Shown: in pieces, positions 1 through 64,000 of the stretch | Layout of the letters: each line of letters starts with the position of its first letter | How positions within the stretch are numbered: the stretch's first letter is position 1 | Source: Naegleria gruberi | Lineage: Eukaryota | Length of the DNA stretch: 64,000 nt | Strand: one strand, 5' to 3' | NCBI GenBank assembly: GCA_000004985.1 | Contig: GG738865.1 | Position numbers and translations under genes: made by a program | Notes under the pieces: generated by a model | Database searches by the model: none | What the model was told of the DNA's origin: nothing | Seen by the model: only the letters and a program-made list of their open reading frames with translations

Positions 1-1
1 A

Positions 2-1729
2 GTTTCAATTGAAGATTTTTCACAAGTTCTCGATGAAGCAAGAGGAAATATTTGCCCACTACTGTCAGGAAGAGGATTTTACATGCCACTAGAGGATGAG
101 GATAATTTTGATTTTGAGGTATACAGTGGTACTGTACCAGAGGTAGTAAGTAGAATAATTGAATACTTTATTTTAACACATGAAAGACTCTGGTAGAGCC
201 ATTCGAGAATGTGTCACAATTGGCAGATATTATTGGAAGTGGCGTAAAGAAACCATTCATTGCTAGAATTTGGAAAAAGTCAAAGATAAGATACTTTGGA
301 AAAACAAATGAGGAGAAACAATATCCAATGTTCTACGTATTATTAATTACAGACAAATCGACACCAAAAGGTGTACCAGTCACCATTTGGAATGAATTAG
401 CATTGAAAACTTATGGAGATTTAAGTGTTGGCGATATTATTTCAGCAGAGGAATATAGAGTGAAAAATTTCCACGATTCTGGAGTTTTCTCAACCAAATT
501 CAAAACTGAAATTTCTATCAACCCAACAAAATCACGAGTAATTCCAATTCAAAAGTTGGACGATAGAATTGCTAGCTTTGCTCCAATAGAATTTCCACTC
601 ACAAATATTAACACTATTATTCAATCTAAACTCGATGGAACAGTACTGAATATCATGGGCATTGTAGCAAATATTGGCCCTTACAGAAGAGAAAAGAGCC
701 AACATCAATTCTCTCAGTATAGATATGTCACATTAATGGATCCTTCTAGCATTTCTGCGATGTCTGTAAAATTATATACTAATTCAAGAAAGCACATTTT
801 GGATACTGTTCAAATTGGTCAAGTTGTGCTTTTGACTGATGTTTCTGCACATACATTCCTAACCTGTATGGACAAGGCTCAAACTACAACTAGTAATTTA
901 GAAAGCTCATTCATTACTCATGTATTTACAGAATCGCAATTATCTACTCTAAATTTTGCCTCTAATATCAAGGAAATTACTGGATACTTTGAGGATTTGA
1001 ATGAATGGAGAGAAAATAATAAGGACTTTTTCAATACTTGCCTTTCTGTGCCAACAACATTTGGACCTTCGAGGCAATATCCTATTCCAGACTTTCAAGA
1101 TTTTGAATCATTCAAAGCAAGATATGTCAACATTCCTTGGATTTATTACAAGGAATTATTTGAGATTCCTACTACTCTTCAACGTTTTCAAAGTACTAAT
1201 GTAATTGTCAAGGCAGTGGTGAAGGACATAACCATTGAAAATAACCTTAAAAGAAAGAGATCTCAAGAGGATGAGAGTAAGATGAAAAAGTCCAGCGATG
1301 CCAGCTCGACCAGAAGTGAAGAAAATTCCTATGAAGACGAAATTGACACTGCCTATACAATTTTAAGCCTAGAAACAGAGGTAAGTTTCAATTCAATACA
1401 ATACAAATTGGAATATGATATTAATTTAACAACCTGCAAAGGGAGTAAATGGAGATAGAAGACTGGAAATGTTAGTACCAATTTGGAATAATGAATTTTC
1501 GCATCCTGACTGTTATAATCCAACTTTTTTGGATGTAATAGATGAGCATTGCGAACAACTTTTCAAATTAAAAAGTCAAACCCATTACTTTAAGAATATG
1601 AATAGATTAATAGAGTATTATAAAAAAGAGATTGTGGACCAGACATACATTTTTGGAGTGGAAGTTCTTTGCAAAGAATATTCTGAATGCAAATATTATG
1701 TTACTCACATGTTTAAGGATGAGCCATAG
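2..1729 (+). CDS. Hypothetical protein; 5' end lies outside the window. Inferred exons 2..142(or 145), 187..1380, 1442..1729.
   Basis: Exon 1 (positions 2-142) translates as VSIEDFSQVLDEARGN...FEVYSGTVPE and ends at GTAGTAAGT. An acceptor AG at 185-186 restores the frame of ORF 211..1458. A GTAAGT donor at 1381 and AG at 1440-1441 join it in frame to ORF 1469..1729 (junction ...LETE|GVNGDRRLEMLVPIWNNEF...). No family recognised. Confidence 0.45.
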
Positions 1730-1770
1730 TTTTATTAGCAAGACTGAGATTACTGGATTAAGAAAACAGT

Positions 1771-2811
1771 TCAGTTTTTATTGCTCATAATGGCCTCCCT
1801 GATTTTTTGCACCTTGGTACTGAACTTGATGGCTTTTGGTTCCTCTTTTGTATTATCTGAATCAAGAGGAAAGCGAATAAAGCTTGAACCGTAAACGAAT
1901 GTATCATCTGCGACTTCCTTCTTGCTGTCTGTATTAACTTGTCTTAGTTTTTTCAAATATTTCAATTCTAGACAAGAGTGAAGCATGATAGTATCTATCT
2001 GCATTTCACTATCTTCCAAAAAATTGGAAGAACTCACAACAGTTGGGGCAGTGAATTGATTTTCTCCAACCTTGAACAGAGAAGGTAATGTCTTTTCAAA
2101 AGTATCTGTTTGAACATCTTCCGGCTCAATAGAGAATTCTGGTTGAATTGTTTGATTTACCATCACTGGCTCATTCCAATAAAATTTAGTTCTAGTCTTC
2201 TTTGTTTTCTTGTTATGATAAATATCATTGTACTTGTTAACTAGAGCACTAATTTCCTTTTCAACATTTTCCAAATCCAAGAATCCATTTTGCTTTTCCT
2301 CATCACCTTCCACTCCTGAATAGAGTGAAGACCATTTCATTTGTTGATTCTTCCTCTCATAATATTCAACCTTCTTTAACTTTTCAATCAAAGTCTCCTT
2401 CCTTCGAATTCTTTCATTCTCCTCTCTTTCCGCTAGTACTCTCTTTTTATATTCTGTTTTAAATAACTTGATAGCTTGTTTTCTATAATTATTATTATCA
2501 TCATTTCCATCATGATGAATATTTGCAATAATTTCAAAGGCTGGACAATTTTCTTGTTTTTTCCTCTCGTAAATGATTTTTTCTCTATAAAGATTCTCCA
2601 ATCTCTTGGCCAATATTTCAATCCGTTCCATACTTGATGTATTATTCCCTCCATCATTAATTTTCTTCTCCAACTCTAAAGGCTCTCCGATAGTTTTAAT
2701 AATCTTTCCACAATGTTTCCTGATTCTCCTTTGAAATTCGTTAATAAATTGCAATCGTAGATCGATAGCATCATCTTGTACTGTTACATAGTGAGGCATG
2801 AAGAATTTCAA
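1771..2811 (-). CDS. Hypothetical K/E-rich coiled-coil protein (346 aa).
   Basis: Continuous 346-aa ORF with ATG start. Charged heptad-like composition (ERIRRKETLIEKLKKVEYYERK). No recognisable catalytic motif. Confidence 0.45.
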   Translation of the reverse strand: MKFFMPHYVTVQDDAIDLRLQFINEFQRRIRKHCGKIIKTIGEPLELEKKINDGGNNTSSMERIEILAKRLENLYREKIIYERKKQENCPAFEIIANIHHDGNDDNNNYRKQAIKLFKTEYKKRVLAEREENERIRRKETLIEKLKKVEYYERKNQQMKWSSLYSGVEGDEEKQNGFLDLENVEKEISALVNKYNDIYHNKKTKKTRTKFYWNEPVMVNQTIQPEFSIEPEDVQTDTFEKTLPSLFKVGENQFTAPTVVSSSNFLEDSEMQIDTIMLHSCLELKYLKKLRQVNTDSKKEVADDTFVYGSSFIRFPLDSDNTKEEPKAIKFSTKVQKIREAIMSNKN

Positions 2812-3012
2812 TCAGCTTATTTTTTTTAAGGATTTTTATTTTATTAAAATTATTAAATTGTTATTTAATATTTCTTCATCATATTGTCATGACAATAAAG
2901 TCCATAATTGGGTTATTTTTCATGTTCTATTTATGGAAGTGATTTTGATAAATAAATTACTATTTAAATATTGATCTGTTATGTTTATATAATTAAGAAA
3001 TTATAAAAAGAA

Positions 3013-3495
3013 ATGAAATTCATTCCGCTTGAAAGAAATCAATTTACCAATCTCTTGCTCAATCAACAGAGAATTCAAGACGTTTCGAATAATTCCAACT
3101 GTCAATGCAGAGCTCGTGATCAACAGCCAACTAATTGTGAATGTTCTCAAATCAATGTTGGAATATTATTGCATCCTTCAAGTCAAACTTCAATTCATGA
3201 CTTTACAATTGAATCGTTTCTCAATCAGTTTAGTTTAAACCTCTTGTCGAAACTACCACATGGACAATCGATTAATATTATTGGAATTGCAATTGTCATG
3301 CCAAAGACTGAACTCAAACAAGAAGGAGAAAATGATTTCATCAGAGAATTTTGGAAATTTTCACCTCCTTATTCAAAACCTAACCATTATTCGAAACGAG
3401 TTTTAATTTCACTTCCTGGTGATGGCAATTCCCTGTGGTTTCATCTTTCTCCCTTCCTTTCCTTCAATTCCACTTCACTTCCTTCAAAACTATAA
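3013..3495 (+). CDS. Hypothetical protein (160 aa), weak call.
   Basis: ORF with A-rich ATG context (AAAAAGAAATG). Cys/Gln-rich N-terminus. No homology recognised. Could be non-coding. Confidence 0.3.
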   Translation: MKFIPLERNQFTNLLLNQQRIQDVSNNSNCQCRARDQQPTNCECSQINVGILLHPSSQTSIHDFTIESFLNQFSLNLLSKLPHGQSINIIGIAIVMPKTELKQEGENDFIREFWKFSPPYSKPNHYSKRVLISLPGDGNSLWFHLSPFLSFNSTSLPSKL

Positions 3496-3812
3496 ATGTT
3501 AATTTTCATCATCTTTTCATATTCCACTTTCTTCTACTTTCCACCAGTTTAAATTGTACAAATAAGTTAACTAGATCATTTATTGAGTTGTAATTAAATA
3601 GGCGCCGTAAATTCCAGTAAATTTTTCAAAATCTAAAAAAAATTAAAAAAAAATAGAAATTTCATTATCCTTGTTCAGCAGCGTCATCTTTGTATGTTCA
3701 AGAGTCGCAATCACAAATAGATTTTTCAAAGTTCAGCCAATAACAAGGAAAAACAAAATACAACACAACAACAATAACAAATACAACAATAACAAATACA
3801 ACAATAACAACA

Positions 3813-5122
3813 ATGAATAGTCGGGGGATAAAATCGAGCGGACTAGTAGGGAATGGTTCTACTTCTGCTCTTGTATTATTAATTATCAATGTGATGATGC
3901 TGATAGTAGCGATGAATAATTTCCTAATAATGACGGAAGCAAAATTTGAATTGATTGGACATAGAGGAGCTCCAAATTTGAGACCTGAACATACGTATGA
4001 ATCCTATTTATTGGCTTTTCAACAAGATGCTGATTATATTGAATTTGATGTAATGCCATCTAAAGATGGAGTCCTTATGGTGACTCATAGTTTTGAATTA
4101 ACTGGTAGGTACCTGATTGAAAATCTTTGAGTGTGCTAACTGTTTCTTCTATAGAAATTAGTAATGTTGCCTCTGTGAGCAAATTTTCGGATAGAAAGAA
4201 AACTAAAGTTGTCGATAAGAAATCATATTCTGGATGGTTTATTGAGGATTTTACTGCTTCTGAATTACAGGAATTGAGATTGAGAGAAAGATATCCACAA
4301 GCTAGAACTACCAAGTTTGATGACATCTTTGTCATGCCAACTCTTGAAACAGCACTTGACTATATAATTGCTATTACTCCAAATAATTCTTCTAAAATCA
4401 AGCTCTATATCGAAACAAAGCATCCAACATATTTTGCATCTGCTTTGAATGTCGATGTTAACCAATTGCTTGTTAATGTTTTGGAGAAGTACCATTATCT
4501 TGAATATACCATGTTCCAATCATTTGAAATTTCAAGTATGACTAGTATTCGTACAATTTTGTCCAACAAGAATATTCAACCATTGGGATATGTGATGCTT
4601 TTAGTGGCTAATGGTTCTCAAATTGATAATGGAAGAAATTTTGATGAGTACCTGACTGAGGAAGGTATTGATACAGCAAAGAGTGCTGGTATCACTGGTT
4701 TCGGACCAGCTTGGAAGATGGTTACTAAACCATGGGTTGAATCAGTTCACAAGAGAAATTTAATCATTCACCCATATACTTACAGACCTGAGGAATACTT
4801 TTTGAAACAAACCCCATATACCACCTTCTCTGATTTTATTAAGAGTGCTTTGGAACTTGGTGTTGATGGAGTTTTCACTGAGGACATTGATCAAACCAGA
4901 GCCATTGTTCTTGCCTATGAATCCAATTCAGTTGTGACTGTCTTGCTAATCGTTGCCTTTGTATTCGTTGGAGTTTTATTCATTGTCATTGCTGCCTCTG
5001 TTTTATCAGCTTACCTTTGCAAGAGAAAGACCAATCCATCATCATCAGCCACCCAAAACAGAGAAGAACGTGCAGGTCTTGCCCAACAATCCAATTCCTA
5101 TTCATATAATCAAGATGAATAA
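3813..5122 (+). CDS. Membrane-anchored glycerophosphodiester phosphodiesterase (GDPD family). Exons 3813..4104 and 4155..5122 (50-nt intron).
   Basis: N-terminal signal/TM region followed by the GDPD catalytic signature HRGAPNLRPEHTYESY...EFDV. Donor GTAGGT at 4105 and acceptor ...TTCTATAG at 4153-4154 restore the frame (phase-1 junction gives ...HSFELT-E-ISNVASV...). C-terminal TM helix VVTVLLIVAFVFVGVLFIVIAASVL. Confidence 0.8.
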
Positions 5123-5169
5123 TTATTACCACTACTTTATAAATCTCACACAATAGATTTATCATCTTT

Positions 5170-5373
5170 TCAATTATAATGGATTCCAAGATTGACCTTT
5201 GATGTTTCAACTTGCTCCTCGAATTGGTTTGGGAACGCCCATTCATAATTAGGCGCCAAAAACATTAAGACCTCAATAAACGCCTCTCCTACTATTTTAC
5301 TTGTTTGAAAAAACAAAACACTCATCATCTTCCATCCTCCGAACACTACCAATATACTCTGTGTTTTGTTCAA
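5170..5373 (-). CDS. Possible small membrane protein (67 aa), weak call.
   Basis: ATG-initiated ORF with one hydrophobic helix (ILVVFGGWKMMSVLFF). No homology recognised. Confidence 0.2.
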   Translation of the reverse strand: MNKTQSILVVFGGWKMMSVLFFQTSKIVGEAFIEVLMFLAPNYEWAFPNQFEEQVETSKVNLGIHYN

Positions 5374-5439
5374 TAACTTGGATTTTCCATTATTATTATT
5401 AATACAAATAATTAAATAATTTAATATAGTAGCTTAATC

Positions 5440-6057
5440 ATGCCAACACCATCACCAAAAACCAAAACTACGGAATATGAACCTCTCATCTATAGAATTG
5501 TTGCCTTCCTTCAGGTAATTCTGAGTTTGTTCTTCAACTTGACCTTAATTTGCTTAATTCCGTTCATGATTGTTGCCAATCACAGAACCAATCAGACCAA
5601 TACAGAACAATTAGTAGTCTTGGGTATATGTTTAATCATTTTAACGCTCATGTCCATGGCAAAGAATGTGGGCACAGCTTTGGCTTCATGGAAAGGAACC
5701 TTCATGGCCATTCAGGAAGGATTACAGAATCACATTACTCAACAAAATCTCAGAACGAAACGATTTGCCATGATTGGCTGTGGATGTGCCATTGCTCACA
5801 TGATACTTGGCCTCATTCTTTCCTATTTAGGAACTGTCTTTATTGTCATGCTTGTGGATAATTTGGATGATAGAGAATTCGATTGGGGAGTTGATAGTTT
5901 GGAATTTGATAATCCTTTTGCTTTTGTTGTGGCCATTGTCCATTTAATTTTCAATATTGCCGCATTTGGAGTATCAGTGTGGAATCTCATTTTGGTAACT
6001 CGTGAAATTGCCCACTATCACAATGTCAAACCAAGTGGTGAAGAAGAATCCCATTAA
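5440..6057 (+). CDS. Hypothetical 4-TM membrane protein (205 aa).
   Basis: ATG start in A-rich context. Four hydrophobic segments. No family recognised. Confidence 0.45.
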   Translation: MPTPSPKTKTTEYEPLIYRIVAFLQVILSLFFNLTLICLIPFMIVANHRTNQTNTEQLVVLGICLIILTLMSMAKNVGTALASWKGTFMAIQEGLQNHITQQNLRTKRFAMIGCGCAIAHMILGLILSYLGTVFIVMLVDNLDDREFDWGVDSLEFDNPFAFVVAIVHLIFNIAAFGVSVWNLILVTREIAHYHNVKPSGEEESH

Positions 6058-6163
6058 ATAATTCTTAATCTCTTTCCTTTCACTTATTTTCTTATAACTT
6101 TATTGTAAACTCAAAGTGCAATTGCATCAAAGCATGCAAAAACGAAATTAAATAAAGAAAAAA

Positions 6164-7201
6164 ATGTTACATGAAGAAATACCACCTGTTACATCATCTC
6201 TGGAAAATCACAACAATTCATCCCGAATGTTATCCATGATGAAAAATTGTAAACTCACTCCCGAATTGATCTGTGAAGAATTTGAAGGTTTATTGCAACC
6301 TGAGAGAATTTTAAATGTCTACGTGTATGGAAGTAGATTGTATGGTAAATCGGCCGATAATGATTATTATACTATCAATCAAGATTCGGATTTTGATATC
6401 ATGCTTGTTTATGATTTTGATAATTTTCAGGCACCACAAAAGTTGACTTTCCTTTCGAATCAGAAGGAGAATAGAAATTCAGAGTTTTTCCAATTGGAAA
6501 TTCCTCTGTGGATGAAGAGAAGAGAGAGTTTAATTGAAAATAGTGTGGAAAATTCGAATAATGCATCAGAAAATCTCAACGAGATTGAGAAATTCACACC
6601 ACACATGGAGAGGCAAACACTTGAGAATGGTGAAATTATTTACAATTTCAAACAGAAACAATTTGGAGTGGATATGTGCATTTATACAAGAGAGCAATTT
6701 TTGAATCAATTGAAGAAACATCAATTTTCTGAATTGTTGGGTTTGTTTTTGGAGAGAAGCGATGAAGATTATCACAGTTTTATATTGAAAAAGACAGTTG
6801 ACTTTTCTGAAGAGTTTGAAAAGAGTGGAGTTGGAATTCAGTTGAGTAAATTGAGAGCTTCGCTTAGTCAATCAGCGTCTATGGTGTGGAAATGTTGTAG
6901 ATCCATGATGGAACACAGATTGGATTTAGATCCTCCAGAAGTAGAAGTATTCAAAGGCAAAAAGACACTTATTCACACTCTCAGAGTTTATCACTATGGA
7001 ATTCAAATTGCCAAGTTTGGAAAGATTGTGGATTGGCATGAATGTGACAAGTATTATGATGCAATATTCAAACATCCAGAAAAGTACAATTCCTTTAGAG
7101 AATTATCTCAACAATTCAACAAGATTAGACTTGCCTTACATGATGAATTTAGAAATCTTTGTCCAAAAGATGAGACACTAGCAGAGAATGATGAGGAATA
7201 A
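6164..7201 (+). CDS. Pol-β-superfamily nucleotidyltransferase-fold protein (345 aa), subfamily unresolved.
   Basis: Motif YGSRLYGKSADNDYYTI matches the hG[GS]x3Gx(n)SDxD nucleotidyltransferase signature (compare Cid1 FGSFKTGLYLPTSDIDLVV). A further acidic hDh site is at GVDMCIY. The C-terminal helical region contains R-x4-H (CCRSMMEHR), reminiscent of HEPN. Confidence 0.5.
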   Translation: MLHEEIPPVTSSLENHNNSSRMLSMMKNCKLTPELICEEFEGLLQPERILNVYVYGSRLYGKSADNDYYTINQDSDFDIMLVYDFDNFQAPQKLTFLSNQKENRNSEFFQLEIPLWMKRRESLIENSVENSNNASENLNEIEKFTPHMERQTLENGEIIYNFKQKQFGVDMCIYTREQFLNQLKKHQFSELLGLFLERSDEDYHSFILKKTVDFSEEFEKSGVGIQLSKLRASLSQSASMVWKCCRSMMEHRLDLDPPEVEVFKGKKTLIHTLRVYHYGIQIAKFGKIVDWHECDKYYDAIFKHPEKYNSFRELSQQFNKIRLALHDEFRNLCPKDETLAENDEE

Positions 7202-7293
7202 ATTTTGTACAAATATATTATTGAGAAATTTAGCTAAAATTCGAGTTGTGAGAACGAATGAAACCTAGGATTGTTAAAGAATACTATTGATCA

Positions 7294-8591
7294 TTATTCT
7301 TCAGCAGTTTCGAGTTTTTGAATCAACTTTTCCAGAGTTTCCTTCTTCTTTGTGATTGCTTTTACAATGGCAGTTGTGTCATTTGGATCCAAAGCATCAG
7401 CAAGTTTCTTTTCCAATTCTTCAATTTCATTTGATTCTCTGTCCGCTATTGATTCAATTTCTTCCATACTGGCACGATTAATATCGTCATCTGTGAGGAA
7501 ACTTGTTGAAGCAAGATGTTTGCGAAGTTCTTCAGAAATTTGTTGAACTGGTTCAACAACTGCTGCAATTGGTTGAACAGCAGGTACTGATGATTCAACA
7601 ACACTTGTAGCTGTTGGTTGAGTAGTGATAGGAGTAGGTTCTGGTTGCTTCTTTGATTTTCTCTGTTGTTGAGATTGTTATTAAATCATGAAAATGGGAA
7701 TTTGATACTTACACCTCTCTTCTTCTTGGCAGGAGTACCATTTTGTGATTGTGAACTAGTGGCAACAGTGCTAGTAGTTGTGGATTTACTTGGAGTATTT
7801 GGTGGAGTTTCAATAATTACCGAATCAGATGAAACAGTTGTTGCTTTAGGTGAGTGAGCAATAGAATCAGCAACCATTGTGGATGATGACCTCTTCTTTC
7901 CTCGTCCTCTTCCTCTTCCAGAACTGCCTCTCTTTGATTCTTTAGTTTGTTGAGTTGAAATATGTTCCACATTTGATGATGATGAGTGTACTGCATGTTT
8001 AACACGATGATGTACATAATTATCATTTTCACTTTCAGTTTCACTTGCAAGAGAAAAGTCAAATTGATTATTTTTATCCTCAATTTCTCTTTCAATTCTA
8101 TTGAAAAAGATGATGTTAACAAAAAGTCTAATCAGATAAAAAGACATACATATTATAAACTCCAGATTGTGCAACTTGTTGAATTTTAACATCCACTTCA
8201 GAACGAAGTAATTCTGTTGAATGTCTACTCGTGGAAATGTGTAACATTTGTTGAAGTTGGGTAAGAACTTTTAACTTTTCCCAAGTAATTTCACCTTGTG
8301 CACGGAATGCACTAACCACACTACTGTATGCAGTTGTTTCTATTCAATAATGCACGTAAATATCATCCATACTTGTATCCAATAATACCTACCATATTGT
8401 CTTAAACGTTTAACGAGTTGTTTTTCAGATGACGTTATCAGAGAATCCGTATCAATCATCATGTTATCACTTCCATTTGTTGATTGTTGTTGGCTTAGAT
8501 TTGTTGTGTGATCGGTGACCAAATTATTCGATGCTGATGACGATGAAGCAGTGTTATTCACGCCCGACAACGCTTCTTGTTGTTGGCTCAT
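7294..8591 (-). CDS. Hypothetical Gln/Ser/Thr-rich protein (383 aa). Four exons: complement(7294..7662, 7713..8097, 8150..8339, 8393..8591).
   Basis: Three minus-strand ORFs (8340..8600, 8128..8319, 7686..8192) plus an unlisted C-terminal exon are joined by introns of 53 nt (GTAGGT..TAG), 52 nt (GTATGT..TAG) and 50 nt (GTAAGT..CAG). All phases are consistent. The product ends ...KKLADALDPNDTTAIVKAITKKKETLEKLIQKLETAEE. ORF 7352..7546(+) is its antisense shadow. Confidence 0.55.
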
Positions 8592-8762
8592 TTTTTTCAA
8601 TAATTTATTTTTAAAAATTTAAAATTGAAAAAGTTTTCTTTTTTGTAACCGTTACGTGCACTCCCAAACTCAAATACTTATTCAAATTATTCAAAGAAAC
8701 ACTGTAAATATCTATAGAGAGATGAGCAAAATTGTTATTGTTATTATTTGTTGTTAAGTTTT

Positions 8763-10556
8763 TTACATTCTAAAGACACCGAATTGAGTTGGACTTTCAA
8801 TCTTTCCATTTTCACAAGCACTCAAACTCAAACCAAGAATTCTTCTTGTGTCACGTGGATCAATGACACCATCATCCCACAATCTGGCAGATGAGAAGTA
8901 TGGGTGACCTTCATGTTCATACTTGGCTCTAATACCATTCTTGAATTCTTCCATTTCTTGTTCTGGAACTTCCTTACCTAATCTCTTCATACCTTCAACC
9001 TTAACTTGGGAAAGGACGCCAGCAGCTTGTTCACCACCCATGACAGAGATTCTAGAATTTGGCCACATGTACAAGAATCTTGGATTGTAAGCTCTACCAC
9101 ACATACCATAGTTACCAGCACCGAAACTACCACCGAGGAGGACAGTAATCTTTGGAACCTTAGCACAAGCAACAGCCATGACCATCTTGGCACCATCCTT
9201 AGCAATACCATTGGTTTCGTATTGTTTACCAACCATGAAACCAGTAATATTTTGAAGGAACAAGAGTGGAATACCTCTTTGAGAACACAATTCAACAAAG
9301 TGAGCTCCCTTTTGAGCAGATGATGAGAACAAGATACCATTGTTAGCAATAATACCAACTGGCTTACCATAAATCTTGGCAAAACCTGTCACCAATGTAG
9401 TTCCGTATAATTGTTTGAATTCATCAAATCTACTTCCATCGACAATACGAGCAATAATATCTCTGACATCGAATGGTTTTCTACCATCACGTGGAATGAT
9501 ACCTAAAATTTCATCTGGATTATATTTTGGTTCTTCAAAAGATGTTGGAACTTCATTTCTATTACTATTATTCTTTCCCAAAAAGTCAGTCTTTTTCATA
9601 TTGAGATTTGAAATAATTCTTCTTGTCAAATAAATAGCTTCAGTTTCATCATTGGCATAGTAATCAGTGACACCACTTTGTCTACAGTGAACATCAGCAC
9701 CACCCAATTCTTCATCAGTAACTTCTTCACCAGTAGCAGCCTTAACTAATGGTGGACCACCCAAATAAATAGTACCATTACCCTTTACAATAATACTTTC
9801 ATCAGCCATTGCAGGAACATAGGCACCACCTGCAGTACATTTACCCATAACTACAGCAATTTGTGGAATACCTTGAGCACTCATATTGGCTTGATTGTAG
9901 AAAATTCTACCAAAGTGAAGTTTGTCAGGGAAAACATCAGCTTGATGTTCCAAGTTGGCACCACCACTGTCAGCAATGTAAATACATGGCAAGTTATTTT
10001 GTTCAGCAATTTCTTGGGCTCTCAAATGTTTCTTTACAGTGATTGGATAATATGTACCTCCTTTAACAGTTGCATCGTTAGCAACAATTACACACAATTG
10101 ATCGTGAATTTTACCAATACCTGTAATAATACCACCAGCAGGTACTTCATCCTTTCCGTACAATTCATAACCAGCCAATTGACTGAATTCGAGGAAAGGA
10201 GATCCATCATCCAACATTCTATTAATACGATCTCTAACCAAGAGCTTGTTTCTTGAAGTGTGCATCTTTCTATACTTTTCTCCACCTCCCAACTTGATCT
10301 TTTCAACCAAATTCTTCAAATCATTAACTCCTTGAATATTGTGAGTATAATTTGCCTTGTATTCGGCATCATGATGAATATTATTTTCAAGAATATTATG
10401 AGTATTTTCAGCACTTGTAATACTATGATAAAATCTATTATTATTTGATGAAGATCCAGCAGCTAATTGTTTGGCCAAAGAACCACCAACCAAACCAGAA
10501 CGTTGTTGTTGGTTGAGAAGAATGCTAGAAATTTTCTTGGTTGAATTTTTAAGCAT
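8763..10556 (-). CDS. MCCC2: Methylcrotonoyl-CoA carboxylase beta subunit (carboxyltransferase), mitochondrial.
   Basis: 597-aa single-exon ORF. Conserved MCCC2 blocks are present from memory of the human sequence: [60 protein letters not shown] and [23 protein letters not shown]...[15 protein letters not shown]-terminal S/N-rich presequence. Confidence 0.85.
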
Positions 10557-11096
10557 TTTTTTGTTTGTGTTTTTTATTGCAAACTCTGGCTCATATCTTC
10601 ATTGCGCTCCATACTCTTTAGCAAATCATCTACACAAGCATTTGCTTACTTGAGCATAGAATGCAAGCACATACGGACTTCCAAACTTTTCCTTGGTCCA
10701 TTGTTTTTTGAAAAAGTCAGTCCATTGGTCACGGATTGAAATATTGAATGTTGTTGTGTTTGTTACAAGGGAAAAATTCATTTTGATTGAATGGAAAGTT
10801 TTGAGATGGATGGAATTGTGACAATCTTGATGAAAACAAGTGATAATTATCGACTAATAACAACATTGAAAGTTTAACCAATGATGACCAATACATTTAT
10901 GATCATAGATCAACTTGAATGAAACACTTTCCACTATTTTGATTTGATTCAAATCTTCTCAATCTCCTAATCACCGAAACCGCACACACAATAAGAGCAG
11001 AAAAAACAATAGAACAACAACAGTATCCAGAAGAACCCCACAACTCTTCTTGTTTTAATCGAGTGCTCGGAAATCAATAGAGGACAAGTAACAACA

Positions 11097-13193
11097 ATGA
11101 ATAGACGATCATCTTCTAATTGCTTTATCAATTATTTGCTGATGAATAGTCATCATCATGGCACTACAAGTACAATAAGGAGAACAATGATGAGGAGTTT
11201 AATGAATAATAATAGTGGATTGACAACAACAAAAACAACATTAATTAATAATAATAACCGAGGAGGACATTTGAATATATTGTCATCATCATCAGTATCT
11301 GTTAATAATAATAATAATAGGAGAGAATTTAAAACAAATTATTGGACACAAAGTAAACAGGAAAATGGGAATATTGTTGATCATTCATTGGTCGAAGCCT
11401 TGATTACTTTCGAAAGTTCGAGAAAAAGTGTAAATGATAATTTATCAATTCTTTGTAATCAGAGTGACATTACTGAAGAGAGATTGACATCAATATTAAA
11501 TCAAAAGATTATTGAAAAGTTAGATCCATCAACAATATTTACAATGATGCAATTCTATGCCAAGAAGGGAAATGCTCCAAAAGTTAAGGAATTATATAGA
11601 CACATCAAGAATCCAAATGAGGAATCAAAAAAGCAACTTGTTAAATTGTTGGCTTTGGCTGGTTCTAGATTGAAAACAAAAACAAATCCAGAATCAATCA
11701 CACCAAAGGTGGCAAAGAATTTAATGAAAACAATGCCTTCAAATATCAATGTAGCTCATAAGAGAAGTATTTCTGAGCTTAAAGAGGTAGAGGATGCCTT
11801 GAAAAAGAAAAAAGACAGTGTATCATATACACACAGTGTTGTAATTGAAGCATTCTCAATTAGAGGTAACATGAAACAAGCTGAAACTTATTTTGAAAAT
11901 ATTCAACATGTGAATACTGAAGTTTTAAATTCAATGATTGATGGTTGGATTAGAACTTTGACCAAGAGTGATAAATCTCTCATTGAAGGCCAATCTGAAA
12001 ACACAAGTGAAGAATCATTTAATTTTGTAAAGGGCAGAGTGAATTATTATTTTGATTTATTTGACTTGTACAAGATCAAGAGAGATGTGAGAACCTATGC
12101 CTATTTTCTCAGATTTAAATTTATTGAAGCTCTTTTCGTGGATCCTAAAGATCCAGATGTAAATTCAATTGTAGATTTAATAGAGAGTATGATAAGCAAG
12201 GATAAAATTTCACCAGACAATTATTTCGTCTCGACATTCCTTGCCAGACTGAATACCATACACTCCAAAGCCAAAGTGAAAAAGCTTTACAGTACCTATA
12301 AGAAACACCTCCTCAAAGTTAAAGTCACAAATGCCAATAATTTAGCCATCCTCACCACACTTGCCAACTCGAAATGTATTCCAGAAGCTCTTTCATTGTT
12401 TGAACACTTGAAAAAGTCACTTCCAACAAATGAAAAGACCACTGCTTATGAAATTATGATTTCCATGTTCTTGGAGAGTGATGACGAGGCAGCTATTGTG
12501 TTAATTGATGACATGATTCAAAAGAAAGTACCTAGATCCTCTAAAACTTACTACTCTGTTCTCAACTACTTTTCACAACAAGGCAATCACAAGGCAGTGT
12601 CCAAATATTTCCAACTCTTACAGGTTGAGGGGGTTTCGTTGACTCCAGAAATTCTCAAAGTATCCCTAAAGAGTTTAGCTTTAACGAGAAGTAAGAAACA
12701 AGTAATGGACATTCTCAAGAGAGCAGAAACTGAGAATTATCTCACTGAGGAAAGTTGTTCTTCATTTATTGGAACTTATGGACTTTTGGAAGAATTGGAA
12801 GAAGCTGAAAGAGTTTTCAATCTTTTCAAAGATACAAACATGCTGGATATTTACAATGAAATGTTATGTACATATGTTAATCACTCATGTGTTGGTGATG
12901 CCATCACTCTCTATTTGGATTATCCAATGAAGGGTGATATTTTCACGTATGAAACTCTTGTTGGAGCTTTGGGTATTTCAAAAGAGTATTCTGCCATTTT
13001 ACAAATTCACAAAATCATGATCAAGCTTGGTATTCGACCAACTTTTAAATATTATGATCAACTCATTGATATTCTCACCAAGGAACCAGTAACGGATCCA
13101 GAAGTTAAATCCTTCCTCCAATCTCTCCCAGATGAAATGTCTCAATTCAACATTGGACAAATTGAACAATTAATCATGAGACTTTTGTTTTAA
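11097..13193 (+). CDS. Pentatricopeptide-repeat (PPR)-like helical repeat protein, probably organellar (698 aa).
   Basis: N-terminal R/S-rich presequence. Repeated ~35-aa helical units with PPR-like motifs (YTHSVVIEAFSIRGNMKQAETYFENI; TAYEIMISMFLESDDEAAIVLIDDMIQK; FTYETLVGALGISKEYSAILQIHKIM). Confidence 0.55.
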   Translation: MNRRSSSNCFINYLLMNSHHHGTTSTIRRTMMRSLMNNNSGLTTTKTTLINNNNRGGHLNILSSSSVSVNNNNNRREFKTNYWTQSKQENGNIVDHSLVEALITFESSRKSVNDNLSILCNQSDITEERLTSILNQKIIEKLDPSTIFTMMQFYAKKGNAPKVKELYRHIKNPNEESKKQLVKLLALAGSRLKTKTNPESITPKVAKNLMKTMPSNINVAHKRSISELKEVEDALKKKKDSVSYTHSVVIEAFSIRGNMKQAETYFENIQHVNTEVLNSMIDGWIRTLTKSDKSLIEGQSENTSEESFNFVKGRVNYYFDLFDLYKIKRDVRTYAYFLRFKFIEALFVDPKDPDVNSIVDLIESMISKDKISPDNYFVSTFLARLNTIHSKAKVKKLYSTYKKHLLKVKVTNANNLAILTTLANSKCIPEALSLFEHLKKSLPTNEKTTAYEIMISMFLESDDEAAIVLIDDMIQKKVPRSSKTYYSVLNYFSQQGNHKAVSKYFQLLQVEGVSLTPEILKVSLKSLALTRSKKQVMDILKRAETENYLTEESCSSFIGTYGLLEELEEAERVFNLFKDTNMLDIYNEMLCTYVNHSCVGDAITLYLDYPMKGDIFTYETLVGALGISKEYSAILQIHKIMIKLGIRPTFKYYDQLIDILTKEPVTDPEVKSFLQSLPDEMSQFNIGQIEQLIMRLLF

Positions 13194-13409
13194 AGTATTA
13201 AAGTAAATAGTTTATTATTGATTAATAGTGATTACTAATAGGTGCTAGGTGCTAATATTCAAGGTTATTAAGAATTTAAGAGAAATGCCCCCTTTGTGGG
13301 GAACAAGATTTTTTGTTATTAGCCGTGTGCTGGTTTTTCAAACACATTTTCGCGCCAATTTTCTGACCGTTACCATTATTAAAATACTCCAAAAAAATAA
13401 CAACAAGGT

Positions 13410-15455
13410 ATGCCTCCACCTCCTCCTTCAACATCTTCATCATCAACACCAAGAGGAAAGGCAATGCGATCTGCTTTTCTACCACCCGAAACCCCATTAT
13501 CAACCAAAATTAGAAAACCAATCAGGGCCACTCCTTCTTCTTCAACTTCCTCATCGACCAATGGCACTAAGCTACAAGAACAAGAACAGCTACAAGACCA
13601 ATGTATTAAAGTGTACATTAGAATTCGTCCGAACGATGATCATGACCAATTACAAATTGAATTTCTCAACAATTCTTCAATTCAAGTCACGTGTAAAAAT
13701 CAAGAAAAGGCAGATACACCAAAAGTATTCCTATTTGATCAGGTTTTGGATGAAAATGTTTCTCAGCAACAAGTTTTTGATTTGATTGGTGTTCCAGTTG
13801 TTGAAGAACTTCTTCAGGGGTTCAATGCTTCCATTTTAGGTTATGGACATACAGGATCTGGTAAAACATTTACAATGGGAACTAATCTTCATGAGATTGC
13901 AGATTCCTTTGAGAGTGGCAATTTGCCTGCTGCTTGTGGTTTATTGCCACGAATTGTTGAAAGGTTGCTAAACAGGAAGAAAGTGGACGAACAATTAAGC
14001 TGCTCCTTATTTGAAATTTATAATGGAGGAGTTTATGATTTATTTGGAGAGGCCAGCAAAAAGTGTAAGGTCAAGTATTCAAACGGTGTGGATGTTGTGA
14101 CCAATGCTAAAAAGAAGCTTATTCATTCACTGTCTGATCTTTCTTCCATTTCGTCTGGTTTAAAAAGGAGACATCAAAGTGCAACTGGACAAAATCTATC
14201 CTCATCAAGATCACACTGCATCTTTAGATTGTTTATCACAACTGCAGACAATACTGAAAGATGCCTAAACATGGTTGACTTGGCTGGATCTGAACGTCAA
14301 AAAACTGCCAACATTCACGCTGATAAAATGTTACTAGATGAAGCAAATTACATTAATACTTCATTGACAGTTTTGAAAAGATGCATTGAAGCAGTCTATA
14401 ATAATCAATCCAATACTGATAAGAAGACACTAGTTCCATACAGGGAAGATAATCTTGCCTTATTGTTGCATTCAACTTTGGAAGGAAATTCAAAAACTTT
14501 CTTTATTGGAAATATTGGAACTGCAAGTGAATCGATATCAACTTTGAATTATGCACAAACGGCAAGAAAGATTAAAAAGATGACTAGCAAGTTGAGTTCA
14601 ATGTTGAAGAAGAAATCAGGAGGATTGTTTGAAGAGGAAATTGAAAAGTTAAAGAAAGAGTTGGAAGAAACTAAGGGTAAATTGGATGAGGAAAGAGATA
14701 GCAAGACCAAACATATTGAAGAACTCTCACAGAAAATTGCATTATTAGAAACTAAACAACAGGAAGCTAATGAAATTCTCAAACAATCGAATACCATTAT
14801 AGAAGAGATGCAAATCAGAGACGATTCTCTGAAAGAAATTTGCTCAGAAAAAGAAGAAATTATTTCAAATCTCTTTGAAGAATTGTCAAAAGCCAGAAAA
14901 GAAAGCGAGCTCTTGGAGAAGGACAATTCAACATTGAAGAGTGAAAATTCAATTCTTTTGGAAGCAATTGAAAATCAATGTGAAATCATTAGACAACGAG
15001 ATAAGGAACATGATTCAGCTTTCCAAAATTTGAAAGAGCAACTAGACGAATATCAAAAACAGTCATCCTCAAAGACTCTTACAATTCAAACTCTGCGAGA
15101 TGAATTGAAAAAAAAGGACAAAATCATACAGAGAAAATCTTCAACTACTGCAGAACAACTTTATCAGACCATTGAAAATTTACTTAAAACAATTGAAGAT
15201 CAAAAGAAGACAATTCACATGTTTTTGAATGGAACGATGGAAGTTGTGGATATTGATAAGGAAGAAGCTCATGATGGTAATTCATGTGATAGTGATGATG
15301 ATGATGAGAAGGTGATGTCTGATTCTCCAGTTGTGAAATCAAACAAACGAAAGGTAATTTCTCCACTCCAAAATATTGTCTATGAATCAACAGATGAAAA
15401 TAATGAACCAGAATGTAAATATTCAAAATCTGATTTATTAGAATATTTAAAATAA
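13410..15455 (+). CDS. Kinesin family member: N-terminal motor domain plus coiled-coil tail (681 aa).
   Basis: P-loop GYGHTGSGKTFTMGT, switch I SSRSHCIF, switch II DLAGSER. Long coiled coil after residue ~400. Overlapping ORFs 13249..13785 and 14549..14926 are out-of-frame shadows. Confidence 0.85.
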   Translation: MPPPPPSTSSSSTPRGKAMRSAFLPPETPLSTKIRKPIRATPSSSTSSSTNGTKLQEQEQLQDQCIKVYIRIRPNDDHDQLQIEFLNNSSIQVTCKNQEKADTPKVFLFDQVLDENVSQQQVFDLIGVPVVEELLQGFNASILGYGHTGSGKTFTMGTNLHEIADSFESGNLPAACGLLPRIVERLLNRKKVDEQLSCSLFEIYNGGVYDLFGEASKKCKVKYSNGVDVVTNAKKKLIHSLSDLSSISSGLKRRHQSATGQNLSSSRSHCIFRLFITTADNTERCLNMVDLAGSERQKTANIHADKMLLDEANYINTSLTVLKRCIEAVYNNQSNTDKKTLVPYREDNLALLLHSTLEGNSKTFFIGNIGTASESISTLNYAQTARKIKKMTSKLSSMLKKKSGGLFEEEIEKLKKELEETKGKLDEERDSKTKHIEELSQKIALLETKQQEANEILKQSNTIIEEMQIRDDSLKEICSEKEEIISNLFEELSKARKESELLEKDNSTLKSENSILLEAIENQCEIIRQRDKEHDSAFQNLKEQLDEYQKQSSSKTLTIQTLRDELKKKDKIIQRKSSTTAEQLYQTIENLLKTIEDQKKTIHMFLNGTMEVVDIDKEEAHDGNSCDSDDDDEKVMSDSPVVKSNKRKVISPLQNIVYESTDENNEPECKYSKSDLLEYLK

Positions 15456-15458
15456 AAA

Positions 15459-16529
15459 ATGGGAAATAGTCAACCAAGTAGAAATTTCACAAAAAATCAA
15501 TTAACAACACCAGTTTCCATTCCGATATTGTTTCTTATCGGAGATAAATCAAGTGGAAAGACGCAAACTATTCTTTCATATAACCACAGTTTCGAATTAA
15601 ACAGACGAACCCGACATTTAATTATTGAACTTTCGCGATGCATTCTTGGTTATGAAGCTCATCAAATTTCCAAGATTGACGAAAAACATTACAAAAGCAT
15701 TGCAAAAAAGTTAAAAAAAACTTGGAATTCCAAAAAGGAAAATTCTTTAAAATTCAACGCTGAAAATTTTAAAAGAAATTTAAATTATTTTGAAATTTCA
15801 ATTGAAAAACTTTTGGAAATTCTTGAAAAAATTGTAAAGGACGAATTTAGTACTGAATTGACCAATTCAGAAATTCAAATTATTGAACAAGCTCAACTAT
15901 TAATTCATCCATTTGCTTATTTCCTGGAAAATTGGTCAATTGGAACACAAACTAATCAATTAGTTGAATTATGTGCAATTCCAAGATCGAAATTATCACT
16001 TGATTCAGAAACATTTTCATGGATGAAAGAAAGAGAAAATTCTGTCGTTTTGGTTTTCATTTCATTGATTGGATGGTTGGATGAAACAGAGTATAATTTT
16101 CACAATTTTGATGAGATTGGAAAGGTGCTTGGACACGTTTCGAATAAGAAATTCGAATTTGTTTTTACAAAACCAGATCTGTTGTGGAAAATTCTGGCAA
16201 AAGGAGTGAAATATAAACATCAGGTGAAAGATACAAGAGCAGAGTTATTGGATATGGAAACTAAATACGGATTCGATCGAATAGTTAGCTCAATAATTTC
16301 AAAATACGAAACTGAACTACTGGCAGAATGCAATGATGCACAGAAACCTTTCAACTATCACATAGCAAGAACCAATTCATTGGACGAAATCTCAAAAGTG
16401 ATTGAAAGTGCCACTTCTGAATTTTCTCAATTTATTTCACCATTTATTATTCGAAAGACTTTATTCCAACCAGCACATTCCAATCAATTATTCTATTCAG
16501 ATCTATTAATATTGTGCATCTACCCTTAA
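15459..16529 (+). CDS. Divergent G-protein alpha-subunit-like protein with degenerate GTPase motifs (356 aa).
   Basis: Starts MGNSQ... with a Gα-type P-loop [14 protein letters not shown] (compare LLLLGAGESGKSTI) and a ~115-aa helical insertion. Later blocks parallel Gα: WSIGTQ for DVGGQ, [14 protein letters not shown] for [28 protein letters not shown] for [42 protein letters not shown] for [22 protein letters not shown]. The switch I Arg/Thr, NKxD and TCAT motifs are not conserved. Confidence 0.5.
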   Translation: [356 protein letters not shown]

Positions 16530-16883
16530 TAATCCTTTAAATACAGTGAAAAATTGATTATTTTTAACAGAAACTTTCCGTAATGAAATATAACAGTTGA
16601 CATTTCCATAACTCGTGTCAAGTTTCTATCCAATTCTATCTTCATATTACATGATGAAGAAGGTAGAGTAAGCAACTGCCAAACATCAAAATTTGGCCAG
16701 CTCTATACACCAAACAAACATCTTGAAAGTTTTGCAAGTTTAAATTTCAGATCTTGGAAAAAAACGTTGCAACTTTCCATAAACAGTTTCTATTGCCAGA
16801 ACTGTAAAGAAAAAACCAAACTAATCTTCATAGCGCTCAAATTAAACTTTTAGCTTATTAGAAGACACAAAAAAATAAACACA

Positions 16884-19162
16884 ATGAAGTGGTTCTCTAC
16901 TACACATGTGTTTTGTTTGTTGTTGATTTTGTTGGTAGTGGTAGAAAGTGAGTTGACAATTCTGTCAAGCGAAGATTTGGCATTTGACAGTTCCAGGAGT
17001 AATCAGAGTGTTATTGAAAGGAAATTATTATCAATTGACGAAAATATAAAGAGAATCAATATTTCTAACACAAATTTCCTTCAAAATTTAGCAAATGACA
17101 ATTGGCAGGTAATCGCATCAACTCAATCACTAGTAATTGTTAGTTTACAGAATTTAACAACCATTGATGATGTTCTTCTACTCGCATCACGTAAACTAAT
17201 TAAAATTGGTGTACACACTATTATTGGAATAGACATTAGGTTTGTGGAGACGAAACTTCAACTAAACTCGACGAAACACTTCTACAAGACTGAGAGAATG
17301 GACAGAACATCTTCTGATTGTTGGATGGGAAATGTTTTCGAATATTTCGATGTTGTAATTTCAAGTGATTTGTTTCTTCCAATTCTCATAAGACAAAATC
17401 GAGATTGTTATGTCACAACCCCAGTGTTTAGAACATTAGATTATCAAGATTTGAGTTTAGTTTCATTTTCTCCCTTTGAAATAGTAATAGCAAACTCAAA
17501 AGCATCATTTAATGATCTTGTCACCTATCAATATGAAATAATGAACGACATGTTCAAAAATTTACAAATTTCACAACAAGTTTGTGAATCAACGACAAGT
17601 TCATACAAGGAACATGATTATTCAGTGTTGAGAATTGAACAATTTTTCACAAATATTTCAGCGGATGATTTTTTATTTATTGTGGAATATCATGCGTTGG
17701 ATAATTGGACACTAAATCAAACATTTACTAATTTGGCATTTGAAATGGTGTTAAATAGAACTGGATATAGTGTTGATAAGCTCAATTCTATGAAAAGATC
17801 ATTCTTTCCCACAAAATGTTACTCCTGTCTAACGTCATCTTGTATGTGGGAAGACAGAGCTAGTCCAGTAGCTTCAAATGCAGATGGTGTCAGTATTGGA
17901 GGTGGTATCTCTCTATTCATTGCATTATTTTTCTATTTTCCTTCTTTAATTCTATTCAGAAACAGAGAATCGGTCAAGATTCGTCTCATTGTTCCATACG
18001 TTTCGGTTCTGAGTCCAGTTTTCATCATGTTGATTCAGATTTTTCAACTTATCAAGCCGTGTTATTTGCTCTATCAGATTGCTGTTAATTTTCTATCCTG
18101 TTGGTCGATTATCATTTATTTTTTGATTTGTATTCGATTCGTCTTGTTGAGAAATATTTATACGCTAGTTCTGTATCTTAATGAGAGACATATCAAGATT
18201 TTAAAATGGTTAGTGAGTAAGAGAGTTGCAAGTATTGGATCCTTTCTGATGGGTGTGTTGATTGGATGTTTAGTTTCCCTCGTTCCCCTTGTTGGATTTT
18301 ATGATGTAAGTTGTTATTCGAATCCCAAACTAAACATCTTCTTTGAAAATAGGAATTCTTTGGAAATCGTGCTGCCATACAATGTGCTTTCATCACCTTT
18401 GGAATCACTGTAGCCATTGCAACATTATCATTACTAGCACTTGTCATTCATTTCCTCTTCAAGATTCCAATAATTTGGAGAAGAGGTCTATTATATATTC
18501 TATTCTTTGATGATCCATTTCAAATCAAGTTTGATATTTTATTCTTCTCACTCAATACTATAGTCATTACAGTTTATTTATTCACAGAGGCGAATCAGAA
18601 TTATGTTTACAGTATTTTTGCACCACTCCTATCTCACAATATTGGAATGTTGTATAGAGGAGGTTTAGTTTTGATTATTGAATGGTTTAAAACGATTTAT
18701 TTTAGAAAACAACTGAATATGACTGAGAAGGAGAAAGTGGACGAATTGGTTCTTCATTTGGAAAATCCAGAATTCTTCAATTTAATGAAGGAATTTGTTG
18801 CAAAGGAAACTTCACTTGAGAACTTGAAATTTTACGAAGAATTGAAACAAATAGAAAGAATGAGTCAATCTGACAAGAATCCCAAAATCAGTCACGAAGA
18901 AATGATTCGAATAAGGGACAAGTACTTTAAAGAAAATGTTCTATACGAATTGAATATTGGAGGCCAAACTAAGCAATCGTTTCACAATCTCGTAGCAACA
19001 GCTGCAAATCCAAATGAAGAAGTTCGCCTTAAAGATTTGAAATTCATTCTCGATGAAGAATTGATGGGAAATTTGAGTGATGCCTATTTGAGATTGAAAC
19101 AACAACCAGGTTTTAAGAGATGGAAAGTAGCTCACAATATTTATATTGAGGAAAAGGAATAG
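16884..19162 (+). CDS. Seven-transmembrane receptor-like protein with a C-terminal RGS domain (7TM-RGS). Exons 16884..18305 and 18353..19162.
   Basis: Signal peptide and ~300-aa N-glycosylation-rich ectodomain, then seven hydrophobic helices. A 47-nt intron (GTAAGT at 18306, AG at 18351-18352) joins ORF 16884..18413 in frame to ORF 18647..19162. The C-terminus carries RGS-domain signatures (FFNLMKEFVAKETSLENLKFYEELKQIE...IRDKYF, compare EFSEENLEFW). Confidence 0.65.
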
Positions 19163-19448
19163 TTTGGGAGTTTTGGAAAAATTTGTACTTTTCTCTATCC
19201 CAAGATTGAGTTTTGATTCTTGAATTCATCTTGGTTCCTTGAAAATCAGTGAAATTACTTTTCGTTCCATTTATTGGAGGAATTCTCTGAATAGTTCACT
19301 CTCGTATTAGGAAAAGCAAACTCATTCCTTTATGAGAGCTCTATGGAACGTTGAAAACCTCATAATCAGTTTGAGAATCCATTAATGTGAAATTTTAGAA
19401 AATATTCTTTACTATTATGGTTAAAGAAATATAGTTCTGGATAATCTT

Positions 19449-21133
19449 TTATTCGTCAGCAATTGCTTTCATATTTTTAATTTCTTCCTCGTGTTTCTCT
19501 CTCAATTCCTTCTTATTGAGCGATTTCTTAAGAATTGCCAAGAATAAGAAAGCTGGAATTAACCAAATAAATAAAACTAAAAGTAAGGTTTGAGGAAGTT
19601 TGAGTTTGGACAAGATACTATAAACACCACTGGTCACAGAAATTCCCAAATAGGTAAATGTTGAAAAGAAACCCATAAATTCACACTTCTTTTCCAATGG
19701 AATTAATTTGCTCATTAATCCACGAGCTACACTAGCATTCCATGCATATAAAAATCCAACAACCAGAAATTGAGCCAAAACAATGTACTTTTCCACTTTC
19801 ATTGAAATTGTAATAAATACTGAATTGAAGAAGAATTAGAAAATTCTCATTCAATTTGATTTGAAAACTTACTCGAAAGTGTTAAAACTCCAAAAAGTGA
19901 ATTTTGACCTGCCAAAACATAAATGTCATGAACCTTGAATAATTTCTCAAAAATTACACCTCCAATCACACCACCAACCATGGCAATCTTGAAATACAAG
20001 TTCAATAACACCTCCTGTTCAAGTCCAAAATTATAAATATCAATAAAAAGAGGTCCCAAATAAATTGTCACAACAGTACCAGCTGTGGAGAAGAATAAAT
20101 AGGAAAAGAGGAAAATCCAACAGTGATAGTATTGCTCATTCCTTCTCCAATGGATGAAGGTCTCAGCAAGTGATTTTAAAGATTTGGCAACCACTGCATA
20201 GACCTTTCCCAATCCTCTCAAATATTTTGGTAATTTGGAGAAACATTCAGGAATTTGCAAAGTTTGTGCTGTTTTGGCAGAAATTGGCTCTGGATTCAGA
20301 GTGACCTTATCTACACCATTTGGACTCAGAATGACAAACAGAGAGACCAGAATGGTGAGACTTGTGAAAACGAGAACCCACCAATTTTCTCTCGAAATAT
20401 CCCAAACTCCTCCCGAAAAAACACTCGAAGGTACAAAGGCCAATACCAATAATCCAACAAGATTGACACCAAATCCAATGAAATTACCCAACAAACTCAA
20501 AATCATCATATTCTTCTTATCAAAACAAGGTAAGAGAGCATTATTATTCATTACTGAAAATCTCAAAAAGAACATGGCCAATATATACACAATTTCACAA
20601 ATAGCCAAATGAGAAGTATAATCCTGTGGTGATTCATGTGGTAATTTATCAGTGAAAAACAATCCAATTGTTGCCAAAATACCCAAATACATTGTCACCA
20701 TCATTGAACTCCTAATTAATTTCAAATTATCAACCAAAGATCCCAAAATTGGCAATGTCAATGCACTTGCCAATGTTGTCACTGTATTAATAATTGAAAA
20801 TGCAGTAGAATACTCAGCTCCACTACCAGAAGCAACATTATGTAAAATCTTTGGATACAGAGCTGAATAGACAATTGTGTTCAACACATTAAAAACAATA
20901 CTAAACGATAACCATCCAATTGAACTTTTCACAACATGAAACAGTATCTGTGTTCTACTACTATGACCCATTCTATTCATTCCATTCTTAGCATCATCAT
21001 GTTCTGCATCATCATCATTCATCATTAATTGTTTTGATTCTTCATTATCAACAAATGATTGATCATGATGATCTATTGATTGAAAACGAGCATGATGATC
21101 ATATTCATCACCTCCATCTCCTCTTTGTATCAT
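19449..21133 (-). CDS. Major-facilitator-type multi-pass transporter (~545 aa). complement(19449..19819, 19873..21133).
   Basis: About 12 hydrophobic helices across two minus-strand ORFs. A 53-nt intron (GTAAGT..TTCAG, phase 1) joins them (...VLTLS-I-FITISMKVEKY...). Acidic/His-rich N-terminal tail. Subfamily not determined. Confidence 0.6.
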
Positions 21134-21704
21134 TTCTTGTTCTTCTGTTCTGTTGTTGTTGATGATGATGTTGAAGAAGAAATGATGATGCAGAATTATT
21201 GTGATGATGAGGATGAGGATGATGATTATTGGAGAGTGATGATAGATCGGAGGGTGCCTTGACGAGTGGTGTAAATTTACTTGGCATTAATTCTTCTCTT
21301 TTTCACAACAAGTGTATGTAGTACTATTAATTATTAAATGTTTGAATATATTGAATATATTGAATTCCTCCGATGAAAATATTTGGATGAGGATGTTGGT
21401 GAGTGATGTGAAGAATCTTTTTTTCAAAGGGTTTTTTGAAAGTTGAGAAGGAGCGGTTTGGCAATGGATGTGTGAAAAGATATTTTGTAAAGATTGGTTC
21501 AGTATGTGATGATGGTAAATTGTATTGAGGCAAAGGGCAAAACGTTGAAGACATTGTTAGTGATATTGAAAAGGGGACTGTTTGATATTTAACAGAAATG
21601 GATTTTCACAAAAGAAATAGTTAAAAATAATCTCAAAGTTGAACTAGAGTCTAGAAATTCTGAAGAAGAGAGAAAGGATATCTTTTATTGACATGCATTA
21701 ATGA

Positions 21705-22073
21705 TCACTTGTTGGATTGATAGATTGAGGAGAGGCTCTCAATTATATCTTTACTCTTTGCAAGTTTTTCTTTTCCAAATTCAATCAAATAACCAATAGA
21801 TCTTATCTGATTCAAGAGCAGCAAAATACAACTCATAGATATGATTGCATATAAATTATTGAAACTACAATAAATCAAAGCAATAAAGTTCAGTAAAGTG
21901 TATATTAACATGCCTAGAGGATCTCTTGTTGCCATTGAATAAAACCCACATAAAACTGCCAACAAAAGCAAAATACGTATGAGTGAAAAACTATAGTTAA
22001 GGGGAGGAGAAAATCTGGAAAAACAAGATAAGATCACCAAAAATCCAATTAGCACCAATTGAAAGGAGAACAT
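21705..22073 (-). CDS. Possible small multi-TM protein (122 aa), weak.
   Basis: ATG ORF with 3-4 hydrophobic helices. No homology recognised. Confidence 0.25.
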   Translation of the reverse strand: MFSFQLVLIGFLVILSCFSRFSPPLNYSFSLIRILLLLAVLCGFYSMATRDPLGMLIYTLLNFIALIYCSFNNLYAIISMSCILLLLNQIRSIGYLIEFGKEKLAKSKDIIESLSSIYQSNK

Positions 22074-22297
22074 GTTTCCTAATTTCGAAAATCGGTACTG
22101 ATTTGGAAAGAGGCAATCAGTGGTTCAATATGTTTGGCAAACATGTCGTAAAGTGGTGTCGTGTTGCTTTCAGAGTTGAGCAAGATTGGTTCTGTATGTC
22201 GAGACATTTTTTAAGTTGCTTTCAACCAACTAGAATAATACGCATGCACCTTCTCTGATTGGTCCAAATACGAACTTTACAAAAAATGAATACGTAT

Positions 22298-23746
22298 CTA
22301 TATTGTCTTGATGGTGAGTTTGATGATAGGGAATGTTTGGGTGTTGAGGATATGCAAGAGCGCATCATTGTCGAATCTAACCAGTTTAAAAATTAAATCA
22401 TCCCAGTAGTGAAATGTACAAAATTGGTAGTGAGGAAGTTGTGGAAATTTGGAGCGAATTTTTGAGATTATTGTTGAGAAGTTAGATTCTTGTAGAGTGT
22501 TAGAAATGAGAACTGTTTCGTCTTGGAAAGTGGCATAAACCACAACCCTTCTATCAATAGATTGATTACTACCACTACTTGCGATTCTTGTCTGAATATT
22601 TAACTGTTCCATTGTCGGCGTGCTTGTAGAAAGAAATATCTCTTCATAATCTTTTAAAGTCCTAGATGGGATTGGAAGAGCTGTTGAGGGTGTGAAATAC
22701 GAAGTGTTTGCATTCTGAACTTCATTCTCTAAGGTGGTGACAATAGTTTCATGACGTTCATAAAAGATTGGTTTGATCGTAGAAACATCAACTGGTGCAT
22801 TACGCTTAATATCAGTTTCATTCGACAGTGGTGTTTTAGCATTTTTCTCTTCTTCTATTTTATGAATCTCTGAAGCAGTACGGTTTTTGAACAGTCTTTG
22901 ATTATTTGGCAGTTCCTTATTAATTTTTTCTTTTGAAATGGGTGTCTTTTTTGGAGAGGAGGTTTCTTGTTTCCTCTTTTTTCTGTGCTTTTTCAAAGGG
23001 CCAACAATCTGTCCAGCCAACCGTGGATCGTTGGAGGTAGCTGACCTTGTCAATTTAATTGGTGCACTACTTCTTGTTCTCCTAGTATTTGAATTTGGAT
23101 GTGAGGAATTTGACTCATCATTGTATTCACTATCAGATTCAGAATTAGAGTATAATGAAGAAGACGATGATGAATCTGACTCACTCTCTGAAGATTCATT
23201 CAATACTACCTTTGGTTTTCTTCCTCGTTTAGCCTTCACCTTCCCAATATCACTGGTTGACTCTTGTGAGAAATCAAAACTATGTTGTTTGGCTATTGCT
23301 TTGGCAACCTCCACAACTTGTGGTGTCAATTTGGCATAGAATTCTTCAATTTTCTTCAAATAATCCTTTTTAAATGCTTCCTTCTCCTCTTCAGAACCAC
23401 TAACTGATTGAAGGCTTTTTTTAATAATTGTAGTAATTTCTCTTCTAGCCTTTATCACATCTGCATTATCCTCGATCTTATTAGATATAGAACGCCACAA
23501 ATTAGAAATAAATGAATTATTCTCTAGAAGAAAGGGGGCTGGCAATCCCGAAAGGAATTTGAATAGTTTGACATATTTGCACTCACCACTCGAATGGTGG
23601 GTAAATATACAGTGAGGACATCTCATGGCAAATTTTGAGTCGTCAATTGCCCCTTTCTCTGAACTCTTTTCATTCTTCTTTTCAACAAATAAAACAGGCT
23701 GTTCCTCAGGCTGCACTTGCTTGTTCATATCGGAAATCTGCTCCAT
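22298..23746 (-). CDS. Hypothetical Ser/Lys-rich (probably nuclear) protein with an N-terminal CxxC...HxxxC cluster (482 aa).
   Basis: Long ORF. RCPHCIFTHHSSGEC zinc-binding-like motif. SESESDSSSSSS acidic serine tract. KKHRKKRK NLS-like run. Confidence 0.5.
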   Translation of the reverse strand: MEQISDMNKQVQPEEQPVLFVEKKNEKSSEKGAIDDSKFAMRCPHCIFTHHSSGECKYVKLFKFLSGLPAPFLLENNSFISNLWRSISNKIEDNADVIKARREITTIIKKSLQSVSGSEEEKEAFKKDYLKKIEEFYAKLTPQVVEVAKAIAKQHSFDFSQESTSDIGKVKAKRGRKPKVVLNESSESESDSSSSSSLYSNSESDSEYNDESNSSHPNSNTRRTRSSAPIKLTRSATSNDPRLAGQIVGPLKKHRKKRKQETSSPKKTPISKEKINKELPNNQRLFKNRTASEIHKIEEEKNAKTPLSNETDIKRNAPVDVSTIKPIFYERHETIVTTLENEVQNANTSYFTPSTALPIPSRTLKDYEEIFLSTSTPTMEQLNIQTRIASSGSNQSIDRRVVVYATFQDETVLISNTLQESNFSTIISKIRSKFPQLPHYQFCTFHYWDDLIFKLVRFDNDALLHILNTQTFPIIKLTIKTI

Positions 23747-23833
23747 TCTTCTTTAAACAGATTCTGTAAAATCAATTTATATTTAATAATTTAATAAATT
23801 AAAAAAGGGGTAGAAATTAATAATGGGTTGATG

Positions 23834-23930
23834 GGTTGTCACTGATAAAAAGCCTTGTTCATCAGTGTTTGCTATTATTTTTTTAAAACAAGGCTTGATT
23901 GATTTGGGGATTTGTCTTTTTAGTGACAAC
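23834..23930. repeat. Imperfect long-range inverted repeat / hairpin-forming element in the intergenic spacer.
   Basis: GTTGTCACT...GCCTTGTT (23836-23859) is mirrored by AACAAGGC...AGTGACAAC (23887-23930). A nested short palindrome CACTGAT(23841-47)/ATCAGTG(23861-67) is present. Confidence 0.4.
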
Positions 23931-23994
23931 TCTAGCCGCACAGAAGTAATGAAGCTTTCAATGAAAATGGTCTTTATTTGTACAATGTGGTATT

Positions 23995-25434
23995 TTACAA
24001 CATTTTTATAATTACATCAATATACAATGTGTTATCTACAAGGAATCCACTCTGGGGGTCATTTAATCTTTCTAGAGCGAGTAATTGTTGCCTACCTAAA
24101 CTGGCACTATCTTTTTGAAAGTGTTCATTGAAACATTCGTGTTCTACTGATAGATTTTGCATGTCTTTCTGGTTGACCACTCTGAGGGTAAAGTCACAAT
24201 AGGCACTCGATTGATTATTATTCTCAATGACCAGACTCAAAAATACACTTATATGAGTATTGAATGAATCTCCCAAAGGATAGAGAACTACTTTCCATGT
24301 ATGTCCACCAATTTGAATTAATGGAGAGCTAACATGTTTCTTACTAATTTTAGAATAGTTTGGAATTCTCCAACGATAGTGGGCATGAGCATTTTGTTTG
24401 AATACTTGAACTACATAAATTCCCTTTCTATTTGGATTAATTCTTCCTTCATCTCCTCTCAATACTGCTCTCCTATTCTTGACAAAACTTGTTTCATTGG
24501 TACTATAATATTTGTAAGCCTCAAAAAGTAATTCGTGAGGAACAATATCCAAAGGTTCCACAGAATTCAATAAATATTCAGGTTTAATGAGTGGGAATCT
24601 GATAAAGTCGACTACATTCTTAATGATATCTCTCACAGATAATGTAGAATCTTTTCGGTCAATCCTGATCATACCCCAAGAAACTACCTTTTCTATTTCA
24701 AATTGTTAACAATTAATGATTATAAAGAACTTACCAAATAAATATTCTTCCTTTAAATTTAAATAATCCGATTGAAGAACTTCAATTAATGAATCCTCAG
24801 AAAGTAGAGTGAGGAAAGTATCATTTTCAAAACATTCATCCACATGATCTAATGCCACACTGTAAATAATTATTACTAAATATAATAAAATTACCTTCAA
24901 TAAATCTCAAACATAATTTCTTTAAAAGAGGTAATTCAAGCTCTCCTGCTGCATCAATCAGAGGTACAACATTTGCAGCTGAAATTTGTACTTTTCCACA
25001 ATAAATAAATCTCAAAACTTCCTTGAACACTATTTCCAAATTAATTTTAAAGATTAAAAACCATAAAACCCACCATTTGGAAGAACATTTGGCTTCTTGA
25101 TTGGATTTTCTTCAGAACTGTTACTCTCACGAAATCCGAGAGTGAACATGTTACGAAAATATGGACAACGAGCAGCTAGGACACATTTGTGTGCTGATAT
25201 TAATTCCTGATCATGATGTTCAGATCCAACAAGAAAGAAAACATCTCTGAAATGTTCCATCTGATATAATTGTTCAAAATCCGTACTCAATGTACTAGTA
25301 TCTTGTAAATCAGTTCCGACTAATCCAAAAATTTGATCACCATAATTTTGACTAATATTCAAATCGGAATCATCAAGATTTGGAGTCTCCACACCATTAG
25401 GTTCATCAACAGCTGATCCTAGTTGATGAACCAT
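23995..25434 (-). CDS. BTB/POZ-BACK-MATH domain protein (435 aa), MATH domain C-terminal. complement(23995..24692, 24735..24848, 24895..25029, 25074..25434).
   Basis: Four minus-strand ORFs linked by 44-, 46- and 42-nt GT..AG introns with consistent phases. BTB motifs DVFFLVGSEHHDQELISAHKCVLAARCPYFRNMF and VLRFIYCGKVQISAANVVPLIDAAGELELPLLKKLC. The C-terminal MATH/TRAF-like region contains WRIPNYSKI...IQIGGHTWKVVLYPLG...DFTLRVVNQ. Confidence 0.7.
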
Positions 25435-25680
25435 TTTTTTCTATTTAAAAATAAATTGTTTAATATTAATAAATAATATTTTAAACAATGTTGTAAAACT
25501 CCCAATCCATCGTATTCATATAATTAATGAATTTATCAATAGGATACCTGTTAAGGATGAATATTAAAAATTGTTTTTGTTAACATTTGTATGATGATCA
25601 CGTTGGCGCCAAAACCATGTACAATTCCTACATCATCTTTTTCACCTCAAAGCCTCATCATACAACAATAAAAGAAAAAA

Positions 25681-26793
25681 ATGTCTACAAAAGGTGAATC
25701 GACCCGTTTGAAACCAAAGAATGCACCTCTCATTGAGGAAATTAGTGATGATGAAGAAGAAGTCACAATTGAAGAAGAAAAACCAAAGATTTCAAAGAGA
25801 CAAGAAAAGAGGGAGAGAAAGGCTTCAAGAATGATGGATCCTGCTGCTACTGAAGACAATGATTCCGAAGAATTAAAAGCCCTCAAAAGAGAAGTTCTCA
25901 AAAAAGCATTCAGCACATTTAAAGAGACTGAGGAAAAGAAACAAACAAACAAGTCAGCAATTGCCTACAACTTTATTGTCTTTGTTTTCATTGTCTCAGT
26001 GCTATCCTTATTTATTTTTCAAGCATTTATCATGAAGATTGCACCAACAGATGTAATTACTCCAAAAGAAACTCAGGAATTATTCTCTGGCAACAGCTCA
26101 ATCAAGGCCTTTAATATTCTATTAGGTATGGCATACTCTCCTAGACTTACTCTCCTCTATTTGGCTGTCACTGATAGACAAGTTATTGTGGATCTTTTTG
26201 ACAAGTCTGGATTAGTTTTTGGAAAGGACAAGAACAGCTATCTTGATTTGAGTCTTAAGGTGATGGGGTGTGCCATCTCTCCACGTTTATTCTTCATTTT
26301 ACAGAGTGCCAACGTGTTGATTGATAGACATTATGATCTTGTTGAGAGTGGAACAGTTTTTTCTGTAATTTCAGAACAACTTCAAGACTTTGGAGGTCTC
26401 TACTCTTTGGTTACTGACTCCTTCTGGAAGAATGACAAGACATTTGAGACTCTCTTCTTTTCATTCTCAATTTTCTGTCAAGTAGTATTTTTAATCTTTG
26501 ACTTTGCTTCGAGAATTGGATTTTTCAAGAGAGGAGTTAAATTCTTAATCATGCTTCTCCTTTGGGTTGTATTGAACTCTTACTTTATCCCTCCAATGAT
26601 TTTGTCTTACATGTTCAAGATTACCTATTTCATTCAGCCTGGATTAACTTTGATCATGTACTTGACTGAAAGTTTGGAAATCAAATACGAAAAGCAATTA
26701 CTCGATTCTCAAGAAAGAGAACAAAGAGAAGCCTTCTTAAAGGATGCTCGTGAAACTTTGAAAAAGGCTCAACAATCCAAAAAGCAAGAATAA
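25681..26793 (+). CDS. Hypothetical multi-pass membrane protein with an acidic N-terminal tail (370 aa).
   Basis: SDDEEEVTIEEEK acidic cluster followed by several TM helices. No family recognised. Confidence 0.45.
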   Translation: MSTKGESTRLKPKNAPLIEEISDDEEEVTIEEEKPKISKRQEKRERKASRMMDPAATEDNDSEELKALKREVLKKAFSTFKETEEKKQTNKSAIAYNFIVFVFIVSVLSLFIFQAFIMKIAPTDVITPKETQELFSGNSSIKAFNILLGMAYSPRLTLLYLAVTDRQVIVDLFDKSGLVFGKDKNSYLDLSLKVMGCAISPRLFFILQSANVLIDRHYDLVESGTVFSVISEQLQDFGGLYSLVTDSFWKNDKTFETLFFSFSIFCQVVFLIFDFASRIGFFKRGVKFLIMLLLWVVLNSYFIPPMILSYMFKITYFIQPGLTLIMYLTESLEIKYEKQLLDSQEREQREAFLKDARETLKKAQQSKKQE

Positions 26794-26941
26794 AGGTTCA
26801 AATATTTATTATTTTTTAAAAGTACCTCCAACTTTCACAATATCATAGGTGCTTACTGTCAAGGGTAAGTATTTCAATATGAATCATCAACCCTGTTACA
26901 AAACTCTTAAGAATATTTATTAATAAAAATTCAAATAAAAA

Positions 26942-27502
26942 ATGCAAGAACAATTCACCACACGACCAATCTATCAAAAACTGATAACGGAAGTTTATGA
27001 AGATAGGTTGAGACAATTAATAGAAGAAAGAGATACCCTTTCGGAAAAGTTTTTAAAGTTGTATGTGCTTGTTTAAATATGTATTGTGTAGGAATTTAAT
27101 TCATGATCAATAGTCAGGAATTAGCTGTGCAATTACAAACAATTAGTAGTAAGAAGGAATTTAATACTCTGGTGGATGTCGGAAGTAATTTCTATGTTCA
27201 AGGACATGTGTAAGTGTAAAGATGATGAAATTAAGTTGATTTATATAATTTTGGGGATAAATGATTGTTGAACGCTTTAAATTGGTTAATTTATGGATTG
27301 GATAAACAGACCAAGTACGGAAATTGTTTATTTAAATATTGGATTAGACTTCTTATCGGAATTCAAGCTAGCAGATGCTATCAACTTTGTAAATAATCAA
27401 ATCAAAATTTTGGACGACATGATTGAAGATAAAAAGCAAAGAGCCATAATTTTGGAACAAAACATTCATCTTGCATTGACTAATAATGGATTTGAAAAGT
27501 AA
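26942..27502 (+). CDS. UXT/prefoldin-alpha-like small protein (135 aa). join(26942..27060, 27114..27209, 27310..27502). Not represented as a single ORF in the track.
   Basis: Hand-spliced with introns of 53 nt (GTATGT..ATAG) and 100 nt (GTAAGT..AACAG). The product ...TLVDVGSNFYVQGHVPSTEIVYLNIGLDFLSEFKLADAINFVNN... parallels human UXT [38 protein letters not shown]. The last exon equals ORF 27293..27502. Confidence 0.6.
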
Positions 27503-27521
27503 ATTTATTTTGGCTAGTTCC

Positions 27522-30500
27522 TCACTCGACCAAATCATCAATTACTTTTTCATTCTTTTCAACAAATCCTGGAATGCTCTTTTCACCAATACCAATTTTG
27601 GTGAGCTCGTTAATGGATTTGAATGGTCTGTGTTCGATAATCTTTTCAGCCTTTTTATCACCAATAGTGACAAGCCTCTTCAATTCTTTAACTTCATTTG
27701 ATTCATCATTGATATATTCCAATATCTTTTCAGCAGTTGAGCTACTCTTTAAAGATGCTGGTTTGGATTTTGTTGCTGTCTTTTTCTTTGGTTTCTCCTC
27801 TTCTTCATCTTCATCGACCATCTTGTCGTTGTTAACTTGTTTCTCCTCTTCTTCATCTTTGTAAAGTGCCTTGGTTCTTTCTTCATTCTTGATTCTTCTC
27901 TTCAACTTTTCAACCTTTCGTTGGAGTTTTTCATTTGTTGGGAGAAGAGCAAGAGCCTTTTCCAAGAGTTCCAAAGAACCTCTCTCATTACCTTCCTTCT
28001 TTAAAATGGCTGCTTCCTTAATGTGATTTCTTGCAAGAGCCAGTTTGTCCTCTTTCGTCAACATTCTTCCAGAATCCAATGTCAAATCCATGGACTTGTT
28101 AATGGCAAAAGTGCTAATCTCCAGAAGAGCTGCATTATCGAAGAATACTGCACCAGCTTCCTGCTTTGGTTTCTTTCCTCTTCTGACGGCCTTTGGCACA
28201 AAACTATTCTTTTTCTCCTCTTCTTCCACTTGCTCTTCTTGTTCATTTTCAGAATCAGAATCTTCTGCTGAAGATCTCTTTCTTTTTGGAGCAGTATTCT
28301 TCTTGGTAGCTTGTCTTGTCTTTGGCTTTTCCTTTACAGGAGAAGGTACATTGGTCTTGGTGTAAATGATGGATTCTTCGATTTTAGGATCAAAGATAAT
28401 TCCTTCCAATGGTTGTACTGGTTGTATTTTAACAGGTTTAGGAAGTGTAGTCTCTGTTGTGATCTTTTCAAGTAATGGTGAAGGAGTAATAATGATTGGT
28501 TGAACTGCAGTTGATGTCGACAATTCGTTATTCTTCTTTTCGAATAAATCATCTGTTGTAACATTCTCCAAACCTCCCAATATAGTGTGGAAATCATCAA
28601 CAGGGAAGAGTGTAATATCCTTCTCCTTGATTGGGGAAATTGCTGAAAGATCCAACTCTGGAAGGGTTGACTTAGTTGACGAACCTGGCTTAGTAATACC
28701 TCTTGATTGCAAGCTCTTTAACCTTTGATTTCTTGTTGGAGTTTTGTTATTTACATGATTAGGTTTTTGATTAGATAAATTAGTTTTTGGTTTTTGATCT
28801 GACAATGTTTGAGGTGATGGTACTTTTCTTTGTGCACTCAGGTTTAAGGTTGACTTGGTGTTTATCTTAGAGAGTGAGGTTGTCTTAGATGCAGCTAGTG
28901 ATGGTGTATTGTTGCTAGGTGTGGAAGGAACTTGATTTTCCTTTCCTAATTGCTTGTTGGCAAATGATGGTGTCGAATTCATAGTGTTGGTATTAAGAGT
29001 AGAGAGTGGAGCTCTGTTGGACGATGTTGCTTTGAAAGTCTTAGCCAAAGGTGTAGTGGTAGTAGATACAGATATCACTTTGCTCATTACAATCTCTGGT
29101 GTTCTTGAGTCCTTCTTGTTTGAGGACTTTGGAGCTTGGAATGAAGAGGTTGTTGGTTTAGGAGTAGTTGTTGATTGCTTTTGGAAGAGAGGTGGAGTTG
29201 GGAGCGAATTCATTGTCTTGACACTCATTGGGGTAGAGGAGCTCTTCTTTGTGGAAGTGAGTGGAGTTGAACCAACACTCTTAGCAGAGCTAGGAGTTGA
29301 GCTAGTTGATTTGGATGGAGTAATCTCGTCTAAATCATTTAACATGGCACTCAATTTTCTCTTCATGTCCATAAAATCTGAACCATCAGAACTGACCATT
29401 GTATTAGATGAAGTATTCGAAGCTCCTGTAAGTGCCAAATGTTCCAACTTGGCCAATCTATCCAAAATCTCATCTTGCAACGAAATACTCCTCTTCAAAA
29501 TTGGATTCAAAATGCCTTGTTTCAAATCTTCTTGTGCCTTCTCCAAGTCTTCTTTTGTTGCAAAATTGTTTGGAGCTAAAAGCATCATTTGGTTAATATA
29601 ATCAGCTCCAGACAGAGATTTAGATGTGGAGGTGACTCCAATCTTCTTTTGCGACATTAATTTTTCCTTTTCCAATTGCAAAAGTTTCAATTGTGTATCC
29701 TTATCAGCTCCATATCCTATGTTTGCCATATTTTCCAAGGCTTTTCTTTCTTCCTCATTTTCAAAGTAGCTGGCATTTATCACAGGCTTATTTACAATGG
29801 ATTGTGATTTCATACCAAATCTCAGGGATTTGTGAGTATCTACATAGTGTTCAGTAAATGGAGAAACATTGACAACCATGATTGCTTGAGAAGATCCACC
29901 GAGAGAATCTTGTAACAATCGTGTAAGTTTGCTGTCACGATACGAAACCTTTTGATTCTTGGAATTTAATTGATCTACAACCTTTCTCAAGCTGAATAAG
30001 GATGTATTGATACTACTCGATTCTGCCAACCTAGCACCAGTATTACCAGTCTTTCTATTATCTTCAGAACCAGCCAAATCTATTAAATTAATCTTACCAG
30101 TGAGCCATTGACCTGATCTAGGATCCTTATTTTTCACAGTAAGTGTTAAAATAGCATGAGATCGAGAAGATTGCACGTTGAGTTTCGTTGAGGCAACCTT
30201 CCTATTCTTCATACCCACTTGATAAAATTCCTCACAAAATCCATCATAGGACGTTATTGATTTGATAGTTAGTCCCTTAACAATAATATTCTTACTCTTA
30301 TCTTCATGGAGAGGTAAATCCTTTCCAAGAGATGTGGTTGAATCTTTCGAAGAAACCAACAAGTCAAAGACCTTCTCGTTATAAATCTCCAAGTAGGAAA
30401 CAGATAATTTACAGAGTGGAGCAGAACTATCTGGGCCCTTTCTCCTTTCCACTTCAAATAATAATTGTTGTACTGTTCGAGGAATAAGGCCCATATTTTC

Positions 30501-31001
30501 CAAAGTTTCACCACCCTGCATGGTGTGAGTTTTACCACTTCCAGTCATACCATAGCAAAACACTGTTGTATTAAAACCATCAAAGAGAGTGTCCACTATT
30601 GGTATTATTTCGTTTTGGAAGATTTCATCTTGTGTGGAGGATTCATCATAGGTGGCATCGAATTCAAAACGAATTTCATCGCCAGGATTTCTTGGATCCT
30701 TCATGTACACTATATTGTTCAATGATTGTTGTTGTTGTTGTTCTGATTTGCCAACACGACATGTTTGAAAGCCTGATTTTTCAACTTCACTGGGCAGAAG
30801 AGGTCGGATACGAGAGGCAACTCTTACCTTTCTTCCACCTGTTGTTGATGTGTTATTATTACTAGTAGTGGTGGTGCTGTTGTTGGATATTGATAAACTT
30901 AATGATGGCGAATCGTTGTGTACCATAAAATTTGCCGAGCAACCACGAGGACTCTTTGCAATGCACTGTGTTGACATTTTTTTGGTTCTTATTTTCTTCA
31001 A
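27522..31001 (-). CDS. Kinesin with N-terminal motor, long S/T-rich linker and C-terminal helix-hairpin-helix (kinesin-10/Kid-like chromokinesin architecture), 1159 aa.
   Basis: Motor motifs GMTGSGKTHTM, SSRSHAI, DLAGSED. About 400-aa Ser/Thr/Pro-rich low-complexity middle. C-terminal TPR-like helix (LELLEKALALLPTNEK) and HhH-like segment (KSINELTKIGIGEKSIPGFV). ORF 28954..29601(+) is an antisense shadow. Confidence 0.8.
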   Translation of the reverse strand: MKKIRTKKMSTQCIAKSPRGCSANFMVHNDSPSLSLSISNNSTTTTSNNNTSTTGGRKVRVASRIRPLLPSEVEKSGFQTCRVGKSEQQQQQSLNNIVYMKDPRNPGDEIRFEFDATYDESSTQDEIFQNEIIPIVDTLFDGFNTTVFCYGMTGSGKTHTMQGGETLENMGLIPRTVQQLLFEVERRKGPDSSAPLCKLSVSYLEIYNEKVFDLLVSSKDSTTSLGKDLPLHEDKSKNIIVKGLTIKSITSYDGFCEEFYQVGMKNRKVASTKLNVQSSRSHAILTLTVKNKDPRSGQWLTGKINLIDLAGSEDNRKTGNTGARLAESSSINTSLFSLRKVVDQLNSKNQKVSYRDSKLTRLLQDSLGGSSQAIMVVNVSPFTEHYVDTHKSLRFGMKSQSIVNKPVINASYFENEEERKALENMANIGYGADKDTQLKLLQLEKEKLMSQKKIGVTSTSKSLSGADYINQMMLLAPNNFATKEDLEKAQEDLKQGILNPILKRSISLQDEILDRLAKLEHLALTGASNTSSNTMVSSDGSDFMDMKRKLSAMLNDLDEITPSKSTSSTPSSAKSVGSTPLTSTKKSSSTPMSVKTMNSLPTPPLFQKQSTTTPKPTTSSFQAPKSSNKKDSRTPEIVMSKVISVSTTTTPLAKTFKATSSNRAPLSTLNTNTMNSTPSFANKQLGKENQVPSTPSNNTPSLAASKTTSLSKINTKSTLNLSAQRKVPSPQTLSDQKPKTNLSNQKPNHVNNKTPTRNQRLKSLQSRGITKPGSSTKSTLPELDLSAISPIKEKDITLFPVDDFHTILGGLENVTTDDLFEKKNNELSTSTAVQPIIITPSPLLEKITTETTLPKPVKIQPVQPLEGIIFDPKIEESIIYTKTNVPSPVKEKPKTRQATKKNTAPKRKRSSAEDSDSENEQEEQVEEEEKKNSFVPKAVRRGKKPKQEAGAVFFDNAALLEISTFAINKSMDLTLDSGRMLTKEDKLALARNHIKEAAILKKEGNERGSLELLEKALALLPTNEKLQRKVEKLKRRIKNEERTKALYKDEEEEKQVNNDKMVDEDEEEEKPKKKTATKSKPASLKSSSTAEKILEYINDESNEVKELKRLVTIGDKKAEKIIEHRPFKSINELTKIGIGEKSIPGFVEKNEKVIDDLVE

Positions 31002-31593
31002 CGGTTTGTGTTTTGAATTTTTGGCGGGAAGAAGTTGAACGAATGAATTGGGTTTATTGCAAAATCAAGGCTAGCTTGGTGTAGTTCCATGTCATCAGCT
31101 TGGGAATTAAATGCTCTAATTACTCCTCATTTAGGATTGATTCCTCTTGCATGTTAAATCAAGGTGAGCCAAATATTCAAGATTCTTTGCTGAGAAGATA
31201 GAGGTTGAGTGTACCAAAGTTTTTATTTTGGTGGTTCCATCCAGACAATACCACGTCTACATTTAAAATGTAACGGCTAGTTTGTTTGATATCATAATGA
31301 TTGAAGAATAATATCAACACCTATATAATATGTTCTTCTTTACCATCACCTTCATCTAATTACGAATTCTGCTCAGTACACAACTTCTTGATGTGATTGA
31401 AACCTAATATTTGTGCTCAATCCTTGTGGTTCCATTTACATCTTGTATCTATTTTCAAACCGACGCGCCAAAATTTCGATCCTCTTCCAAGTTTACAAAA
31501 AACTGTTATTCATTTTACTCAGAAAAAATAAATTCAACCTTCGTCACAGTCAGCAACAACCAAATCAACAAAGAAAAAAACAACAACATCAAA

Positions 31594-32085
31594 ATGCCAG
31601 CTAAGACTAAGAAATCCACTGAAAGCAAGGATAAGACCAAGGAAACCAAGAAGGACAAGGTTACCAAGAAGACTACAAAGGCTTCCGGTGATGGTGAAGA
31701 AGGTGAAAAGGACGACAAGAAGAAGAAGTCTAGACATGAATCCTACTCTTCATATATCTACAAGGTCTTGAGACAAGTCCACTCTGATATTGGTATTTCC
31801 ACCAAGGCTATGTCTATCATGAACTCTTTCATCCAAGATATCTTTGAAAGAATTGCCAATGAAGCTGCTCAATTGTGTAGAGTCAATGGTACTAAGACTT
31901 TGTCTTCTCGTGAAATCCAAACTGCTGTCAGATTGATCCTTCCAGGTGAATTGGCTAAGCACGCTGTTTCTGAAGGTACCAAGGCTGTTACCAAGTATCA
32001 AACTTCATCAGGAAAGACTGCTCCAAAGAAGAGAGAGAAGAAGGAAAAGAAGGAAAAGTCTGAAAAGGCTACTGAAAGCAAGTAA
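31594..32085 (+). CDS. H2B: Histone H2B with Lys-rich N- and C-terminal extensions (163 aa).
   Basis: Core histone fold [89 protein letters not shown] at 31594 in an A-rich context. Upstream in-frame ORF extension 31411.. is non-coding. Confidence 0.85.
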
Positions 32086-32318
32086 ATTGCTATTGGTAAA
32101 ATCCATCAATACACACAAAAACAACCCTAGGCAACTGTACAAATTAACTTATATAAACATACAAAATTCTTAAATATTTATTGTTTAATATTTCGCTAAG
32201 CTTACAAGTATCGGAAATGTTTTAAAATCATAAAAAATAACTTCACTACTGTTGGAAGCTAATGTGATTGATAACACTTAGTATGAAGTTAATTTCTGAG
32301 GAATCATCATTATGTTTA

Positions 32319-33263
32319 TTACAAATCTTCATTGGAATCAATGAGTCTCTCTTGACCAAAGTTGGCAGTATTTCTCCTCTTGATAGTATCATTACTACTT
32401 GTTACTACATCGGAGGAATTGTGAGTAGTTGTCTTTCCAACATAATCATCATAATCTTCATCATCCTTCTCTTGTTTGGTATAGTCATGATGAACAACTT
32501 CTGCAGAATGATCATCATGTCCATGAGCATGCCCTGGATGAGCATTCTTTGGAATATGTTGTGCCTTAGCCAAATACAATGAAACACTGTGACCACTATG
32601 AAGGAAATGCGAACCTTTGTCTGCTATGATATACATGTGAATAACAACTTCCAAAATTTCCACAACCAATTCCTGTTCCAAAGTAACTTGAGCATGTGCA
32701 AATTCTTCTGGTTTCTCCTCTCTCTCAACAACCTCTGAAGCATACTTCTTTCCAATATAAACAATATGAAGAATGGCAGTAAAACAACTATAGATGAAAT
32801 AGGTTAAAAAGACAAAAGCTTCAAGCCAGTTGACCCATGTTGTGAGTGGTTTCTTTCTCTTGATAGCAATTAATTCTCTGATATATCTGATTGTGAACAT
32901 GAGAATTAACACAGCCATGTAAAAATATGAAATAATTTGGAGTGCCTTTTGTAAATCAATTTCAAATTGTTTTCTTGCACTAGAATTGGTACCGATCAGA
33001 GAGTTTGCTTGTACATAGGTAATTGCAAACATCTATTTCGTTAGTTTGATTTCGAATAAAATATAGCAGGTTACTAATCGTGAAGTAACTTTGCTACATA
33101 CCTTCAAGACTGAGTAAATGTACATCTTGAGTCTTCTATTACCGAAAGTCCACTGATTAAACTTCTTCCACTTTTGTTTGAAACTTTCCCATCCACTTGT
33201 TGGAGCTTTATTATTCGATTGACCATGGATATCATAATAGGGAGTGTGATGATCGTGTGCCAT
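32319..33263 (-). CDS. Hypothetical membrane protein with His-rich cytosolic tail. complement(32319..33032, 33102..33263).
   Basis: Two minus ORFs joined by a 69-nt intron (GTATGT..AATAG, phase 0). Three hydrophobic helices. C-terminal HPGHAHGHDDHSAEVVHHDY histidine cluster (possible metal binding). Confidence 0.5.
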
Positions 33264-34217
33264 TATGAGTTGTTTCTTTTTATTTTCTTTCTCTCTATTG
33301 TGACTGGTAATTTATCTCATATTATATTGCGTCTTTTAAGTCGCTCACCAAATTTGATAATTCAACTCCACTCTCCGCTCTGGAAAACACTTTTTTGATT
33401 GGATAAAACATTCCAGAACCATTAAATGAAACCTTGCACCAAACGGATAACATTTTTATATGGAAGTGTTACAAACAATCATATCTAGCGAGATTTATTG
33501 TTACATTTTGCAATGTAGATGTCTTTCGCTCAACTCTGATTTCTAAATGCAATATTTAATTTAAAAACTAATTGGGTTTTATTTACTCCAAAAAGATGTC
33601 TCACAAAATTTTGATTTACAAGTGGATTTCGAGATAGATTTTAGCTTTGGTCCTGAGAAATTGATTTACTAAGGTACAACTATAGCTTTGAAAAAACACT
33701 TTTCAAAGGTCTGTATCAAAGATCGTTCTCTTGTACCTTTTTGCTCAGACTTTTCTGGAGACAAGAAAACAATGTAGTTGACTGAATACCAATTTGACCT
33801 ATGAGTTGAAGTGGTCCATTGTTCCAGATAACTCTCACAAAATTCAATTATGTTTCACTTTTTGAATGTACTCAGTTGAGAAGTCTATCAACTCTACCAA
33901 TTTAATGGATTTTAATCAGGTCACGTCTAGTTAAGATTGGGCCTTTTATTTAAGCAATTTGGACCATCGAATACATGTGTGTTACTTCCCAGCAAACACT
34001 TTATTGGGATGCACACAGGTCTGTATCGAGGTTTGTCAAATAATTGCCAAATCCTCTCATCTCCCAATTACAACTGTTGCATAACTTGTTCAACCAATCA
34101 AATAATTGCTTATTTACAAATCTCTTCCATTAGAACAATACTAATCAAAACTAACTCGTCCTATTGCGTAGCACTTGTCACCACGTCTTTGTTGGAAGGA
34201 AATTTTGACAAAAAAAA

Positions 34218-36179
34218 ATGTTCAAACAATTCCCAGCAGATGTACTTCCCCATCTGTTTAGTTTTTTCTCTCTGAGAGAAATCTATTATAATCTCCAATT
34301 TGTTAGCAAGGAATGGCTAGAAATTGCCAACGTACCTAATGAATATAACAAAGTACGAAGAAGAAACAATGTTGGTGGAGGAGACAATAGTGATAATGGT
34401 TATCATCAGTCGTGGTCAATTTATTTGGTTTCGTCATTCAGAAGTGGAAAGCAATTTAAAGAAATTAATCGAATGATGAGTGATTTGGAGAGCGATGCTT
34501 CTGATGAGGAAATTTCAAGGGCCATGTGGGATGATCAACATACACAATTGATCTTTTCATGTATTGAAGGAAAGATGGTGCATGGCTTGCATGCTGGTAA
34601 TCCACTTGTTAAAAAGGATGGTATTGGTGAAATGATCAAATCAATGCAATTCCTCTATGGAGTTCATTATGATAAGGAGCTTGTTAAGAGAATTGTTTCA
34701 GATAGTAACTCAATCAAGTCATGTCTCTATGTAGAGAATGAAGAATTTGCTAAAAACTTTCAAGAAAGAGTGGTTGAAAATGGTAGCGGTTTAAGTGATC
34801 TGAAGGAAAAGTTCTATTTTATGGATTTGTGTTATTTGGACTCCTCTTTGAAAAATGTTAGTGATGAGGTATTCATTTACAAAATATTTGAGAGGGTGTT
34901 TTCTTTGGATTTAGATAACGATTGGTCCAATGTATTTCCCTGTATTCGAAAATGCAAATTATTGAAACAGAAACTAGAAAAATGTAATGGAGAAACTATT
35001 AGAAAAATGTTTCAAATTGAAATGGAGATTGCCTTGAAAATGTTACTCAATATTCTCAAGTGGGGTTACCATCTATCTGATTTGAACTTTCTATACTCCT
35101 TTGCAAGTTATTGTAAATTCACACAAAGCCAATCTGAAGAGATAGTGAAATTGTCTGATTCTCTTATTAATGAAATTAATAGAGTTGTATTGATTGAAGA
35201 AGTGGTACTCACTCCAATCATTGAAGATGACTACATCTCCACCAGCATATTGGATCAGTTCAAGAATAACAAACTTATTGAAATGGTCAACCAAAATAAT
35301 GCACATCCACTCGAAGAAATCGAATATAGAAATCTCTATACTAACACATCTTGCTTTTTAAAATTTCTTCATAGAAAATTTTCAATAGGAGAAATGTTTA
35401 GAACAACAATTAACAAAAGAAAAAAGCTACTAGATGCAGAGAATAGATTGAATGGATATTTCGTTTTTTGCATTGTCAACCAGAGAGACATGGAAAAGAG
35501 AGCAAAATTTTTGGAAAAGATTGAACAGGCATTTATTTATGCAACTGAGCTGAGGGATTTCAGAACTGCTTTCTTTTTCTCGACTCTATTGAATAATGCT
35601 TGTGTTTATAGATTACGTAAAACTCGTGAACACGTGGATAGATCAAGTAATTTCAAAAATCTGTTCGAGGAGAGCCAGAAAACAATTTCTTCAGACGGAA
35701 ATTATAGAAAATTATACCAAACTGTTGAAAAATATGCCAAAGAAGCCAATATTCCAATGTAAGTTTGTAATTTCTGGTTAATTCGATTCAACTCATTATG
35801 GTATATTGATAGCCATCTTCCATTGACAAATTTAACGTTTGTTATTGAAGGAAACTCAAATCAAATTACTATTCTCTTTTTGAGTTACAGATTTATAGCA
35901 CAATTTGGAAGATCATTGAGGATACCATCTAAACTTGGTAACTATGAGAGGAATTTATTCGATAAGAAAACTATTAAAATTATTGACAAGAAGGGAGTTA
36001 AGCATTCAATCAAATCATTTTTTGAAGGAGATGATGATACTTCACACATGCATTATGAACTACAAGCTGATCAACAAGTGTTGGAACTTTTTGTTTTCAT
36101 TGCATTTAATTTCCAACTAAAAGAAGATTCAGAGTTGTACAAAATGAGTTTAGAATGTGAACCAAGACAAGCCAAATAA
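34218..36179 (+). CDS. F-box plus RasGEF (Cdc25-homology) domain protein. join(34218..35758, 35891..36179).
   Basis: N-terminal F-box-like FPADVLPHLFSFFSLREIYYNLQFVSKEWLEIA. RasGEF catalytic-domain blocks (RAKFLEKIEQAFIYATELRDFRTAFFFSTLLNNACVYRLRKTREHV...NYRKLYQTV...NIP). A 132-nt intron (GTAAGT at 35759, acceptor TTACAG at 35890, phase 2) links to the canonical RasGEF C-terminus ...ELYKMSLECEPRQAK. Confidence 0.75.
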
Positions 36180-36242
36180 TAATATAACTTATTCTTGAAT
36201 TTTTGAAAATAATGATTTTAATATAATTGCTAAAGAAAGATT

Positions 36243-36989
36243 TCATCTCAATAAGTCGAATATTTTCTGTATGGATCCAGAATCAAGATAAATAATTGAA
36301 TTGGATCTTCTGATTCTAACTTCATTGGGTGCGAGTGAGCATTCAGATTGTTTACAAATTGACAAGTAGACATTCTTATCTTTTGGAACAATATTATCAT
36401 TCCTCAAACTCAAATCTCCATTCACAACAAAGATATCTGCCTGTGAATTTTGAACTAATTCAAATCTTGCCTTCAGGTAGGTATTTCTTGTCAGTTGCTG
36501 AATGATGGCTGATTTCATTTCATCTTTGAAATCATCTCCAATGAAGAATTTGATTCTTCTTCTTGTTACAAATCTCCAAATAAAGAAACATCCAACAGCA
36601 GCAGTACACAAGAGCACACTCTTTCCAAGAGTGAAATGAGTCTTGAGAATTGAAAGGAGACCAACTGGCGAAAATTGTGTCAAATTGTCAGATGTTGGTT
36701 TCATTGGTATTTCTGAAATTACTGAAATTTCAGGATTTGATTGGACTATTTCCGGTTTTGCGTTTAGAATTTTCTGAATTCTTTCTCCCAAGTTGGCAAC
36801 AACAGTTTTCAAGCTATTGGTTGACTTCTCCACATTGTCAAGTTTTTCCATTAATGTCTCAAGTTGTTCATCAGGGATTGAAACTGTACTTGAGTTTAGT
36901 TGAGGTTTACTTTTGTTGTTGGAGAAGAAAGAGCCGAGAAATGCACCCACTGTAGAAGTAAGCAGTATACCAACAAGCCGTTGATTCAT
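36243..36989 (-). CDS. Hypothetical two-TM protein (248 aa).
   Basis: ATG ORF. N-terminal hydrophobic anchor and a mid-protein TM (VLLCTAAVGCFFIWRFV). No homology recognised. Confidence 0.45.
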   Translation of the reverse strand: MNQRLVGILLTSTVGAFLGSFFSNNKSKPQLNSSTVSIPDEQLETLMEKLDNVEKSTNSLKTVVANLGERIQKILNAKPEIVQSNPEISVISEIPMKPTSDNLTQFSPVGLLSILKTHFTLGKSVLLCTAAVGCFFIWRFVTRRRIKFFIGDDFKDEMKSAIIQQLTRNTYLKARFELVQNSQADIFVVNGDLSLRNDNIVPKDKNVYLSICKQSECSLAPNEVRIRRSNSIIYLDSGSIQKIFDLLR

Positions 36990-37057
36990 TTTTTAATTAT
37001 GTGAATACAGATATATTACATCACGTTTAAGATTTATTAATTGTAGAGTTTAATAAA

Positions 37058-37070
37058 ACGTGACATCACG
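37058..37070. promoter_or_regulatory. Palindromic element ACGTGA-CA-TCACG in a divergent promoter.
   Basis: Inverted repeat CGTGA/TCACG with a 2-nt spacer, located in the 254-bp spacer between the divergent genes 36243..36989(-) and 37244/37651(+). Confidence 0.4.
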
Positions 37071-37158
37071 GTTCGAGAATTTTTACATTTTGATTAAATT
37101 GTAAACTGCTACAACTGCCTTGGAGCCCATTGTAGGGTATTGTCATTGTAAACTGAAA

Positions 37159-37172
37159 ACGTGAAATCACGT
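37159..37172. promoter_or_regulatory. Second palindromic element ACGTGA-AA-TCACGT in the same divergent promoter.
   Basis: Perfect inverted repeat ACGTGA/TCACGT with a 2-nt spacer. A related half-site ACATCACGT is at 37018..37026. Three ATTGTAAAC motifs also lie at about 37098, 37146 and 37172. Confidence 0.4.
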
Positions 37173-37650
37173 ATTGTAAACAGCTATTTAAAGAATCAGA
37201 ATGATTTGATAATTCAGTAATATTCAACAAAAAAAACAACAAAATGTTCAATATTCCAAATAATATTACTGATATTCGTTCTTTGTTTACCTATGCAATC
37301 GGAACACTTTCTATTGGCTCCATTGTCGCAGCTGCATCCCTTTCTTACAAACACTTTTTTACATGGTCCTTGAATAAGCAAGACAAAAATCCAAATGTTT
37401 GTGTGTTGAGGCTTGCTGGTTTAACTCCAAGAAAGCTGGAGATTGTGGACAGAGAAACACAAGTAACCTTGTATATTGCAAATGAAACCAAGGAGATTAG
37501 AATAGTGGACAATTTTAAGGGCTCTCTCTTTTTCAAAGTGTATGGTAAATCTGACATTCCATATATTCATATATTACCAATTCGGTCTATGTCAATACTA
37601 GAGATAGACTTGGTGTTTCTGATAGTTTACTTGAAAAGATTGATGCCAAA

Positions 37651-38412
37651 ATGGAAAAATTGCAATATTTCTCTATTTTATTCACTGGAGGAAAAGGTTG
37701 TGGAAAGAGTATGATGATTGTTTGCTTTATTATGTTCTTCATTGAAATGGGATATGAACTTAAAGTTTCTGAACACAGATCACCAAAGGAGGCATTTGTT
37801 ACAGCAGGAACTGATGATCATGTCACAACAAAATTTCAAGTTGCCAGATTGGAGAAGAAGATCAATAACAAAACTATTGTATTAGAATTGATTGACTCTC
37901 CAGGAATTGAAAAGAGTTACAAGGGTCAACCTTGGTATGGAGACATGAAGGAAACATTCAAGAAAATAATGGATGGTCAAGTGAGAGCCAACTCTTGTGT
38001 TTTCGAAGAAAGAAGGCATACTCTCAATTCAACTAATCCAGATGAAAACATTCCAAAACCAATGTTAGCACTTGTTTGTTCAAACCAAGCATCAGTTGAA
38101 TCTGGAAATGCCAACGATCCATTATTGAACGTCCTGACGAAACAATTACAAAAGAGGGCCTTCTCTGTTTCTACCAAAATTGACCAATCTATGGAAAAGG
38201 ATGATAAGAAAACAACAGTGTTAAAGTTCAATAATGGAAAATTTGAAGAAGTTTTGAATGATATTCGTTGTGTTGGTGATCAGAATGATTTACAATTCTT
38301 TTCACTTACAAAAGAAACCTATTTCAAATTTAAAGATTGTGATGATATTATCAAGTTGCACACTGCCAGATTCATTCACAGTATTCTTGATATGTATAAC
38401 AAAAATTGCTAA
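37651..38412 (+). CDS. AIG1/Toc34-like (paraseptin-type) P-loop GTPase. The 5' structure is uncertain; there may be an upstream exon within 37244..37590.
   Basis: G1 ILFTGGKGCGKS (compare Toc34 ILVMGKGGVGKS), G3 LIDSPGI, G4 STKIDQ. ORF 37244..37714 overlaps the 5' end in another frame and has an A-rich ATG and TM anchor. No consensus donor was found to join it. Confidence 0.55.
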   Translation: MEKLQYFSILFTGGKGCGKSMMIVCFIMFFIEMGYELKVSEHRSPKEAFVTAGTDDHVTTKFQVARLEKKINNKTIVLELIDSPGIEKSYKGQPWYGDMKETFKKIMDGQVRANSCVFEERRHTLNSTNPDENIPKPMLALVCSNQASVESGNANDPLLNVLTKQLQKRAFSVSTKIDQSMEKDDKKTTVLKFNNGKFEEVLNDIRCVGDQNDLQFFSLTKETYFKFKDCDDIIKLHTARFIHSILDMYNKNC

Positions 38413-38554
38413 ATGGGATTCCTTTTTTCAATTTTTAAATATTTTGTAAATTATTTTAAAATTTATTAAACATTTATTGTATTTGTTAAATTTTTGGCGC
38501 CAAAAGTGTTTGAGGTTGTATTACAGTTTTTTAAAAAAAATTAAGAAGAAAAAA

Positions 38555-40092
<1,538 letters not shown>

Positions 40093-40396
40093 AAACATCA
40101 TGTTTAAAAATCTTTACAAAAATGTCCAAGCACTTCTTAACAAGTTGATTCATTACTCTTATCAAGTACTCCACTCCAGTAATTCCTTAATTGTCGGCCA
40201 GCTTAGAGGTTCATTTTCAGTGTGTAGATAACCTCCTTTAGATCTGCAGTAGATCTTTGCTCAATAAGGGCATCAGAAATGAGAGAATAAGGAATAAGGA
40301 TGGACTCCTTTATGGACAATTACGAAAAGATCATCTTTGGTTATTTCACATTGTTAATGTGTTGTTATATGAAATTGTGACAAAATTGTTTTTTAT

Positions 40397-41152
40397 TCAA
40401 GCAATAAGCCCTTGACTTTGCTTCCACTTTTGACCGTGAGAAGCTACTTGTGTTCTTGATCGTGTCTTGACATACTTTTCAGCAATGAGTTTCCAATTGT
40501 TACCACATGCCTCAAGACCTTCGAGGAAACGTTGATGTTCTTCCTCTGTCCACCATCCCTTATGACTACCATTCTTATTCTTGGCAGACAAATCACCCTT
40601 CACACTCGACTTGAGTCTCAGCTTACCAATCTTTTGTTTCGAGTAATTGTTAGCAATGTCAACTTCTTCATCGTCACCTTCAGATTCTTCACTTGGTGTC
40701 GTGGTATTTTGTTTGTTTCCTCTCTTAATACATGCAGAAGCAACCTTCTTGAGCACTTCAACATTTGGACATGTTGTTGATGAGACACTGGCAGTTGTTG
40801 TCGTTATGGTTGGATTCTTCTTCTGGAGCTCTTCCTTACTACTACTTGTCATTGTGGTTTCACTACTAGAAACACCACTCGAATGATGATCGTTGAATTG
40901 ACTAGGGGATGATGAATTACTACTTTTCACATCTGTGCCAATAATTGAGACATTGGAAGAATGGGAAAATCCAGATTCATCCATCAATACATTACTATTT
41001 GGAACGTTTCTAACTGGGCTCAATACAGGTGGTGCTGTAGTTGTAGTGGCTGTAATTGTTTTACAGGCAATTGGCACTGCACATGTCACTATCTGCTGAC
41101 TTGTGGCATGATTAAAAGCAACAATTCTTCCAGTAGTTGGGGAGGTATTCAA
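40397..41152 (-). CDS. SHAQKYF-class Myb-like DNA-binding protein (Myb domain at the extreme C-terminus).
   Basis: C-terminal WTEEEHQRFLEGLEACGNNWKLIAEKYVKTRSRTQVASHGQKWK (SHAQKYF variant). Upstream is an S/T-rich low-complexity region. The N-terminal continuation is interrupted by an in-frame TAA (see next feature). Confidence 0.6.
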   Translation of the reverse strand: MNTSPTTGRIVAFNHATSQQIVTCAVPIACKTITATTTTAPPVLSPVRNVPNSNVLMDESGFSHSSNVSIIGTDVKSSNSSSPSQFNDHHSSGVSSSETTMTSSSKEELQKKNPTITTTTASVSSTTCPNVEVLKKVASACIKRGNKQNTTTPSEESEGDDEEVDIANNYSKQKIGKLRLKSSVKGDLSAKNKNGSHKGWWTEEEHQRFLEGLEACGNNWKLIAEKYVKTRSRTQVASHGQKWKQSQGLIA

Positions 41153-41161
41153 AAGTGGGTG

Positions 41162-41776
41162 TTAAAGTGGTGTTAAAGTTGGTGGTGGACTATTCACATG
41201 ATCCACTACTTTAGAGTTGGTTGTAAAATAATTTGGCTTGTTTACAGTACCTTCCCAAATGGAGTTTTCTCGATATAGTTGTTGAGGTGCTTGATGGGTT
41301 GGATAAACGGAGAATAACGAGGAGTAACGATTGCCAACAACGACATGATGACTCGTAGACGATGATGCAACAACAGGCATTATTGATTGGCTTGTGGTGG
41401 TGGAGTGAGAAAGGGATGGGAGTTGTTGTGGATGATGTTGCATCATCTGTGGTGGTTGTGTTGAAGAATAATTATTATTACATGATGAGGATTGACTGGT
41501 AGTAGGAATGGCTGTACAGGAAATGGTATTAGAGAAGGCATGTGTTGGTCTGGTTAACAAATTAGGATAGTTTGGTGTTGTTGTGGTTGCAGGATATATA
41601 TCTGAAAAGAGTGAAGAAATGGAAGGTAATTGAATAGTGGCAGAACTATTAGTACTGCTGCCACTGTCTTTTGTCAAATGATTCATTGGCTGAATGTATT
41701 GTTGTTGTTGTTGGCTTGCACTCATGAGTGGATTGGTGGTCATAGTATTCATTCTTGTCATGTTATCTGCCATCAT
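41162..41776 (-). CDS. Q/S/T-rich low-complexity ORF. Probably the N-terminal portion of the Myb gene, or a separate low-complexity gene. It is separated from the Myb ORF by a single in-frame TAA.
   Basis: This ORF is in the same frame as 40397..41152 ((41162-40397) is divisible by 3). A TAA stop at 41162..41164 is followed three codons later by the downstream ORF. No GT..AG intron candidate spans the stop. Confidence 0.35.
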   Translation of the reverse strand: MMADNMTRMNTMTTNPLMSASQQQQQYIQPMNHLTKDSGSSTNSSATIQLPSISSLFSDIYPATTTTPNYPNLLTRPTHAFSNTISCTAIPTTSQSSSCNNNYSSTQPPQMMQHHPQQLPSLSHSTTTSQSIMPVVASSSTSHHVVVGNRYSSLFSVYPTHQAPQQLYRENSIWEGTVNKPNYFTTNSKVVDHVNSPPPTLTPL

Positions 41777-43314
41777 GATGATTTAATTCGTATGTTCGGT
41801 ATTATCTTTGAAATAATGATATTGCTGCTGCTATTGTGTCAGAGTAACAAAATAGATCGAATATCGAACCTAGTTGTGTGTGTTGTTTTTTTTGTTGTGT
41901 TGCTGAAGATTTAAATGCTTAGTAATCTTGTGTGTGGTTAGCTGTTTGGCGATTTTGGTGCGTTGTTCTTTTGTTGTTCTTTTGACGCAACGCAAAATTG
42001 CTGTCGATTTTTGCATTTTTCACTTTTTGCTTGGAAGAGAATTGTGATAGCTCTTGGTTGGCCATGAGTGAAATGAAAACGCGAGTATTTTGGAGTTTTT
42101 CTGGCCAATCAGAAAAGAGACAGATGATGAGAGGAACTAGCATCGCAACCAAAACATACTTGAGAATGTGATTGAATTGGTCACTAATAAGCATGTTTAA
42201 TTATCCATAGTTTCCATTTGCTGTGGTGACACTACCATGTCACTCAAAGATCTAATATCAGCAAATGGAATGCATCATGTTGCATTGATACATCCTCTTC
42301 TTGAATAAAATCTATCACTATTTCTGTACTGTATAAGAAGATCAATGTCAATGTGAAATAGAGGTTCCCAAAATCAAGTCACACCATCAGTGTCTTTAAG
42401 GAGTTGTGAAATTACAGTGTTTCACACAACACCAACCCACTGAAAAGCATGGTATTACAATTTTCGATAGATAGCTCTATTTTGGGTTGGTACACAAAGC
42501 TTAATCCTTATTGTTGTTTTTACCGTTGATTCTGGGTTGAAAACAGCAAAAATCGCGAATTCCTTCCTAATCGGTAAGTGGATTGTTGAATCTTGCCCTT
42601 GACTACAGTGAATTATTATCTTGGCTATCTTGTAAATATCAACAGCCCATTCCCAACGTCACTGTATCTAACAGACCAGTGAGAATTGGCTCTTTCTGGA
42701 TAATGGTCCAGTAATCAAATCTATTGAGGATGGTCCGTAAATTCCAACAACCATACGGTTGTATCAATGATTTGTGAACAAACAATCTAAGGTTCATATT
42801 GAGTAAAATCACTACAGTCCTATCTGAAATCTTTCTAAATGCAGACTGATATCGTTAATACAATTAATACAATGCAATTTCAAGGGCTCAAGGGTGGTAC
42901 CTCATTGCAGATAAGTGGTTGTGAGGATTACTCAACGAGCACACACACCCTTACTCACTTAGTACTCACTTCATTCAACAATTTGATCATTGTGTTTGTT
43001 GAGCTGATGATAATCTAGTATCCTCTTTTTACGTAATTATTGAAACATAGTTATTCCAACTAAATATTCCACTATTACATTAATAATATTACTCAATATT
43101 ACACCTTACTAGAGGTTTTAACAATGTGAGGTTGGTTAAAAACTGTAAATTACACATGTTAAAAAAACCTAAAATAGATTGATTATCATCACTAGAACGT
43201 ACTGTTAGGAAAATTCGAGATAGTAACCTCTCATTATTGCAAAGTGAATGTTGAATTACCAACGTAACTATAATCAACTATAATAACCATAATTACATGT
43301 TACTATTATTATAA

Positions 43315-44826
43315 TCAGAGTTGATATTCGGAAAATTCAAAACTGAATGGCTCCTTTTCAACAATCATTGAGCCAATTTCATCATTGTCAAGTAATGATT
43401 CGTAACATACTGAAAGACAACAAATACTCTTCAATTTATCCTTAGCACTGTTGAAAAAGATGGATGTGTAATAATTCTTGAAATTTTTCCTCTCGTTTGA
43501 TTTCTTCCACAACCTGACCTTCTTTAATACATGTCTCTCAATGGTATTCTCAATGAGGAGAGGAGATCCCACCATGAGGGAGTGGGAACTAGATGACACA
43601 CATCCATTGTATAAATAGTACAGTACTCTCATGGTGTGAATCAATATGAAATCAATGCTCAATAGATTATACTTGTCCAATTCATAAATCCACCTCGAAA
43701 CGATATGATTCAATACTTTAAAGTTTTTCTTTGGAGTTGGCTCGAGAGGTTGAGGGATTTCAAAATAGTTTGTATTCGATTGTTTGATAAATTTGGGTTG
43801 AATCCACATTGGTTTGAATCTGCCTTCAAATGTTGATATTAAAGACTTGGTTGCTCGTTTCATTCTAATCTTTTTCCAAATATCTGTTATGATTTCTTCC
43901 TCATTGCCACTACTGCCATTACTTCCACTTGATTCTTCTTCATCTTCGCTATCTTGTCTATTTGTATCAATTGTCTTCTTTTTGGCATTTGATAAAAAAT
44001 TCCAATCTTTTCTTTGGTCAACTGGAGAAGAATCAGTACTATTGGGAAAATTTAGTGTTTTTCTTCCTTTTTGAAAAGTTTCTGAATGGATAATCGTCCA
44101 ACAATTATCCTTTCGCTTTGACAATAGTATTGAATCCATTTTCAGTTCGACATCATTCATTGAAAAGAACCAATTTGACATGGTAATTTCACTCCAATCA
44201 CAACAAACTCCCTTCTTTAGTGCACTTCTAAAATCAATTTGTAAAAATTGAGGAATTGGGGCTGAAAATTGGGTTCTTTTCAATCCTCTTATCCAATTAG
44301 GTTCCGTAAAAAAAGACTTTTTATCCACCAACAAGGAACACTTATTAATTGAAAATAGGTAATTTGAAATCATGAGAGTGGCCTGTCTCCTCGTTCTCAG
44401 TTTTGTTTGACTTTTCAAATAAATTTCCAATTGTCTTTGTAAATTTAATTTAAATTCCTCCCTCAATTTAATATCCTCCAATGAGAGGGAATAATTCGGA
44501 TCATCATGAAATCTTTCATTTTGCTCACGATAATTAATTGATTTGTTATAGATAAACACCTGATTGGTGGGCACTAATTCCGAAATATAATTCCAAATAT
44601 TATCAGATAGATAGGGCCACAGAGAGTGAATATCATCCCTATTGATTTTATCATACCATTTATGACAGACAAGACTTGATTGAATTAAAATGGATGGTAG
44701 TGGTAGATAACTCAAAATACTATTGAATAATTCATCAATTTCAAATAAATGGTGCCAAAAGTTTTCCGAAAGGGTCAATTTTGTGGATAAACTTTTTGTC
44801 AAGTTTTTCATTTTTTTTAATTTCAA
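43315..44826 (-). CDS. F-box domain protein (503 aa).
   Basis: N-terminal F-box LFEIDELFNSILSYLPLPSILIQSSLVCHKWYDKIN. Acidic/Ser-rich internal tract. No other domain recognised. Confidence 0.55.
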   Translation of the reverse strand: MKLKKMKNLTKSLSTKLTLSENFWHHLFEIDELFNSILSYLPLPSILIQSSLVCHKWYDKINRDDIHSLWPYLSDNIWNYISELVPTNQVFIYNKSINYREQNERFHDDPNYSLSLEDIKLREEFKLNLQRQLEIYLKSQTKLRTRRQATLMISNYLFSINKCSLLVDKKSFFTEPNWIRGLKRTQFSAPIPQFLQIDFRSALKKGVCCDWSEITMSNWFFSMNDVELKMDSILLSKRKDNCWTIIHSETFQKGRKTLNFPNSTDSSPVDQRKDWNFLSNAKKKTIDTNRQDSEDEEESSGSNGSSGNEEEIITDIWKKIRMKRATKSLISTFEGRFKPMWIQPKFIKQSNTNYFEIPQPLEPTPKKNFKVLNHIVSRWIYELDKYNLLSIDFILIHTMRVLYYLYNGCVSSSSHSLMVGSPLLIENTIERHVLKKVRLWKKSNERKNFKNYYTSIFFNSAKDKLKSICCLSVCYESLLDNDEIGSMIVEKEPFSFEFSEYQL

Positions 44827-45011
44827 AATTAAAATTGAAAATCAAATATGAAATGTCAATGTTTTAGAAAGGCATAGCATGCTAGTGTCAAAAATAAACC
44901 AGAGTTAGAAATCTGTACGCTGGCTGGGTCAAAAATAGCATTTTTCTATAGTAAAGTTAATTAGGTAGCAATGTTATTTGACATAAATAGTTTTTGAATA
45001 ATAAACAAGAA

Positions 45012-45083
45012 TCCCGTGTGGTCCAATGGCTAAGATACCTGGCTCTCACCCAGGAGATCCGGGTTCAATTCCCGGCACGGGAG
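45012..45083 (+). tRNA. tRNA-Glu (anticodon CUC).
   Basis: Cloverleaf: acceptor TCCCGTG/CACGGGA+G, anticodon stem CCTGG/CCAGG with loop CTCTCAC (anticodon CTC), T-arm CCGGG-TTCAATT-CCCGG. Closely resembles eukaryotic tRNA-Glu. T5 run follows at 45090..45094. Confidence 0.9.
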
Positions 45084-45089
45084 GATTCA

Positions 45090-45094
45090 TTTTT
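45090..45094 (+). terminator. RNA polymerase III terminator T-run downstream of tRNA-Glu.
   Basis: TTTTT seven nt after the tRNA 3' end. Confidence 0.6.
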
Positions 45095-45375
45095 GCTGGC
45101 CTTCGTTTTTCATTCTCATGCTGCTTTTGCATTATCAATACTGCAATAATATAAATAAAGTCTTTTTTCAAATCATTTTGCAACTACTAGTACTAGTAAG
45201 TTAAATTAGTACTACGCACAAATATTCCAAAATCAAGTCATCTTGACTCATATCAAATATTTCAAATAGTAACAAAAACCGAAATTCATAGACCACATCA
45301 ATTTTCGCTTCCTCCACAAGTAGCACTTTCCACAAGTTCTCAATTATGTTGGGTCAGTCATCATCTTTAAAAAAA

Positions 45376-46695
45376 ATGGCAACTAAAGTAACCGAAACTC
45401 TTGTTGTGCTTTTGTTGTTATTCTTCGCTACTGCTTCTGGCATTAACGCATCATCACCTGCGGAGCCAGCATTCAAAAGTCAATTACGTTCATGTTTTGA
45501 AGCAAATAGAAATACCGAATGTTTGGCCACACAATCATCTTGGTCTTCATGTGGAGGTTCAGTTTATTCTTCATATCAACTTGCACTCTCCATCTCAATG
45601 AATTGTATGAGAAGTGTCTGTGGAAGTCAAAATAGTTTATGTTGCAATACCTATTGTACAATGTATGGTTTATCTGGATATGATCATTCAGTTTGTTTCA
45701 ATAAGTGTTTCAATGGATATACTGGTTCAGTTGTTGGTGCTGCAACTTTGATGAAAACAATCAAGAGTAGTTTGGATACCAATGTTGATTATGTTCCTCC
45801 TGCCACAGCTCAAAAGAAGGACGATGAAACCAAAGTCTATTGTGATATTCCATGTAATTCAGAATTTGCTTTCTATTCCACAACTGGTAAACAACCAAGT
45901 ATTTTAAATGGTGGTTTGAAGGCATTGTTGGCTTCTAATACCAAGACTAATACTTTGGCTGCTAAGAAAAAGCTCATTTCTTCTTGGTCAACCAAGGTTG
46001 GTTCCTCTAAGCCATCATCCTCATCCTCCTCCTCACGTAAGAGCATCAGCAGCATTAAAAGCATCATTGGAAGAAGTAATAGTGGTTACAACAAGGCCAT
46101 TTCAAAGAGCATCTCAAAATACCTTGGCTTCAAACCAGTTAAACAAATTAATAGTGATCTGGTCTATAAGAGACTTGTTAAATTTGTTTCAAGCATTCCA
46201 AGTCTTGGATACATCTTGAGAGGTATTCGTGATAAGAAAACCAGAACCTACCTTACAAGAGGTTACAAATTCATTCAAGCTGCTAGAAAACAAGTCTATC
46301 CACAAAAAGCATTTGCAATCTATGATGGTAAAGTATTGAATGTGAAAGCCACAGTTCAATTGGGTAATCCAGCATTGGTTAAGCAGAGAAGTACCATTTT
46401 CCCAATTCCATTCAATTCATTGACTCCATCTTCACTTTCAAAGAAATCCTTTTTCAATTCCAGTGTTAAACATAATCAAATCTGTACTGGTACAGCTATT
46501 GCCAAAGTGGAATATTATCGTAGATCTCGTATCACTTGTAAAAAGATCAAGTCATGGATTAGTGGAGCTTCAAAGATTAATCCAAAGAATATTTATCAAG
46601 TCAACAAGTTCCTCTTCCTTGTTTATAATCAATGTAAGAAAGCTAAAGCTACTTGTGTTGTTCCATTTGTTGAAGCAATCAAAACAACTGATTAA
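45376..46695 (+). CDS. Secreted cysteine-rich, Ser/Thr/Lys-rich (mucin-like) protein, paralogue A of a three-gene lineage-specific family.
   Basis: Signal peptide MATKVTETLVVLLLLFFATASG. Conserved N-domain SSPAEPAFKSQLRSCFEANRNTEC...CGGSVYSSYQLALSISMNCMRSVCGSQNSLCCNTYCTMYGLSGYDHSVCFNKCFNGY (10+ Cys). S/K-rich middle. Conserved C-terminal Cys module KVEYYRRSRITCKKIKSWI...KCKKAKATCVVPF. The first ATG at 45346 lies upstream of the probable signal-peptide start. Confidence 0.7.
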   Translation: MATKVTETLVVLLLLFFATASGINASSPAEPAFKSQLRSCFEANRNTECLATQSSWSSCGGSVYSSYQLALSISMNCMRSVCGSQNSLCCNTYCTMYGLSGYDHSVCFNKCFNGYTGSVVGAATLMKTIKSSLDTNVDYVPPATAQKKDDETKVYCDIPCNSEFAFYSTTGKQPSILNGGLKALLASNTKTNTLAAKKKLISSWSTKVGSSKPSSSSSSSRKSISSIKSIIGRSNSGYNKAISKSISKYLGFKPVKQINSDLVYKRLVKFVSSIPSLGYILRGIRDKKTRTYLTRGYKFIQAARKQVYPQKAFAIYDGKVLNVKATVQLGNPALVKQRSTIFPIPFNSLTPSSLSKKSFFNSSVKHNQICTGTAIAKVEYYRRSRITCKKIKSWISGASKINPKNIYQVNKFLFLVYNQCKKAKATCVVPFVEAIKTTD

Positions 46696-46904
46696 ATTTT
46701 TGTAATTCAATAACTTTTTACAAATATAATATTAATAATATTGAAAAATACTTATTACAATTACAGGTCTGTTACAAAATCTTTTAATGGATAGGAATAG
46801 CATTTTTAAAATACTCGCTCAAACTATATGCAAATTAAACAGTGTACTTTTCACCAAATGTGTATGTGACTCAAAACATCCAACTGTCACACCAGTAAAA
46901 AAAA

Positions 46905-47894
46905 ATGACATTGTCATCCAAACAAATTGTCGTTGTGTTAATTATTGTTGGATTCTGTGTTTCTTACACATTGGCTTCTTCTGCCAGCGAACCAGCATTC
47001 AAAAGTCAATTACGTTCATGTTTTGAAGGAAACAGAAACACAGAATGCATAGTCAATCAAGGAAGCTGGAATTCTTGTGGTCGTTCAGTTTATTCTTCCT
47101 ATCAATTAGCTGTTTCCATTTCAATGAATTGTATGAGAAGTGTTTGTGGTAGTCAAAATGGTTTATGTTGTAATACTTATTGTTCAATGTTTGGTTTATC
47201 TGGAAGTGATCATTCGAATTGTTTCTCCTCATGTTATAATTCATACAGGCCATCGACAAATGGTGGTTCATCTTTTGGTGGAAATATTCCTGCAGCTAGT
47301 GATGCTTTAACTGGTTCTGTATCTTGTTCTATTCCATGCGCTGCTGCTTTCTCCTTCTATGAAAATAAAGTAGCCGAAAGTGTGGCCAAAAAACCAGCAG
47401 AAGTCAAGACATTCAAAACTTTGGTCAAGAATTTACAATCTGGCAAACCAATCAAAAAATCAAATCCTGGCTACACAATCACCTCTGCCAAGACTTTGTC
47501 AACCAGCAGCCCTAGTTCTGCAACCTATTTCACAGCACTTAAACCAAAAGTTGTCCTGAAGGGAAGTGAACATAATCAAGTCTTACGTACCTCTATTGAA
47601 GAAGCTGTTCCAACAAACTTGGACTCGGCTCAATTTTACAATTCTCAAGTGGCATCCAATCAAATTTGTTCCAATTCAATGAAAGATGTTGTAAAGGTTT
47701 CAATTTTGAAGAATACCAAAATTGAATGTTCTAAATTGTTGCAATGGATTAAGAATGATAAGACAATTGCTCCTGAAAATTTGGAAAATGTTTATAATTT
47801 CATGTTGGTTTTGCATCAAAAGTGTTCTGCTTTGCCAAATAGTAAATGTGTCATGCCAAATGTTGGATCCATCAAGCTCACTAACACTAAATAA
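46905..47894 (+). CDS. Secreted cysteine-rich protein, paralogue B (more divergent).
   Basis: Signal peptide MTLSSKQIVVVLIIVGFCVSYTLASS, then EPAFKSQLRSCFEGNRNTECIVNQGSWNSCGRSVYSSYQLAVSISMNCMRSVCGSQNGLCCNTYCSMFGLSGSDHSNCF. C-terminal module ...KIECSKLLQWIKNDK...KCSALPNSKCVMPNVG. Shares 30-40-nt stretches with A and C that are identical at nucleotide level. Confidence 0.7.
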   Translation: MTLSSKQIVVVLIIVGFCVSYTLASSASEPAFKSQLRSCFEGNRNTECIVNQGSWNSCGRSVYSSYQLAVSISMNCMRSVCGSQNGLCCNTYCSMFGLSGSDHSNCFSSCYNSYRPSTNGGSSFGGNIPAASDALTGSVSCSIPCAAAFSFYENKVAESVAKKPAEVKTFKTLVKNLQSGKPIKKSNPGYTITSAKTLSTSSPSSATYFTALKPKVVLKGSEHNQVLRTSIEEAVPTNLDSAQFYNSQVASNQICSNSMKDVVKVSILKNTKIECSKLLQWIKNDKTIAPENLENVYNFMLVLHQKCSALPNSKCVMPNVGSIKLTNTK

Positions 47895-47969
47895 ATTGTG
47901 GATCTATCAATTAATAACTAATTTTTATTAGAAAGCACCCAAATCATAAATTTCCAAAATAAAATTATT

Positions 47970-49088
47970 TTAAAGAGTGTCAGTATTCAAATTAATTCTT
48001 CTAAACATTGGAACAACACATTGTTTAGACTTCTTTGGAATGAGAGATCTACACTTATTATGAACAATCATCATGAATTTGTAAACAGTAAGCAAATTAT
48101 TTGGTGAAATTTCTGAAACTTCCTTCATCCAACGTTGAATCTTGTTACAATTTACTCTAGATCTCTTATAATAGGTAACTTCAACTGTCTTTCCAGTATT
48201 GGCACAGATTTGATTTTTACCAACTTGGCTGCTTTTCAAAACGGGATTCAAAGGGACAACCTTATCAAGTGAAATGTCAAAAACTTGAAGTCTGTCACGA
48301 GTTACTTGAATAACATTGGAAATCATCTTTTTATCAGTTTTTCCTGATGATTTAGAGGTTGATTTAGTGACCTTTCCATTCTTAATAGTTGTGAGTTTAG
48401 TTTTTTTCACAAAAGACGAAATGAAAAGTTTCTTCTTTTTGCCCAATACTGAAACTCCACCATTTCCACTTGCTGTTCCAGTAGTACTATTTGAACCATT
48501 AATTTGAGAAAGGAGAGTTCTCAAGAAATTTCTTTCCTTTCTTGTTGGTTGTTCATTGGCAAAATAAAAAGCATAAGTAGCATCACATGAAACAGAACAT
48601 TTGACAATGGCTTTATCATCAGTGGTGGCACTTTTTGGAACAAAGTCAGAGTTATCATCGAATGGGATGGAAGCATAAGCAATAGAAGTAGAAATTGGTT
48701 TCATCAAAGTTGCAGCAGCAGAAACAACTGAACCAGTATATCCATTGAAACACTTATTGAAACAAACTGAATGATCATATCCAGATAAACCATACATTGT
48801 ACAATAAGTATTGCAACATAAACTATTTTGACTTCCACAAACACTTCTCATACAATTCATTGAAATGGAGAGTGCAAGTTGATATGAAGAATAAACTGAA
48901 CCTCCACATGAAGACCAAGATGATTGTGTGGCTAAACATTCGGTATTTCTATTTGCTTCAAAACATGAACGTAATTGACTTTTGAATGCTGGTTCCGCTG
49001 GAGATGATGCATTGACAAAAGATGAAGATGTGAGAAGGGCTGCCAACAAGACGAAACATGCCAAAACTAGTGGATTGAATCTTGTCAT
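47970..49088 (-). CDS. Secreted cysteine-rich protein, paralogue C, in inverted orientation (convergent with B).
   Basis: Probable start MTRFNPLVLACFVLLAALLTSSS (ATG at 49088; the ORF extends to 49124). The ~100-aa N-domain is identical to A at protein level and ~97% identical at nucleotide level. C-terminal module VEVTYYKRSRVNCNKIQRWMKE...KCRSLIPKKSKQCVVPMF. Confidence 0.7.
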   Translation of the reverse strand: MTRFNPLVLACFVLLAALLTSSSFVNASSPAEPAFKSQLRSCFEANRNTECLATQSSWSSCGGSVYSSYQLALSISMNCMRSVCGSQNSLCCNTYCTMYGLSGYDHSVCFNKCFNGYTGSVVSAAATLMKPISTSIAYASIPFDDNSDFVPKSATTDDKAIVKCSVSCDATYAFYFANEQPTRKERNFLRTLLSQINGSNSTTGTASGNGGVSVLGKKKKLFISSFVKKTKLTTIKNGKVTKSTSKSSGKTDKKMISNVIQVTRDRLQVFDISLDKVVPLNPVLKSSQVGKNQICANTGKTVEVTYYKRSRVNCNKIQRWMKEVSEISPNNLLTVYKFMMIVHNKCRSLIPKKSKQCVVPMFRRINLNTDTL

Positions 49089-49305
49089 TATTTTTTTTAA
49101 GCTTTCTTCAAAGATGTCACCCACAAGAACACTGACACAATCAAAATGGGTAAATTTGTCAAAAAAAATTTAACACACTAAATATCTTATAACCATCACC
49201 CGTCAATATTATTATTCGAATCCAATGAACATTCAAAGAGAGATGAAAGAAATTAAAGGGAACTTGCAAGTGAAAAGTTCCCGCCAAAAATAACTACAAA
49301 AAAAA

Positions 49306-52300
49306 ATGAGTAAAAACATATGGTTGCCGCCACTTTCGCTATCATCTCTGCAGAGAAATGATGGGAAGAACATCATGTTTGACACTCAGAAAGTAATCAA
49401 GCCGACCACCTGGTTGTATATAATGATGATACTGCTGATATTGTTAATGAATAGTGGAGGAGTTGTGAGATGTGGAAATGTTGTGGAAGTGGATGCTGAG
49501 GAAGTGAGGCAGTTGGATTTATATTTGAAAAAATCAAAACCTGATTTGGAAAATTCTCAGCTAGCTTTATTGGCATTTAAGGAGACGAGTCAAATGCTTA
49601 TACTCACCAAGACATTGTCATCCTTGTCCATCACACCAAGAACAATATTTTACTCTGCAGGGTTTATCGGAAATACTATTGTTCAATTGAATGCAAGTGA
49701 AATCAAATTCACCTCCTTGGCTAATGTATTTAACAATTCAACAAGACCATACAAAGTTGTTGATAGGCTTACATCATTATGCTCTTCTACTCTTTCTCAA
49801 TTATATCAGAACAACACCTTTATTCCAAATTATTATATTTGTTTTTTCAAAACAACACTCACATCAGAGAATAGAGTTTTCTTCTCAACAACAAGTGAAG
49901 GATTCAGATGTTTAAAACTAAATTCGGATGGGGATGTAATAACCAAGGATGTTTCTAAGGGATTTATTGAAGATTTTGCTACCTCATTATGTGTTATAAC
50001 CATAATATTTATAGCCCTTCTGTGGGTACAAGGATCATTTAAAAGGAGAATTATTGATACAAAGAGATATCCCTTTACCAATTATTACTTTGGAAACGAT
50101 ACTGATTGGAACTCTTCAACTTTTTCGGATCTTTCAGTAACTCTTAGACCAATATTTCCATTCTTTAAACATTTTTCCAATCAGTTTGACAAGCTTTATA
50201 AACTGATATTCAGATCAATTCAAAACAAAGTGGACCAGGAACATATTAGGAAGTATAAGAAATTTGGCTCTTCAACACTGCTGAAATACCAATTATTCTT
50301 CGACTTTTTCCTCTTTATAGTTATTAGTTGCTTATCAATGGTGCAGTTATTTGTTCCTTCTGTACTATATTTCCCAAATTTTATTCAAATACCTATTAAT
50401 TTTGACCTTGGGAATGACGAAACCTTCACAAGTTATTGGATAGGAGGGGCTGATTTTGTACCTATCAGTTTGGGTTTTTGGTTAATATCCCTCACTTTGA
50501 TGATATTGGGAATAATTTTGTTAATAGTTACTTCTAGTTCAAAAGAAAAGATGATGTATTGGAGCACAAACTCTTTGCCAGACACCAACATTTTGGTTTT
50601 CACTGATGCAATCTTCAAAATTATTTTCATAGTCTTGATTAATGTGATAATCATTTTACTACCGTTCTGGACATTTACCATTAAGGGAGTTCTTATGGTG
50701 GTTATTACAATAGCATCTATTTTCTATGGGAGTCAACAAATTTTAATTCCAACAGAGAAGGTTATTCACGCTATTCATGATGGAAATTATAAGATGGTTG
50801 TTGCCTTCTTGATGTTTGCATATTTTAAGGAACTTCTAGTGATCATACCATTTTTTATTCAGATATTCATGGTGGCCGAAACTATATTTGGGCTAGTTTG
50901 GAGCTTGATTCTTTCCTTTGTTGCAAACAACAGCAAGCTTTCCTTGATTGGTATTTTTGGTATTGTAATTAATTCTGCAACAAGTTTACTTCAAGACTTA
51001 CTACAGCCATCCAGAGTTACCAGGAAAAAGATTGTGGAAAGGTCAGATACATTCGTTTTTCCCTCTCTAACAAAGACCAGCACACAATTCATCCTTGATA
51101 ATGTCGCTGCAAAATATGGTGGCATTATTAATACCTACTCTAAACTGGTAGAAAGTAATGAGATGGTGGATTATACATACAAGGATATTCTCTCATTAAA
51201 TGACAACTTGGAAGAACTTAAGGACATTACAAGAAAAAGAAGTCAGTCTGTTGGAAAATCTGAAAACGGTGAAGCTAAGCTAGCAGCAACAACTATTGAA
51301 AAAATTCACAACCCTGTTAACATCAAATTCGAAAAAAATGAAGACAAAAACGAAGAGGAGCTAAAAACAAGATATACGGAGATCAATGATAGGCCAAAGT
51401 ACATGCATGTTCTCTTCAAGAAAGAAATTGCCTTACTCGTTAGAGGCATCTTCCTTTCAACGCAAGAGAAGAAAAATGAAAAATTGAGAGTAATCTTTAA
51501 GAGAGGAGAGAGGCTTTATACTCCATTGTTGAATACAGACATCAGAAGAATCCATCACAATTTAGTGGGTAGAGTCAAGATAGCAACAGGAAATCTGAGT
51601 AATTATTTAGTAGTAATTTTGATTGCAATGATTATTTTCTTGTCTTTTACTTATTCTGGTGCTGAAAGTGATGGTATGGACATTATGTCAAATATGGCTA
51701 TTGTTATTTCAATCTTTATTCCACAACTTTTTGGAAGATTGGATGAAGGACAAGTTGATGAACTATTCGAAAGAAGAATTGAGGAAACTATCCTTTTAAC
51801 CAAGAGAGATCTTGCAAAGAAACTTGACTTACCAGAGAAGGATCTCAATTTTTGCATTTTCAATTTTCAAAACGATTCAGATATTAGTAACTTTTTAGAG
51901 CACAACACCCCAGCAGTGTCTGAAACTATTGGAAGAAAAATGTAAGTATATTTTAACGAATTGTTTTACTTGAATCAAATGAAAGATTGGAACATTGGGA
52001 AAGTGCTTCAACAAATGGATTTATTACAGCTCAAAAATTCAAGCCACTCATGCTTATTGTATGGGATGAAACCCTTAAAATCAATGCAAAGAAGGGCACT
52101 GCTTCCGCTACAAATGACTATCTCAAGACTCATAGCCAATTCTTGACATCATTTTCAAACATAATTTATTGTATTAGTAATTTTGAGGCTGACTCCTTTG
52201 TGAGTGCTTACGAATTCATTCACGCTGTGGAGCTTCTCAAAAAATCAATCACAAGAAAGGAAGAAGATCAATGCTCAGATATGGATATAACATTTGCATT

Positions 52301-52601
52301 TCTATTCTTTTGCTATTTGAGAGGAAGAAGTGCTGAAGTAGGAATGGTGAATTGTAATTCTTTAGAAGTTAGTTTTGCAGAAGAAGAGTATAACCATTTC
52401 TTTTCCACTTTCTATACTTGGATAGCTGTTAACGATACCAAGAGAGAAAAGCTAAAGGAAGCAAAACAATTTATTGAGTTGGTATTCTCTGTGTATAGCT
52501 CTGAGCAGCGTCTATCATTGGAACATTTCTTGAATAGCTATAGATCGGTCAGAAGTGCAATGTCCAACACAAGTAGATCGATTGAAATCGAAGAGTTTTG
52601 A
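49306..52601 (+). CDS. Large multi-pass membrane protein (~1080 aa) with cytosolic C-terminal domain. join(49306..51941, 51986..52601).
   Basis: N-glycosylation-rich ectodomain followed by about 10 hydrophobic helices. The stop at 51943 overlaps a GTAAGT donor. A 44-nt intron (acceptor AAAG at 51984-85, phase 2) joins in frame to ORF 51987..52601 (...GRK-I-LEHWESAS...). Family not recognised. Confidence 0.55.
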
Positions 52602-53064
52602 CTGGACATGTAATGGAGCTGACTACAATTCATTTAGCTTAGAAAGAACAGCTCATTTTCTTCAAGTTTGACACAAAAGAAACACAATTTTACTGATGCT
52701 GTCATTCAAACAAAAAAAGAAAGCATTCATCCTGAATGATTAGAGCTTTACCATAGACTTCCAATAAAAAAAGTACGAATGCCAACCTTAAACCAGAAAA
52801 TTACTCTAGTGTTTGAAGTCGTTTTGTGGTATACCTGATGACATTTTTCCATTGAAGAGAACCTTATGTTTTTCAACAACAGAAGTTAACATTCAACCTA
52901 TTTCCTTCATTGATTTACAAATTGGTATAAACAAAGAACAAAAATGATTAGAAATGCACTTGTACAGGAATTGGTTCATTTGTCAACCACTTGAACTGTT
53001 TCTATTGTCAGATTTTCATTGTAAAATAACTTGTTTGCAATTTCCGCAAATCAAGAGAAAAAAA

Positions 53065-54024
53065 ATGAATGCAAAACTCACCATCAAACGCAAGCAATCA
53101 CAATCATCTTCATCGTCTGCATCAGCTTCAGCATCACAATCTTCGCAATCTTCAACAATAAATTCTTCCACAAGTTGTATACAAAATAGTCAAAATGATG
53201 AAGCAGATGATGATGATATTGTGGAGGTGGCTCCATCATTATCGGGAAGTAGTACATTGCACTTTCCGATTAGGACAATGGTATCAATTCATAGGAATGT
53301 AGTGCTACAGATTACATTATTTGACAAGTTGAGGGATAAATCTACATTAAAGTCTTCATTGGCTTCGACTTGGTTTAAAAAGGAGCACCTGGATGAGTTC
53401 TACACTTATTTGAAATACTTTTTGAAGAAACAAATTTATCAGGAAATCAAGTTTATTCCAACAGAACCAGGTAGGATTGAATTGAAAATAGAATTACCTC
53501 CAGAAAAGACGATTCAAGTAATTAAATGTAAAACCATTCAATTTACCTATGAGTGGAAAAAGACATATTCTAATTTTTTCATGTTGAGGAGAAAGGATAC
53601 ACAAGAGGAGTATGAAAGAGAATTATTGAAAGCACAACTTACAAGAAAGCCATCTGTGCCTATTCTTATTGAGGATGATCCACAAGGTCCAGTCAAACAC
53701 AATTTGGATTTAAGTGACGAGGAAACACCAAACAAGAAGCAAAAATCAATTCACAATTTGGATTTGAGTGATGAGGAAAATGTGAAACAAACCCCACCAA
53801 GAAAGAAAAAGAAACCAACTGTTATTATTGAGGATGACGATTCTTCATCATCTGAAGAGGAAGATGTAGAATTAAAGGAAGATATTGAGTTAAACTCTCC
53901 ACCTTTCAAAAAGTTTAAACAAAGTCTGGTATCTTGGCGGTACCAGCTACTTGTCTATTTGGAACCAAAGGAAAAGGATATTCTGGAATTGACAGGAGCT
54001 AAATCAAAAAGCAAATTCTTTTAA
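53065..54024 (+). CDS. Hypothetical acidic/Ser-rich protein with duplicated HNLDLSDEE motif (about 320 aa from the ATG at 53065).
   Basis: ORF 52954..54024. A-rich ATG context (AAAAAAAATG) at 53065. Tandem 20-aa repeat VKHNLDLSDEETPNKKQKS/IHNLDLSDEENVKQTPPRK. Acidic SSSSEEEDVE tract. Confidence 0.45.
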   Translation: MNAKLTIKRKQSQSSSSSASASASQSSQSSTINSSTSCIQNSQNDEADDDDIVEVAPSLSGSSTLHFPIRTMVSIHRNVVLQITLFDKLRDKSTLKSSLASTWFKKEHLDEFYTYLKYFLKKQIYQEIKFIPTEPGRIELKIELPPEKTIQVIKCKTIQFTYEWKKTYSNFFMLRRKDTQEEYERELLKAQLTRKPSVPILIEDDPQGPVKHNLDLSDEETPNKKQKSIHNLDLSDEENVKQTPPRKKKKPTVIIEDDDSSSSEEEDVELKEDIELNSPPFKKFKQSLVSWRYQLLVYLEPKEKDILELTGAKSKSKFF

Positions 54025-54055
54025 TAATTTAAGATTTTTTTACAATTATTTGGAT

Positions 54056-55279
54056 TTAAATATTGAGTACACGAAGTTTTTCAGCTTTTGGAACAGTGTG
54101 GATCAAGACACGACCATCATAAGATACAGTACCAAAGGTCCAGCTGTTAGTATTACTCCAACAAAGAGAGTAGACACTTTCTTCATGTTCATCATATGTG
54201 TGAACAAGGTTATCAAACAATTCCTCCTTCTTTGGTTTGGATTTTTCTTCTTCAGATGCTTGTAATTCTTCGTCTAATTCTTGCTCTTTTGCCTTTGATG
54301 AAATTGAGGCAATAGACCATAAATTTACCTTACTGTCAGTACTTCCTGTCAAAATCAATTGATCATATTGTGGATTAAATCTGACTTTGGAAATCCAGTG
54401 TGAATGACCTCCTAAAACCAACAATGGTTCCTTCGTCGAACGAATATCCCAAAACTTTACAAAGCAGTCATCACCACAAGTTGCCAATCTGTACATATGA
54501 TATGGATTGTATTGGACATCCCTAACCATTTGGTCATGAGCAATAAATTCAACATTCTTCTTATTATTCTTTTCTCTCAAGTCAACTTGGATGACCTTTC
54601 CTTGGGCAGCAACAGCAATAATTTCTGAATGATGAGGATCCCAAGCACCAGTTCTTAATCTTCTTCCACCCAAATCATACTTGTTAACAAATTTACATGT
54701 TTTTTCAAATCTAAATTCTCTCAAACATTTTTCATCGATTGAAATTACACGATCACTAGTTCCATTTTGATCCCATAATATTTCGTGTACTCTTTCATTA
54801 TCAAATTGTTTGGCATCTAATTTTGACAGAGTTTCCAAATTATTGGTATTATTACTTTCCAATTCTTCTCCAACATCTGATTGTCCTGCTTGTTCCGAAT
54901 ATGTTGACATTCCGTATAGTGCTGCTTCAAAACCATTTTTAATGGTATTATATGTTGTGAAGAAATATTTTGGTTTTGATGGATGTGGACTAATCGACCA
55001 AACTTCGTGTTGATGTGAAAAAGCAGCTTGACAAAAAACATCATTTTCTTCCTCGTTAAATTCAATAAGATGGACTTCATTGTTGGCATTCAGAGCACAA
55101 GTTCCTACAAGAAATCTATTATTTTGAGTATCACCTTTTACCGCAGCCATACATCTACTCTTGTTTAAACGTTGACCATAGATTGCAGAGGTGTGTCCGT
55201 GACTATCCTGTTGTGATGCTGATGAGGCTGTGTAATCACTGTGTGATCGTAAATGTCCTCTTGTGTTGGATCTTTTCAT
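54056..55279 (-). CDS. WD40-repeat protein (407 aa).
   Basis: WD repeat signatures (LATCGDDCFVKFWDIRS; GGHSHWISKVRFNPQYDQLILTGSTDSKVNLWSI; YSLCWSNTNSWTFGTVSYDGRVLIH). Specific orthology not asserted. Confidence 0.7.
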   Translation of the reverse strand: MKRSNTRGHLRSHSDYTASSASQQDSHGHTSAIYGQRLNKSRCMAAVKGDTQNNRFLVGTCALNANNEVHLIEFNEEENDVFCQAAFSHQHEVWSISPHPSKPKYFFTTYNTIKNGFEAALYGMSTYSEQAGQSDVGEELESNNTNNLETLSKLDAKQFDNERVHEILWDQNGTSDRVISIDEKCLREFRFEKTCKFVNKYDLGGRRLRTGAWDPHHSEIIAVAAQGKVIQVDLREKNNKKNVEFIAHDQMVRDVQYNPYHMYRLATCGDDCFVKFWDIRSTKEPLLVLGGHSHWISKVRFNPQYDQLILTGSTDSKVNLWSIASISSKAKEQELDEELQASEEEKSKPKKEELFDNLVHTYDEHEESVYSLCWSNTNSWTFGTVSYDGRVLIHTVPKAEKLRVLNI

Positions 55280-55463
55280 TTTTTAATTATAAATATTAAA
55301 TCTTTTAATAATATATCGTTATGATAATCACCTGTCCCATCACGCCAAACAAAATAAAAACACTTTTTAATATTTTAAATGAATATTAAATATTAAATAA
55401 TATTAAATTTAATTTTATTTAAACACAATCATGGTGTAGATTTTCATTTACATATAAAAAGCA

Positions 55464-56633
55464 TTAGTGCTTCTTATAATTATCGAGAATTTCTCTGAGA
55501 TGGAACTTTTTACGAATTATTGTCCTCACATCAGAGTGTTTGTATAATTGTTTCAAAAATGGAATGAGTTTCATCAATTCACGATCTTCCTTATCATCAA
55601 ACCAACTCAAAATTGGTATTCCGTTATCGATTTGATAACCGTATGCTTGTGGTGAGTTATCAACAATGCAAGTCTTGGAAAGATCACGTCCAAGTACTTC
55701 TAAATCCTTCAAATAGTTTCTCTCAACATCAATACAAGAATTTCTAAAAACTCTGTACTTGATGTACTTTCTTTCAGGATCAAGGATTGAAAGCAATTTA
55801 TCAGCATACACACTTTGTGATGCAGTGAAAACAACAACTTCGAAGATTTTTGATACAGCTTCCAAAAACTCAACAAAGTAAGGTCTCTTCCGCACGTAAA
55901 CTGTATATTCAACTCCATGGAAGAGTACAGTAAAGGTAAAGTCAGGATCAGGAATTGGTTCAGTGCTACAATGGACAAGAGTTTCATCAAGATCCAAAAC
56001 TAGGGTTATATCTGGTTGTGATAATTCTTTAGGTGGAAGACAATATTGATGAGGGGAGATCTTAGGTTTTGGTGGAAGGTGGGCAATAAAGTCAAATCTA
56101 TGAAAACGTTAGAACAACAAATGTTTTCATATGAAAATAAAACTTACGGATTGAATTCATCATCATCTTCATACTCAATATCTAATAATTGAGAGTATGA
56201 AAAATCATAAATATCTTCTTCATAGTCTTCTTCCTTTTGCATGACTTTTTCATCATAATTTACACCAAGAGTAATATCTGTGTCAGAGTCACTCAGAGAG
56301 AATCTTCGGGGTGAGAAGAGTTCATCTTCATTGGAGATGGTTGATGTAGAGTCAGAGTAAGAAAGTTTACGAAGAGCTAATGGAGAGGAAGATTTTGGAG
56401 TTGATGATTTTTGTTCTGTCTGATCGGCGTCATTTTCGTTTCCTTTTCGTTCTGTTATGGAGGAACAAAAGTTTGGACGTTATTATTGATTGTATAGAGT
56501 TGTTCATATGTTATCAGCAGATGGTTTGTTGTTGAATAGAGTTAGCATAAATACAGTAAAATAGATAGTTACTTTTTTGAGTTGGTTTGTTAGGAGAGGA
56601 GGTTATTATAAAAGCAGACTTTGGATTAGACAT
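55464..56633 (-). CDS. CTD small phosphatase-like (FCP1/NIF-domain, HAD family) protein. complement(55464..56097, 56148..56451, 56573..56633).
   Basis: Catalytic [10 protein letters not shown] (DxDxT) and downstream NIF motifs ([34 protein letters not shown]). Two upstream exons found by hand (introns 50 nt GTAAGT..CATAG and 121 nt GTAACT..AACAG, phases consistent). They give [28 protein letters not shown]...[20 protein letters not shown]...[11 protein letters not shown]. Confidence 0.7.
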
Positions 56634-57150
56634 TTTGGAAATCTAGGTACCTGAACAATGGAATAATTCGGATGATGAAACCGTTACGTAAATCCAATAA
56701 ACAGCAAGGTAGGATTGCTAGGTATTGTTCTGGTATTTTTTTTAATAAATTTTAAAACAATAATTTTTTAAAATAAAATTACTGATTTGCAACGTTTAAT
56801 TTTTTTTAGGAGGGAATATTTGTTGTGACAGGTTTTGAAAAGAATATTTTGAAAATATCGACAAAGAATGACTTTGATATAAATGATTACAAACCGAAGG
56901 TAAGGAATAGTTTTCCAGTTCGACTTCGAGATATTGATTGTTGAAATGATGTGTAATTATTTTGAACATTTCTTTGTGGATTACAAAATTCAATGGAATC
57001 ATTCTCTAATTATGTCTGCTCTCTTCACATCTATTAAGAGAATCAAAAAGACCAATCAATCAAATATATTTTCTGTAGTATTAAAGTGATTGGTTTATGG
57101 CGGGAAATAGAGCTGTTGATTAGGTTGTAAGCTAAACCAAAATCAAAAAA

Positions 57151-60100
57151 ATGCTTTCACTGAACAGAACACTATCATCATCGATTTTAACTCAATGTAA
57201 TAGGGTTGGCTCTCACACATTGTCTCTATCACACAGAGTGTCGAAAGCTTGTGGAAAATCCAATTTTAAAGTTATTCTTGGGGTGAATAATTATAACACA
57301 TCGGAATTGATAAACTGTGTTATTAAAAACAACAATCAGAGAAATTACACTCTTACACAAAAATTAAATGGAAAGAAGAAGGACGCTACAAATGATGAGG
57401 AAGAGGATGTTGTAGAACTAAAATCAATCACTACCGAAAGTGTTGATTTAAAAAATCAGAAATTTACTCCAATGATGAATCAATATTTCAAAATTAAAGA
57501 AAAACATTCGGATTATTTATTATTATTTAGAATGGGAGATTTTTATGAAATTTTCTTTGAAGATGCTGTTAAAGCTTCACAAGTTTTACATATTACAGTA
57601 TGTTTAATATTAGATTATGAAAGTATTGAATTTATTTAAATTAGTTGACTAAAAGAGGAAAGCATTTGGGACAAGATATTCCAATGTGTGGAATTCCACA
57701 CCATGCATTAGATGCCTATTTACAAAAATTAATTAAGAATGGTGTTGTAGTTGCTATTTGTGATCAAGTAGAGGATCCAGCCGAAGCCAAGAAGAATAAG
57801 AAAATAGTCGAGAGACAAATTACTAGATTGTAAGTATTAATTTGAATTGGAATTCATTACTCAACTAATATAGAGTAACACCAGGAACATTGACAGAGGA
57901 TAGATTTTTGGAAGCAAGTGAACACAATTATTTAGCTGCTATTGGATTGCCAGAAAAATTCTCAACCAATGACGAAAATCATAAGGAGCAACAGGTTACT
58001 CTTTCATGGGTTGAATTATCGACTGGTGAATTTAATTATTTGAATTGTTCCTGTATGTAACAACCTTAATTATTATTTTAATATTTCAAGTTGGTAATTT
58101 ACAATCGGAGTTATTGAGATTGAGTCCAAGTGAAATTTTGATTCCTTCCAACTTTGAATACGTATTCAAGGTAAGACTGGAGGAATACCATGTCACTCTC
58201 AGAAAACCAGCTTCATATCAACACTATGCAAATTTCATTCAAAATCATTTCAAATTGGACAAGCTTTCAAGTTATAGTGGTGTAAGTTATTTAATAATAT
58301 TAATTTCTCATTATCAAATAGTTGGACATAACTACATGTGGAATGATTTTGGACTATGTTAAAGAAACTCAAAAAGGTCAAATGCCAACACTTAGTACAC
58401 CTGAAAAATTCAAAATGGAAAGAAATATGTCTATTGACTTGGCAACCAGAAAAAGTTTGGAACTCACACGGACCCTATCAGGATCTAGGAAGGGAAGCTT
58501 ACTTTCAATTATTGATAAATGTGTAACAGCACCAGGTGCTAGATTATTGTCGAATCGATTGGCCTCACCATTGGCTGTTCCTTCCGAGATTGAGGATAGA
58601 TTGGATTGTGTAGAATATCTCACTGAAGATAAAGTTCTCATTGATCAAATCAGAGACTATCTGAAGAATTGCTACGACATTGAAAGAGCCATTCAAAGAT
58701 TGAGCATGAGCAGAGGTTCACCAAAGGATCTTTTCACAGTTGCAGCAACGGTTTCACAATGTCAACAACTGAAGGAAATTATTTTGGAAAATGAGGCGAG
58801 GAGACATACCAAATTACCAACAGTGTTGGCCAAAGTAGTGGAAGAATTGAATTCGGATGTCCAACTCGAGGCGATGAACGAGATTTTATCCGCCATGAAA
58901 GAGTACGAGGACCTACCTACTTCTGTAAGTGAGGGAGGCTTCATTAGGGTTGGATATTCAACAGAGCTTGACGAATGGCTCAAATTGAGTCAACACAGTG
59001 AAACCCTTATTCAAGATCTCCAAAAGGAATATAAGGACAAGACTGGAATTAGTACATTGAAAATTAAGAATAACAATGTGATGGGTTACTTTGTAGAAAT
59101 TCCAAGCTCACAACGTGATAGAATTCTTCCATTTAAGGAGTTTTCACACAAGCAAACCATGACTAATGTAGTTCGTTTCAAGACTGACAAGCTAGAAGAA
59201 TTGCAAGAAAAACTTGGAAAGGCACAACAAGAAGCCATCGATATGGAGCTGAAAATCTTCTTCCAGCTTCAAAAGAAATTACTAATAATTGCCAAAACAC
59301 TACTCTCCTCTGCTCAATCTATTGCCTCAATTGACTTGTATTCATCTTTGGCTTTGCTGGCAAGAGAGAGAAGCTATACGAGACCTAATGTAACACCATT
59401 CATTGAGTCTGAAGAGTTGGAAAAATCGAAAAAGAAAGTTCCAATCCTCAATATTCAAAAAGGTAGACATCCAATTGTTGAATATGCACAACAAGTCGGA
59501 GGAGCCACCATTGACAAGTCAAAGTTGGGTAAGAATGTAGGATTGACCTTTGTATCCAATGATTGTACAATGTTTAATAATGAGAATAGACTCATGCTTT
59601 TAACAGGTGCAAACATGGCAGGAAAAAGTACATACCTCAGACAGAATGCCCTCATTATTATTTTAGCTCAGATGGGATGTTTTGTTCCAGCTCAAAAGGC
59701 AGAATTTATGGTGGTTGACAAGATTTTCAGTCGTGTTGGTGCCTCTGATAATCTTGCCAATGATCAATCGACATTTATGGTTGAAATGGTTGAGACTGCT
59801 AATATTCTCAATCAAGCAACCAATAAGAGTTTCGTAATTATGGATGAATTAGGAAGAGGAACATCAGTTCTAGAGGGTTTGAGTATTGCCACAGCTGTTA
59901 TTCAACATTTACACAATAAGATTCAATGCAGAGCTCTATTCGCCACTCATTTCCACGAGCTCATTGAGAAGGCAAAGGAATTGAAATTTATGAAACCCTA
60001 CAAGTTGGAAGTACGAGTTAACAAATCCAATAATATCACGTTCACATACAAGATAGTTCCAGATGAGATTATTGATGGACAAAGTGCTGCATCAACTCAT

Positions 60101-60202
60101 TCGTCCTATGCCATTCAAGTTGCTAAATTGGCTGGTGTACCATCTATTGTAACAGATGAGGCAGAAAAGATTTTAGCAAAATTAAAGGCAGAGAGAAAGT
60201 AA
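57151..60202 (+). CDS. msh1: Bacterial-type MutS homologue (MSH1-like, probably mitochondrial DNA mismatch repair), ~960 aa. join(57151..57597, 57645..57829, 57874..58052, 58091..58281, 58322..60202).
   Basis: Four short introns (47, 44, 38, 40 nt; GTATGT/GTAAGT donors) restore MutS domain I ([69 protein letters not shown]...ITRLVTPGTL, compare E. coli MutS LTKRG...PMAGIPYHA...VAICEQ...VTPGT). Domain V has Walker [14 protein letters not shown] and DELGRGTS. N-terminal presequence. Confidence 0.85.
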
Positions 60203-60476
60203 GGAATGCTCAAAAATCTCTTGGAAAACAGCCGGTAACGTGTCCTTAAAATTATGTGGCTACATTATTGACAGGCGCACTGAAACACACAGAAGAGTGT
60301 CTTTGTCACTTGTCAGGCCTTGTCACTATCATTAAAAAAAATTATCATCACAACTGTGTTATCCAGTTAAAACACATCACAACGATAATCATAAAAACAA
60401 CACCACAACAACAAAACAACTGTAAAACAATAATTAACTACTAGATAACAATAACTACGGACTAAATCACATAAAA

Positions 60477-63400
60477 ATGTCCTCCCTATTCAATCGTTTC
60501 AAAAAGAATAACAGCAATGCAGAGAATAAATTTGAACAACAACGTAACGCCAATCGTAAAACACTACAACCTCAGGATTTGACCTCGACCCAAAGTGAAA
60601 TCAGTGCTCATGACAAGTCGGGTTCACTCTCAATTCCATCAAGTAATACTGCCAGTAGTGGTTCTCTAGCCTATTATGAGGAAGGAGCATCAGTGAATGC
60701 CATGACTCAACTCTCAAACAAAAACAGTAAGAAGGGAGATAACAACAAGGAAAAGATGCCACCACCAGAGGAAATTGTTGCTCAATTTGAAAAGTTGTTG
60801 AAATATCAAGGTATTACACCAACTGAAAAACGATACAAATTGATGATTATGAAACCTTTGGAAGAAAAGTGGAAATTGGTTAAAATTATGCAAAATACAA
60901 AGAAGGAAGCTGATAAATTGCATACCATCAAGGACACTCCTGAATATATTGTACATCGTTTGAAAGATGAACCAACACTTGGTTCAGTTACTGAATTGAT
61001 CAGTCTCTTAAAGGGAGCTAAATCAGAGGATTGGATTCGTAAATTCTTGGATTTACAAGGTTTGGAGTGTTTATTTCAAATACTGGTAGAAAGTTGTGAT
61101 CAACAAATTAGAGAACAGTATGTTTTTGTTAACATTTTCAATAATTTATTGAATGTAACATTATTCAATTGATTATAATCCTTTTTTGGACATTTTTGTA
61201 ACTTTTTCAATATTTGTAATGTCCTCCAATGATTTTTAACACAGAGGTGGTAATATTCACGAAGAATTTTCTGATGATGAAGCACAACCTGAGGAAGAAG
61301 AAAATGAAGAGGAAGAAGATGGACTCGAAGATGAGGAAAAGAAGGAAGAAACTGGTTCCGAACAAGTGGAAACCAAGTCTTTGGATCCAAAGAGTAAACC
61401 ACCTCCACCTATGCTTCCACCAAGAATTGAAACTAAATCAAAGCGTGAAGATCCATACGATGCTCTTCAAGCTGAATGTGTCAGAGCACTTCGTGCATTG
61501 ATGAATACCACTCTTGGTCTTAATGCCTTTTTGCAAAGTAAGGACAAGTCAGTGTTAACTGTCACCAAGATTTTGGATTCCAGAAATATCAAAACCAAAA
61601 CTCAAGTTTTCTTCTTGTTGGCAACTATTTGTAGATTCGAACAAGGTTTTTGGATTGCTATCGATGCTATGAACAAGTACAAGTTGAATAGAAAGGAACG
61701 TGCTAGATTCCAAACCATTGTTCGTTTATTGAAGAAGAAGGTTGAAGTGAGTGATGAAACTATTTTACTCAAAACTTCAATTATTGTTTTCATTAACTCT
61801 TTAATTAATTCTCCACAAGATGCTTCATTGAAGAAACAATTGAGAAAGGAATTTGTTGATCTTAAAATGATTGAAATCAGTGAACAATTGAAAGCTTTGG
61901 ATCTTGACGATACTTTAACAATGCAACTTTCATTCTTCGAAGAGGAAGTTCAAGATATTGAAGATGCTGAAGAGGAGGAAGAAGAGCTAGATCTCGACGC
62001 ATTGGAAGATCCTATGGAAATTCTCAAACTTATTAGAGTTCAATTGGGTGGTTCTCAAGCTTTCGAATATTTCGTTAAAATCCTTCAATACTTTTTAATC
62101 ATTTCCGGTAAATCAAATGAAAAGGAAAAATCAAAGAATATGAATATTCTCTTGACAATGATCAAGAAGGCTGTTGCTTTCAAGGAAGATGGTGGAGTTG
62201 AAGAAGTCAGTGTTAAGGAATTGCAATTAGCTGATCGTGTTGAAACTCAACAACGTAAGATTACACAACTCGAAACTAGATTCTTGAAATTGGCAGAAAT
62301 GTTAAAGACTGGTAAAATTGATGATAAGGTTATTGAAAAATTCATTAGTTTGACATCTAAGGACACAAGAGAAAGCTTTAACAAATCAGTTGAAAGTATG
62401 GATCCTAGTGAGTTACAAGAAGAATTCCTCAAAGATGCCGAAGAATTACTTGTAAAGGTTAAGTCAAAAGGTGGATTTGATTTGGATACTTCAAATGCTC
62501 CAGAAGATTTAAAGAAACACTTGAAGAAACTCGAAACTGAGCTCAAATTTATGACTTATAAGGCCAAACAATTAGAGAAACAATTACAATCTGGAGGTGG
62601 AGGAAAAGGTGGAGGTGGTTCTGGTGGAGGATCAGGTGGAGGCGGCTCAGTAGGTTCAGGAGAAGCAAGCTCTGGTGATTCAGGATCTGAGGTGCCCTTC
62701 AGGTGAAGGTGGTTCAACAGGAGGTGATTCATCTGTTCCATCCATACCAACAATTCCAGTTGCAACTGAAGGCATTCCATTGCCACCTGGTATGGGAGTT
62801 CCTCCACCACCTGGTATGGGAATTCCACCACCACCTGGTATGGGCGGTATTCCACCACCACCAGGATCAGGTATTCCATTGCCACCTGGCGTTCCACCAC
62901 CACCTGGCATGGGAGGAATTCCAATGCCACCTGGAGTTCCTATGCCACCTGGTATGGGTATTCCTGGTATTCCAGGTATTCCACAAGGATACGTTCCACC
63001 AAAATTACCAACCTATAAGAGTACTGCTGTAATGAAGGGTGTCTTTTGGAGTAAGGTACCAGTTCAACAATTGAAGGACTCTATCTGGATTAAGAAGGAT
63101 ATTGTCACTGGATTGGAAGGTATTGAATTGGAAACAACAGAATTGGAAAAGCTCTTTGCTAAGAAGGAATCTATTGTATTGGAAACTAACACAAAGAAAC
63201 CAGAAAAGGTTACCCTCATTGATCCAAAGAAGGCCCAAAACTCTGCCATCGTTCTCGGTTCTATGAGATTGGACCACGATGATATTAAATTATCCATGTT
63301 GAGAATGGATGAAGGTGTTTTGGCTCCAGAAAATATCAAGGCCCTCAAGGACATGGTTCCTACAGCCGATGAAAGACAAGCTCTCAGTGATTATAATGGT

Positions 63401-64000
63401 GATTTCAACATGTTGGGAACAACTGAACAATTCTTGAGTAAGGTCATGGATATTCCAAGACTCGAAGAAAGATTAGAAAGTTGGTTGATCAAACTCAAAT
63501 TCCCTGCCAGTGTTTCCTCAATTGAACCAGATATTGAAACTATCATTTCTTGTTGCAAACAATTACAACAAGGTAAAAAATTCCACAAAGTTTTGCAAGT
63601 CATTTTGGCTATTGGTAACTTTATCAATGGTAACAAGAAGGCAGTTCACGGTTTCCAAATCAATGCCCTTCCAAAGTTGAAGGACACAAAGGCAACAGGT
63701 GCTAAGATTAATATGCTCGATTATATTGTTCAATTTTTGGAGAAGAATCATCCAGAAACTCTCAATTTTGGTGATGACCTTTCTGCTCTTAAGGGTGCTG
63801 AAAGAGTTTCAATTCAAGGTATCACTTCTGAATTGAATGAAATGAAGAATGGTGTCAATTTTGTTGGTAGAGAAATTGAAAAGTCAGATTTAGACACAGA
63901 ATTCGACAAGTTTAGAGAAGTCATGGTTGACTTTTTAGATTTTGCCTCTGAAAAGGTTGAAACATTCGAAAATCAAATTAAGGAAATGCAAACTCAAATT
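60477..64000 (+). CDS. Diaphanous-type formin (GBD/FH3 - coiled coil - FH1 - FH2). It continues beyond the window end and has an apparent +1 frameshift near 62650-62706.
   Basis: Exon 1 60477..61117 (GBD/FH3: PEYIVHRLKDEPTLGSVTELISLLKGAKSEDWIRKFLDLQGLECLFQIL). A 127-nt intron (GTATGT at 61118, ACAG at 61243-44) leads to exon 2 (61245..), which runs to a Gly-rich linker. FH1 poly-Pro repeats (GIPPPPGMG x several) and FH2 (ILAIGNFINGNKKAVHGFQINALPKLKDTKA) lie in the +1 frame from about 62652 to the window end. Confidence 0.75.

Follow-up and report, generated by a model that had tools for sequence, protein, structure and literature searches.

RlaP proteins owe their name to their linkage to RNA ligases, and their predicted role was to put back nucleotides that damaged RNA ends had lost (PMC7824862). 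According to a 2025 preprint, the RlaP of Pseudomonas consists of a nucleotidyltransferase (NTase) domain and a helical domain that form a cleft, and this enzyme extends the 3'-OH of RNA by one or two NMPs (or dNMPs) but is inactive on DNA or protein (PMC12776372). It prefers Mn2+, favours mimics of nicked tRNA, and rescues the aminoacylation of over-trimmed tRNA that has lost one extra nucleotide (PMC12776372). The same two-domain layout, a Pol-beta NTase domain and a helical C-domain around a cleft, is found in the enzymes ANT(4'), LinB, and ANT(3'')(9). A third group is composed of compact viral NTases of 200-230 aa (Klosneuvirus KNV1 A0A1V0SHU2, Terrestrivirus A0A3G4ZNK3, and ORFs of Lak megaphages), which are annotated only as "nucleotidyltransferase" or as hypothetical proteins. 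The Naegleria gene described here is a divergent RlaP-like member, and its identification is a useful re-annotation rather than a new kind of system.

The window analysed was a stretch of 64,000 nucleotides from Naegleria gruberi (contig GG738865.1). In the program-made list of open reading frames, positions 6164-7201 of the plus strand form one uninterrupted frame of 345 aa and a stop codon, exactly as had been described before. The G+C content of the window is ~34% and ~7% of random codons would be stops, so a frame of 345 codons is very unlikely to occur by chance (roughly 4e-12 per start). This ORF is a real gene, NAEGRDRAFT_67016 of N. gruberi, and its residues 26-307 were 100% identical to XP_002677691.1, which identifies the window as nuclear DNA of this species. 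The closest homologue (350 aa) was 97% identical over its full length (E 1.8e-223), the orthologues of N. fowleri and N. lovaniensis shared 48% identity (E ~1e-102 to 1e-104), and two or three remoter homologues were metagenomic; overall, the E values of the homologues ranged from 1e-223 to 1e-73. The gene is flanked by genes for a membrane protein and a carboxyltransferase, and its neighbours include a GDPD phosphodiesterase, the carboxyltransferase of methylcrotonoyl/propionyl-CoA carboxylase type, a PPR protein, and a kinesin. Two orthologues (P0004 and P0005) also have eukaryotic gene surroundings, and the N. lovaniensis copy lies on a genomic scaffold of 444 kb. Considering the eukaryotic neighbours of the Naegleria gene and of these two orthologues, the gene is not a contamination. 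No mention of its locus tags was found in the literature. The features of the locus are collected in table 1.

Table 1. Features of the NAEGRDRAFT_67016 locus, in positions of the window
Feature	Positions	Strand	Evidence
Complete CDS of nucleotidyltransferase NAEGRDRAFT_67016	6164..7201	+	ORF list; identity to XP_002677691.1; 97% identical full-length homologue
Two N-terminal helices (residues 12-39), before the NTase sheet	6197..6280	+	AF2 helices 12-27 and 33-39; align with N-terminal extension of the 255-aa phage subgroup
Strand beta-1 and G56-S57-x2-Y60-G61 motif (hG[GS] loop)	6308..6346	+	Conservation; Pfam Polbeta match at residues 47-90
Variable loop, residues 62-74, with "SADND"; non-catalytic	6347..6385	+	D65/D67 in 2/43, gaps, N. 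fowleri insertion; pLDDT ~67
S75-D76-F77-D78, DxD metal-binding carboxylates on strand beta-2	6386..6397	+	Conservation; model strand 77-83
Heterolobosean-specific insertion, ~residues 85-165, two helices and a hairpin, between the DxD and third-carboxylate strands	6416..6658	+	Missing in phage homologues of 200-260 aa; pLDDT 66-89
D170, third catalytic carboxylate (strand 169-174)	6671..6673	+	39 D + 3 E of 43; paired by hhalign with third Asp of T4 NrdC.11-type RlaP
C-terminal all-helical domain, residues 176-332	6689..7159	+	AF2 model
R246-x4-H251, unconserved	6899..6916	+	R 2/43 (His 29, Lys 7); H 6/43 (Val 36)
Signature helix, residues 258-285, K267/H271/R274/Q281/A283 invariant	6935..7018	+	All 43/43; K-x3-H-x2-R common to T4-type RlaP
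Probably spurious 40-nt intron (GT...AG) in the public NAEGRDRAFT_67016 model	7084..7123	+	Coordinates inferred from protein alignment
C333-P334-K335 motif, missing from the public gene model	7160..7168	+	39/43, 40/43, 42/43

Compared with this frame, the public model of NAEGRDRAFT_67016 appears to be cut at both ends. It comprises 300 aa, starts at M26, and departs from the ORF after residue 307; its tail, LDLPYMMNLEIFVQKM, is the +1 frame of 7125-7181. The intron of 40 nt near 7084-7123 is apparently spurious and costs the model the conserved C-terminal helix and the CPK motif, while the continuous frame across these positions retains residues that are conserved in phage homologues. As a by-product, a corrected gene model can replace the public 300-aa version.

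Residue conservation was assessed in alignments of 7, 43, and 147 homologues, and the counts out of 43 given here refer to the second of these. In the catalytic loop, G56 and Y60 were invariant (43/43), and S57 (42/43) and G61 (41/43) were nearly so. The acidic triad was conserved to a similar extent: D76 in 43 of the 43 sequences, D78 in 42, and D170 as Asp in 39 and as Glu in 3, with the adjoining S75 in 40. D76 and D78 lie in the context S-D-F-D-I-M-L, and D170 in F-G-V-D-M-C-I. The protein therefore carries an hG[GS] loop, a DxD motif on the strand that follows, and a third carboxylate on a strand further on, and the last of these answers the call for a third catalytic position that came with the original prediction. 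Together with the AF2 fold and the NTase structures that it matched, these residues confirm that the Naegleria protein is a Pol-beta-superfamily nucleotidyltransferase, even if the Pfam match to Polbeta (PF18765, E 0.0015) was below threshold; NTP_transf_2 or Polbeta was matched by 28-31 of its 43 relatives. With the classic residue set of Pol-beta NTases (G56-S57, D76, D78, and D170) in place, the enzyme is probably active. Outside the NTase domain, K267, H271, R274, Q281, and A283 of one C-terminal helix were each present in 43/43. Among the 147 further cluster representatives, the K and R of this signature helix were invariant and the H was conserved in at least 90%. The helix (residues 258-285) probably lines the NTP/RNA cleft. 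Near the C-terminus, a C-P-K motif was conserved as well (C333 39/43, P334 40/43, K335 42/43).

The active site had at first been sought in the string GSRLYGKSADNDY. The string is present (G56 to D67), but its acidic part is not catalytic: the G-S motif and the strand that follows are separated by a variable loop, and "SADND" (residues 63-67) falls within it. Just 2 of the 43 sequences have Asp at D65 and D67, and the column of D67 consists mostly of gaps. In N. fowleri, a low-complexity insertion of ~60 aa falls exactly into this loop. The HEPN-like helical C-terminus that had been suspected fared in a similar way. A helical domain does exist, and R-x4-H can be read in it as R246-SMME-H251, but neither residue is conserved (table 1), so it is no motif of the family, and the conserved R-x4-6-H of a HEPN active site was not found. 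Since R-x4-H is unconserved, a HEPN RNase site is excluded. These conservation data also largely refute a fused MNT-HEPN-like module with the C-terminal bundle as HEPN, whether as the degenerate relic of a toxin-antitoxin system or as an enzyme that AMPylates proteins, and we regard such a module as very improbable. In contrast to MNT/HEPN (MntA-HepT), the Naegleria protein is a single fused polypeptide without a partner gene; that it stands alone had been recognised correctly. A minimal NTase antitoxin, which has a single domain of ~100-140 aa and a HEPN gene as partner, was also rejected, for the Naegleria protein has 345 aa, two domains, and non-HEPN neighbours.

The AF2 model built from the 43-sequence alignment reached a pLDDT of 86.3 and a pTM of 0.85. 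It is composed of two N-terminal helices (residues 12-27 and 33-39), the NTase sheet, an insertion at ~85-165 whose length varies among Naegleria species and P0075, and an all-helical C-terminal domain (176-332) that ends in a long helix (311-332). The N-terminal helices and this last helix would be consistent with RlaP. The best matches among solved structures were two-domain NTases: ANT(4')/KNTase (6p01), LinB (3jyy), ANT(3'')(9) (7uy4, 181 residues aligned), and HalB (9dbh). For the antibiotic-type enzymes, the TM-scores were low (0.25-0.35) and the sequence identities were 8-12%. The structure of PfRlaP was absent among the solved-structure matches. When the PDB was searched by sequence, neither the single protein nor the 43-sequence profile had a significant match (the best, a minimal NTase, had E 0.025), and PfRlaP was not returned either. 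Among viral predicted structures, the matches were much better, and the best were NTases of 203-230 aa from Klosneuvirus, Terrestrivirus, and one further virus (TM 0.73-0.79 when normalised to the viral protein, E 6e-9 to 1e-7). They also included giant-virus fusions to Endonuclease V and to an exonuclease, as well as gp218 of Bacillus phage G. A T4-like RlaP was found in BFVD as a weak structural match (rank 25, E 5e-3).

These structural neighbours raise two other readings. The resemblance to ANT(4')/LinB, and this resemblance only, would fit a small-molecule NTase that adenylylates a hydroxyl of an antibiotic-like compound or a metabolite. With the TM-scores and identities given above, there was no match to KNTase_C or ANT in Pfam and no sequence-level tie to ANT(4'), LinB, or ANT(3'')(9), and the conserved residues of the C-domain and the biological setting differ from theirs. 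Moreover, most of the family is found in jumbo phages and giant viruses, to which drug resistance would be of no obvious use, and the sequence-level ties go to RlaP. We consider a small-molecule substrate improbable. The weak structural match to HalB of Hailong, an oligo-dA synthase, would instead fit a signal-making NTase of a conflict system, like HalB or a CD-NTase, that produces free oligonucleotides or cyclic nucleotides. The original prediction had leaned towards cGAS/CD-NTase enzymes, and this leaning was not borne out. No Mab-21, SMODS, or CD-NTase model of Pfam and no PADLOC defence model matched the Naegleria protein, its relatives matched the generic NTase core only, and the profile search of the PDB gave no HalB match. 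No cGAS or CD-NTase structure appeared among the top 50-60 structural matches. The phage loci hold no conserved effector-like partner gene, and in eukaryotes the gene stands alone. The synthesis of a signal is thus quite unlikely in our judgement.

RlaP, the closest family, had not been considered in the first reading of the sequence. The ties to it were followed through the T4 protein NrdC.11, which matches phrog_388 end to end (E 2e-135) and also passes the Pfam model of RlaP (PF10127); the same phrog_388 was matched by 39 of the 43 family members. A search with T4 NrdC.11 listed close T4-like sequences only, and a diverse alignment of T4-type RlaP was assembled from phage records. When the compact family was compared with this alignment by hhalign, the match had a probability of 95.6% and an E value of 1.2e-8, and it ran from the G-S motif through the third Asp to the next helix (HHIIALE versus GEPVALDML). 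Both alignments have the same spacing in GSxxYGTxTxxSDxD. T4-type RlaP and the Naegleria family share GSxxYG(T)xTxxSDxD, the third Asp, the following "ALE/ALD-ML..P" helix, a helical C-terminal domain with an invariant K-x3-H-x2-R, the membership in phrog_388, and the occurrence in large phages. In T4-type RlaP, K242, H246, and R249 are invariant at identical spacing (KSLFHSLR versus KALSHACR). The K-x3-H-x2-R helices were also paired when the C-terminal halves were aligned alone, but weakly, with an E value of 0.008 and a probability of 4.9%. As judged from the hhalign match into the post-core helix, from phrog_388, and from the Balamuthia protein described below, the homology to bona fide RlaP extends beyond the generic NTase core.

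The two groups differ in several respects. T4-type RlaP has 336 aa, while the family core has 200-260 aa and is without the T4-type insert of ~130 residues; the Naegleria protein has insertions of its own at residues 62-74 and 85-165. The compact viral NTases have the fold and the invariant residues of the same family, to which gp109 of Bacillus phage G and gp159 of Bacillus phage Sophrita also belong, and they are without the heterolobosean insertions and part of the N-terminal extension. With regard to PF10127 (Pfam gathering threshold 23 bits), the Naegleria protein gave no match even at E<=10, and ~90% of the family was likewise without a match; at E<1e-3, the model was matched by 1 of the 43 relatives and by 13 of the 147 further representatives (~9%). 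Against NCBIfam, the Naegleria protein returned only noise. Two protist relatives do pass PF10127: Entosiphon P0080 with 28.2 bits, and KAL6080515.1 of Balamuthia mandrillaris (P0135) with 25.9 bits over profile positions 19-237 of 249. The latter was aligned to both domains of the Naegleria protein by BLASTP (E 8e-13, residues 36-299). Since the Naegleria protein itself fails PF10127, we term it RlaP-like and not a certified member. On these comparisons, the Naegleria NTase is a remote relative, unrecognised until now, of the RlaP enzymes that repair RNA in bacteria and phages. The Pfam RlaP model fails to detect a large branch of compact family members, which are common in jumbo phages and giant viruses.

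What might such an enzyme do? The best explanation, to which we give about even chances, is a catalytically intact two-domain Pol-beta NTase for which an RlaP-like chemistry at RNA 3' ends is proposed by homology. Our best guess, drawn from homology, is a template-independent RNA 3'-end nucleotidyltransferase. The two domains would form a cleft, in which the three carboxylates would hold two divalent metals and the NTP (Mn2+ being preferred by the Pseudomonas enzyme), and K267, H271, and R274 may touch the triphosphate, the RNA end, or both. An RNA, for instance a tRNA that was damaged or trimmed, would then be extended at its 3'-OH by one or a few untemplated nucleotides, and the extended end would become usable for ligation or function. 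The characterised RlaP of Pseudomonas (cluster 1a) is far from the Naegleria branch, and the transfer of its activity is therefore an extrapolation. The same chemistry would also serve RNA tailing for turnover or maturation instead of repair, by a minimal enzyme like a non-canonical poly(A)/poly(U) polymerase. A stand-alone, constitutive-looking eukaryotic gene with housekeeping neighbours would suit this role, and weak matches to an MTPAP-like central palm were found in four family members (E 0.0047) and in 10 of the 147 further representatives. Nevertheless, the Naegleria protein did not match the PAP-associated domain (PF03828) at E<=10, where Polbeta was its sole Pfam match, as had been anticipated; no PAP/TUTase central domain was matched above threshold, the C-terminal domain is of RlaP/KNTase type and not of PAP type, and TUT4 (5kal) ranked only 17th in Foldseek (E 0.33). 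We therefore hold RNA tailing to be unlikely. In all, HEPN, cGAS/CD-NTase, PAP/TUTase, and MNT were rejected as readings of the protein on the tests given above.

In a eukaryote, gene context is uninformative here, and the neighbourhoods of the viral relatives were inspected for RNA repair and tRNA genes, of which a clear enrichment had been expected. RnlA, PNK, Rnl2-like ligase, or Thg1 was encoded within 10 kb in 22 of 80 loci. Where an RnlA-type RNA ligase was present, it lay at most 1.8 kb away in seven of nine loci, which represent few independent lineages. In the Bacillus phages Sophrita and PK-3, an RnlA-type RNA ligase and PNK are found 2-5 genes from the NTase, and in the phage subgroup that was detected first, an Rnl2-like ligase, Thg1, and PNK are encoded at distances of 3-9 kb. 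Gp109 of phage G adjoins a tRNA array, while arrays of at least three tRNA genes occurred in just 11 of the 80 loci. For 60 viral contigs of at least 100 kb, the numbers of loci with RnlA, PNK, Rnl2-like ligase, and Thg1 within +-10 kb (7, 6, 3, and 6) were not significant against a conservative random expectation of 5.3. Because the counts on these contigs do not exceed the expectation, no enrichment is claimed, and the link to RNA repair genes in the phage relatives is suggestive but not significant.

The distribution of the family was investigated by a profile search of 1.84 billion cluster representatives, which gave 996 clusters at E<=1e-3 and 501 at E<=1e-10, mostly of 195-260 aa. The family amounts to ~1000 clusters when counted at 50% identity, and it occurs not only in jumbo phages and giant viruses but also in a clade of free-living protists. 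In GenBank, it was found in Lak megaphages, Bacillus phage G (gp109), and many Bacillus phages of 140-170 kb, where its members are again annotated only as "nucleotidyltransferase" or hypothetical. IMG/VR contained 133 confirmed loci, and the contigs that carry them are mostly 100-550 kb long. In 185,579 genomes of prokaryotic species, just 11 loci were detected, all but one of them on MAG contigs, and at least one of these contigs is the same as a viral contig of IMG/VR. The phylogenetic distribution, which the original prediction had proposed to check, is thus patchy and virus-linked.

A neighbour-joining tree was built from 180 sequences and 197 columns with 200 bootstraps, with giant-virus sequences left out. 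The seven heterolobosean sequences were monophyletic (194/200), and together with five further proteins they formed a clade (157/200); the gene context of three of these five was plainly eukaryotic (histone H2A, importin-alpha, SF3a, and protein kinases). A wider group of ~21 sequences had weaker support (112/200). This group and its immediate neighbours included proteins of Balamuthia and Luapelamoeba hula, two paralogues of Rhizamoeba saxonica, and two proteins with a C-terminal F-box. A recent transfer from phages to Naegleria, with the 255-aa phage subgroup as the nearest relatives, was also considered and rejected: according to the tree and the gene contexts, the nearest relatives are eukaryotic, so this is no phage capture confined to Naegleria. 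In this tree, the Naegleria protein belongs to a patchy protist clade that adjoins a very large viral radiation, and the genes of this clade may have been exchanged with giant viruses and jumbo phages.

With the present analysis, a testable function can be proposed for a "predicted protein" that Naegleria species conserve, among them the pathogen N. fowleri, and a protist clade of RlaP-like enzymes has been identified. If RNA 3'-end repair is indeed the activity, RlaP-type repair would no longer be confined to bacteria and phages but would also reach eukaryotic microbes, and the Naegleria protein would be a convenient soluble candidate for biochemistry. More speculatively, and with considerable doubt on our part, the virus-related RlaP-like clade of free-living phagotrophic protists (Heterolobosea including Naegleria, the euglenid Entosiphon, and the amoebozoans Balamuthia, Rhizamoeba, and Luapelamoeba) might serve a eukaryotic pathway, so far undescribed, for the repair of tRNA or rRNA that has been cut by the ribotoxins of bacterial prey or during giant-virus infection. 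Variation in domain arrangement was also observed in the family. Entosiphon sulcatum has a tandem double version of the protein, and four homologues carry a C-terminal YqeY domain.

The public gene model of the nucleotidyltransferase (NTase), XP_002677691.1 (NAEGRDRAFT_67016, 300 aa), starts at M26 of the ORF at 6164-7201 and, after residue 307, departs from this ORF into the +1 frame, ending in the tail LDLPYMMNLEIFVQKM. The frame switch implies that a 40-nt intron was predicted in NAEGRDRAFT_67016. The continuous ORF retains W/F311, N/L323 and C333-P334-K335, which are conserved among the phage homologues. Because these residues are kept only when the ORF is read through, the 3′ end of the public model, judged from sequence conservation, is probably wrong. 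At the other end of the protein, the heterolobosean-like orthologue P0005 (contig L016, 2900-4006) is extended at its N-terminus by about 40 aa, MFKSFSITKCQTLRPNTFNALKYGYRAFSCGKSAK..., which are basic and include no acidic residues. This extension looks like an organelle-targeting peptide, whereas the Naegleria proteins are without it.

Several relatives of the NTase were fused or duplicated. In four metagenomic homologues (P0028, P0029, P0034 and P0044; ~420–440 aa), the compact NTase, the short core of the family found in jumbo phages and giant viruses, was followed by a C-terminal YqeY domain (PF09424). Considering that domains of the GatB/YqeY type are tRNA-associated, these fusions give a hint of an RNA or tRNA substrate. 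Among predicted viral structures (BFVD), modules matching the AF2 model of the Naegleria NTase were found in Yasminevirus A0A5K0U7I7 (1081 aa, annotated as Endonuclease V; E 2.6e-8) and in Terrestrivirus A0A3G4ZN96 (794 aa, annotated as putative exonuclease; E 2.1e-7), and on these structural matches both are predicted fusions of the NTase with nucleic-acid end-processing. An F-box was located C-terminal to the NTase in two other relatives, P0169 (196 aa) and P0199 (278 aa), and P0080 from Entosiphon sulcatum (618 aa) consisted of the whole two-domain NTase duplicated in tandem.

On the protist contig L124 (JGI 3300062135), a 404-aa protein with DarT and Macro domains (12240-13454) lies ~4.5 kb from the NTase homologue, and the neighbours are clearly eukaryotic (importin-alpha, SF3a). 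DarT is an ADP-ribosyltransferase toxin that acts on ssDNA. One contig of 425,361 bp was present under two entries, as part of a GTDB ‘Pacearchaeota’ MAG (L023) and as an IMG/VR viral genome (L075); a jumbo phage was probably placed in the archaeal MAG during binning.

Features of the window and of one NTase relative
Feature	Sequence	Position	Strand	Remark
Predicted 40-nt intron of NAEGRDRAFT_67016	window	7084-7123	+	implied by frame switch
NTase-YqeY fusion (example)	L009, metagenomic	1142-2401		PF09424 at C-terminus
GDPD (glycerophosphodiester phosphodiesterase) gene	window	3813-4130, 4127-5122	+	Pfam GDPD; two ORFs, different frames
tRNA-Glu(CUC) gene	window	45012-45083	+	sole tRNA found within the 64-kb window
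ORF matching RADX and DUF5088	window	211-1458	+	RADX, E 5e-11

Positions 1-47 of the Pfam GDPD profile fell in the first ORF of the GDPD gene and positions 50-243 in the second, and at ~4100-4200 the reading frame is presumably either shifted or interrupted by a short intron. The C-terminal end of the second ORF was hydrophobic and membrane-anchor-like. RADX is an RPA-related OB-fold protein, and the RADX and DUF5088 families are known mainly from animals.

Follow-up and report, generated by a model that had tools for sequence, protein, structure and literature searches.

The question raised by this locus of Naegleria gruberi is whether an open reading frame that starts immediately past the end of a kinesin gene, and that carries the phosphate-binding loop of a heterotrimeric G-protein α subunit (Gα) along with heavily altered catalytic signatures, encodes a maintained protein and, if so, of which kind. 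An earlier note on the window (the whole 64,000-nucleotide stretch of DNA that was analysed) had proposed a Gα-like protein with a degenerate nucleotide-binding and hydrolysis apparatus, possibly a pseudo-GTPase. The explanation that we favour, with a probability of roughly 0.6, is that of a genuine, unannotated gene for a Gα-derived, non-cycling pseudo-GTPase that may still bind nucleotide.

The open reading frame (ORF) is intronless and runs from ATG to stop at positions 15459-16529 of the plus strand, as first described, specifying 356 amino acids plus the stop; it was delimited from the ORF list, a chance and codon-usage test and a continuous full-length alignment with the paralogue EFC44932. 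At the local base composition (31% GC), 356 stop-free codons are expected by chance with P ~1.3e-12. The codon usage of the ORF in its own frame scores 0.255 bits/codon, to be compared with 0.25-0.52 for the neighbouring genes and with negative values for all the other frames. The favoured explanation takes the ORF to be a true gene that codes for a protein. The gene appears to be missing from the public N. gruberi annotation: no exact entry and no self-match of its product were found among ~15 billion public proteins, only 1 GenBank accession separates the kinesin from the next gene on the plus strand, and the 4 UniProt accessions in that interval are all explained by other ORFs. The locus is flagged as one for which the N. 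gruberi reference annotation lacks a gene model.

Descent of the protein from a heterotrimeric G-protein α subunit is supported by sequence comparison, the support being transitive, by way of two divergent N. gruberi proteins. An exhaustive phmmer search of a 1.84-billion-protein library returned only P0003 (E 6e-16), the environmental copy of the closest relative described below, and P0004 (EFC44299, NAEGRDRAFT_49275; E 4.1e-4), a divergent N. gruberi Gα paralogue. The latter belongs over its full length to Pfam PF00503 (145 bits, 3.1e-42; gathering cutoff, 48.8), as does P0006 (185 bits, 2.2e-54), and it also matches Gα crystal-structure sequences at 1e-13. Pairwise comparison of the Gα-like protein yielded p values of 2.3e-13 with P0004 and of 1.5e-9 with P0006, the matches falling inside the Gα domains of both, and a hidden Markov model built on P0004 and P0006 scored it at 48.8 bits, the best of ~1130 shuffle decoys reaching 6.8. 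The link to Gα runs through P0004 and P0006, themselves PF00503 members. When the Gα-like protein and its paralogue were compared with a Gα set by hhalign, a local alignment with a probability of 92.8% (E 4e-7) was obtained, in which TKPD falls on NKKD and HIARTN on HFTCAT; G1, β4, G4 and G5 occur in the same linear order as in Gα. The proposed Gα identity is sustained by this indirect route, but all direct ones fail. Pfam G-alpha gave no match at E up to 10 to either the Gα-like protein or the full-length paralogue, the PDB sequence search gave no Gα match, and what the direct Pfam and PDB searches did return was noise (THOC7, AAA_22, sub-threshold at E 0.19, YrdC and uL15). With profiles built from canonical Gα only (hhalign and hmmsearch) the Gα-like protein did not rise above shuffles, and word-indexed searches, with the protein alone or with a profile of it and its paralogue, found nothing other than the paralogue.

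Structure prediction yielded unusable AF2 models, with pLDDT values of 40.5 (single sequence) and 41.1 (8-sequence alignment). The top 8 Foldseek matches in the PDB are Gα subunits, but with E values of at least 0.017, TM ~0.3 and rmsd ~18 Å; these matches, non-significant, obtained at a pLDDT of ~41 and partly circular given the Gα sequences in the input alignment, were set aside as evidence of fold.

Gαi1, with a reference sequence verified against the PDB, was taken as the canonical Gα for comparison. The two proteins are of similar length (354 and 356 residues) and present the same order of elements, namely β1-P-loop, a helical insert of ~120 residues, β4, β5-G4, β6-G5 and α5. The differences are, however, extensive: direct similarity is not significant, Arg178, Thr181, Asp200, Gly203 and Gln204 of Gαi1 are without equivalents, the substitutions Gly42 to Lys, Glu43 to Ser, NKKD to TKPD and TCAT to ARTN are found, the region preceding β1 is ~14 residues shorter and ~25 extra residues follow α5.

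The elements of the nucleotide pocket are the best preserved. The segment containing β1, the P-loop (G1) and the start of α1 (aa 23-39; 15525-15575, plus strand) was identified from hhalign and from identity with the paralogue, and it includes, as had been noticed, a Gα-type P-loop, GDKSSGKT (aa 28-35), with an intact Walker A GxxxxGKT in the register of Gαi1 residues 40-47. The hhalign score of residues 23-42 against Gα 35-54 is 29.2 (shuffles, 14.6±2.3), and the unbroken run of nine residues SSGKTQTIL recurs unchanged in EFC44932. The substitutions in the loop are Lys30 at the position of Gαi1 Gly42 and Ser31 at that of Glu43. Strand β5 and G4 (aa 230-242; 16146-16184, plus strand) align with LFLNKKDLF, so that TKPD (aa 237-240) corresponds to NKKD in several alignments, in agreement with the initial assignment; Asn is replaced by Thr, and Lys238 and Asp240 are kept and are invariant in alignment A5. 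T-K-x-D is a functional form of G4 in dynamin and in the SRP GTPases. The β6/G5 region, HIARTN (aa 301-306; 16359-16376, plus strand), aligns with H322-FTCAT of Gαi1, the His before G5 being kept relative to Gα and the pattern KPF.[YF]HIAR.N being conserved in the paralogue. TCAT is indeed replaced, but its counterpart is ARTN (303-306) rather than IART (302-305), which is off by one residue. In 15-residue windows, G1, G4 and G5 are the three most conserved regions between the paralogues (67-80% identity versus 31% overall), with G4 at the top (80%). The alignments indicate that the phosphate-binding P-loop, the base-recognition G4 and the G5 strand and loop are retained, although the conservation of G1, G4 and G5, which are also core elements of the fold, would fall short of proving nucleotide binding.

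The situation is different for the switch and catalytic region. Residues 159-182 (15933-16004, plus strand), placed by three alignments at the expected site of switch I, β2-β3 and G3, contain neither RxxTxGI nor DxxGQ in any of the three, which differ in register, and no alignment reveals a switch I motif RxxTxGI, with its catalytic Arg and Mg2+-binding Thr, between residues 145 and 182, confirming that these two residues are not identifiable. What follows is a remnant of the switch II helix and β4 (SETFSW...VVLVFISL, aa 183-203; 16005-16067, plus strand), identified by the 92.8% hhalign alignment, in which SETFSW (183-188) pairs with SERKKW, the Gαi1 partner being S206-ERKKW211...AIIFCVAL. 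The confident local alignment starts at this pair and requires no large insertion. Its gap-free extension sets DVGGQ opposite SKLSL (177-181), L-INS-i introduces a deletion of 8-10 residues across DVGGQRSE, and a forced near-global hhalign places TQT--NQ at DVGGQ. The proposed equivalence of WSIGTQ (159-164) with DVGGQ depends on the register and is unsupported; an insertion of ~18 residues after G3 also finds no support, only the forced near-global alignment having one, of 14 residues and with near-zero confidence. Taking all the alignments into account, the motif equivalences first proposed for G3 and G5 were mis-registered, and the canonical switch motifs are nowhere present. The apparatus can be called degenerate in its hydrolysis part, where DxxGQ and RxxTxGI are lacking and Lys replaces Gly42 whichever register is taken, but the term was overstated for nucleotide binding, given the intact GxxxxGKT, the Lys and Asp kept in TKPD and the position of G1, G4 and G5 as the best conserved blocks.

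The closest relative is EFC44932 (XP_002677676, NAEGRDRAFT_48704; P0005), a 'predicted protein' encoded on the same 820-kb scaffold, ~30 UniProt accessions apart. It is similar over the full length (E 6e-16; 31-33% identity) and shares the MGN N-terminus (as read from the ENA ORF, the annotated model beginning at an internal Met), a 20-residue motif, KPF.[YF]HIAR.N, FI[ST]P and a terminal SD[IL]. It, too, is without switch I and G3 and goes undetected by Pfam G-alpha. It differs, however, at ~69% of residues, with several indels that fall in the helical region and near the lost G3; Ser stands where the present protein has Lys at the Gly42 position, and the switch II Trp has no counterpart. EFC44299 and P0006 are more distant. 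Their homology to the present protein is significant over β4-α5, and they share with it xKPD at the site of NKxD, a GVKY-like insertion after αG, FISP, a C-terminal [FL][ST]D[IL] extension and the absence of both the catalytic Gln, instead of which these two have K/R, and the Arg finger. They differ in being recognisable to Pfam G-alpha, in the canonical spacing of the helical domain and in the preservation of the GG of G3 and of NRMDES, to which P0006 adds the TTGI of switch I, all of them missing in the present protein. Departures from the catalytic motifs have already been reported for some Gα of Naegleria (PMC8584482). Comparison of the four sequences is consistent with a lineage-specific, fast-evolving N. 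gruberi subclade, which forms part of the favoured explanation, and within it the GTPase machinery would have decayed stepwise: P0006 has kept TTGI and DVGG but neither the catalytic Gln nor the Arg, P0004 has only GG left of G3, and in EFC44932 and the present protein switch I and G3 are lost entirely. Neither searches of the protein libraries nor a metagenome scan turned up an orthologue in other organisms or in metagenomes; the pattern scan of the metagenomes gave 302 matches, 0 of which were confirmed.

These findings bear on the alternative that the ORF is a non-functional relic, namely a Gα-derived gene that is unexpressed or recently dead and has not yet accumulated stops, which we consider unlikely. 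Besides the lack of orthologues elsewhere and of an entry in the public gene set, it is favoured by the extreme decay of the catalytic motifs, by the 3-nt gap after the kinesin stop, with no room for a promoter of its own, and by the copy of EFC44932 on an environmental Naegleria contig, in which a frameshifting deletion across G5 hints that the subfamily may be dispensable. However, a 356-codon open frame in DNA of such low GC content (P ~1e-12) and the gene-like codon usage oppose this alternative, and divergence to 31% identity from the paralogue without any stop or frameshift, with 67-80% identity maintained in G1, G4 and G5, is what purifying selection leaves over long periods. As to the annotation, pipelines with one model per locus would commonly overlook genes set so close to a neighbour. 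The long intact ORF, its codon usage and the blockwise conservation may be signs of maintenance, as the pseudo-GTPase reading would have it.

Another alternative is that of a protein still active as an NTPase, which would cycle by using non-canonical or partner-supplied catalytic residues, or would prefer another nucleotide. The intact Walker A, the retained Lys and Asp of G4 and the prevalence of nucleotide-pocket blocks among the conserved ones fit such an enzyme, and several GTPase families hydrolyse GTP without the Gln of Ras and Gα. Nevertheless, it is rather improbable in view of the absence, in any register, of DxxG or of a Walker B-like Asp-x-x-Gly and of the switch I Thr, and of the Lys at the Gly42 position, where in Gαi1 the G42V substitution abolishes GTPase activity and G42R prevents the active conformation from being reached (PMC9283941).

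The kinesin ORF (13410-15455) corresponds exactly to EFC44949. At the junction (15453-15461, plus strand), the sequence reads TAA-AAA-ATG, that is, the kinesin stop, one codon and the Gα-like start in one shared frame, the start coordinates of both ORFs being divisible by 3; the Gα-like ATG lies 3 nt past the stop, so that no intergenic room is left for a promoter of its own. Such an arrangement, with only TAA and an AAA codon between the two coding sequences, is what would be seen if the Gα-like sequence were the C-terminal part of a kinesin fusion made by TAA readthrough, or were translated by termination-reinitiation on the kinesin mRNA. This is very unlikely: a shared frame has a 1-in-3 chance, the annotated EFC44949 ends at the TAA, nothing in the results points to TAA readthrough in Naegleria, and the paralogue, with the same MGN N-terminus, stands alone, with its own A-rich upstream region and a divergent neighbour 180 nt off. 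On the other side, the 354-nt spacer between the Gα-like ORF and the next gene has non-coding codon statistics and gave 0 matches in a Pfam scan; the possibility that the [FY]SD[IL] C-terminus continues in a downstream exon as the start of a BTB domain was rejected on these grounds. A 7TM-RGS receptor is encoded immediately downstream of the Gα-like ORF, the coding sequence of the RGS domain lying at 18647-19162. The second flanking ORF in the window is identical to EFC44948 of N. gruberi. A phmmer comparison of the Gα-like protein with all six-frame ORFs of the window revealed no paralogue within it, and the other 356-aa ORF (52954-54024) is unrelated.

Between the P-loop and the lost switch region lies an insert of ~120 residues (aa 36-158; 15564-15932, plus strand), predicted to be all-α from DSSP analysis of the AF2 models, both of which, at low confidence, contain only helices between residues ~34 and 158. 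A helical-domain-sized insertion, as had been claimed, is there, but in sequence it resembles the Gα helical domain no more than shuffles do (12.7 versus 13.0±2.3), including the best local pair, a 12-residue segment matched to the conserved Trp131 motif of Gα (IKRLWKDSG). Its putative assignment as the Gα helical domain would follow from position and size. Two further features set the subclade apart. An insertion of ~13 residues after αG (aa 247-259; 16197-16235, plus strand) recurs, in the L-INS-i alignment, in the three other divergent Gα-like proteins of N. gruberi and in no further sequence, and a C-terminal extension past α5 (16431-16526, plus strand, from the alignments), containing FISPFII and a terminal [FY]SD[IL], is common to P0004, P0005 and P0006 and missing in canonical Gα. 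A reading as a generic P-loop NTPase, unrelated to Gα and resembling it by coincidence, as the lone sub-threshold AAA_22 signal and the failure of Pfam G-alpha and of canonical Gα profiles might suggest, is hardly credible in the face of highly significant matches inside the Gα domains of two bona fide family members, of the collinearity of G1, β4, G4 and G5, and of these clade-specific indels shared with divergent Gα paralogues.

Returning to the Gα-derived pseudo-GTPase, the protein combines GTPase ancestry with loss of the Gln, of the Arg, of DxxG and of the switch I Thr. Known pseudoGTPases include those of the Rnd/RhoH type, constitutively nucleotide-bound, and that of the CENP-M type, nucleotide-free; like the present protein, they descend from a GTPase fold, have lost catalytic residues and are presumed to serve as scaffolds, and they differ in that they derive from other GTPase families. 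The present protein has probably kept the fold of a Ras-like domain interrupted by a helical insert, and it may still hold a guanine nucleotide. Coordination of Mg2+ and of the γ-phosphate through DxxG and the switch I Thr would not be possible, nor would hydrolysis by the Gα mechanism, because equivalents of Gln204 and Arg178 are missing and Lys occupies the Gly42 position, nor the GTP-driven transition of switch II; the role of the protein would thus be that of an adaptor or scaffold that does not cycle and works irrespective of the nucleotide state, by a logic like that of the plant XLG proteins. XLG1-3 derive from Gα, have eroded nucleotide and catalytic motifs, function independently of nucleotide and still belong to the same pathway as a 7TM-RGS protein (PMC8584482). 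The likeness is a mechanistic analogy only, as the XLG proteins are of independent, plant-specific origin and carry a long N-terminal Cys-rich/NLS domain, missing here, and their binding to Gβγ and RGS was established experimentally. A more speculative proposal, of which we are doubtful, is that it and EFC44932 are the first members of a family that Pfam does not see, made up of Gα-derived, permanently nucleotide-loaded adaptors, with the switches excised and G1, G4 and G5 under selection; the present one would partner the downstream 7TM-RGS receptor whatever the nucleotide state, as an independently evolved protist counterpart of plant XLG/7TM-RGS1.

If the gene is expressed, the series of catalytically eroded Naegleria Gα would reach as far as a form that escapes standard domain models, and Pfam-based surveys of G-protein repertoires would undercount such proteins. 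Taken alone, the finding opens no long-standing question; nevertheless, the series P0006, P0004 and EFC44932 with the present protein, all from one genome, offers a natural experiment on the dispensable and the kept parts of Gα, in which the switches and catalytic residues can be lost and the P-loop, G4 and G5 are kept.

The N-terminus starts with the MG that had been recognised at the outset (MGNSQ), although the Pro at position 6 presumably breaks the usual N-myristoylation pattern (PROSITE PS00008). It comprises 22 residues before β1, versus 34 in Gαi1, and is not predicted to be helical. Judging from sequence, this short non-helical N-terminus and the long C-terminus would argue against canonical coupling to Gβγ and receptors.

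The window is N. gruberi nuclear DNA, in which two ORFs with Pfam assignments are identical, residue for residue, to the PPR protein EFC44948 (11097-13193) and to kinesin-1 EFC44949 (13410-15455), both found on an 820,293-nt scaffold. The Gα-like ORF follows at 15459-16529 on the plus strand and encodes 356 residues starting with MGNSQ, as described in the earlier note. At the base composition of the window, 356 stop-free codons have a chance probability of ~1.3e-12, and the codon usage of frame 0 scores 0.255 bits/codon versus 0.25-0.52 in the neighbouring genes, with negative values for all five other frames. The reading frame is not there by chance. At 15453-15461 the stop codon of kinesin-1 (TAA), one AAA codon and the Gα-like ATG follow each other in one shared frame. 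With only 3 nt between stop codon and ATG there is no room for an intergenic promoter, and nested, bicistronic or readthrough expression has to be considered.

The exact protein sequence has no entry in a 15-billion-protein collection, and no self-match was returned by a word-indexed search or by an exhaustive phmmer search of 1.84 billion representatives. Since an overlapping annotated N. gruberi model would have surfaced in these searches, the ORF appears to be unannotated; the N. gruberi protein sets of GenBank, UniProt and EukProt seem not to contain it. Accession numbering also leaves no slot for it: the single GenBank accession between EFC44949 (kinesin) and EFC44951 (the plus-strand gene at 25681) is left for a plus-strand 7TM-RGS gene, and the four UniProt accessions between D2VDS2 and D2VDS7 correspond to the 7TM-RGS gene and three minus-strand ORFs. 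The omission is likely due to the position of the ATG, only 3 nt past the kinesin stop codon.

The proposed relation to Gα holds transitively, whereas direct tests against canonical Gα fail: Pfam G-alpha gave no match even at E up to 10, a PDB sequence search gave none, and a canonical-Gα profile did not separate the protein from shuffled controls. Exhaustive phmmer returned only two relatives, namely an environmental copy (E 6e-16) of the paralogue EFC44932, which shares the scaffold with the Gα-like ORF, and N. gruberi EFC44299 (E 4.1e-4). The latter belongs to Pfam G-alpha over its full length (145 bits, E 3e-42) and matches Gα crystal structures at 1e-13; a further divergent N. gruberi paralogue, P0006, also belongs to Pfam G-alpha (185 bits). 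Pairwise p values were 2.3e-13 against EFC44299 and 1.5e-9 against P0006. Against an HMM of these two proteins alone, the Gα-like protein reached 48.8 bits and EFC44932 39.3 bits; among ~1130 decoys, 1000 of them shuffled versions of the query, the highest score was 6.8 bits. With hhalign, the query and EFC44932 aligned to a seven-sequence Gα set with 92.8% probability (E 4e-7, residues 183-351), opening at SETFSW and pairing the G4 strand with LFLNKKDLF and YHIARTN with THFTCAT. The β1/P-loop segment scored 29.2 against Gα residues 35-54 (shuffles, 14.6±2.3). The four N. gruberi proteins, but not canonical Gα, share xKPD in place of NKxD, a GVKY-type insertion of ~13 residues behind αG, and an extended C-terminus that carries FISP and [FLY][ST]D[IL] motifs. 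Descent from Gα, through transitive homology only, is well supported by these sequence comparisons. Residues 40-182 showed no similarity above shuffles; on the basis of position, size and an all-α prediction, this insert may be labelled a helical domain. Two AlphaFold runs gave pLDDT values of ~41 each, and the top eight PDB matches of the low-pLDDT model in Foldseek were Gα chains at non-significant values (E at least 0.017, TM ~0.3), in a partly circular comparison, as Gα sequences were present in the input alignment.

Motifs are numbered on Gαi1, the sequence of which was checked against PDB (799.5 bits over 354 residues). The strings listed in the earlier note are all present (GDKSSGKT, aa 28-35; WSIGTQ, 159-164; TKPD, 237-240; IART, 302-305), and their alignment was only partly confirmed. 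At G1, GAGESGKS is replaced by GDKSSGKT, with an intact Walker A and Gly42 to Lys, Glu43 to Ser and Ser47 to Thr changes; the Gαi1 mutant G42V has no GTPase activity, and G42R is unable to adopt the active conformation (PMC9283941). Switch I (RxxTxGI) is absent, with no equivalent of Arg178 or Thr181, as had been noted. At G4, TKPD indeed aligns with NKKD, Lys and Asp being kept, and at G5 TCAT is replaced, though by ARTN rather than IART, one residue away. None of three registers recovers the DVGGQ of G3: a gapless extension of the hhalign alignment sets it against SKLSL (177-181); L-INS-i places an 8-10 residue deletion across DVGGQRSE; and a forced near-global hhalign yields TQT--NQ followed by a 14-aa insertion at near-zero posterior confidence. 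Thus, neither the equivalence of WSIGTQ and DVGGQ nor an ~18-aa insertion after G3 is supported, the forced alignment being the only one with a large insertion here; WSIGTQT more plausibly sits at the switch I/β2 position. In these motifs the N. gruberi subclade displays a graded decay, from P0006 (switch I, HCRTTGI; G3, DVGGR; G4, VKPD) through EFC44299 (switch I without Arg; TAGGK; SKPD) to EFC44932 and the Gα-like protein (no switch I, no G3; TKPD).

The G1, G4 and G5 elements provide phosphate and base contacts. Identity with EFC44932 is 31% overall, and the top three 15-residue conservation windows fall on G1 (aa 24-45, 67%), β5/G4 (aa 226-252, up to 80%, with 11 identical residues) and β6/G5 (aa 292-310, 67%). 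With these elements the most conserved and the switch elements gone, we infer that the pocket is kept and that nucleotide binding is probably also retained, while Gα-type GTP hydrolysis and the switch driven by GTP would be lost. A caveat is that the same blocks are core fold elements as well. The earlier interpretation thus stands for Gα descent and a dead catalytic and switch apparatus; it overstated the degeneration of nucleotide binding and misplaced two motif registers. Canonical Gβγ and receptor coupling is doubtful because only 22 residues precede β1 (34 in Gαi1), in a proline-containing segment with no predicted helix, and ~25 residues extend beyond α5.

That the ORF is an unexpressed relic is unlikely, if the strongest of the alternatives: the lack of an annotated model, the gap of 3 nt and a frameshifted environmental copy of the paralogue agree with it, but the intact 356-codon frame and the blockwise conservation match it poorly. 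A still-active non-canonical NTPase is less probable again. Fusion to kinesin by readthrough or reinitiation would fit two ORFs in one frame with a single intervening TAA, but the paralogue, which likewise begins with MGN, stands alone as a gene, and the idea is very improbable. An unrelated P-loop NTPase is scarcely credible.

The preferred reading, a Gα-derived protein with a retained pocket and a lost switch, has precedents. Deviant motifs in some Naegleria Gα paralogues were taken to hint at reduced or lost nucleotide-dependent activity, and plant XLGs are Gα-derived, function in a nucleotide-independent way and have kept their binding to Gβγ and RGS1 (PMC8584482); lineage-specific diversification of N. 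gruberi Gα is also on record (PMC3971589). The phenomenon of eroded Gα is therefore known, and the present protein adds to it a new member that is unannotated and unusually extreme and, like EFC44932, falls below the Pfam detection limit.

Directly downstream lies the 7TM-RGS gene (16884-18305 and 18353-19162, plus strand), the two ORFs of which are linked in frame by a 47-nt GTAAGT...TAG intron. The spliced model of 743 aa, with no exact match among public proteins, has a signal peptide, a ~310-aa extracellular region and seven hydrophobic segments, and an RGS domain lies at its C-terminus (Pfam RGS, E 2.7e-8). Naegleria Gα GAPs are 7TM-RGS proteins (PMC9283941), so that the adjacency, a single post hoc observation, is suggestive.

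The environmental EFC44932 copy (ENA metagenome contig ERZ929261 k127_594630, 1326-2385) is 98.5% identical over aa 1-268, after which ~33 codons over β6/G5 are gone (…IISSII…HIARANLLNE) and another frame follows, reflecting either an artefact of assembly or a frameshifting deletion, in which case the strain carries a pseudogene. Annotated EFC44932 begins at an internal Met (MVGGSSSGKT) within β1/P-loop; on the same contig (1326-1440) the frame is open for 29 further residues upstream, to MGNKQATQ..., in agreement with the MGN start of the Gα-like protein, so that the reference model probably lacks its true N-terminus. A similar short C-terminal motif, one form of which is LTDIQIIT..., occurs in the Gα-like protein (aa 346-356), EFC44299, EFC44932 and P0006 and looks like the beginning of a BTB domain; no downstream exon continuing it was found in the window. 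Another signalling gene of the window, EFC44953 (34218-35762, plus strand), is annotated as a CDC25-type Ras guanine-nucleotide exchange factor.

Follow-up and report, generated by a model that had tools for sequence, protein, structure and literature searches.

The closest described relatives of the gene analysed here are the 7TM-RGS receptors of Naegleria itself, in which a seven-transmembrane (7TM) bundle is followed by a C-terminal RGS box. N. fowleri has 28 7TM-RGS genes, and four of the products, Nf 7TM RGS1-4, have been studied (Bosch, Jeck & Siderovski, J Biol Chem 2022, PMC9283941). For Nf 7TM RGS2, 3 and 4, the RGS domain on its own speeds up GTP hydrolysis on Nf Gα 2, 3, 5 and 7 and binds the transition-state form of Gα, and Nf Gα 5 and 7 are self-activating (PMC9283941). 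The Naegleria 7TM-RGS receptors have also been proposed as drug targets in N. fowleri (PMC9283941), and the 7TM-RGS architecture is present in many other eukaryotes (PMC3971589). The original prediction for the present gene had taken plant AtRGS1 as the reference system, a choice that the analysis replaces with the family of the genus itself. Like the present protein, AtRGS1 has an N-out 7TM bundle with a cytosolic RGS domain behind it, and it serves as receptor and GAP in one for a Gα that activates itself.

The gene occupies positions 16884..19162 (+ strand, as do all of its features given below) of a stretch of 64,000 nucleotides from N. gruberi NEG-M, hereafter the window, and its two exons encode a protein of 743 aa. 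Exon 1 (16884..18305, aa 1-474) belongs to an ATG-initiated ORF that is colinear with Naegleria homologs, and encodes a signal peptide, an ectodomain and TM1-TM4. Exon 2 (18353..19162, aa 475-743 and the stop codon) encodes TM5-TM7 and the RGS domain, and is in frame with exon 1 once spliced. The phase 0 intron of 47 nt between them (18306..18352, GTAAGT...TAG) was delineated from the sequence and by comparison with homologs and another strain. Its removal leaves a CDS of 2232 nt (743 codons and a stop), with the exon 2 reading frame opening straight after the intron-terminal TAG. Unspliced, the locus displays two ATG-ORFs, 16884..18413 (509 aa) and 18647..19162 (171 aa), which the original prediction had proposed to be fused by this intron.

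No gap opens at the junction between GFYD and EFFG when four homologs from Naegleria (E 1e-121 to 1e-132) are aligned. In N. fowleri the homolog is one unbroken ORF of 830 codons, intronless at the window junction; the end of exon 1 and the start of exon 2 map to its positions 9704 and 9711 (locus L002), one codon apart. This argues against two separate genes or a decaying pseudogene, in which the 47-nt 'intron' would be a chance GT..AG pair, a reading favoured by the failure to find the spliced product or either ORF in the public protein collection and by the splitting of a related strain's locus by a prokaryote-style gene caller. Comparison with an environmental strain (L001, 98% identical) points the same way, as a 4-nt deletion (18339-18342) falls inside the intron, and the exons differ in length only by an in-frame insertion of 3 nt in exon 1. 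Synonymous changes predominate among the exonic substitutions (20 against 13 non-synonymous), and this excess is seen in both exons (11 against 10 in exon 1, 9 against 3 in exon 2), including the segment free of ATG-ORFs. TM5-TM7 are encoded in that segment, 18353..18646, together with FFDDPF, a motif found throughout the family; the coding sequence of the conserved LYxLFFDDPF motif lies 5' of the ATG that opens the 171-aa ORF, and a protein terminating at 18413 would end after TM4. Separate genes or a pseudogene are therefore very improbable, and 16884..19162 is, on strong comparative evidence, almost certainly one real two-exon gene, the homologs and the strain comparison both favouring the proposed splicing.

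The public N. gruberi protein set seems to lack the gene; exact look-ups of window ORFs in a gene-position index gave no match, and the annotation status of the locus was judged from accession numbering. Surveys using that reference set would then undercount the family. Neither a second copy nor a paralog of the receptor gene is present within the 64-kb window, and apart from the gene itself no synteny with the locus of the N. fowleri homolog was detected. The upstream ORF 15459..16529, considered as a divergent Gα on account of its MG start and GDKSSGKT P-loop, was rejected as unsupported: Pfam and PDB searches were empty, and BLASTP against a Gi-α1 sequence aligned the P-loop only (E 0.89).

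'RGS domain-containing proteins' of N. fowleri (P0001 and P0004 among them) and N. lovaniensis match the window protein with E values of 1e-121 to 1e-132, the alignments spanning 89-95% of the query. An exhaustive profile search recovered 330 clusters at 50% identity (E<=1e-3), most of them with the 7TM and RGS module, and the ectodomain is also common to about 33 of the best 150 clusters. Family breadth was taken from this representative search and from name look-ups, since a word-indexed search with a profile of 44 sequences yielded no proteins beyond the five already obtained; the named members checked are from Naegleria spp. and Willaertia magna. Shared motifs include PSIKRRLxxPY, RxxYLRNLY, FLFFDDPF and KEFSLEN. 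As judged from these sequences, the window protein is a member of a heterolobosean (Naegleria/Willaertia) 7TM-RGS family, with similarity covering both the 7TM and RGS parts. As 7TM-RGS receptors have already been described in Naegleria, the gene is a further member of a known receptor type. It shares genus and domain order with Nf 7TM RGS1-4, but these are proteins of 1215-2459 aa with EGF, lectin and GPS ectodomains, whereas the window protein has 743 aa and an ectodomain resembling type II periplasmic binding proteins (PBP-II) or Venus flytraps (VFT). Their much greater length and different ectodomains place the four studied proteins in other branches of the family.

The cytosolic RGS domain comprises aa 599-742 (18725..19156), as delimited by Pfam and the family profile. 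The original prediction had recognised it from the motifs SLENLKFYEEL and IRDKYF, both of which are present in the spliced protein (aa 628-638 and 659-664). The Pfam search, set beforehand as the check on this domain, matched PF00615 at aa 610-693 (18758..19009) with 31.7 bits against a curated cutoff of 23.9 (E 2.2e-7). The family profile aligned the whole RGS box to RGS structures (E values down to 1.7e-9), namely RGS10, RGS17, RGS18, RGS2 and RGS4. Four RGS residues, E630, N675, N714 and R721, are invariant in 44/44 family members, and the consensus segments kEfSlEN, yEvN and DTfsRL align to KEFSEEN, SQVN and DSYSRF of RGS10. The aligned positions presumably correspond to S85, E87, N88, N128, D163 and R167 of RGS4, which we take to contact the Gα switch regions in the RGS4-Gi-α1 complex. 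The window protein retains S628, E630, N631, N675, D717 and R721 where it aligns to RGS proteins known to be active. By these profile alignments, aa 599-742 are an RGS domain with conserved Gα-contact residues.

Such a domain would be expected to act as a GAP, by analogy with the Naegleria proteins assayed. It is improbable that the RGS domain is instead catalytically dead and serves as a scaffold only, as in GRKs or Axin. GAP activity has been lost in some RGS domains (PMC3971589), the Pfam match is limited to profile positions 6-83 of 117, and T627 and A718 depart from the family consensus (F and T, respectively); against this, the profile alignment covers the entire RGS box, the residues aligned to Gα-contacting positions are kept, with family-wide invariance, and GAP activity is established for the RGS domains of related Naegleria receptors (PMC9283941).

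The first part of the 7TM domain, TM1-TM4, is encoded by 17886..18305 (aa 335-474) and the second, TM5-TM7, by 18353..18700 (aa 475-590). In the AlphaFold2 model of the protein (pLDDT 85, pTM 0.80) the helices span aa 335-357, 370-386, 394-423, 446-465, 480-510, 532-555 and 558-590. An N-out, C-in topology fits both hydropathy and the positive-inside count, with 3, 7, 3 and 4 K/R residues in the inside loops and 0, 1, 1 and 0 in the outside loops, in line with the seven helices of the original prediction. Topology and model together indicate a GPCR-type bundle with its N-terminus outside. The only invariant 7TM residues among the 44 family members are R418 at the cytoplasmic end of TM3, D528, which with P529 of FFDDPF stands at the start of TM6, and G577 in TM7. 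The placement of R418 and D528 would fit a TM3-TM6 microswitch.

By sequence, the window protein matches none of the Pfam GPCR families; for PF00003 (7tm_3) it has no match at E<=1, and 0/44 family members match at E<=0.01. When the modelled 7TM part is compared with known structures, class C leads the other GPCR classes by only ~1.5-2 Z units, and the core therefore appears closest to class C GPCRs, by a narrow margin. Class C receptors themselves (mGlu, GABA-B, TAS1R, GPR156) differ in being recognised as 7tm_3 by sequence. In class C the flytrap belongs to the type I PBPs (ANF_receptor), and it is joined to the membrane domain through a nine-cysteine CRD, whereas the window protein displays a type II-like ectodomain and three conserved linker cysteines, with no Pfam match to ANF_receptor or NCD3G.

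The order of signal peptide, ectodomain, 7TM bundle and cytosolic RGS domain given in the original prediction is reproduced by hydropathy, the AlphaFold2 model and Pfam, the signal peptide being a predicted one. It comprises aa 1-22 (MKWFSTTHVFCLLLILLVVVES; 16884..16949), with an N-terminal hydropathy peak of 2.6 and V-E-S before the likely cut site, and the N-terminus of the homolog P0005 is similarly hydrophobic. About 310 aa of ectodomain precede TM1. The claim of glycosylation stands as a prediction, with 8 N-X-S/T sequons in aa 23-335.

The region of about aa 44-310 (17013..17813) is modelled as a bilobed α/β fold that matches solved PBP-II structures. The best structural matches are PfVFT1, the ligand-binding domains of iGluR/GLR, the sensor VFTs of BvgS/EvgS, PhnD, SsuA and NMT1/THI5. 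Searches of Pfam and PDB with the ectodomain sequence returned noise only; a paralog, P0026, scores 22.3 bits on Pfam NMT1/THI5 against a cutoff of 20.5, over a segment that aligns to window aa ~78-158. Conserved motifs of the ectodomain are GVHTIIG, ERMDRxxxDCWMGNVFEYFD, RQNRDC and HDY, and in 17 aligned ectodomains R170, R173, D189 and D245 vary hardly or not at all, which may point to the binding of a ligand in a cleft between the lobes. The modelled ectodomain is thus type II PBP/Venus-flytrap-like, a likeness that for the window protein holds at the level of the fold only. It differs from type II PBPs and eukaryotic VFTs in an additional helical C-terminal region (aa ~210-310) and in its conserved cysteines.

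A juxtamembrane cysteine motif, CYSCLTSSC (aa 312-320; 17817..17843), lies in a stalk before TM1 that is modelled with low confidence (pLDDT <65 at aa 311-332). C315 and C320 are invariant in 17/17 aligned ectodomains, and in the close subfamily C312 is invariant as well, these three being the only conserved cysteines of the linker. A GPS/GAIN site, as in other Nf 7TM RGS proteins, was considered for this region and found no Pfam match; the CYSCxTSxC motif also departs from what we take to be the GPS consensus.

A PBP-II/Venus-flytrap ectodomain appears to be a new point for the 7TM-RGS receptors of the genus. The account of the N. fowleri receptors makes no mention of such an ectodomain (PMC9283941), nor was a PBP-type ectodomain on a Naegleria 7TM-RGS protein described in the full texts that a literature search covered. 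Outside the metazoans, 7tm_3 receptors may carry an OpuAC ectodomain (PMC3971589). Since OpuAC belongs to the type II PBPs, there is a precedent for joining a module of this sort to a 7TM bundle.

The architectural likeness to AtRGS1 stated in the original prediction stands, with sequence homology seen for the RGS box and not for the 7TM parts. In a full-length comparison by hhalign of the window family with plant RGS1 profiles, the RGS box only was aligned (88% probability, E 3.1e-6, 84 columns), and the RGS boxes of the two are homologous on this profile evidence. With the 7TM parts alone the probability was 0.05-0.2% (E 0.36-0.76). As the RGS domains align and the 7TM parts do not, the resemblance to AtRGS1 is architectural only. 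Plant RGS1 also differs in having neither signal peptide nor ectodomain, its ~460 aa entering the 7TM part at about residue 10, with hydrophobic segments from near residue 15, and in being a single gene per genome, while the Naegleria family is greatly expanded.

Taken together, the gene encodes a member of the heterolobosean 7TM-RGS receptor family that would probably act by a ligand-regulated switch-off, a reading we favour with some reserve. The receptor would lie in the plasma membrane and expose its N-terminus to the outside, where the bilobed, Venus-flytrap-like ectodomain may catch a small extracellular ligand. The cysteine-containing stalk and the GPCR-fold bundle, nearest to class C, would relay the resulting change across the membrane. 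On the inside, the C-terminal RGS domain would be a GTPase-activating protein for Naegleria Gα subunits, of which some take up GTP spontaneously, and ligand occupancy would alter the access of the tethered RGS domain to Gα-GTP. Coupling may proceed through a rearrangement of the 7TM bundle and of the loops on its cytoplasmic side or, as in AtRGS1, through withdrawal of the receptor from the membrane. In both cases the signal would be written as a regulated switch-off rather than a receptor-catalysed switch-on, and ligand-regulated deactivation may reasonably be inferred for the window protein.

The sensing end of this scheme admits another interpretation with an appreciable, if minor, chance of being correct, in which the ectodomain shares the PBP α/β layout only and serves for structure, adhesion or dimerisation, the receptor sensing contact or a protein, or being constitutive. 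At the output end, the 7TM part may be that of a genuine activating GPCR, a GEF for a slow-exchanging Gα, the fused RGS domain being a terminator, kinetic sharpener or Gα dock and the receptor working as on-switch and off-switch alike. The absence of a sequence match to any Pfam GPCR family speaks against such an activating receptor, as does the plant paradigm, which runs without GEF activity, and in the literature covered no GEF activity of 7TM-RGS proteins was found reported; we regard it as unlikely. The window gene and at least about 30 clusters at 50% identity may constitute an undescribed heterolobosean subfamily with a type II PBP nutrient sensor, a cysteine stalk, a class-C-like 7TM bundle and an RGS output, a tentative proposal held with less than even confidence.

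Receptor-GAPs reverse the textbook logic of GPCRs, and the Naegleria set is among the largest. The genus includes the lethal N. fowleri, and the window receptor is short, tractable and from a non-pathogenic model species. Since its ectodomain resembles a small-molecule-binding flytrap, it offers a concrete route to the first ligand of a protist 7TM-RGS receptor, and would let the effect of a ligand on GAP output, whether to raise or to lower it, be tested.

In the animal GPR158-RGS7-Gβ5 complex the RGS protein is recruited in trans, whereas in the window protein the RGS domain is fused in cis. If the 7TM part of the window protein and plant RGS1 were both remote relatives of class C, an ancient flytrap-plus-7TM protein would be the common ancestor of 7TM-RGS receptors and class C GPCRs, and GPR158-RGS7 would then be a split version of the same device. 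Plant RGS1 does match Pfam 7tm_3, weakly.

The window, AT-rich in composition (G+C ~33%), originates from Naegleria gruberi NEG-M: the products of four ORFs next to the gene agree in full with entries for this strain in GenBank/RefSeq (e.g. XP_002677792 and XP_002677692). A 509-aa ORF (16884..18413, + strand) and a 171-aa ORF (18647..19162, + strand) are present as stated, and the 47-nt intron proposed to join them (18306..18352) reads GTAAGT...TAG. Excision of this intron fuses both frames into a CDS of 2232 nt (743 codons and a stop), the exon-2 frame beginning directly after the intron-terminal TAG. The spliced model was tested by comparison with homologs and a related strain, and this comparative evidence supports the intron. 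Four proteins from N. fowleri and N. lovaniensis cover 89-95% of the model with E values of 1e-121 to 1e-132, and the homolog alignment is gapless over the splice junction (GFYD/EFFG in the window protein, AYREEYFG in the homolog). The gene of the N. fowleri homolog P0001 is a single uninterrupted ORF of 830 codons, in whose locus (L002) the final exon-1 tblastx segment ends at 9704 and the initial exon-2 segment starts at 9711, i.e. the two are adjacent. A metagenome contig (L001) spanning 17035..19663 displays only two indels in the gene: one adds 3 nt to exon 1 and keeps the frame, the other removes 4 nt from the proposed intron. Of its exonic substitutions, 20 of 33 are synonymous (13 non-synonymous). 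Two of these synonymous changes are located in 18353..18646, a stretch without any ATG-ORF that codes for TM5-TM7 and the family-wide motif LYxLFFDDPF. Homolog colinearity, the pattern of indels and substitutions, and this coding content of a stretch without ATG-ORF make it very unlikely, almost negligibly so, that the locus represents two genes or a pseudogene.

The L001 contig (ENA ERZ929261, k127_318132) belongs to an environmental Naegleria strain with 98% identity to NEG-M at the locus, and prokaryote-style gene calling has split its gene in two (products of 490 and 171 aa). In N. fowleri, the gene of the closest homolog (L002 8001..10493; VFQX01000007.1) has no intron. Its flanking genes are unrelated to the window neighbours, so the 35%-identical proteins may represent paralogs and not orthologs by position.

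The C-terminal domain is an RGS domain, as predicted, with a Pfam RGS score of 31.7 bits (cutoff 23.9) and a family profile spanning the entire RGS box of RGS10, RGS17, RGS18, RGS2, RGS7 and RGS4 (best E 1.7e-9). The family consensus kEfSlEN, yEvN and DTfsRL lies opposite KEFSEEN, SQVN and DSYSRF of RGS10. We take these positions to be S85, E87, N88, N128, D163 and R167 of RGS4, the G-alpha switch-region contacts of the RGS4-Gi-alpha1 complex; the window protein carries S628, E630, N631, N675, D717 and R721 at them. E630, N675, N714 and R721 are invariant in 44/44 aligned relatives. N. fowleri possesses 28 7TM RGS proteins, and EGF, lectin and GPS ectodomains are noted in those studied; in three, the RGS domain on its own acts as a GAP on Nf G-alpha 2, 3, 5 and 7, two of which are self-activating (Bosch, Jeck & Siderovski 2022, PMC9283941). 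Residue conservation and these experiments suggest GAP activity of the window RGS domain, and a dead domain is quite improbable.

The N-terminus (aa 1-22) is hydrophobic and signal-like, in agreement with the predicted signal peptide. The AlphaFold2 model, built from the 44-sequence family alignment, is confident (pLDDT 85, pTM 0.80) and displays the seven expected helices, all long, at aa 335-590, followed by a helical C-terminal domain. Loop K/R counts (inside 3, 7, 3, 4; outside 0, 1, 1, 0) are consistent with an N-out, C-in topology, and a Foldseek search concurs on the 7TM fold. Pfam GPCR families gave no match to the window protein or any of the 44 relatives; the modelled bundle may be class-C-like.

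The ectodomain (aa 23-335) contains eight N-X-S/T sequons and conserved cysteines, and Pfam and further sequence searches with it were uninformative. Its model matches bacterial amino-acid binders (7.8-7.6) and the plant GLR3.4 ligand-binding domain (7.5), along with the BvgS and EvgS sensor flytraps, PhnD, SsuA and thiamine-precursor binders, these structural scores being modest and derived from predicted structures. Foldseek on the full-length model had earlier chosen PhnD (prob 0.93). The paralog P0026 scores 22.3 bits with Pfam NMT1/THI5, a periplasmic-binding-protein family (curated cutoff 20.5), in a match that aligns with window aa ~78-158, including IKIGVHTIIG and FEYFDVVIS. The ectodomain thus probably, not certainly, adopts a Venus-flytrap fold. 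R170, R173, D189 and D245 are candidate cleft residues, since they are invariant or nearly so in divergent ectodomains; a non-sensing ectodomain is somewhat unlikely.

In the most likely mechanism, drawn by analogy with this fold, a small extracellular ligand would bind and close the flytrap. The stalk and the seven helices would pass the closure on, and two invariant residues that pair on the cytoplasmic side, R418 in TM3 and D528 in TM6, may take part in this relay. Access of the tethered RGS domain to membrane-bound G-alpha-GTP would then be altered, or the receptor internalised. The ligand would in effect set the G-alpha-GTP lifetime for subunits that self-load GTP; a dual GEF+GAP receptor is unlikely.

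The original prediction likened the protein to AtRGS1. Plant RGS1 proteins were retrieved and 20 aligned for profile-profile comparison with the Naegleria family. The RGS box alone aligns (88%, E 3e-6), whereas the 7TM-only comparison gives a probability of ≤0.2%; the likeness is therefore architectural, common descent of the receptor part being not demonstrable, and it probably extends to logic. Several plant RGS1 proteins have precomputed Pfam 7tm_3 matches, which would be compatible with a very remote shared class-C-like origin.

When all 1.84 billion representatives were searched with the profile, there were 330 clusters at E≤1e-3, most aligning on the 7TM+RGS module with differing N-termini; the ectodomain is also aligned in ~33 of the best 150. 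Named members among those looked up belong to N. gruberi (e.g. D2VQQ5), N. lovaniensis, N. fowleri and Willaertia magna, and are labelled solely 'RGS domain-containing' or 'hypothetical'. Many bikonts possess 7TM-RGS proteins, as do some opisthokonts; N. gruberi has 229 RGS proteins (de Mendoza et al. 2014, PMC3971589). The original prediction is upheld, and the window gene is a further member of a receptor class previously characterised in Naegleria; the probable flytrap ectodomain, possibly class-C-like 7TM and apparent annotation gap are new here. In the papers searched, no 7TM-RGS protein is described as having an ectodomain of the flytrap type.

Neither the spliced product nor either of the two ORFs is present in a 15-billion-protein collection, and homolog and profile searches of protein collections returned no N. 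gruberi protein matching the spliced model. By GenBank numbering, the interval from 15455 to 25681, flanked by EFC44949 (the kinesin) and EFC44951, has room for only a single gene on the + strand, so either the 16884..19162 gene or ORF 15459..16529 is unannotated. The window gene appears absent from, or mis-modelled in, the public NEG-M protein set.

A gap of 354 nt separates ORF 15459..16529 (356 aa, + strand) from the start codon of the 7TM-RGS gene downstream. This ORF shares its frame with the kinesin ORF 13410..15455, separated by TAA and one codon; its exact product has no entry in the public protein collection. It starts with a myristoylation-like MGNSQ and bears a Walker-A-like GDKSSGKT at aa 27-34. 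Its assignment as G-alpha, from motif colinearity by eye, was unsupported by Pfam, PDB phmmer and BLASTP against Gi-alpha1 (approximate query, E 0.89). A membrane-transporter-like gene on the - strand (19449..21133) comprises ORFs 19847..21133 and 19449..19802, the latter scoring 26.4 bits with Pfam MFS_1 (below the cutoff of 33.4), with a short intron likely around 19803..19846; its 3' end is convergent with the 7TM-RGS gene across a ~290 nt spacer. The 879-aa ORF 49306..51945 (+ strand), with zero Pfam matches, is by its predicted features an uncharacterised multi-pass membrane protein, having an N-terminal signal or anchor and ~8-9 more hydrophobic segments.

Follow-up and report, generated by a model that had tools for sequence, protein, structure and literature searches.

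Three genes of Naegleria gruberi that probably join a bacterial-type cysteine-rich domain to Naegleria-specific sequence, with gene conversion confined to that domain

The 64,000-nt window of Naegleria gruberi contig GG738865.1 analyzed here contains three paralogous genes, A, B, and C, whose best overall explanation is that they are chimeras: on the basis of sequence comparison, we think it likely that each joins a bacterial-type N-terminal domain (N-domain) to C-terminal parts specific to Naegleria. This one domain would then display three processes, namely, transfer between bacteria and eukaryotes, fusion to lineage-specific sequence, and homogenization by gene conversion. The family, undescribed and with neither a Pfam model nor a fold relative, ties an amoeba that feeds on bacteria to an operon that is rare among bacteria and centers on a paralogue of the apolipoprotein N-acyltransferase Lnt. 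If the N-domains found at this locus in two Naegleria species do have different bacterial ancestries, this would be an unusual instance of a eukaryotic domain being replaced by a horizontally acquired homologue.

Layout and predicted products of the cluster

Gene A (NAEGRDRAFT_67035, XP_002677700; positions 45376 to 46695, plus strand; 439 aa) and gene B (XP_002677701; 46905 to 47894, plus strand; 329 aa) lie in tandem, and gene C (NAEGRDRAFT_48735, XP_002677800; 47970 to 49088, minus strand; 372 aa) is inverted relative to both and convergent with B across a 75-nt spacer. The annotated ATG codons are at 45376, 46905, and 49088, respectively. All three proteins consist of a signal peptide, a 90-aa N-domain with 10 Cys, a basic Ser/Thr/Lys-rich linker that is shortest in B, and a C-terminal domain with 4 Cys (C-domain), and each carries 16 Cys in its mature form. 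The N-domains are encoded at 45451 to 45720 in A (plus strand), 46977 to 47246 in B (plus strand; 83% nucleotide identity to those of A and C), and 48738 to 49007 in C (minus strand); the C-domains are encoded at 46474 to 46692 (A, plus strand), 47658 to 47891 (B, plus strand), and 47973 to 48215 (C, minus strand). In protein A, the signal peptide spans residues 1 to 25, the N-domain spans residues 26 to 115, a CDIPC motif lies at residues 156 to 160, and the C-domain spans residues 367 to 439. The first-pass annotation had described this tandem-plus-inverted arrangement and the same succession of domains, with a variable middle part, and the reading frames and repeats bear it out on all of these points.

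Signal peptides were called from hydropathy alone. A single hydrophobic stretch lies at the N terminus of each protein, none of which has a further membrane-spanning segment; the A-S-S site that comes after this stretch recurs in the bacterial proteins discussed below. The earlier suggestion of secretion is upheld at that strength: A, B, and C are probably secreted, disulfide-rich, and strongly basic proteins. The label "mucin-like," by contrast, found no support. The middle regions are 28 to 31% Ser plus Thr plus Pro (Pro alone, 3 to 7%) and 9 to 13% Lys, and the sole tandem repeat detected with TRF is a short run of Ser codons (21 to 23 nt) at 46013 to 46035; neither TRF nor composition reveals the Pro/Thr/Ser-rich tandem-repeat domain of a mucin. 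Pfam searches returned nothing at an E value of ≤0.1 for the full-length proteins and nothing at an E value of ≤5 for the N-domains, and a literature search by accession and topic found no record of the three genes or their family. The N-domain of A is predicted to be all-helical, and an AF2 model of the N-domain (pLDDT of 75.5) has six helices; no fold relative was found. A model of the C-domain built from five sequences reached a pLDDT of 48 and was left unused.

The possibility that the cluster or its bacterial similarity is an assembly or contamination artifact can be set aside, as no support for it was found and it is contradicted by the 33% GC content of the genes, their codon usage typical of N. 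gruberi, their position among eukaryotic genes in an 820-kb scaffold, an independent environmental contig (L016, 97.9% identical) that shows the same order of A 3' end, B, and C 3' end, and the recovery of the bacterial copies from many samples and one isolate genome. The genes are under purifying selection, as had been proposed, with between-strain pN/pS values of 0.22 to 0.33 (0.22 for the second-strain allele of gene B, P0019/L016). Upstream of A, B, and C, a search for shared promoter motifs found none except A-rich start contexts.

Bacterial homologues and the origin of the N-domain

A word-indexed search of 5.8 billion proteins returned only A, B, and C, all from N. gruberi. Profile searches reached further. 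Naegleria lovaniensis has one full-length homologue, against three in N. gruberi, and it sits in the syntenic region, flanked in both species by orthologues of TTL (86% identical), a Myb-like gene, and w51987. The C-domain of C matches the C terminus of this homologue (BLASTP E value of 2e-8), and C-domain identity is 26 to 36%, a sign of fast divergence. The linker and the C-domain were found in Naegleria only, and among eukaryotes the N-domain was found in just these two Naegleria species (the DNA-level search excluded N. fowleri and other Naegleria).

Outside the eukaryotes, profile searches identified bacterial proteins of 114 to 145 aa that match the N-domain over their entire mature length, with identities reaching 74% (E values of 2e-32 to 6e-45); tblastn gave 60 to 72% identity over 92 to 123 aa. 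Together with the N. lovaniensis homologue, these overturn the earlier view of a lineage-specific family matching nothing, although the family is indeed not a well-known one, since searches of Pfam, NCBIfam, the PDB, and the literature yielded no entry for it. The bacterial members named here are those of Acidovorax lacteus JCM 31890 (NZ_BAABEX010000011) and metagenome sequences P0004, P0006, P0008, and P0011 to P0017. High-GC members, from A. lacteus and metagenome contigs of 60 to 67% GC, are stand-alone secreted proteins of 114 to 116 aa, and the N. gruberi N-domains have a core identity of 59 to 74% to them. The N-domain of B includes a 35-aa stretch identical to P0011 and P0013 and is 59 to 74% identical to Comamonadaceae-type proteins. 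Eight framework Cys are conserved between the N-domain and the bacterial proteins, in the pattern C-x36-C-x4-C-x6-CC-x3-C-x12-C-x3-C; N. gruberi carries one additional Cys pair, and some bacterial members have lost one pair together.

In every case among the high-GC bacteria the gene is part of an operon, between a lipoprotein gene and a gene for an Lnt-like apolipoprotein N-acyltransferase, in that order, and in a second bacterial subgroup, on contigs of 45 to 48% GC, it likewise adjoins an Lnt gene. The bacterial Lnt proteins score 131 to 134 bits against TIGR00546 (cutoff of 132.9), and the closest match with a name to that of the mid-GC subgroup is a protein of a Thiothrix MAG, at just 33% identity. 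Within bacteria, the family gene has diverged in step with its two operon neighbors, which argues for vertical inheritance in this group. Pfam searches with bacterial members and NCBIfam searches with one bacterial member and the operon neighbors assigned no family, and neither the N-domain profile nor two operon neighbors found a match among PDB sequences. Judged by these comparisons, the bacterial family is a small, predicted Sec-exported, Cys-rich protein that is rare and has no Pfam or NCBIfam model. An alignment query recovered it from 1 of 185,579 GTDB species representatives (A. lacteus), and about 15 metagenome contigs carry it; when one bacterial protein alone served as the query, GTDB gave no match, and a metagenome scan added just two further loci. 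No copy was found in plasmids or, with N- and C-domain alignments, in viral contigs, and therefore no giant-virus or plasmid vector is evident.

The bacterial proteins thus share with the Naegleria N-domain their whole-length homology, their Cys framework, and the A-S-S cleavage region. They differ in standing alone, linked to lipoprotein and Lnt-like genes, whereas the Naegleria proteins add a linker of 200 to 320 aa and the C-domain, so that all three exceed the ~115 to 145 aa of the bacterial family. With tblastn, the lipoprotein, the Lnt protein, and the 518-aa protein encoded in the operon had no match in the window, and A, B, and C have no Lnt neighbor. A neighboring 879-aa membrane protein was considered as a counterpart of Lnt and rejected, as tblastn found no similarity.

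The most likely reading of these sequences is that the N-domain moved between bacteria and amoebae. It would have come into Naegleria from bacteria, with a donor for N. gruberi near the Acidovorax-type Comamonadaceae, a direction that is read from distribution and operon context and not from a rooted tree. The N. gruberi N-domain has a GC3 of 0.15 to 0.21 and retains no residual high GC, so a transfer, if there was one, must date back far enough for base composition to have ameliorated completely. Nor is there an evident mechanism for the replacement of a resident domain of 33% GC by a bacterial gene of 61% GC.

The two Naegleria species do not agree in their bacterial affinities. The N. gruberi N-domain stands far nearer to the high-GC bacteria (59 to 74% identity) than to that of N. 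lovaniensis (40 to 41% in the same comparison, 40 to 44% across comparisons of the two species). The N-domain of N. lovaniensis is 51% identical to P0006 but only 40% identical to N. gruberi and 33 to 39% identical to the high-GC clade. In unrooted neighbor-joining trees of ~88 columns, in which N. lovaniensis is a long branch, Naegleria was monophyletic in 0 of 300 bootstrap trees, and the split between {N. lovaniensis, P0006, P0008} and the rest had 100% support. Quartet-informative sites divide over the three groupings at a mean of 6.7 : 0.6 : 0.8, a 2- to 3-aa deletion is common to N. lovaniensis and the mid-GC bacteria, and 6 to 9 exclusive shared residues tie N. lovaniensis to the latter, compared with 0 to 1 for N. 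gruberi. This grouping with different bacterial subgroups makes it probable that the locus acquired the domain, or had it replaced, more than once. The strongest competitor, although we regard it as unlikely, is a single ancient transfer from a bacterium to Naegleria followed by vertical descent, with the fast-evolving N. lovaniensis copy misplaced by long-branch attraction. One origin is the most parsimonious account of the whole gene, given the syntenic region and the common C-domain; the C-domain too evolves fast, and the trees are neighbor-joining trees of a short alignment. The higher identity to P0006, the shared residues and deletion, and the lack of a single tree with monophyletic Naegleria all speak against it.

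Transfer in the opposite direction, in which a domain of Naegleria origin was captured by amoeba-associated bacteria, is more doubtful still. Acquisition of host genes is known in such bacteria, and the extreme rarity of the bacterial family would suit it. It would need, however, two independent captures, each of exactly the N-domain and each landing beside Lnt or replacing a homologue, and it sits poorly with the Lnt gene adjoining in both divergent bacterial subgroups, with the divergence of the bacterial gene in step with its operon neighbors, and with a eukaryotic occurrence limited to two Naegleria species. Transfer from bacteria has precedents: bacterial genes whose products act on the envelope have been acquired by eukaryotes and redeployed as secreted proteins, domesticated amidase effectors being one example, and cuticle proteins of Hydra have reportedly been subject to horizontal transfer. 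A, B, and C resemble such redeployed genes in their apparent exported-protein origin, host codon usage, eukaryotic signal peptide, and purifying selection. They differ in that their domain has no known enzyme activity or ligand and is fused to lineage-specific parts and in that two congeners appear to carry different bacterial affinities at one locus.

Gene conversion in the N-domain

The near-identity of A and C is the result of ectopic gene conversion between inverted copies and not of recent duplication. The tract starts in the region of signal-peptide cleavage and ends ~23 nt beyond the N-domain, at 45445 to 45743 in A (plus strand) and at 48715 to 49013 in C (minus strand), and repeat searches recover it as an inverted repeat of 299 nt with 97% complementarity, with exact runs of 84, 68, and 59 nt. 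Its edges are sharp: in a sliding-window alignment, A and C share 56 to 60 of 60 positions only at ~45445 to 45745 and 20 to 39 of 60 on both sides, signal-peptide codons and upstream DNA included. Within the N-domain there are seven synonymous differences and one nonsynonymous difference (Nei-Gojobori dS of 0.12 and dN of 0.004), while dS is 1.14 in the signal peptide, 2.22 in the middle region, and 0.97 in the C-domain. The first-pass annotation had noted the ~97% identity with mostly synonymous differences, the diverged flanks, and the resulting near-identical antisense reading frames (a trivial by-product of the tract), and had called for dN/dS by domain; its proposal of concerted evolution stands, restricted to the N-domain.

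Its alternative, a very recent inverted duplication, fares badly, as does extreme purifying selection; we rate either as very improbable. Constraint on the N-domain protein is certainly strong, with the low dN and with ~70% identity kept even to bacteria. Recent duplication, however, predicts similarity across the whole gene and its flanks, where dS is in fact saturated and upstream DNA cannot be aligned. Selection on protein does not depress dS to 0.12, and since the same domain gives a dS of 0.54 to 0.75 for A/B and B/C, the A/C value is not due to constraint alone.

Gene B is more diverged, as had been observed, with repeats of 237 nt to A and 252 nt to C, both at 83%. It has exact runs of 37 and 40 nt in common with A and C, where ~17 nt is expected (P of ~0.001 in shuffles preserving codon position), which suggests that B has occasionally taken part in conversion. 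Conversion is limited to the N-domain probably because this is the only segment in which selection holds nucleotide identity high enough for heteroduplex formation, and it would then be self-reinforcing.

Ectopic conversion is known from globin duplicates, palindrome arms, and protist surface-antigen families. As in classic cases among tandem or inverted paralogues, A and C, inverted and 3 kb apart, have a bounded, near-identical tract of low dS within otherwise saturated sequence. Their tract differs in being just ~300 nt long and in matching one domain, that of bacterial affinity.

Possible function and rejected identities

Any proposal for function is speculative. A, B, and C might act extracellularly. 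The N-domain would be a compact module that binds a lipid or a ligand of the bacterial envelope, as its periplasmic, Lnt-linked ancestor in bacteria would already have done, and the amoeba surface, the cyst wall, or the prey interface would be where the linker, basic and rich in Ser and Thr, and the C-domain anchor or cross-link it. A broader reading, which we offer only tentatively, is that the locus took up the same bacterial periplasmic domain twice, from different lineages, and that a Comamonadaceae-type version replaced an older one in N. gruberi and was spread over three paralogues by conversion; the domain would be a new disulfide-rich helical fold with a bacterial role tied to Lnt-type lipoprotein acylation, redeployed by a bacterivorous amoeba to recognize bacterial envelope lipids or lipoproteins.

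Protist cyst-wall proteins such as the Entamoeba Jacob lectins and Giardia CWPs join Cys-rich modules to other regions, as described in PMC2698119 and PMC2924369. As portrayed there, they resemble A, B, and C in general layout, combining a signal peptide with compact modules rich in Cys and a Ser/Thr-rich spacer of low complexity. The comparison ends at this level: A, B, and C lack chitin-binding and leucine-rich repeat (LRR) domains, and no relationship in sequence, Pfam domain, or fold was found. We likewise rejected membership among the cyst-wall lectins (Jacob, Jessie, Giardia CWP, and Acanthamoeba Luke/Leo/Jonah), as Pfam found no chitin- or cellulose-binding or LRR plus Cys-rich domains, and among saposin-like pore formers (naegleriapores and amoebapores), as the saposin fold with its 6-Cys pattern is not present. 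As a practical matter, the name "nucleoporin" that NCBI gives to B (XP_002677701) is wrong: a nucleoporin would have FG repeats or a nucleoporin domain and would lack a signal peptide, whereas B has no Pfam match, a signal-type N-terminal hydrophobic region, and 16 Cys.

The three-gene cluster

Protein searches placed the window on an 820-kb scaffold of Naegleria gruberi. It is AT-rich (about 33% GC) and dense in genes with long intron-free ORFs, and its eukaryotic genes include those for an F-box protein, a tubulin-tyrosine ligase, and EIPR1. The interval 45346-49124 is taken up by three ORFs: gene A (+ strand, ATG at 45376; XP_002677700/NAEGRDRAFT_67035, 439 aa), gene B (+ strand, 46905-47894; XP_002677701, 329 aa), and gene C (- strand, ATG at 49088; XP_002677800/NAEGRDRAFT_48735, 372 aa). 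All three proteins begin with a single hydrophobic segment that ends in A-S-S, followed by a 90-aa 10-Cys domain (N-domain), a CxxxC...FY motif, a Ser/Thr/Lys-rich basic middle region, and, at the C terminus, a 4-Cys module of about 75 aa (C-domain). The mature proteins contain 31 to 61 Lys+Arg versus 17 to 20 Asp+Glu. No further copy of the family was found within the 64-kb window.

The name "nucleoporin" that gene B bears in NCBI and UniRef looks like an annotation error because the protein has a signal peptide and 16 Cys and lacks a nucleoporin domain. The term "mucin-like", used in the first-pass annotation, is also inapt: the proteins have no mucin-type tandem repeats, and their S+T+P content is 28 to 31%. 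The sole tandem repeat in the cluster is a Ser-codon microsatellite (TCATCC, about 3.5 copies) at 46013-46035, which corresponds to the SSSSSSS run of gene A. Upstream of gene A by about 290 nt lies a tRNA-Glu(CTC) gene (45012-45083, +), of which the ORF 44994-45149 is a mere translation. On the other side, an 879-aa multi-pass membrane ORF (49306-51945, +) is divergent from gene C, with 181 nt of intergenic sequence between the two; it had no Pfam match and no similarity to bacterial Lnt.

Homogenization of the N-domain

The cluster had initially been read as a case of concerted evolution, and both the observation and that reading are borne out. A repeat search returned a 299-nt inverted repeat of 97% identity (45445-45743 in A versus 48715-49013 in C), while the A/B and B/C repeats were at 83%. 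When A and C were aligned with their flanks, 56 to 60 identities per 60 nt occurred solely within about 45445-45745, and identity dropped sharply to 20 to 39 per 60 on both sides, in all sequence downstream as well as in the DNA upstream and the codons of the signal peptide. The tract runs from the signal-peptide cleavage region to about 23 nt beyond the N-domain. Codon-based divergence of the A/C N-domain amounted to seven synonymous changes and one nonsynonymous change (dS 0.12, dN 0.004), against dS values of 1.14 in the signal peptide, 2.22 in the middle region, and 0.97 in the C-domain. Protein-level constraint or codon bias alone is insufficient to account for the A/C value, given that the N-domain of A or C differs from that of B by a dS of 0.54 to 0.75. 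A and C thus last shared an ancestor more recently in this segment than in the rest of the genes, which makes it a product of ectopic gene conversion between the two inverted copies, 3 kb from each other. Exact matches between gene B and the other two genes extend to 37 and 40 nt (about 17 expected, P of about 0.001), which is compatible with participation of B in occasional short conversion tracts.

Heteroduplex would still be able to form at the N-domain alone, because this may be the sole part of the genes in which purifying selection preserves nucleotide similarity, and homogenization could thus be self-sustaining there. All six A/C differences in the tract are A-specific (B having the C base at these sites), and five of them run from AT to GC; candidate causes of this skew are a conversion bias and a relaxation of codon selection in A.

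An environmental metagenome contig (L016, ENA ERZ929261, 2052 nt) is 97.9% identical to and collinear with 46434-48486, spanning the 3' end of A, all of B, and the 3' end of C. With it, the cluster arrangement is confirmed in a second strain, one that is N. gruberi-like. Between this contig and the window, pN/pS is 0.22 in B and 0.33 in the 3' part of C, so the genes are functional. Synonymous divergence between the strains (pS of about 0.04) is lower than the A/C dS of 0.12, which makes the A/C conversion older than the strain split.

Homologues and ancestry of the N-domain

A word-indexed protein search with C found A, B, and C as the sole matches, but an exhaustive HMMER search with a three-sequence profile added five proteins, and a second profile search brought the total to twelve. 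The family is therefore not the orphan that the first-pass annotation took it to be. One match, Naegleria lovaniensis XP_044541618 (356 aa), has the full layout of A, B, and C, and its C-domain matches that of C with an E value of 2e-8. Its gene (PYSW02000081.1, 10001-11186 of the locus examined) is the single N. lovaniensis homologue; its N-domain coding sequence is interrupted after ...CCNTFCKM by an intron of about 118 nt, whereas A, B, and C have no introns. On one side its neighbors are the TTL (86% identical) and Myb-like orthologues, and on the other side lies an orthologue of the window ORF 51987-52601. Because layout, C-domain, and flanking orthologues all agree, the common ancestor probably had a single gene with both domains at this locus, which expanded to three in N. 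gruberi.

The matches outside Naegleria are proteins of 114 to 145 aa consisting of a signal peptide and the N-domain alone, and all that could be placed lie on bacterial contigs. They fall into two subgroups. On the high-GC contigs (60 to 64% GC; L002-L010, L014, and L015), a lipoprotein of about 300 aa is followed by the 114- to 116-aa protein and then by an Lnt-like protein of 525 to 547 aa, amid usual bacterial genes such as those for an ABC transporter and GGDEF proteins. On the mid-GC contigs (45 to 48% GC), L011 has the family gene first, followed by two secreted proteins that are paralogues of each other and then by Lnt; both paralogues accompany the family gene on L012 (1.6 kb), which stops short of any Lnt gene. 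The conserved bacterial operon, seen in L002 (5294-9888), L004, L007, L009, L013 (5900-8812), and L011 (340-3471), combines a divergent Lnt-like N-acyltransferase with the small Cys-rich protein and with either the lipoprotein or two secreted paralogues (137 and 218 aa). The Lnt-like proteins scored 131 to 134 bits against TIGR00546, whose equivalog cutoff is 132.9. Pfam and NCBIfam have no model for the small Cys-rich family or its non-Lnt neighbors, and a search of PDB sequences with two of these neighbors, the lipoprotein of 304 aa and the protein of 218 aa, gave no match. The bacterial family is rare. Acidovorax lacteus JCM 31890 (Comamonadaceae) is the sole GTDB species representative with the gene, in the same operon; a metagenome scan gave two more loci and no others, and no copy was found in viral contigs or plasmids. 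Within bacteria, the family gene and its lipoprotein and Lnt neighbors diverge in parallel, which suggests vertical inheritance of the operon.

Over the mature core, the N-domains of A, B, and C are 59 to 74% identical to the high-GC subgroup, with a 35-aa stretch of B identical in the bacterial proteins P0011 and P0013, and 54 to 58% identical to P0004. The N. lovaniensis N-domain is no more than 40 to 41% identical to those of N. gruberi; its closest relative is the mid-GC protein P0006 (51%), and it shares a 2- to 3-aa deletion with the mid-GC proteins. In neighbor-joining trees, built by a distance method only from a short alignment, Naegleria was monophyletic in 0 of 300 bootstraps, and N. 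lovaniensis, P0006, and P0008 were split from N. gruberi and the high-GC bacteria in 100% of them. Quartet-informative sites averaged 6.7 for this split and 0.6 and 0.8 for the alternatives.

The simplest reading, and one we consider likely, is that the N-domain is bacterial in origin and was transferred into Naegleria, since the gene has an Lnt gene alongside it in both bacterial subgroups, it codiverges with its neighbors, and the two Naegleria species are the only eukaryotes found with the domain. A caveat is that in N. gruberi the domain is fully ameliorated (GC3 0.15 to 0.21). Transfer from Naegleria to bacteria would require two separate captures of exactly the N-domain, each ending beside an Lnt gene. 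The discordance between the two species has about an even chance of reflecting more than one acquisition or replacement at the locus, although replacement would need a 61% GC xenologue to displace the resident domain, and we propose no mechanism for this. We give rather less credence to a single old transfer with subsequent strong acceleration, and a long-branch artifact, in N. lovaniensis.

Horizontal transfer, fusion, and gene conversion are each already known kinds of process; the novelty lies in this family itself and in the discordance between two congeners in the ancestry of its N-domain. A literature search found no mention of the A, B, and C genes, which constitute an undescribed chimeric family whose homogenized domain also occurs in a rare bacterial operon.

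Predicted function and disulfide pairing

In diderm bacteria, a Sec signal directs a protein to the periplasm, in which the lipoprotein and Lnt, with its periplasmic face, are active as well. Because all three would meet in that compartment, the bacterial protein may plausibly have a function related to the envelope or to lipids. For the Naegleria proteins we tentatively suggest an extracellular location, with the N-domain as a putative binder of lipid or bacterial-envelope ligands and the basic linker and C-domain as a tether; the main alternative is a purely structural part in the matrix or cyst wall. Covariation of cysteines (numbering follows the longer A ORF, which starts at 45346) suggests two disulfide pairs: C59-C69, in N. 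gruberi only, and C104-C117, both cysteines of which are lost jointly in some bacterial members.
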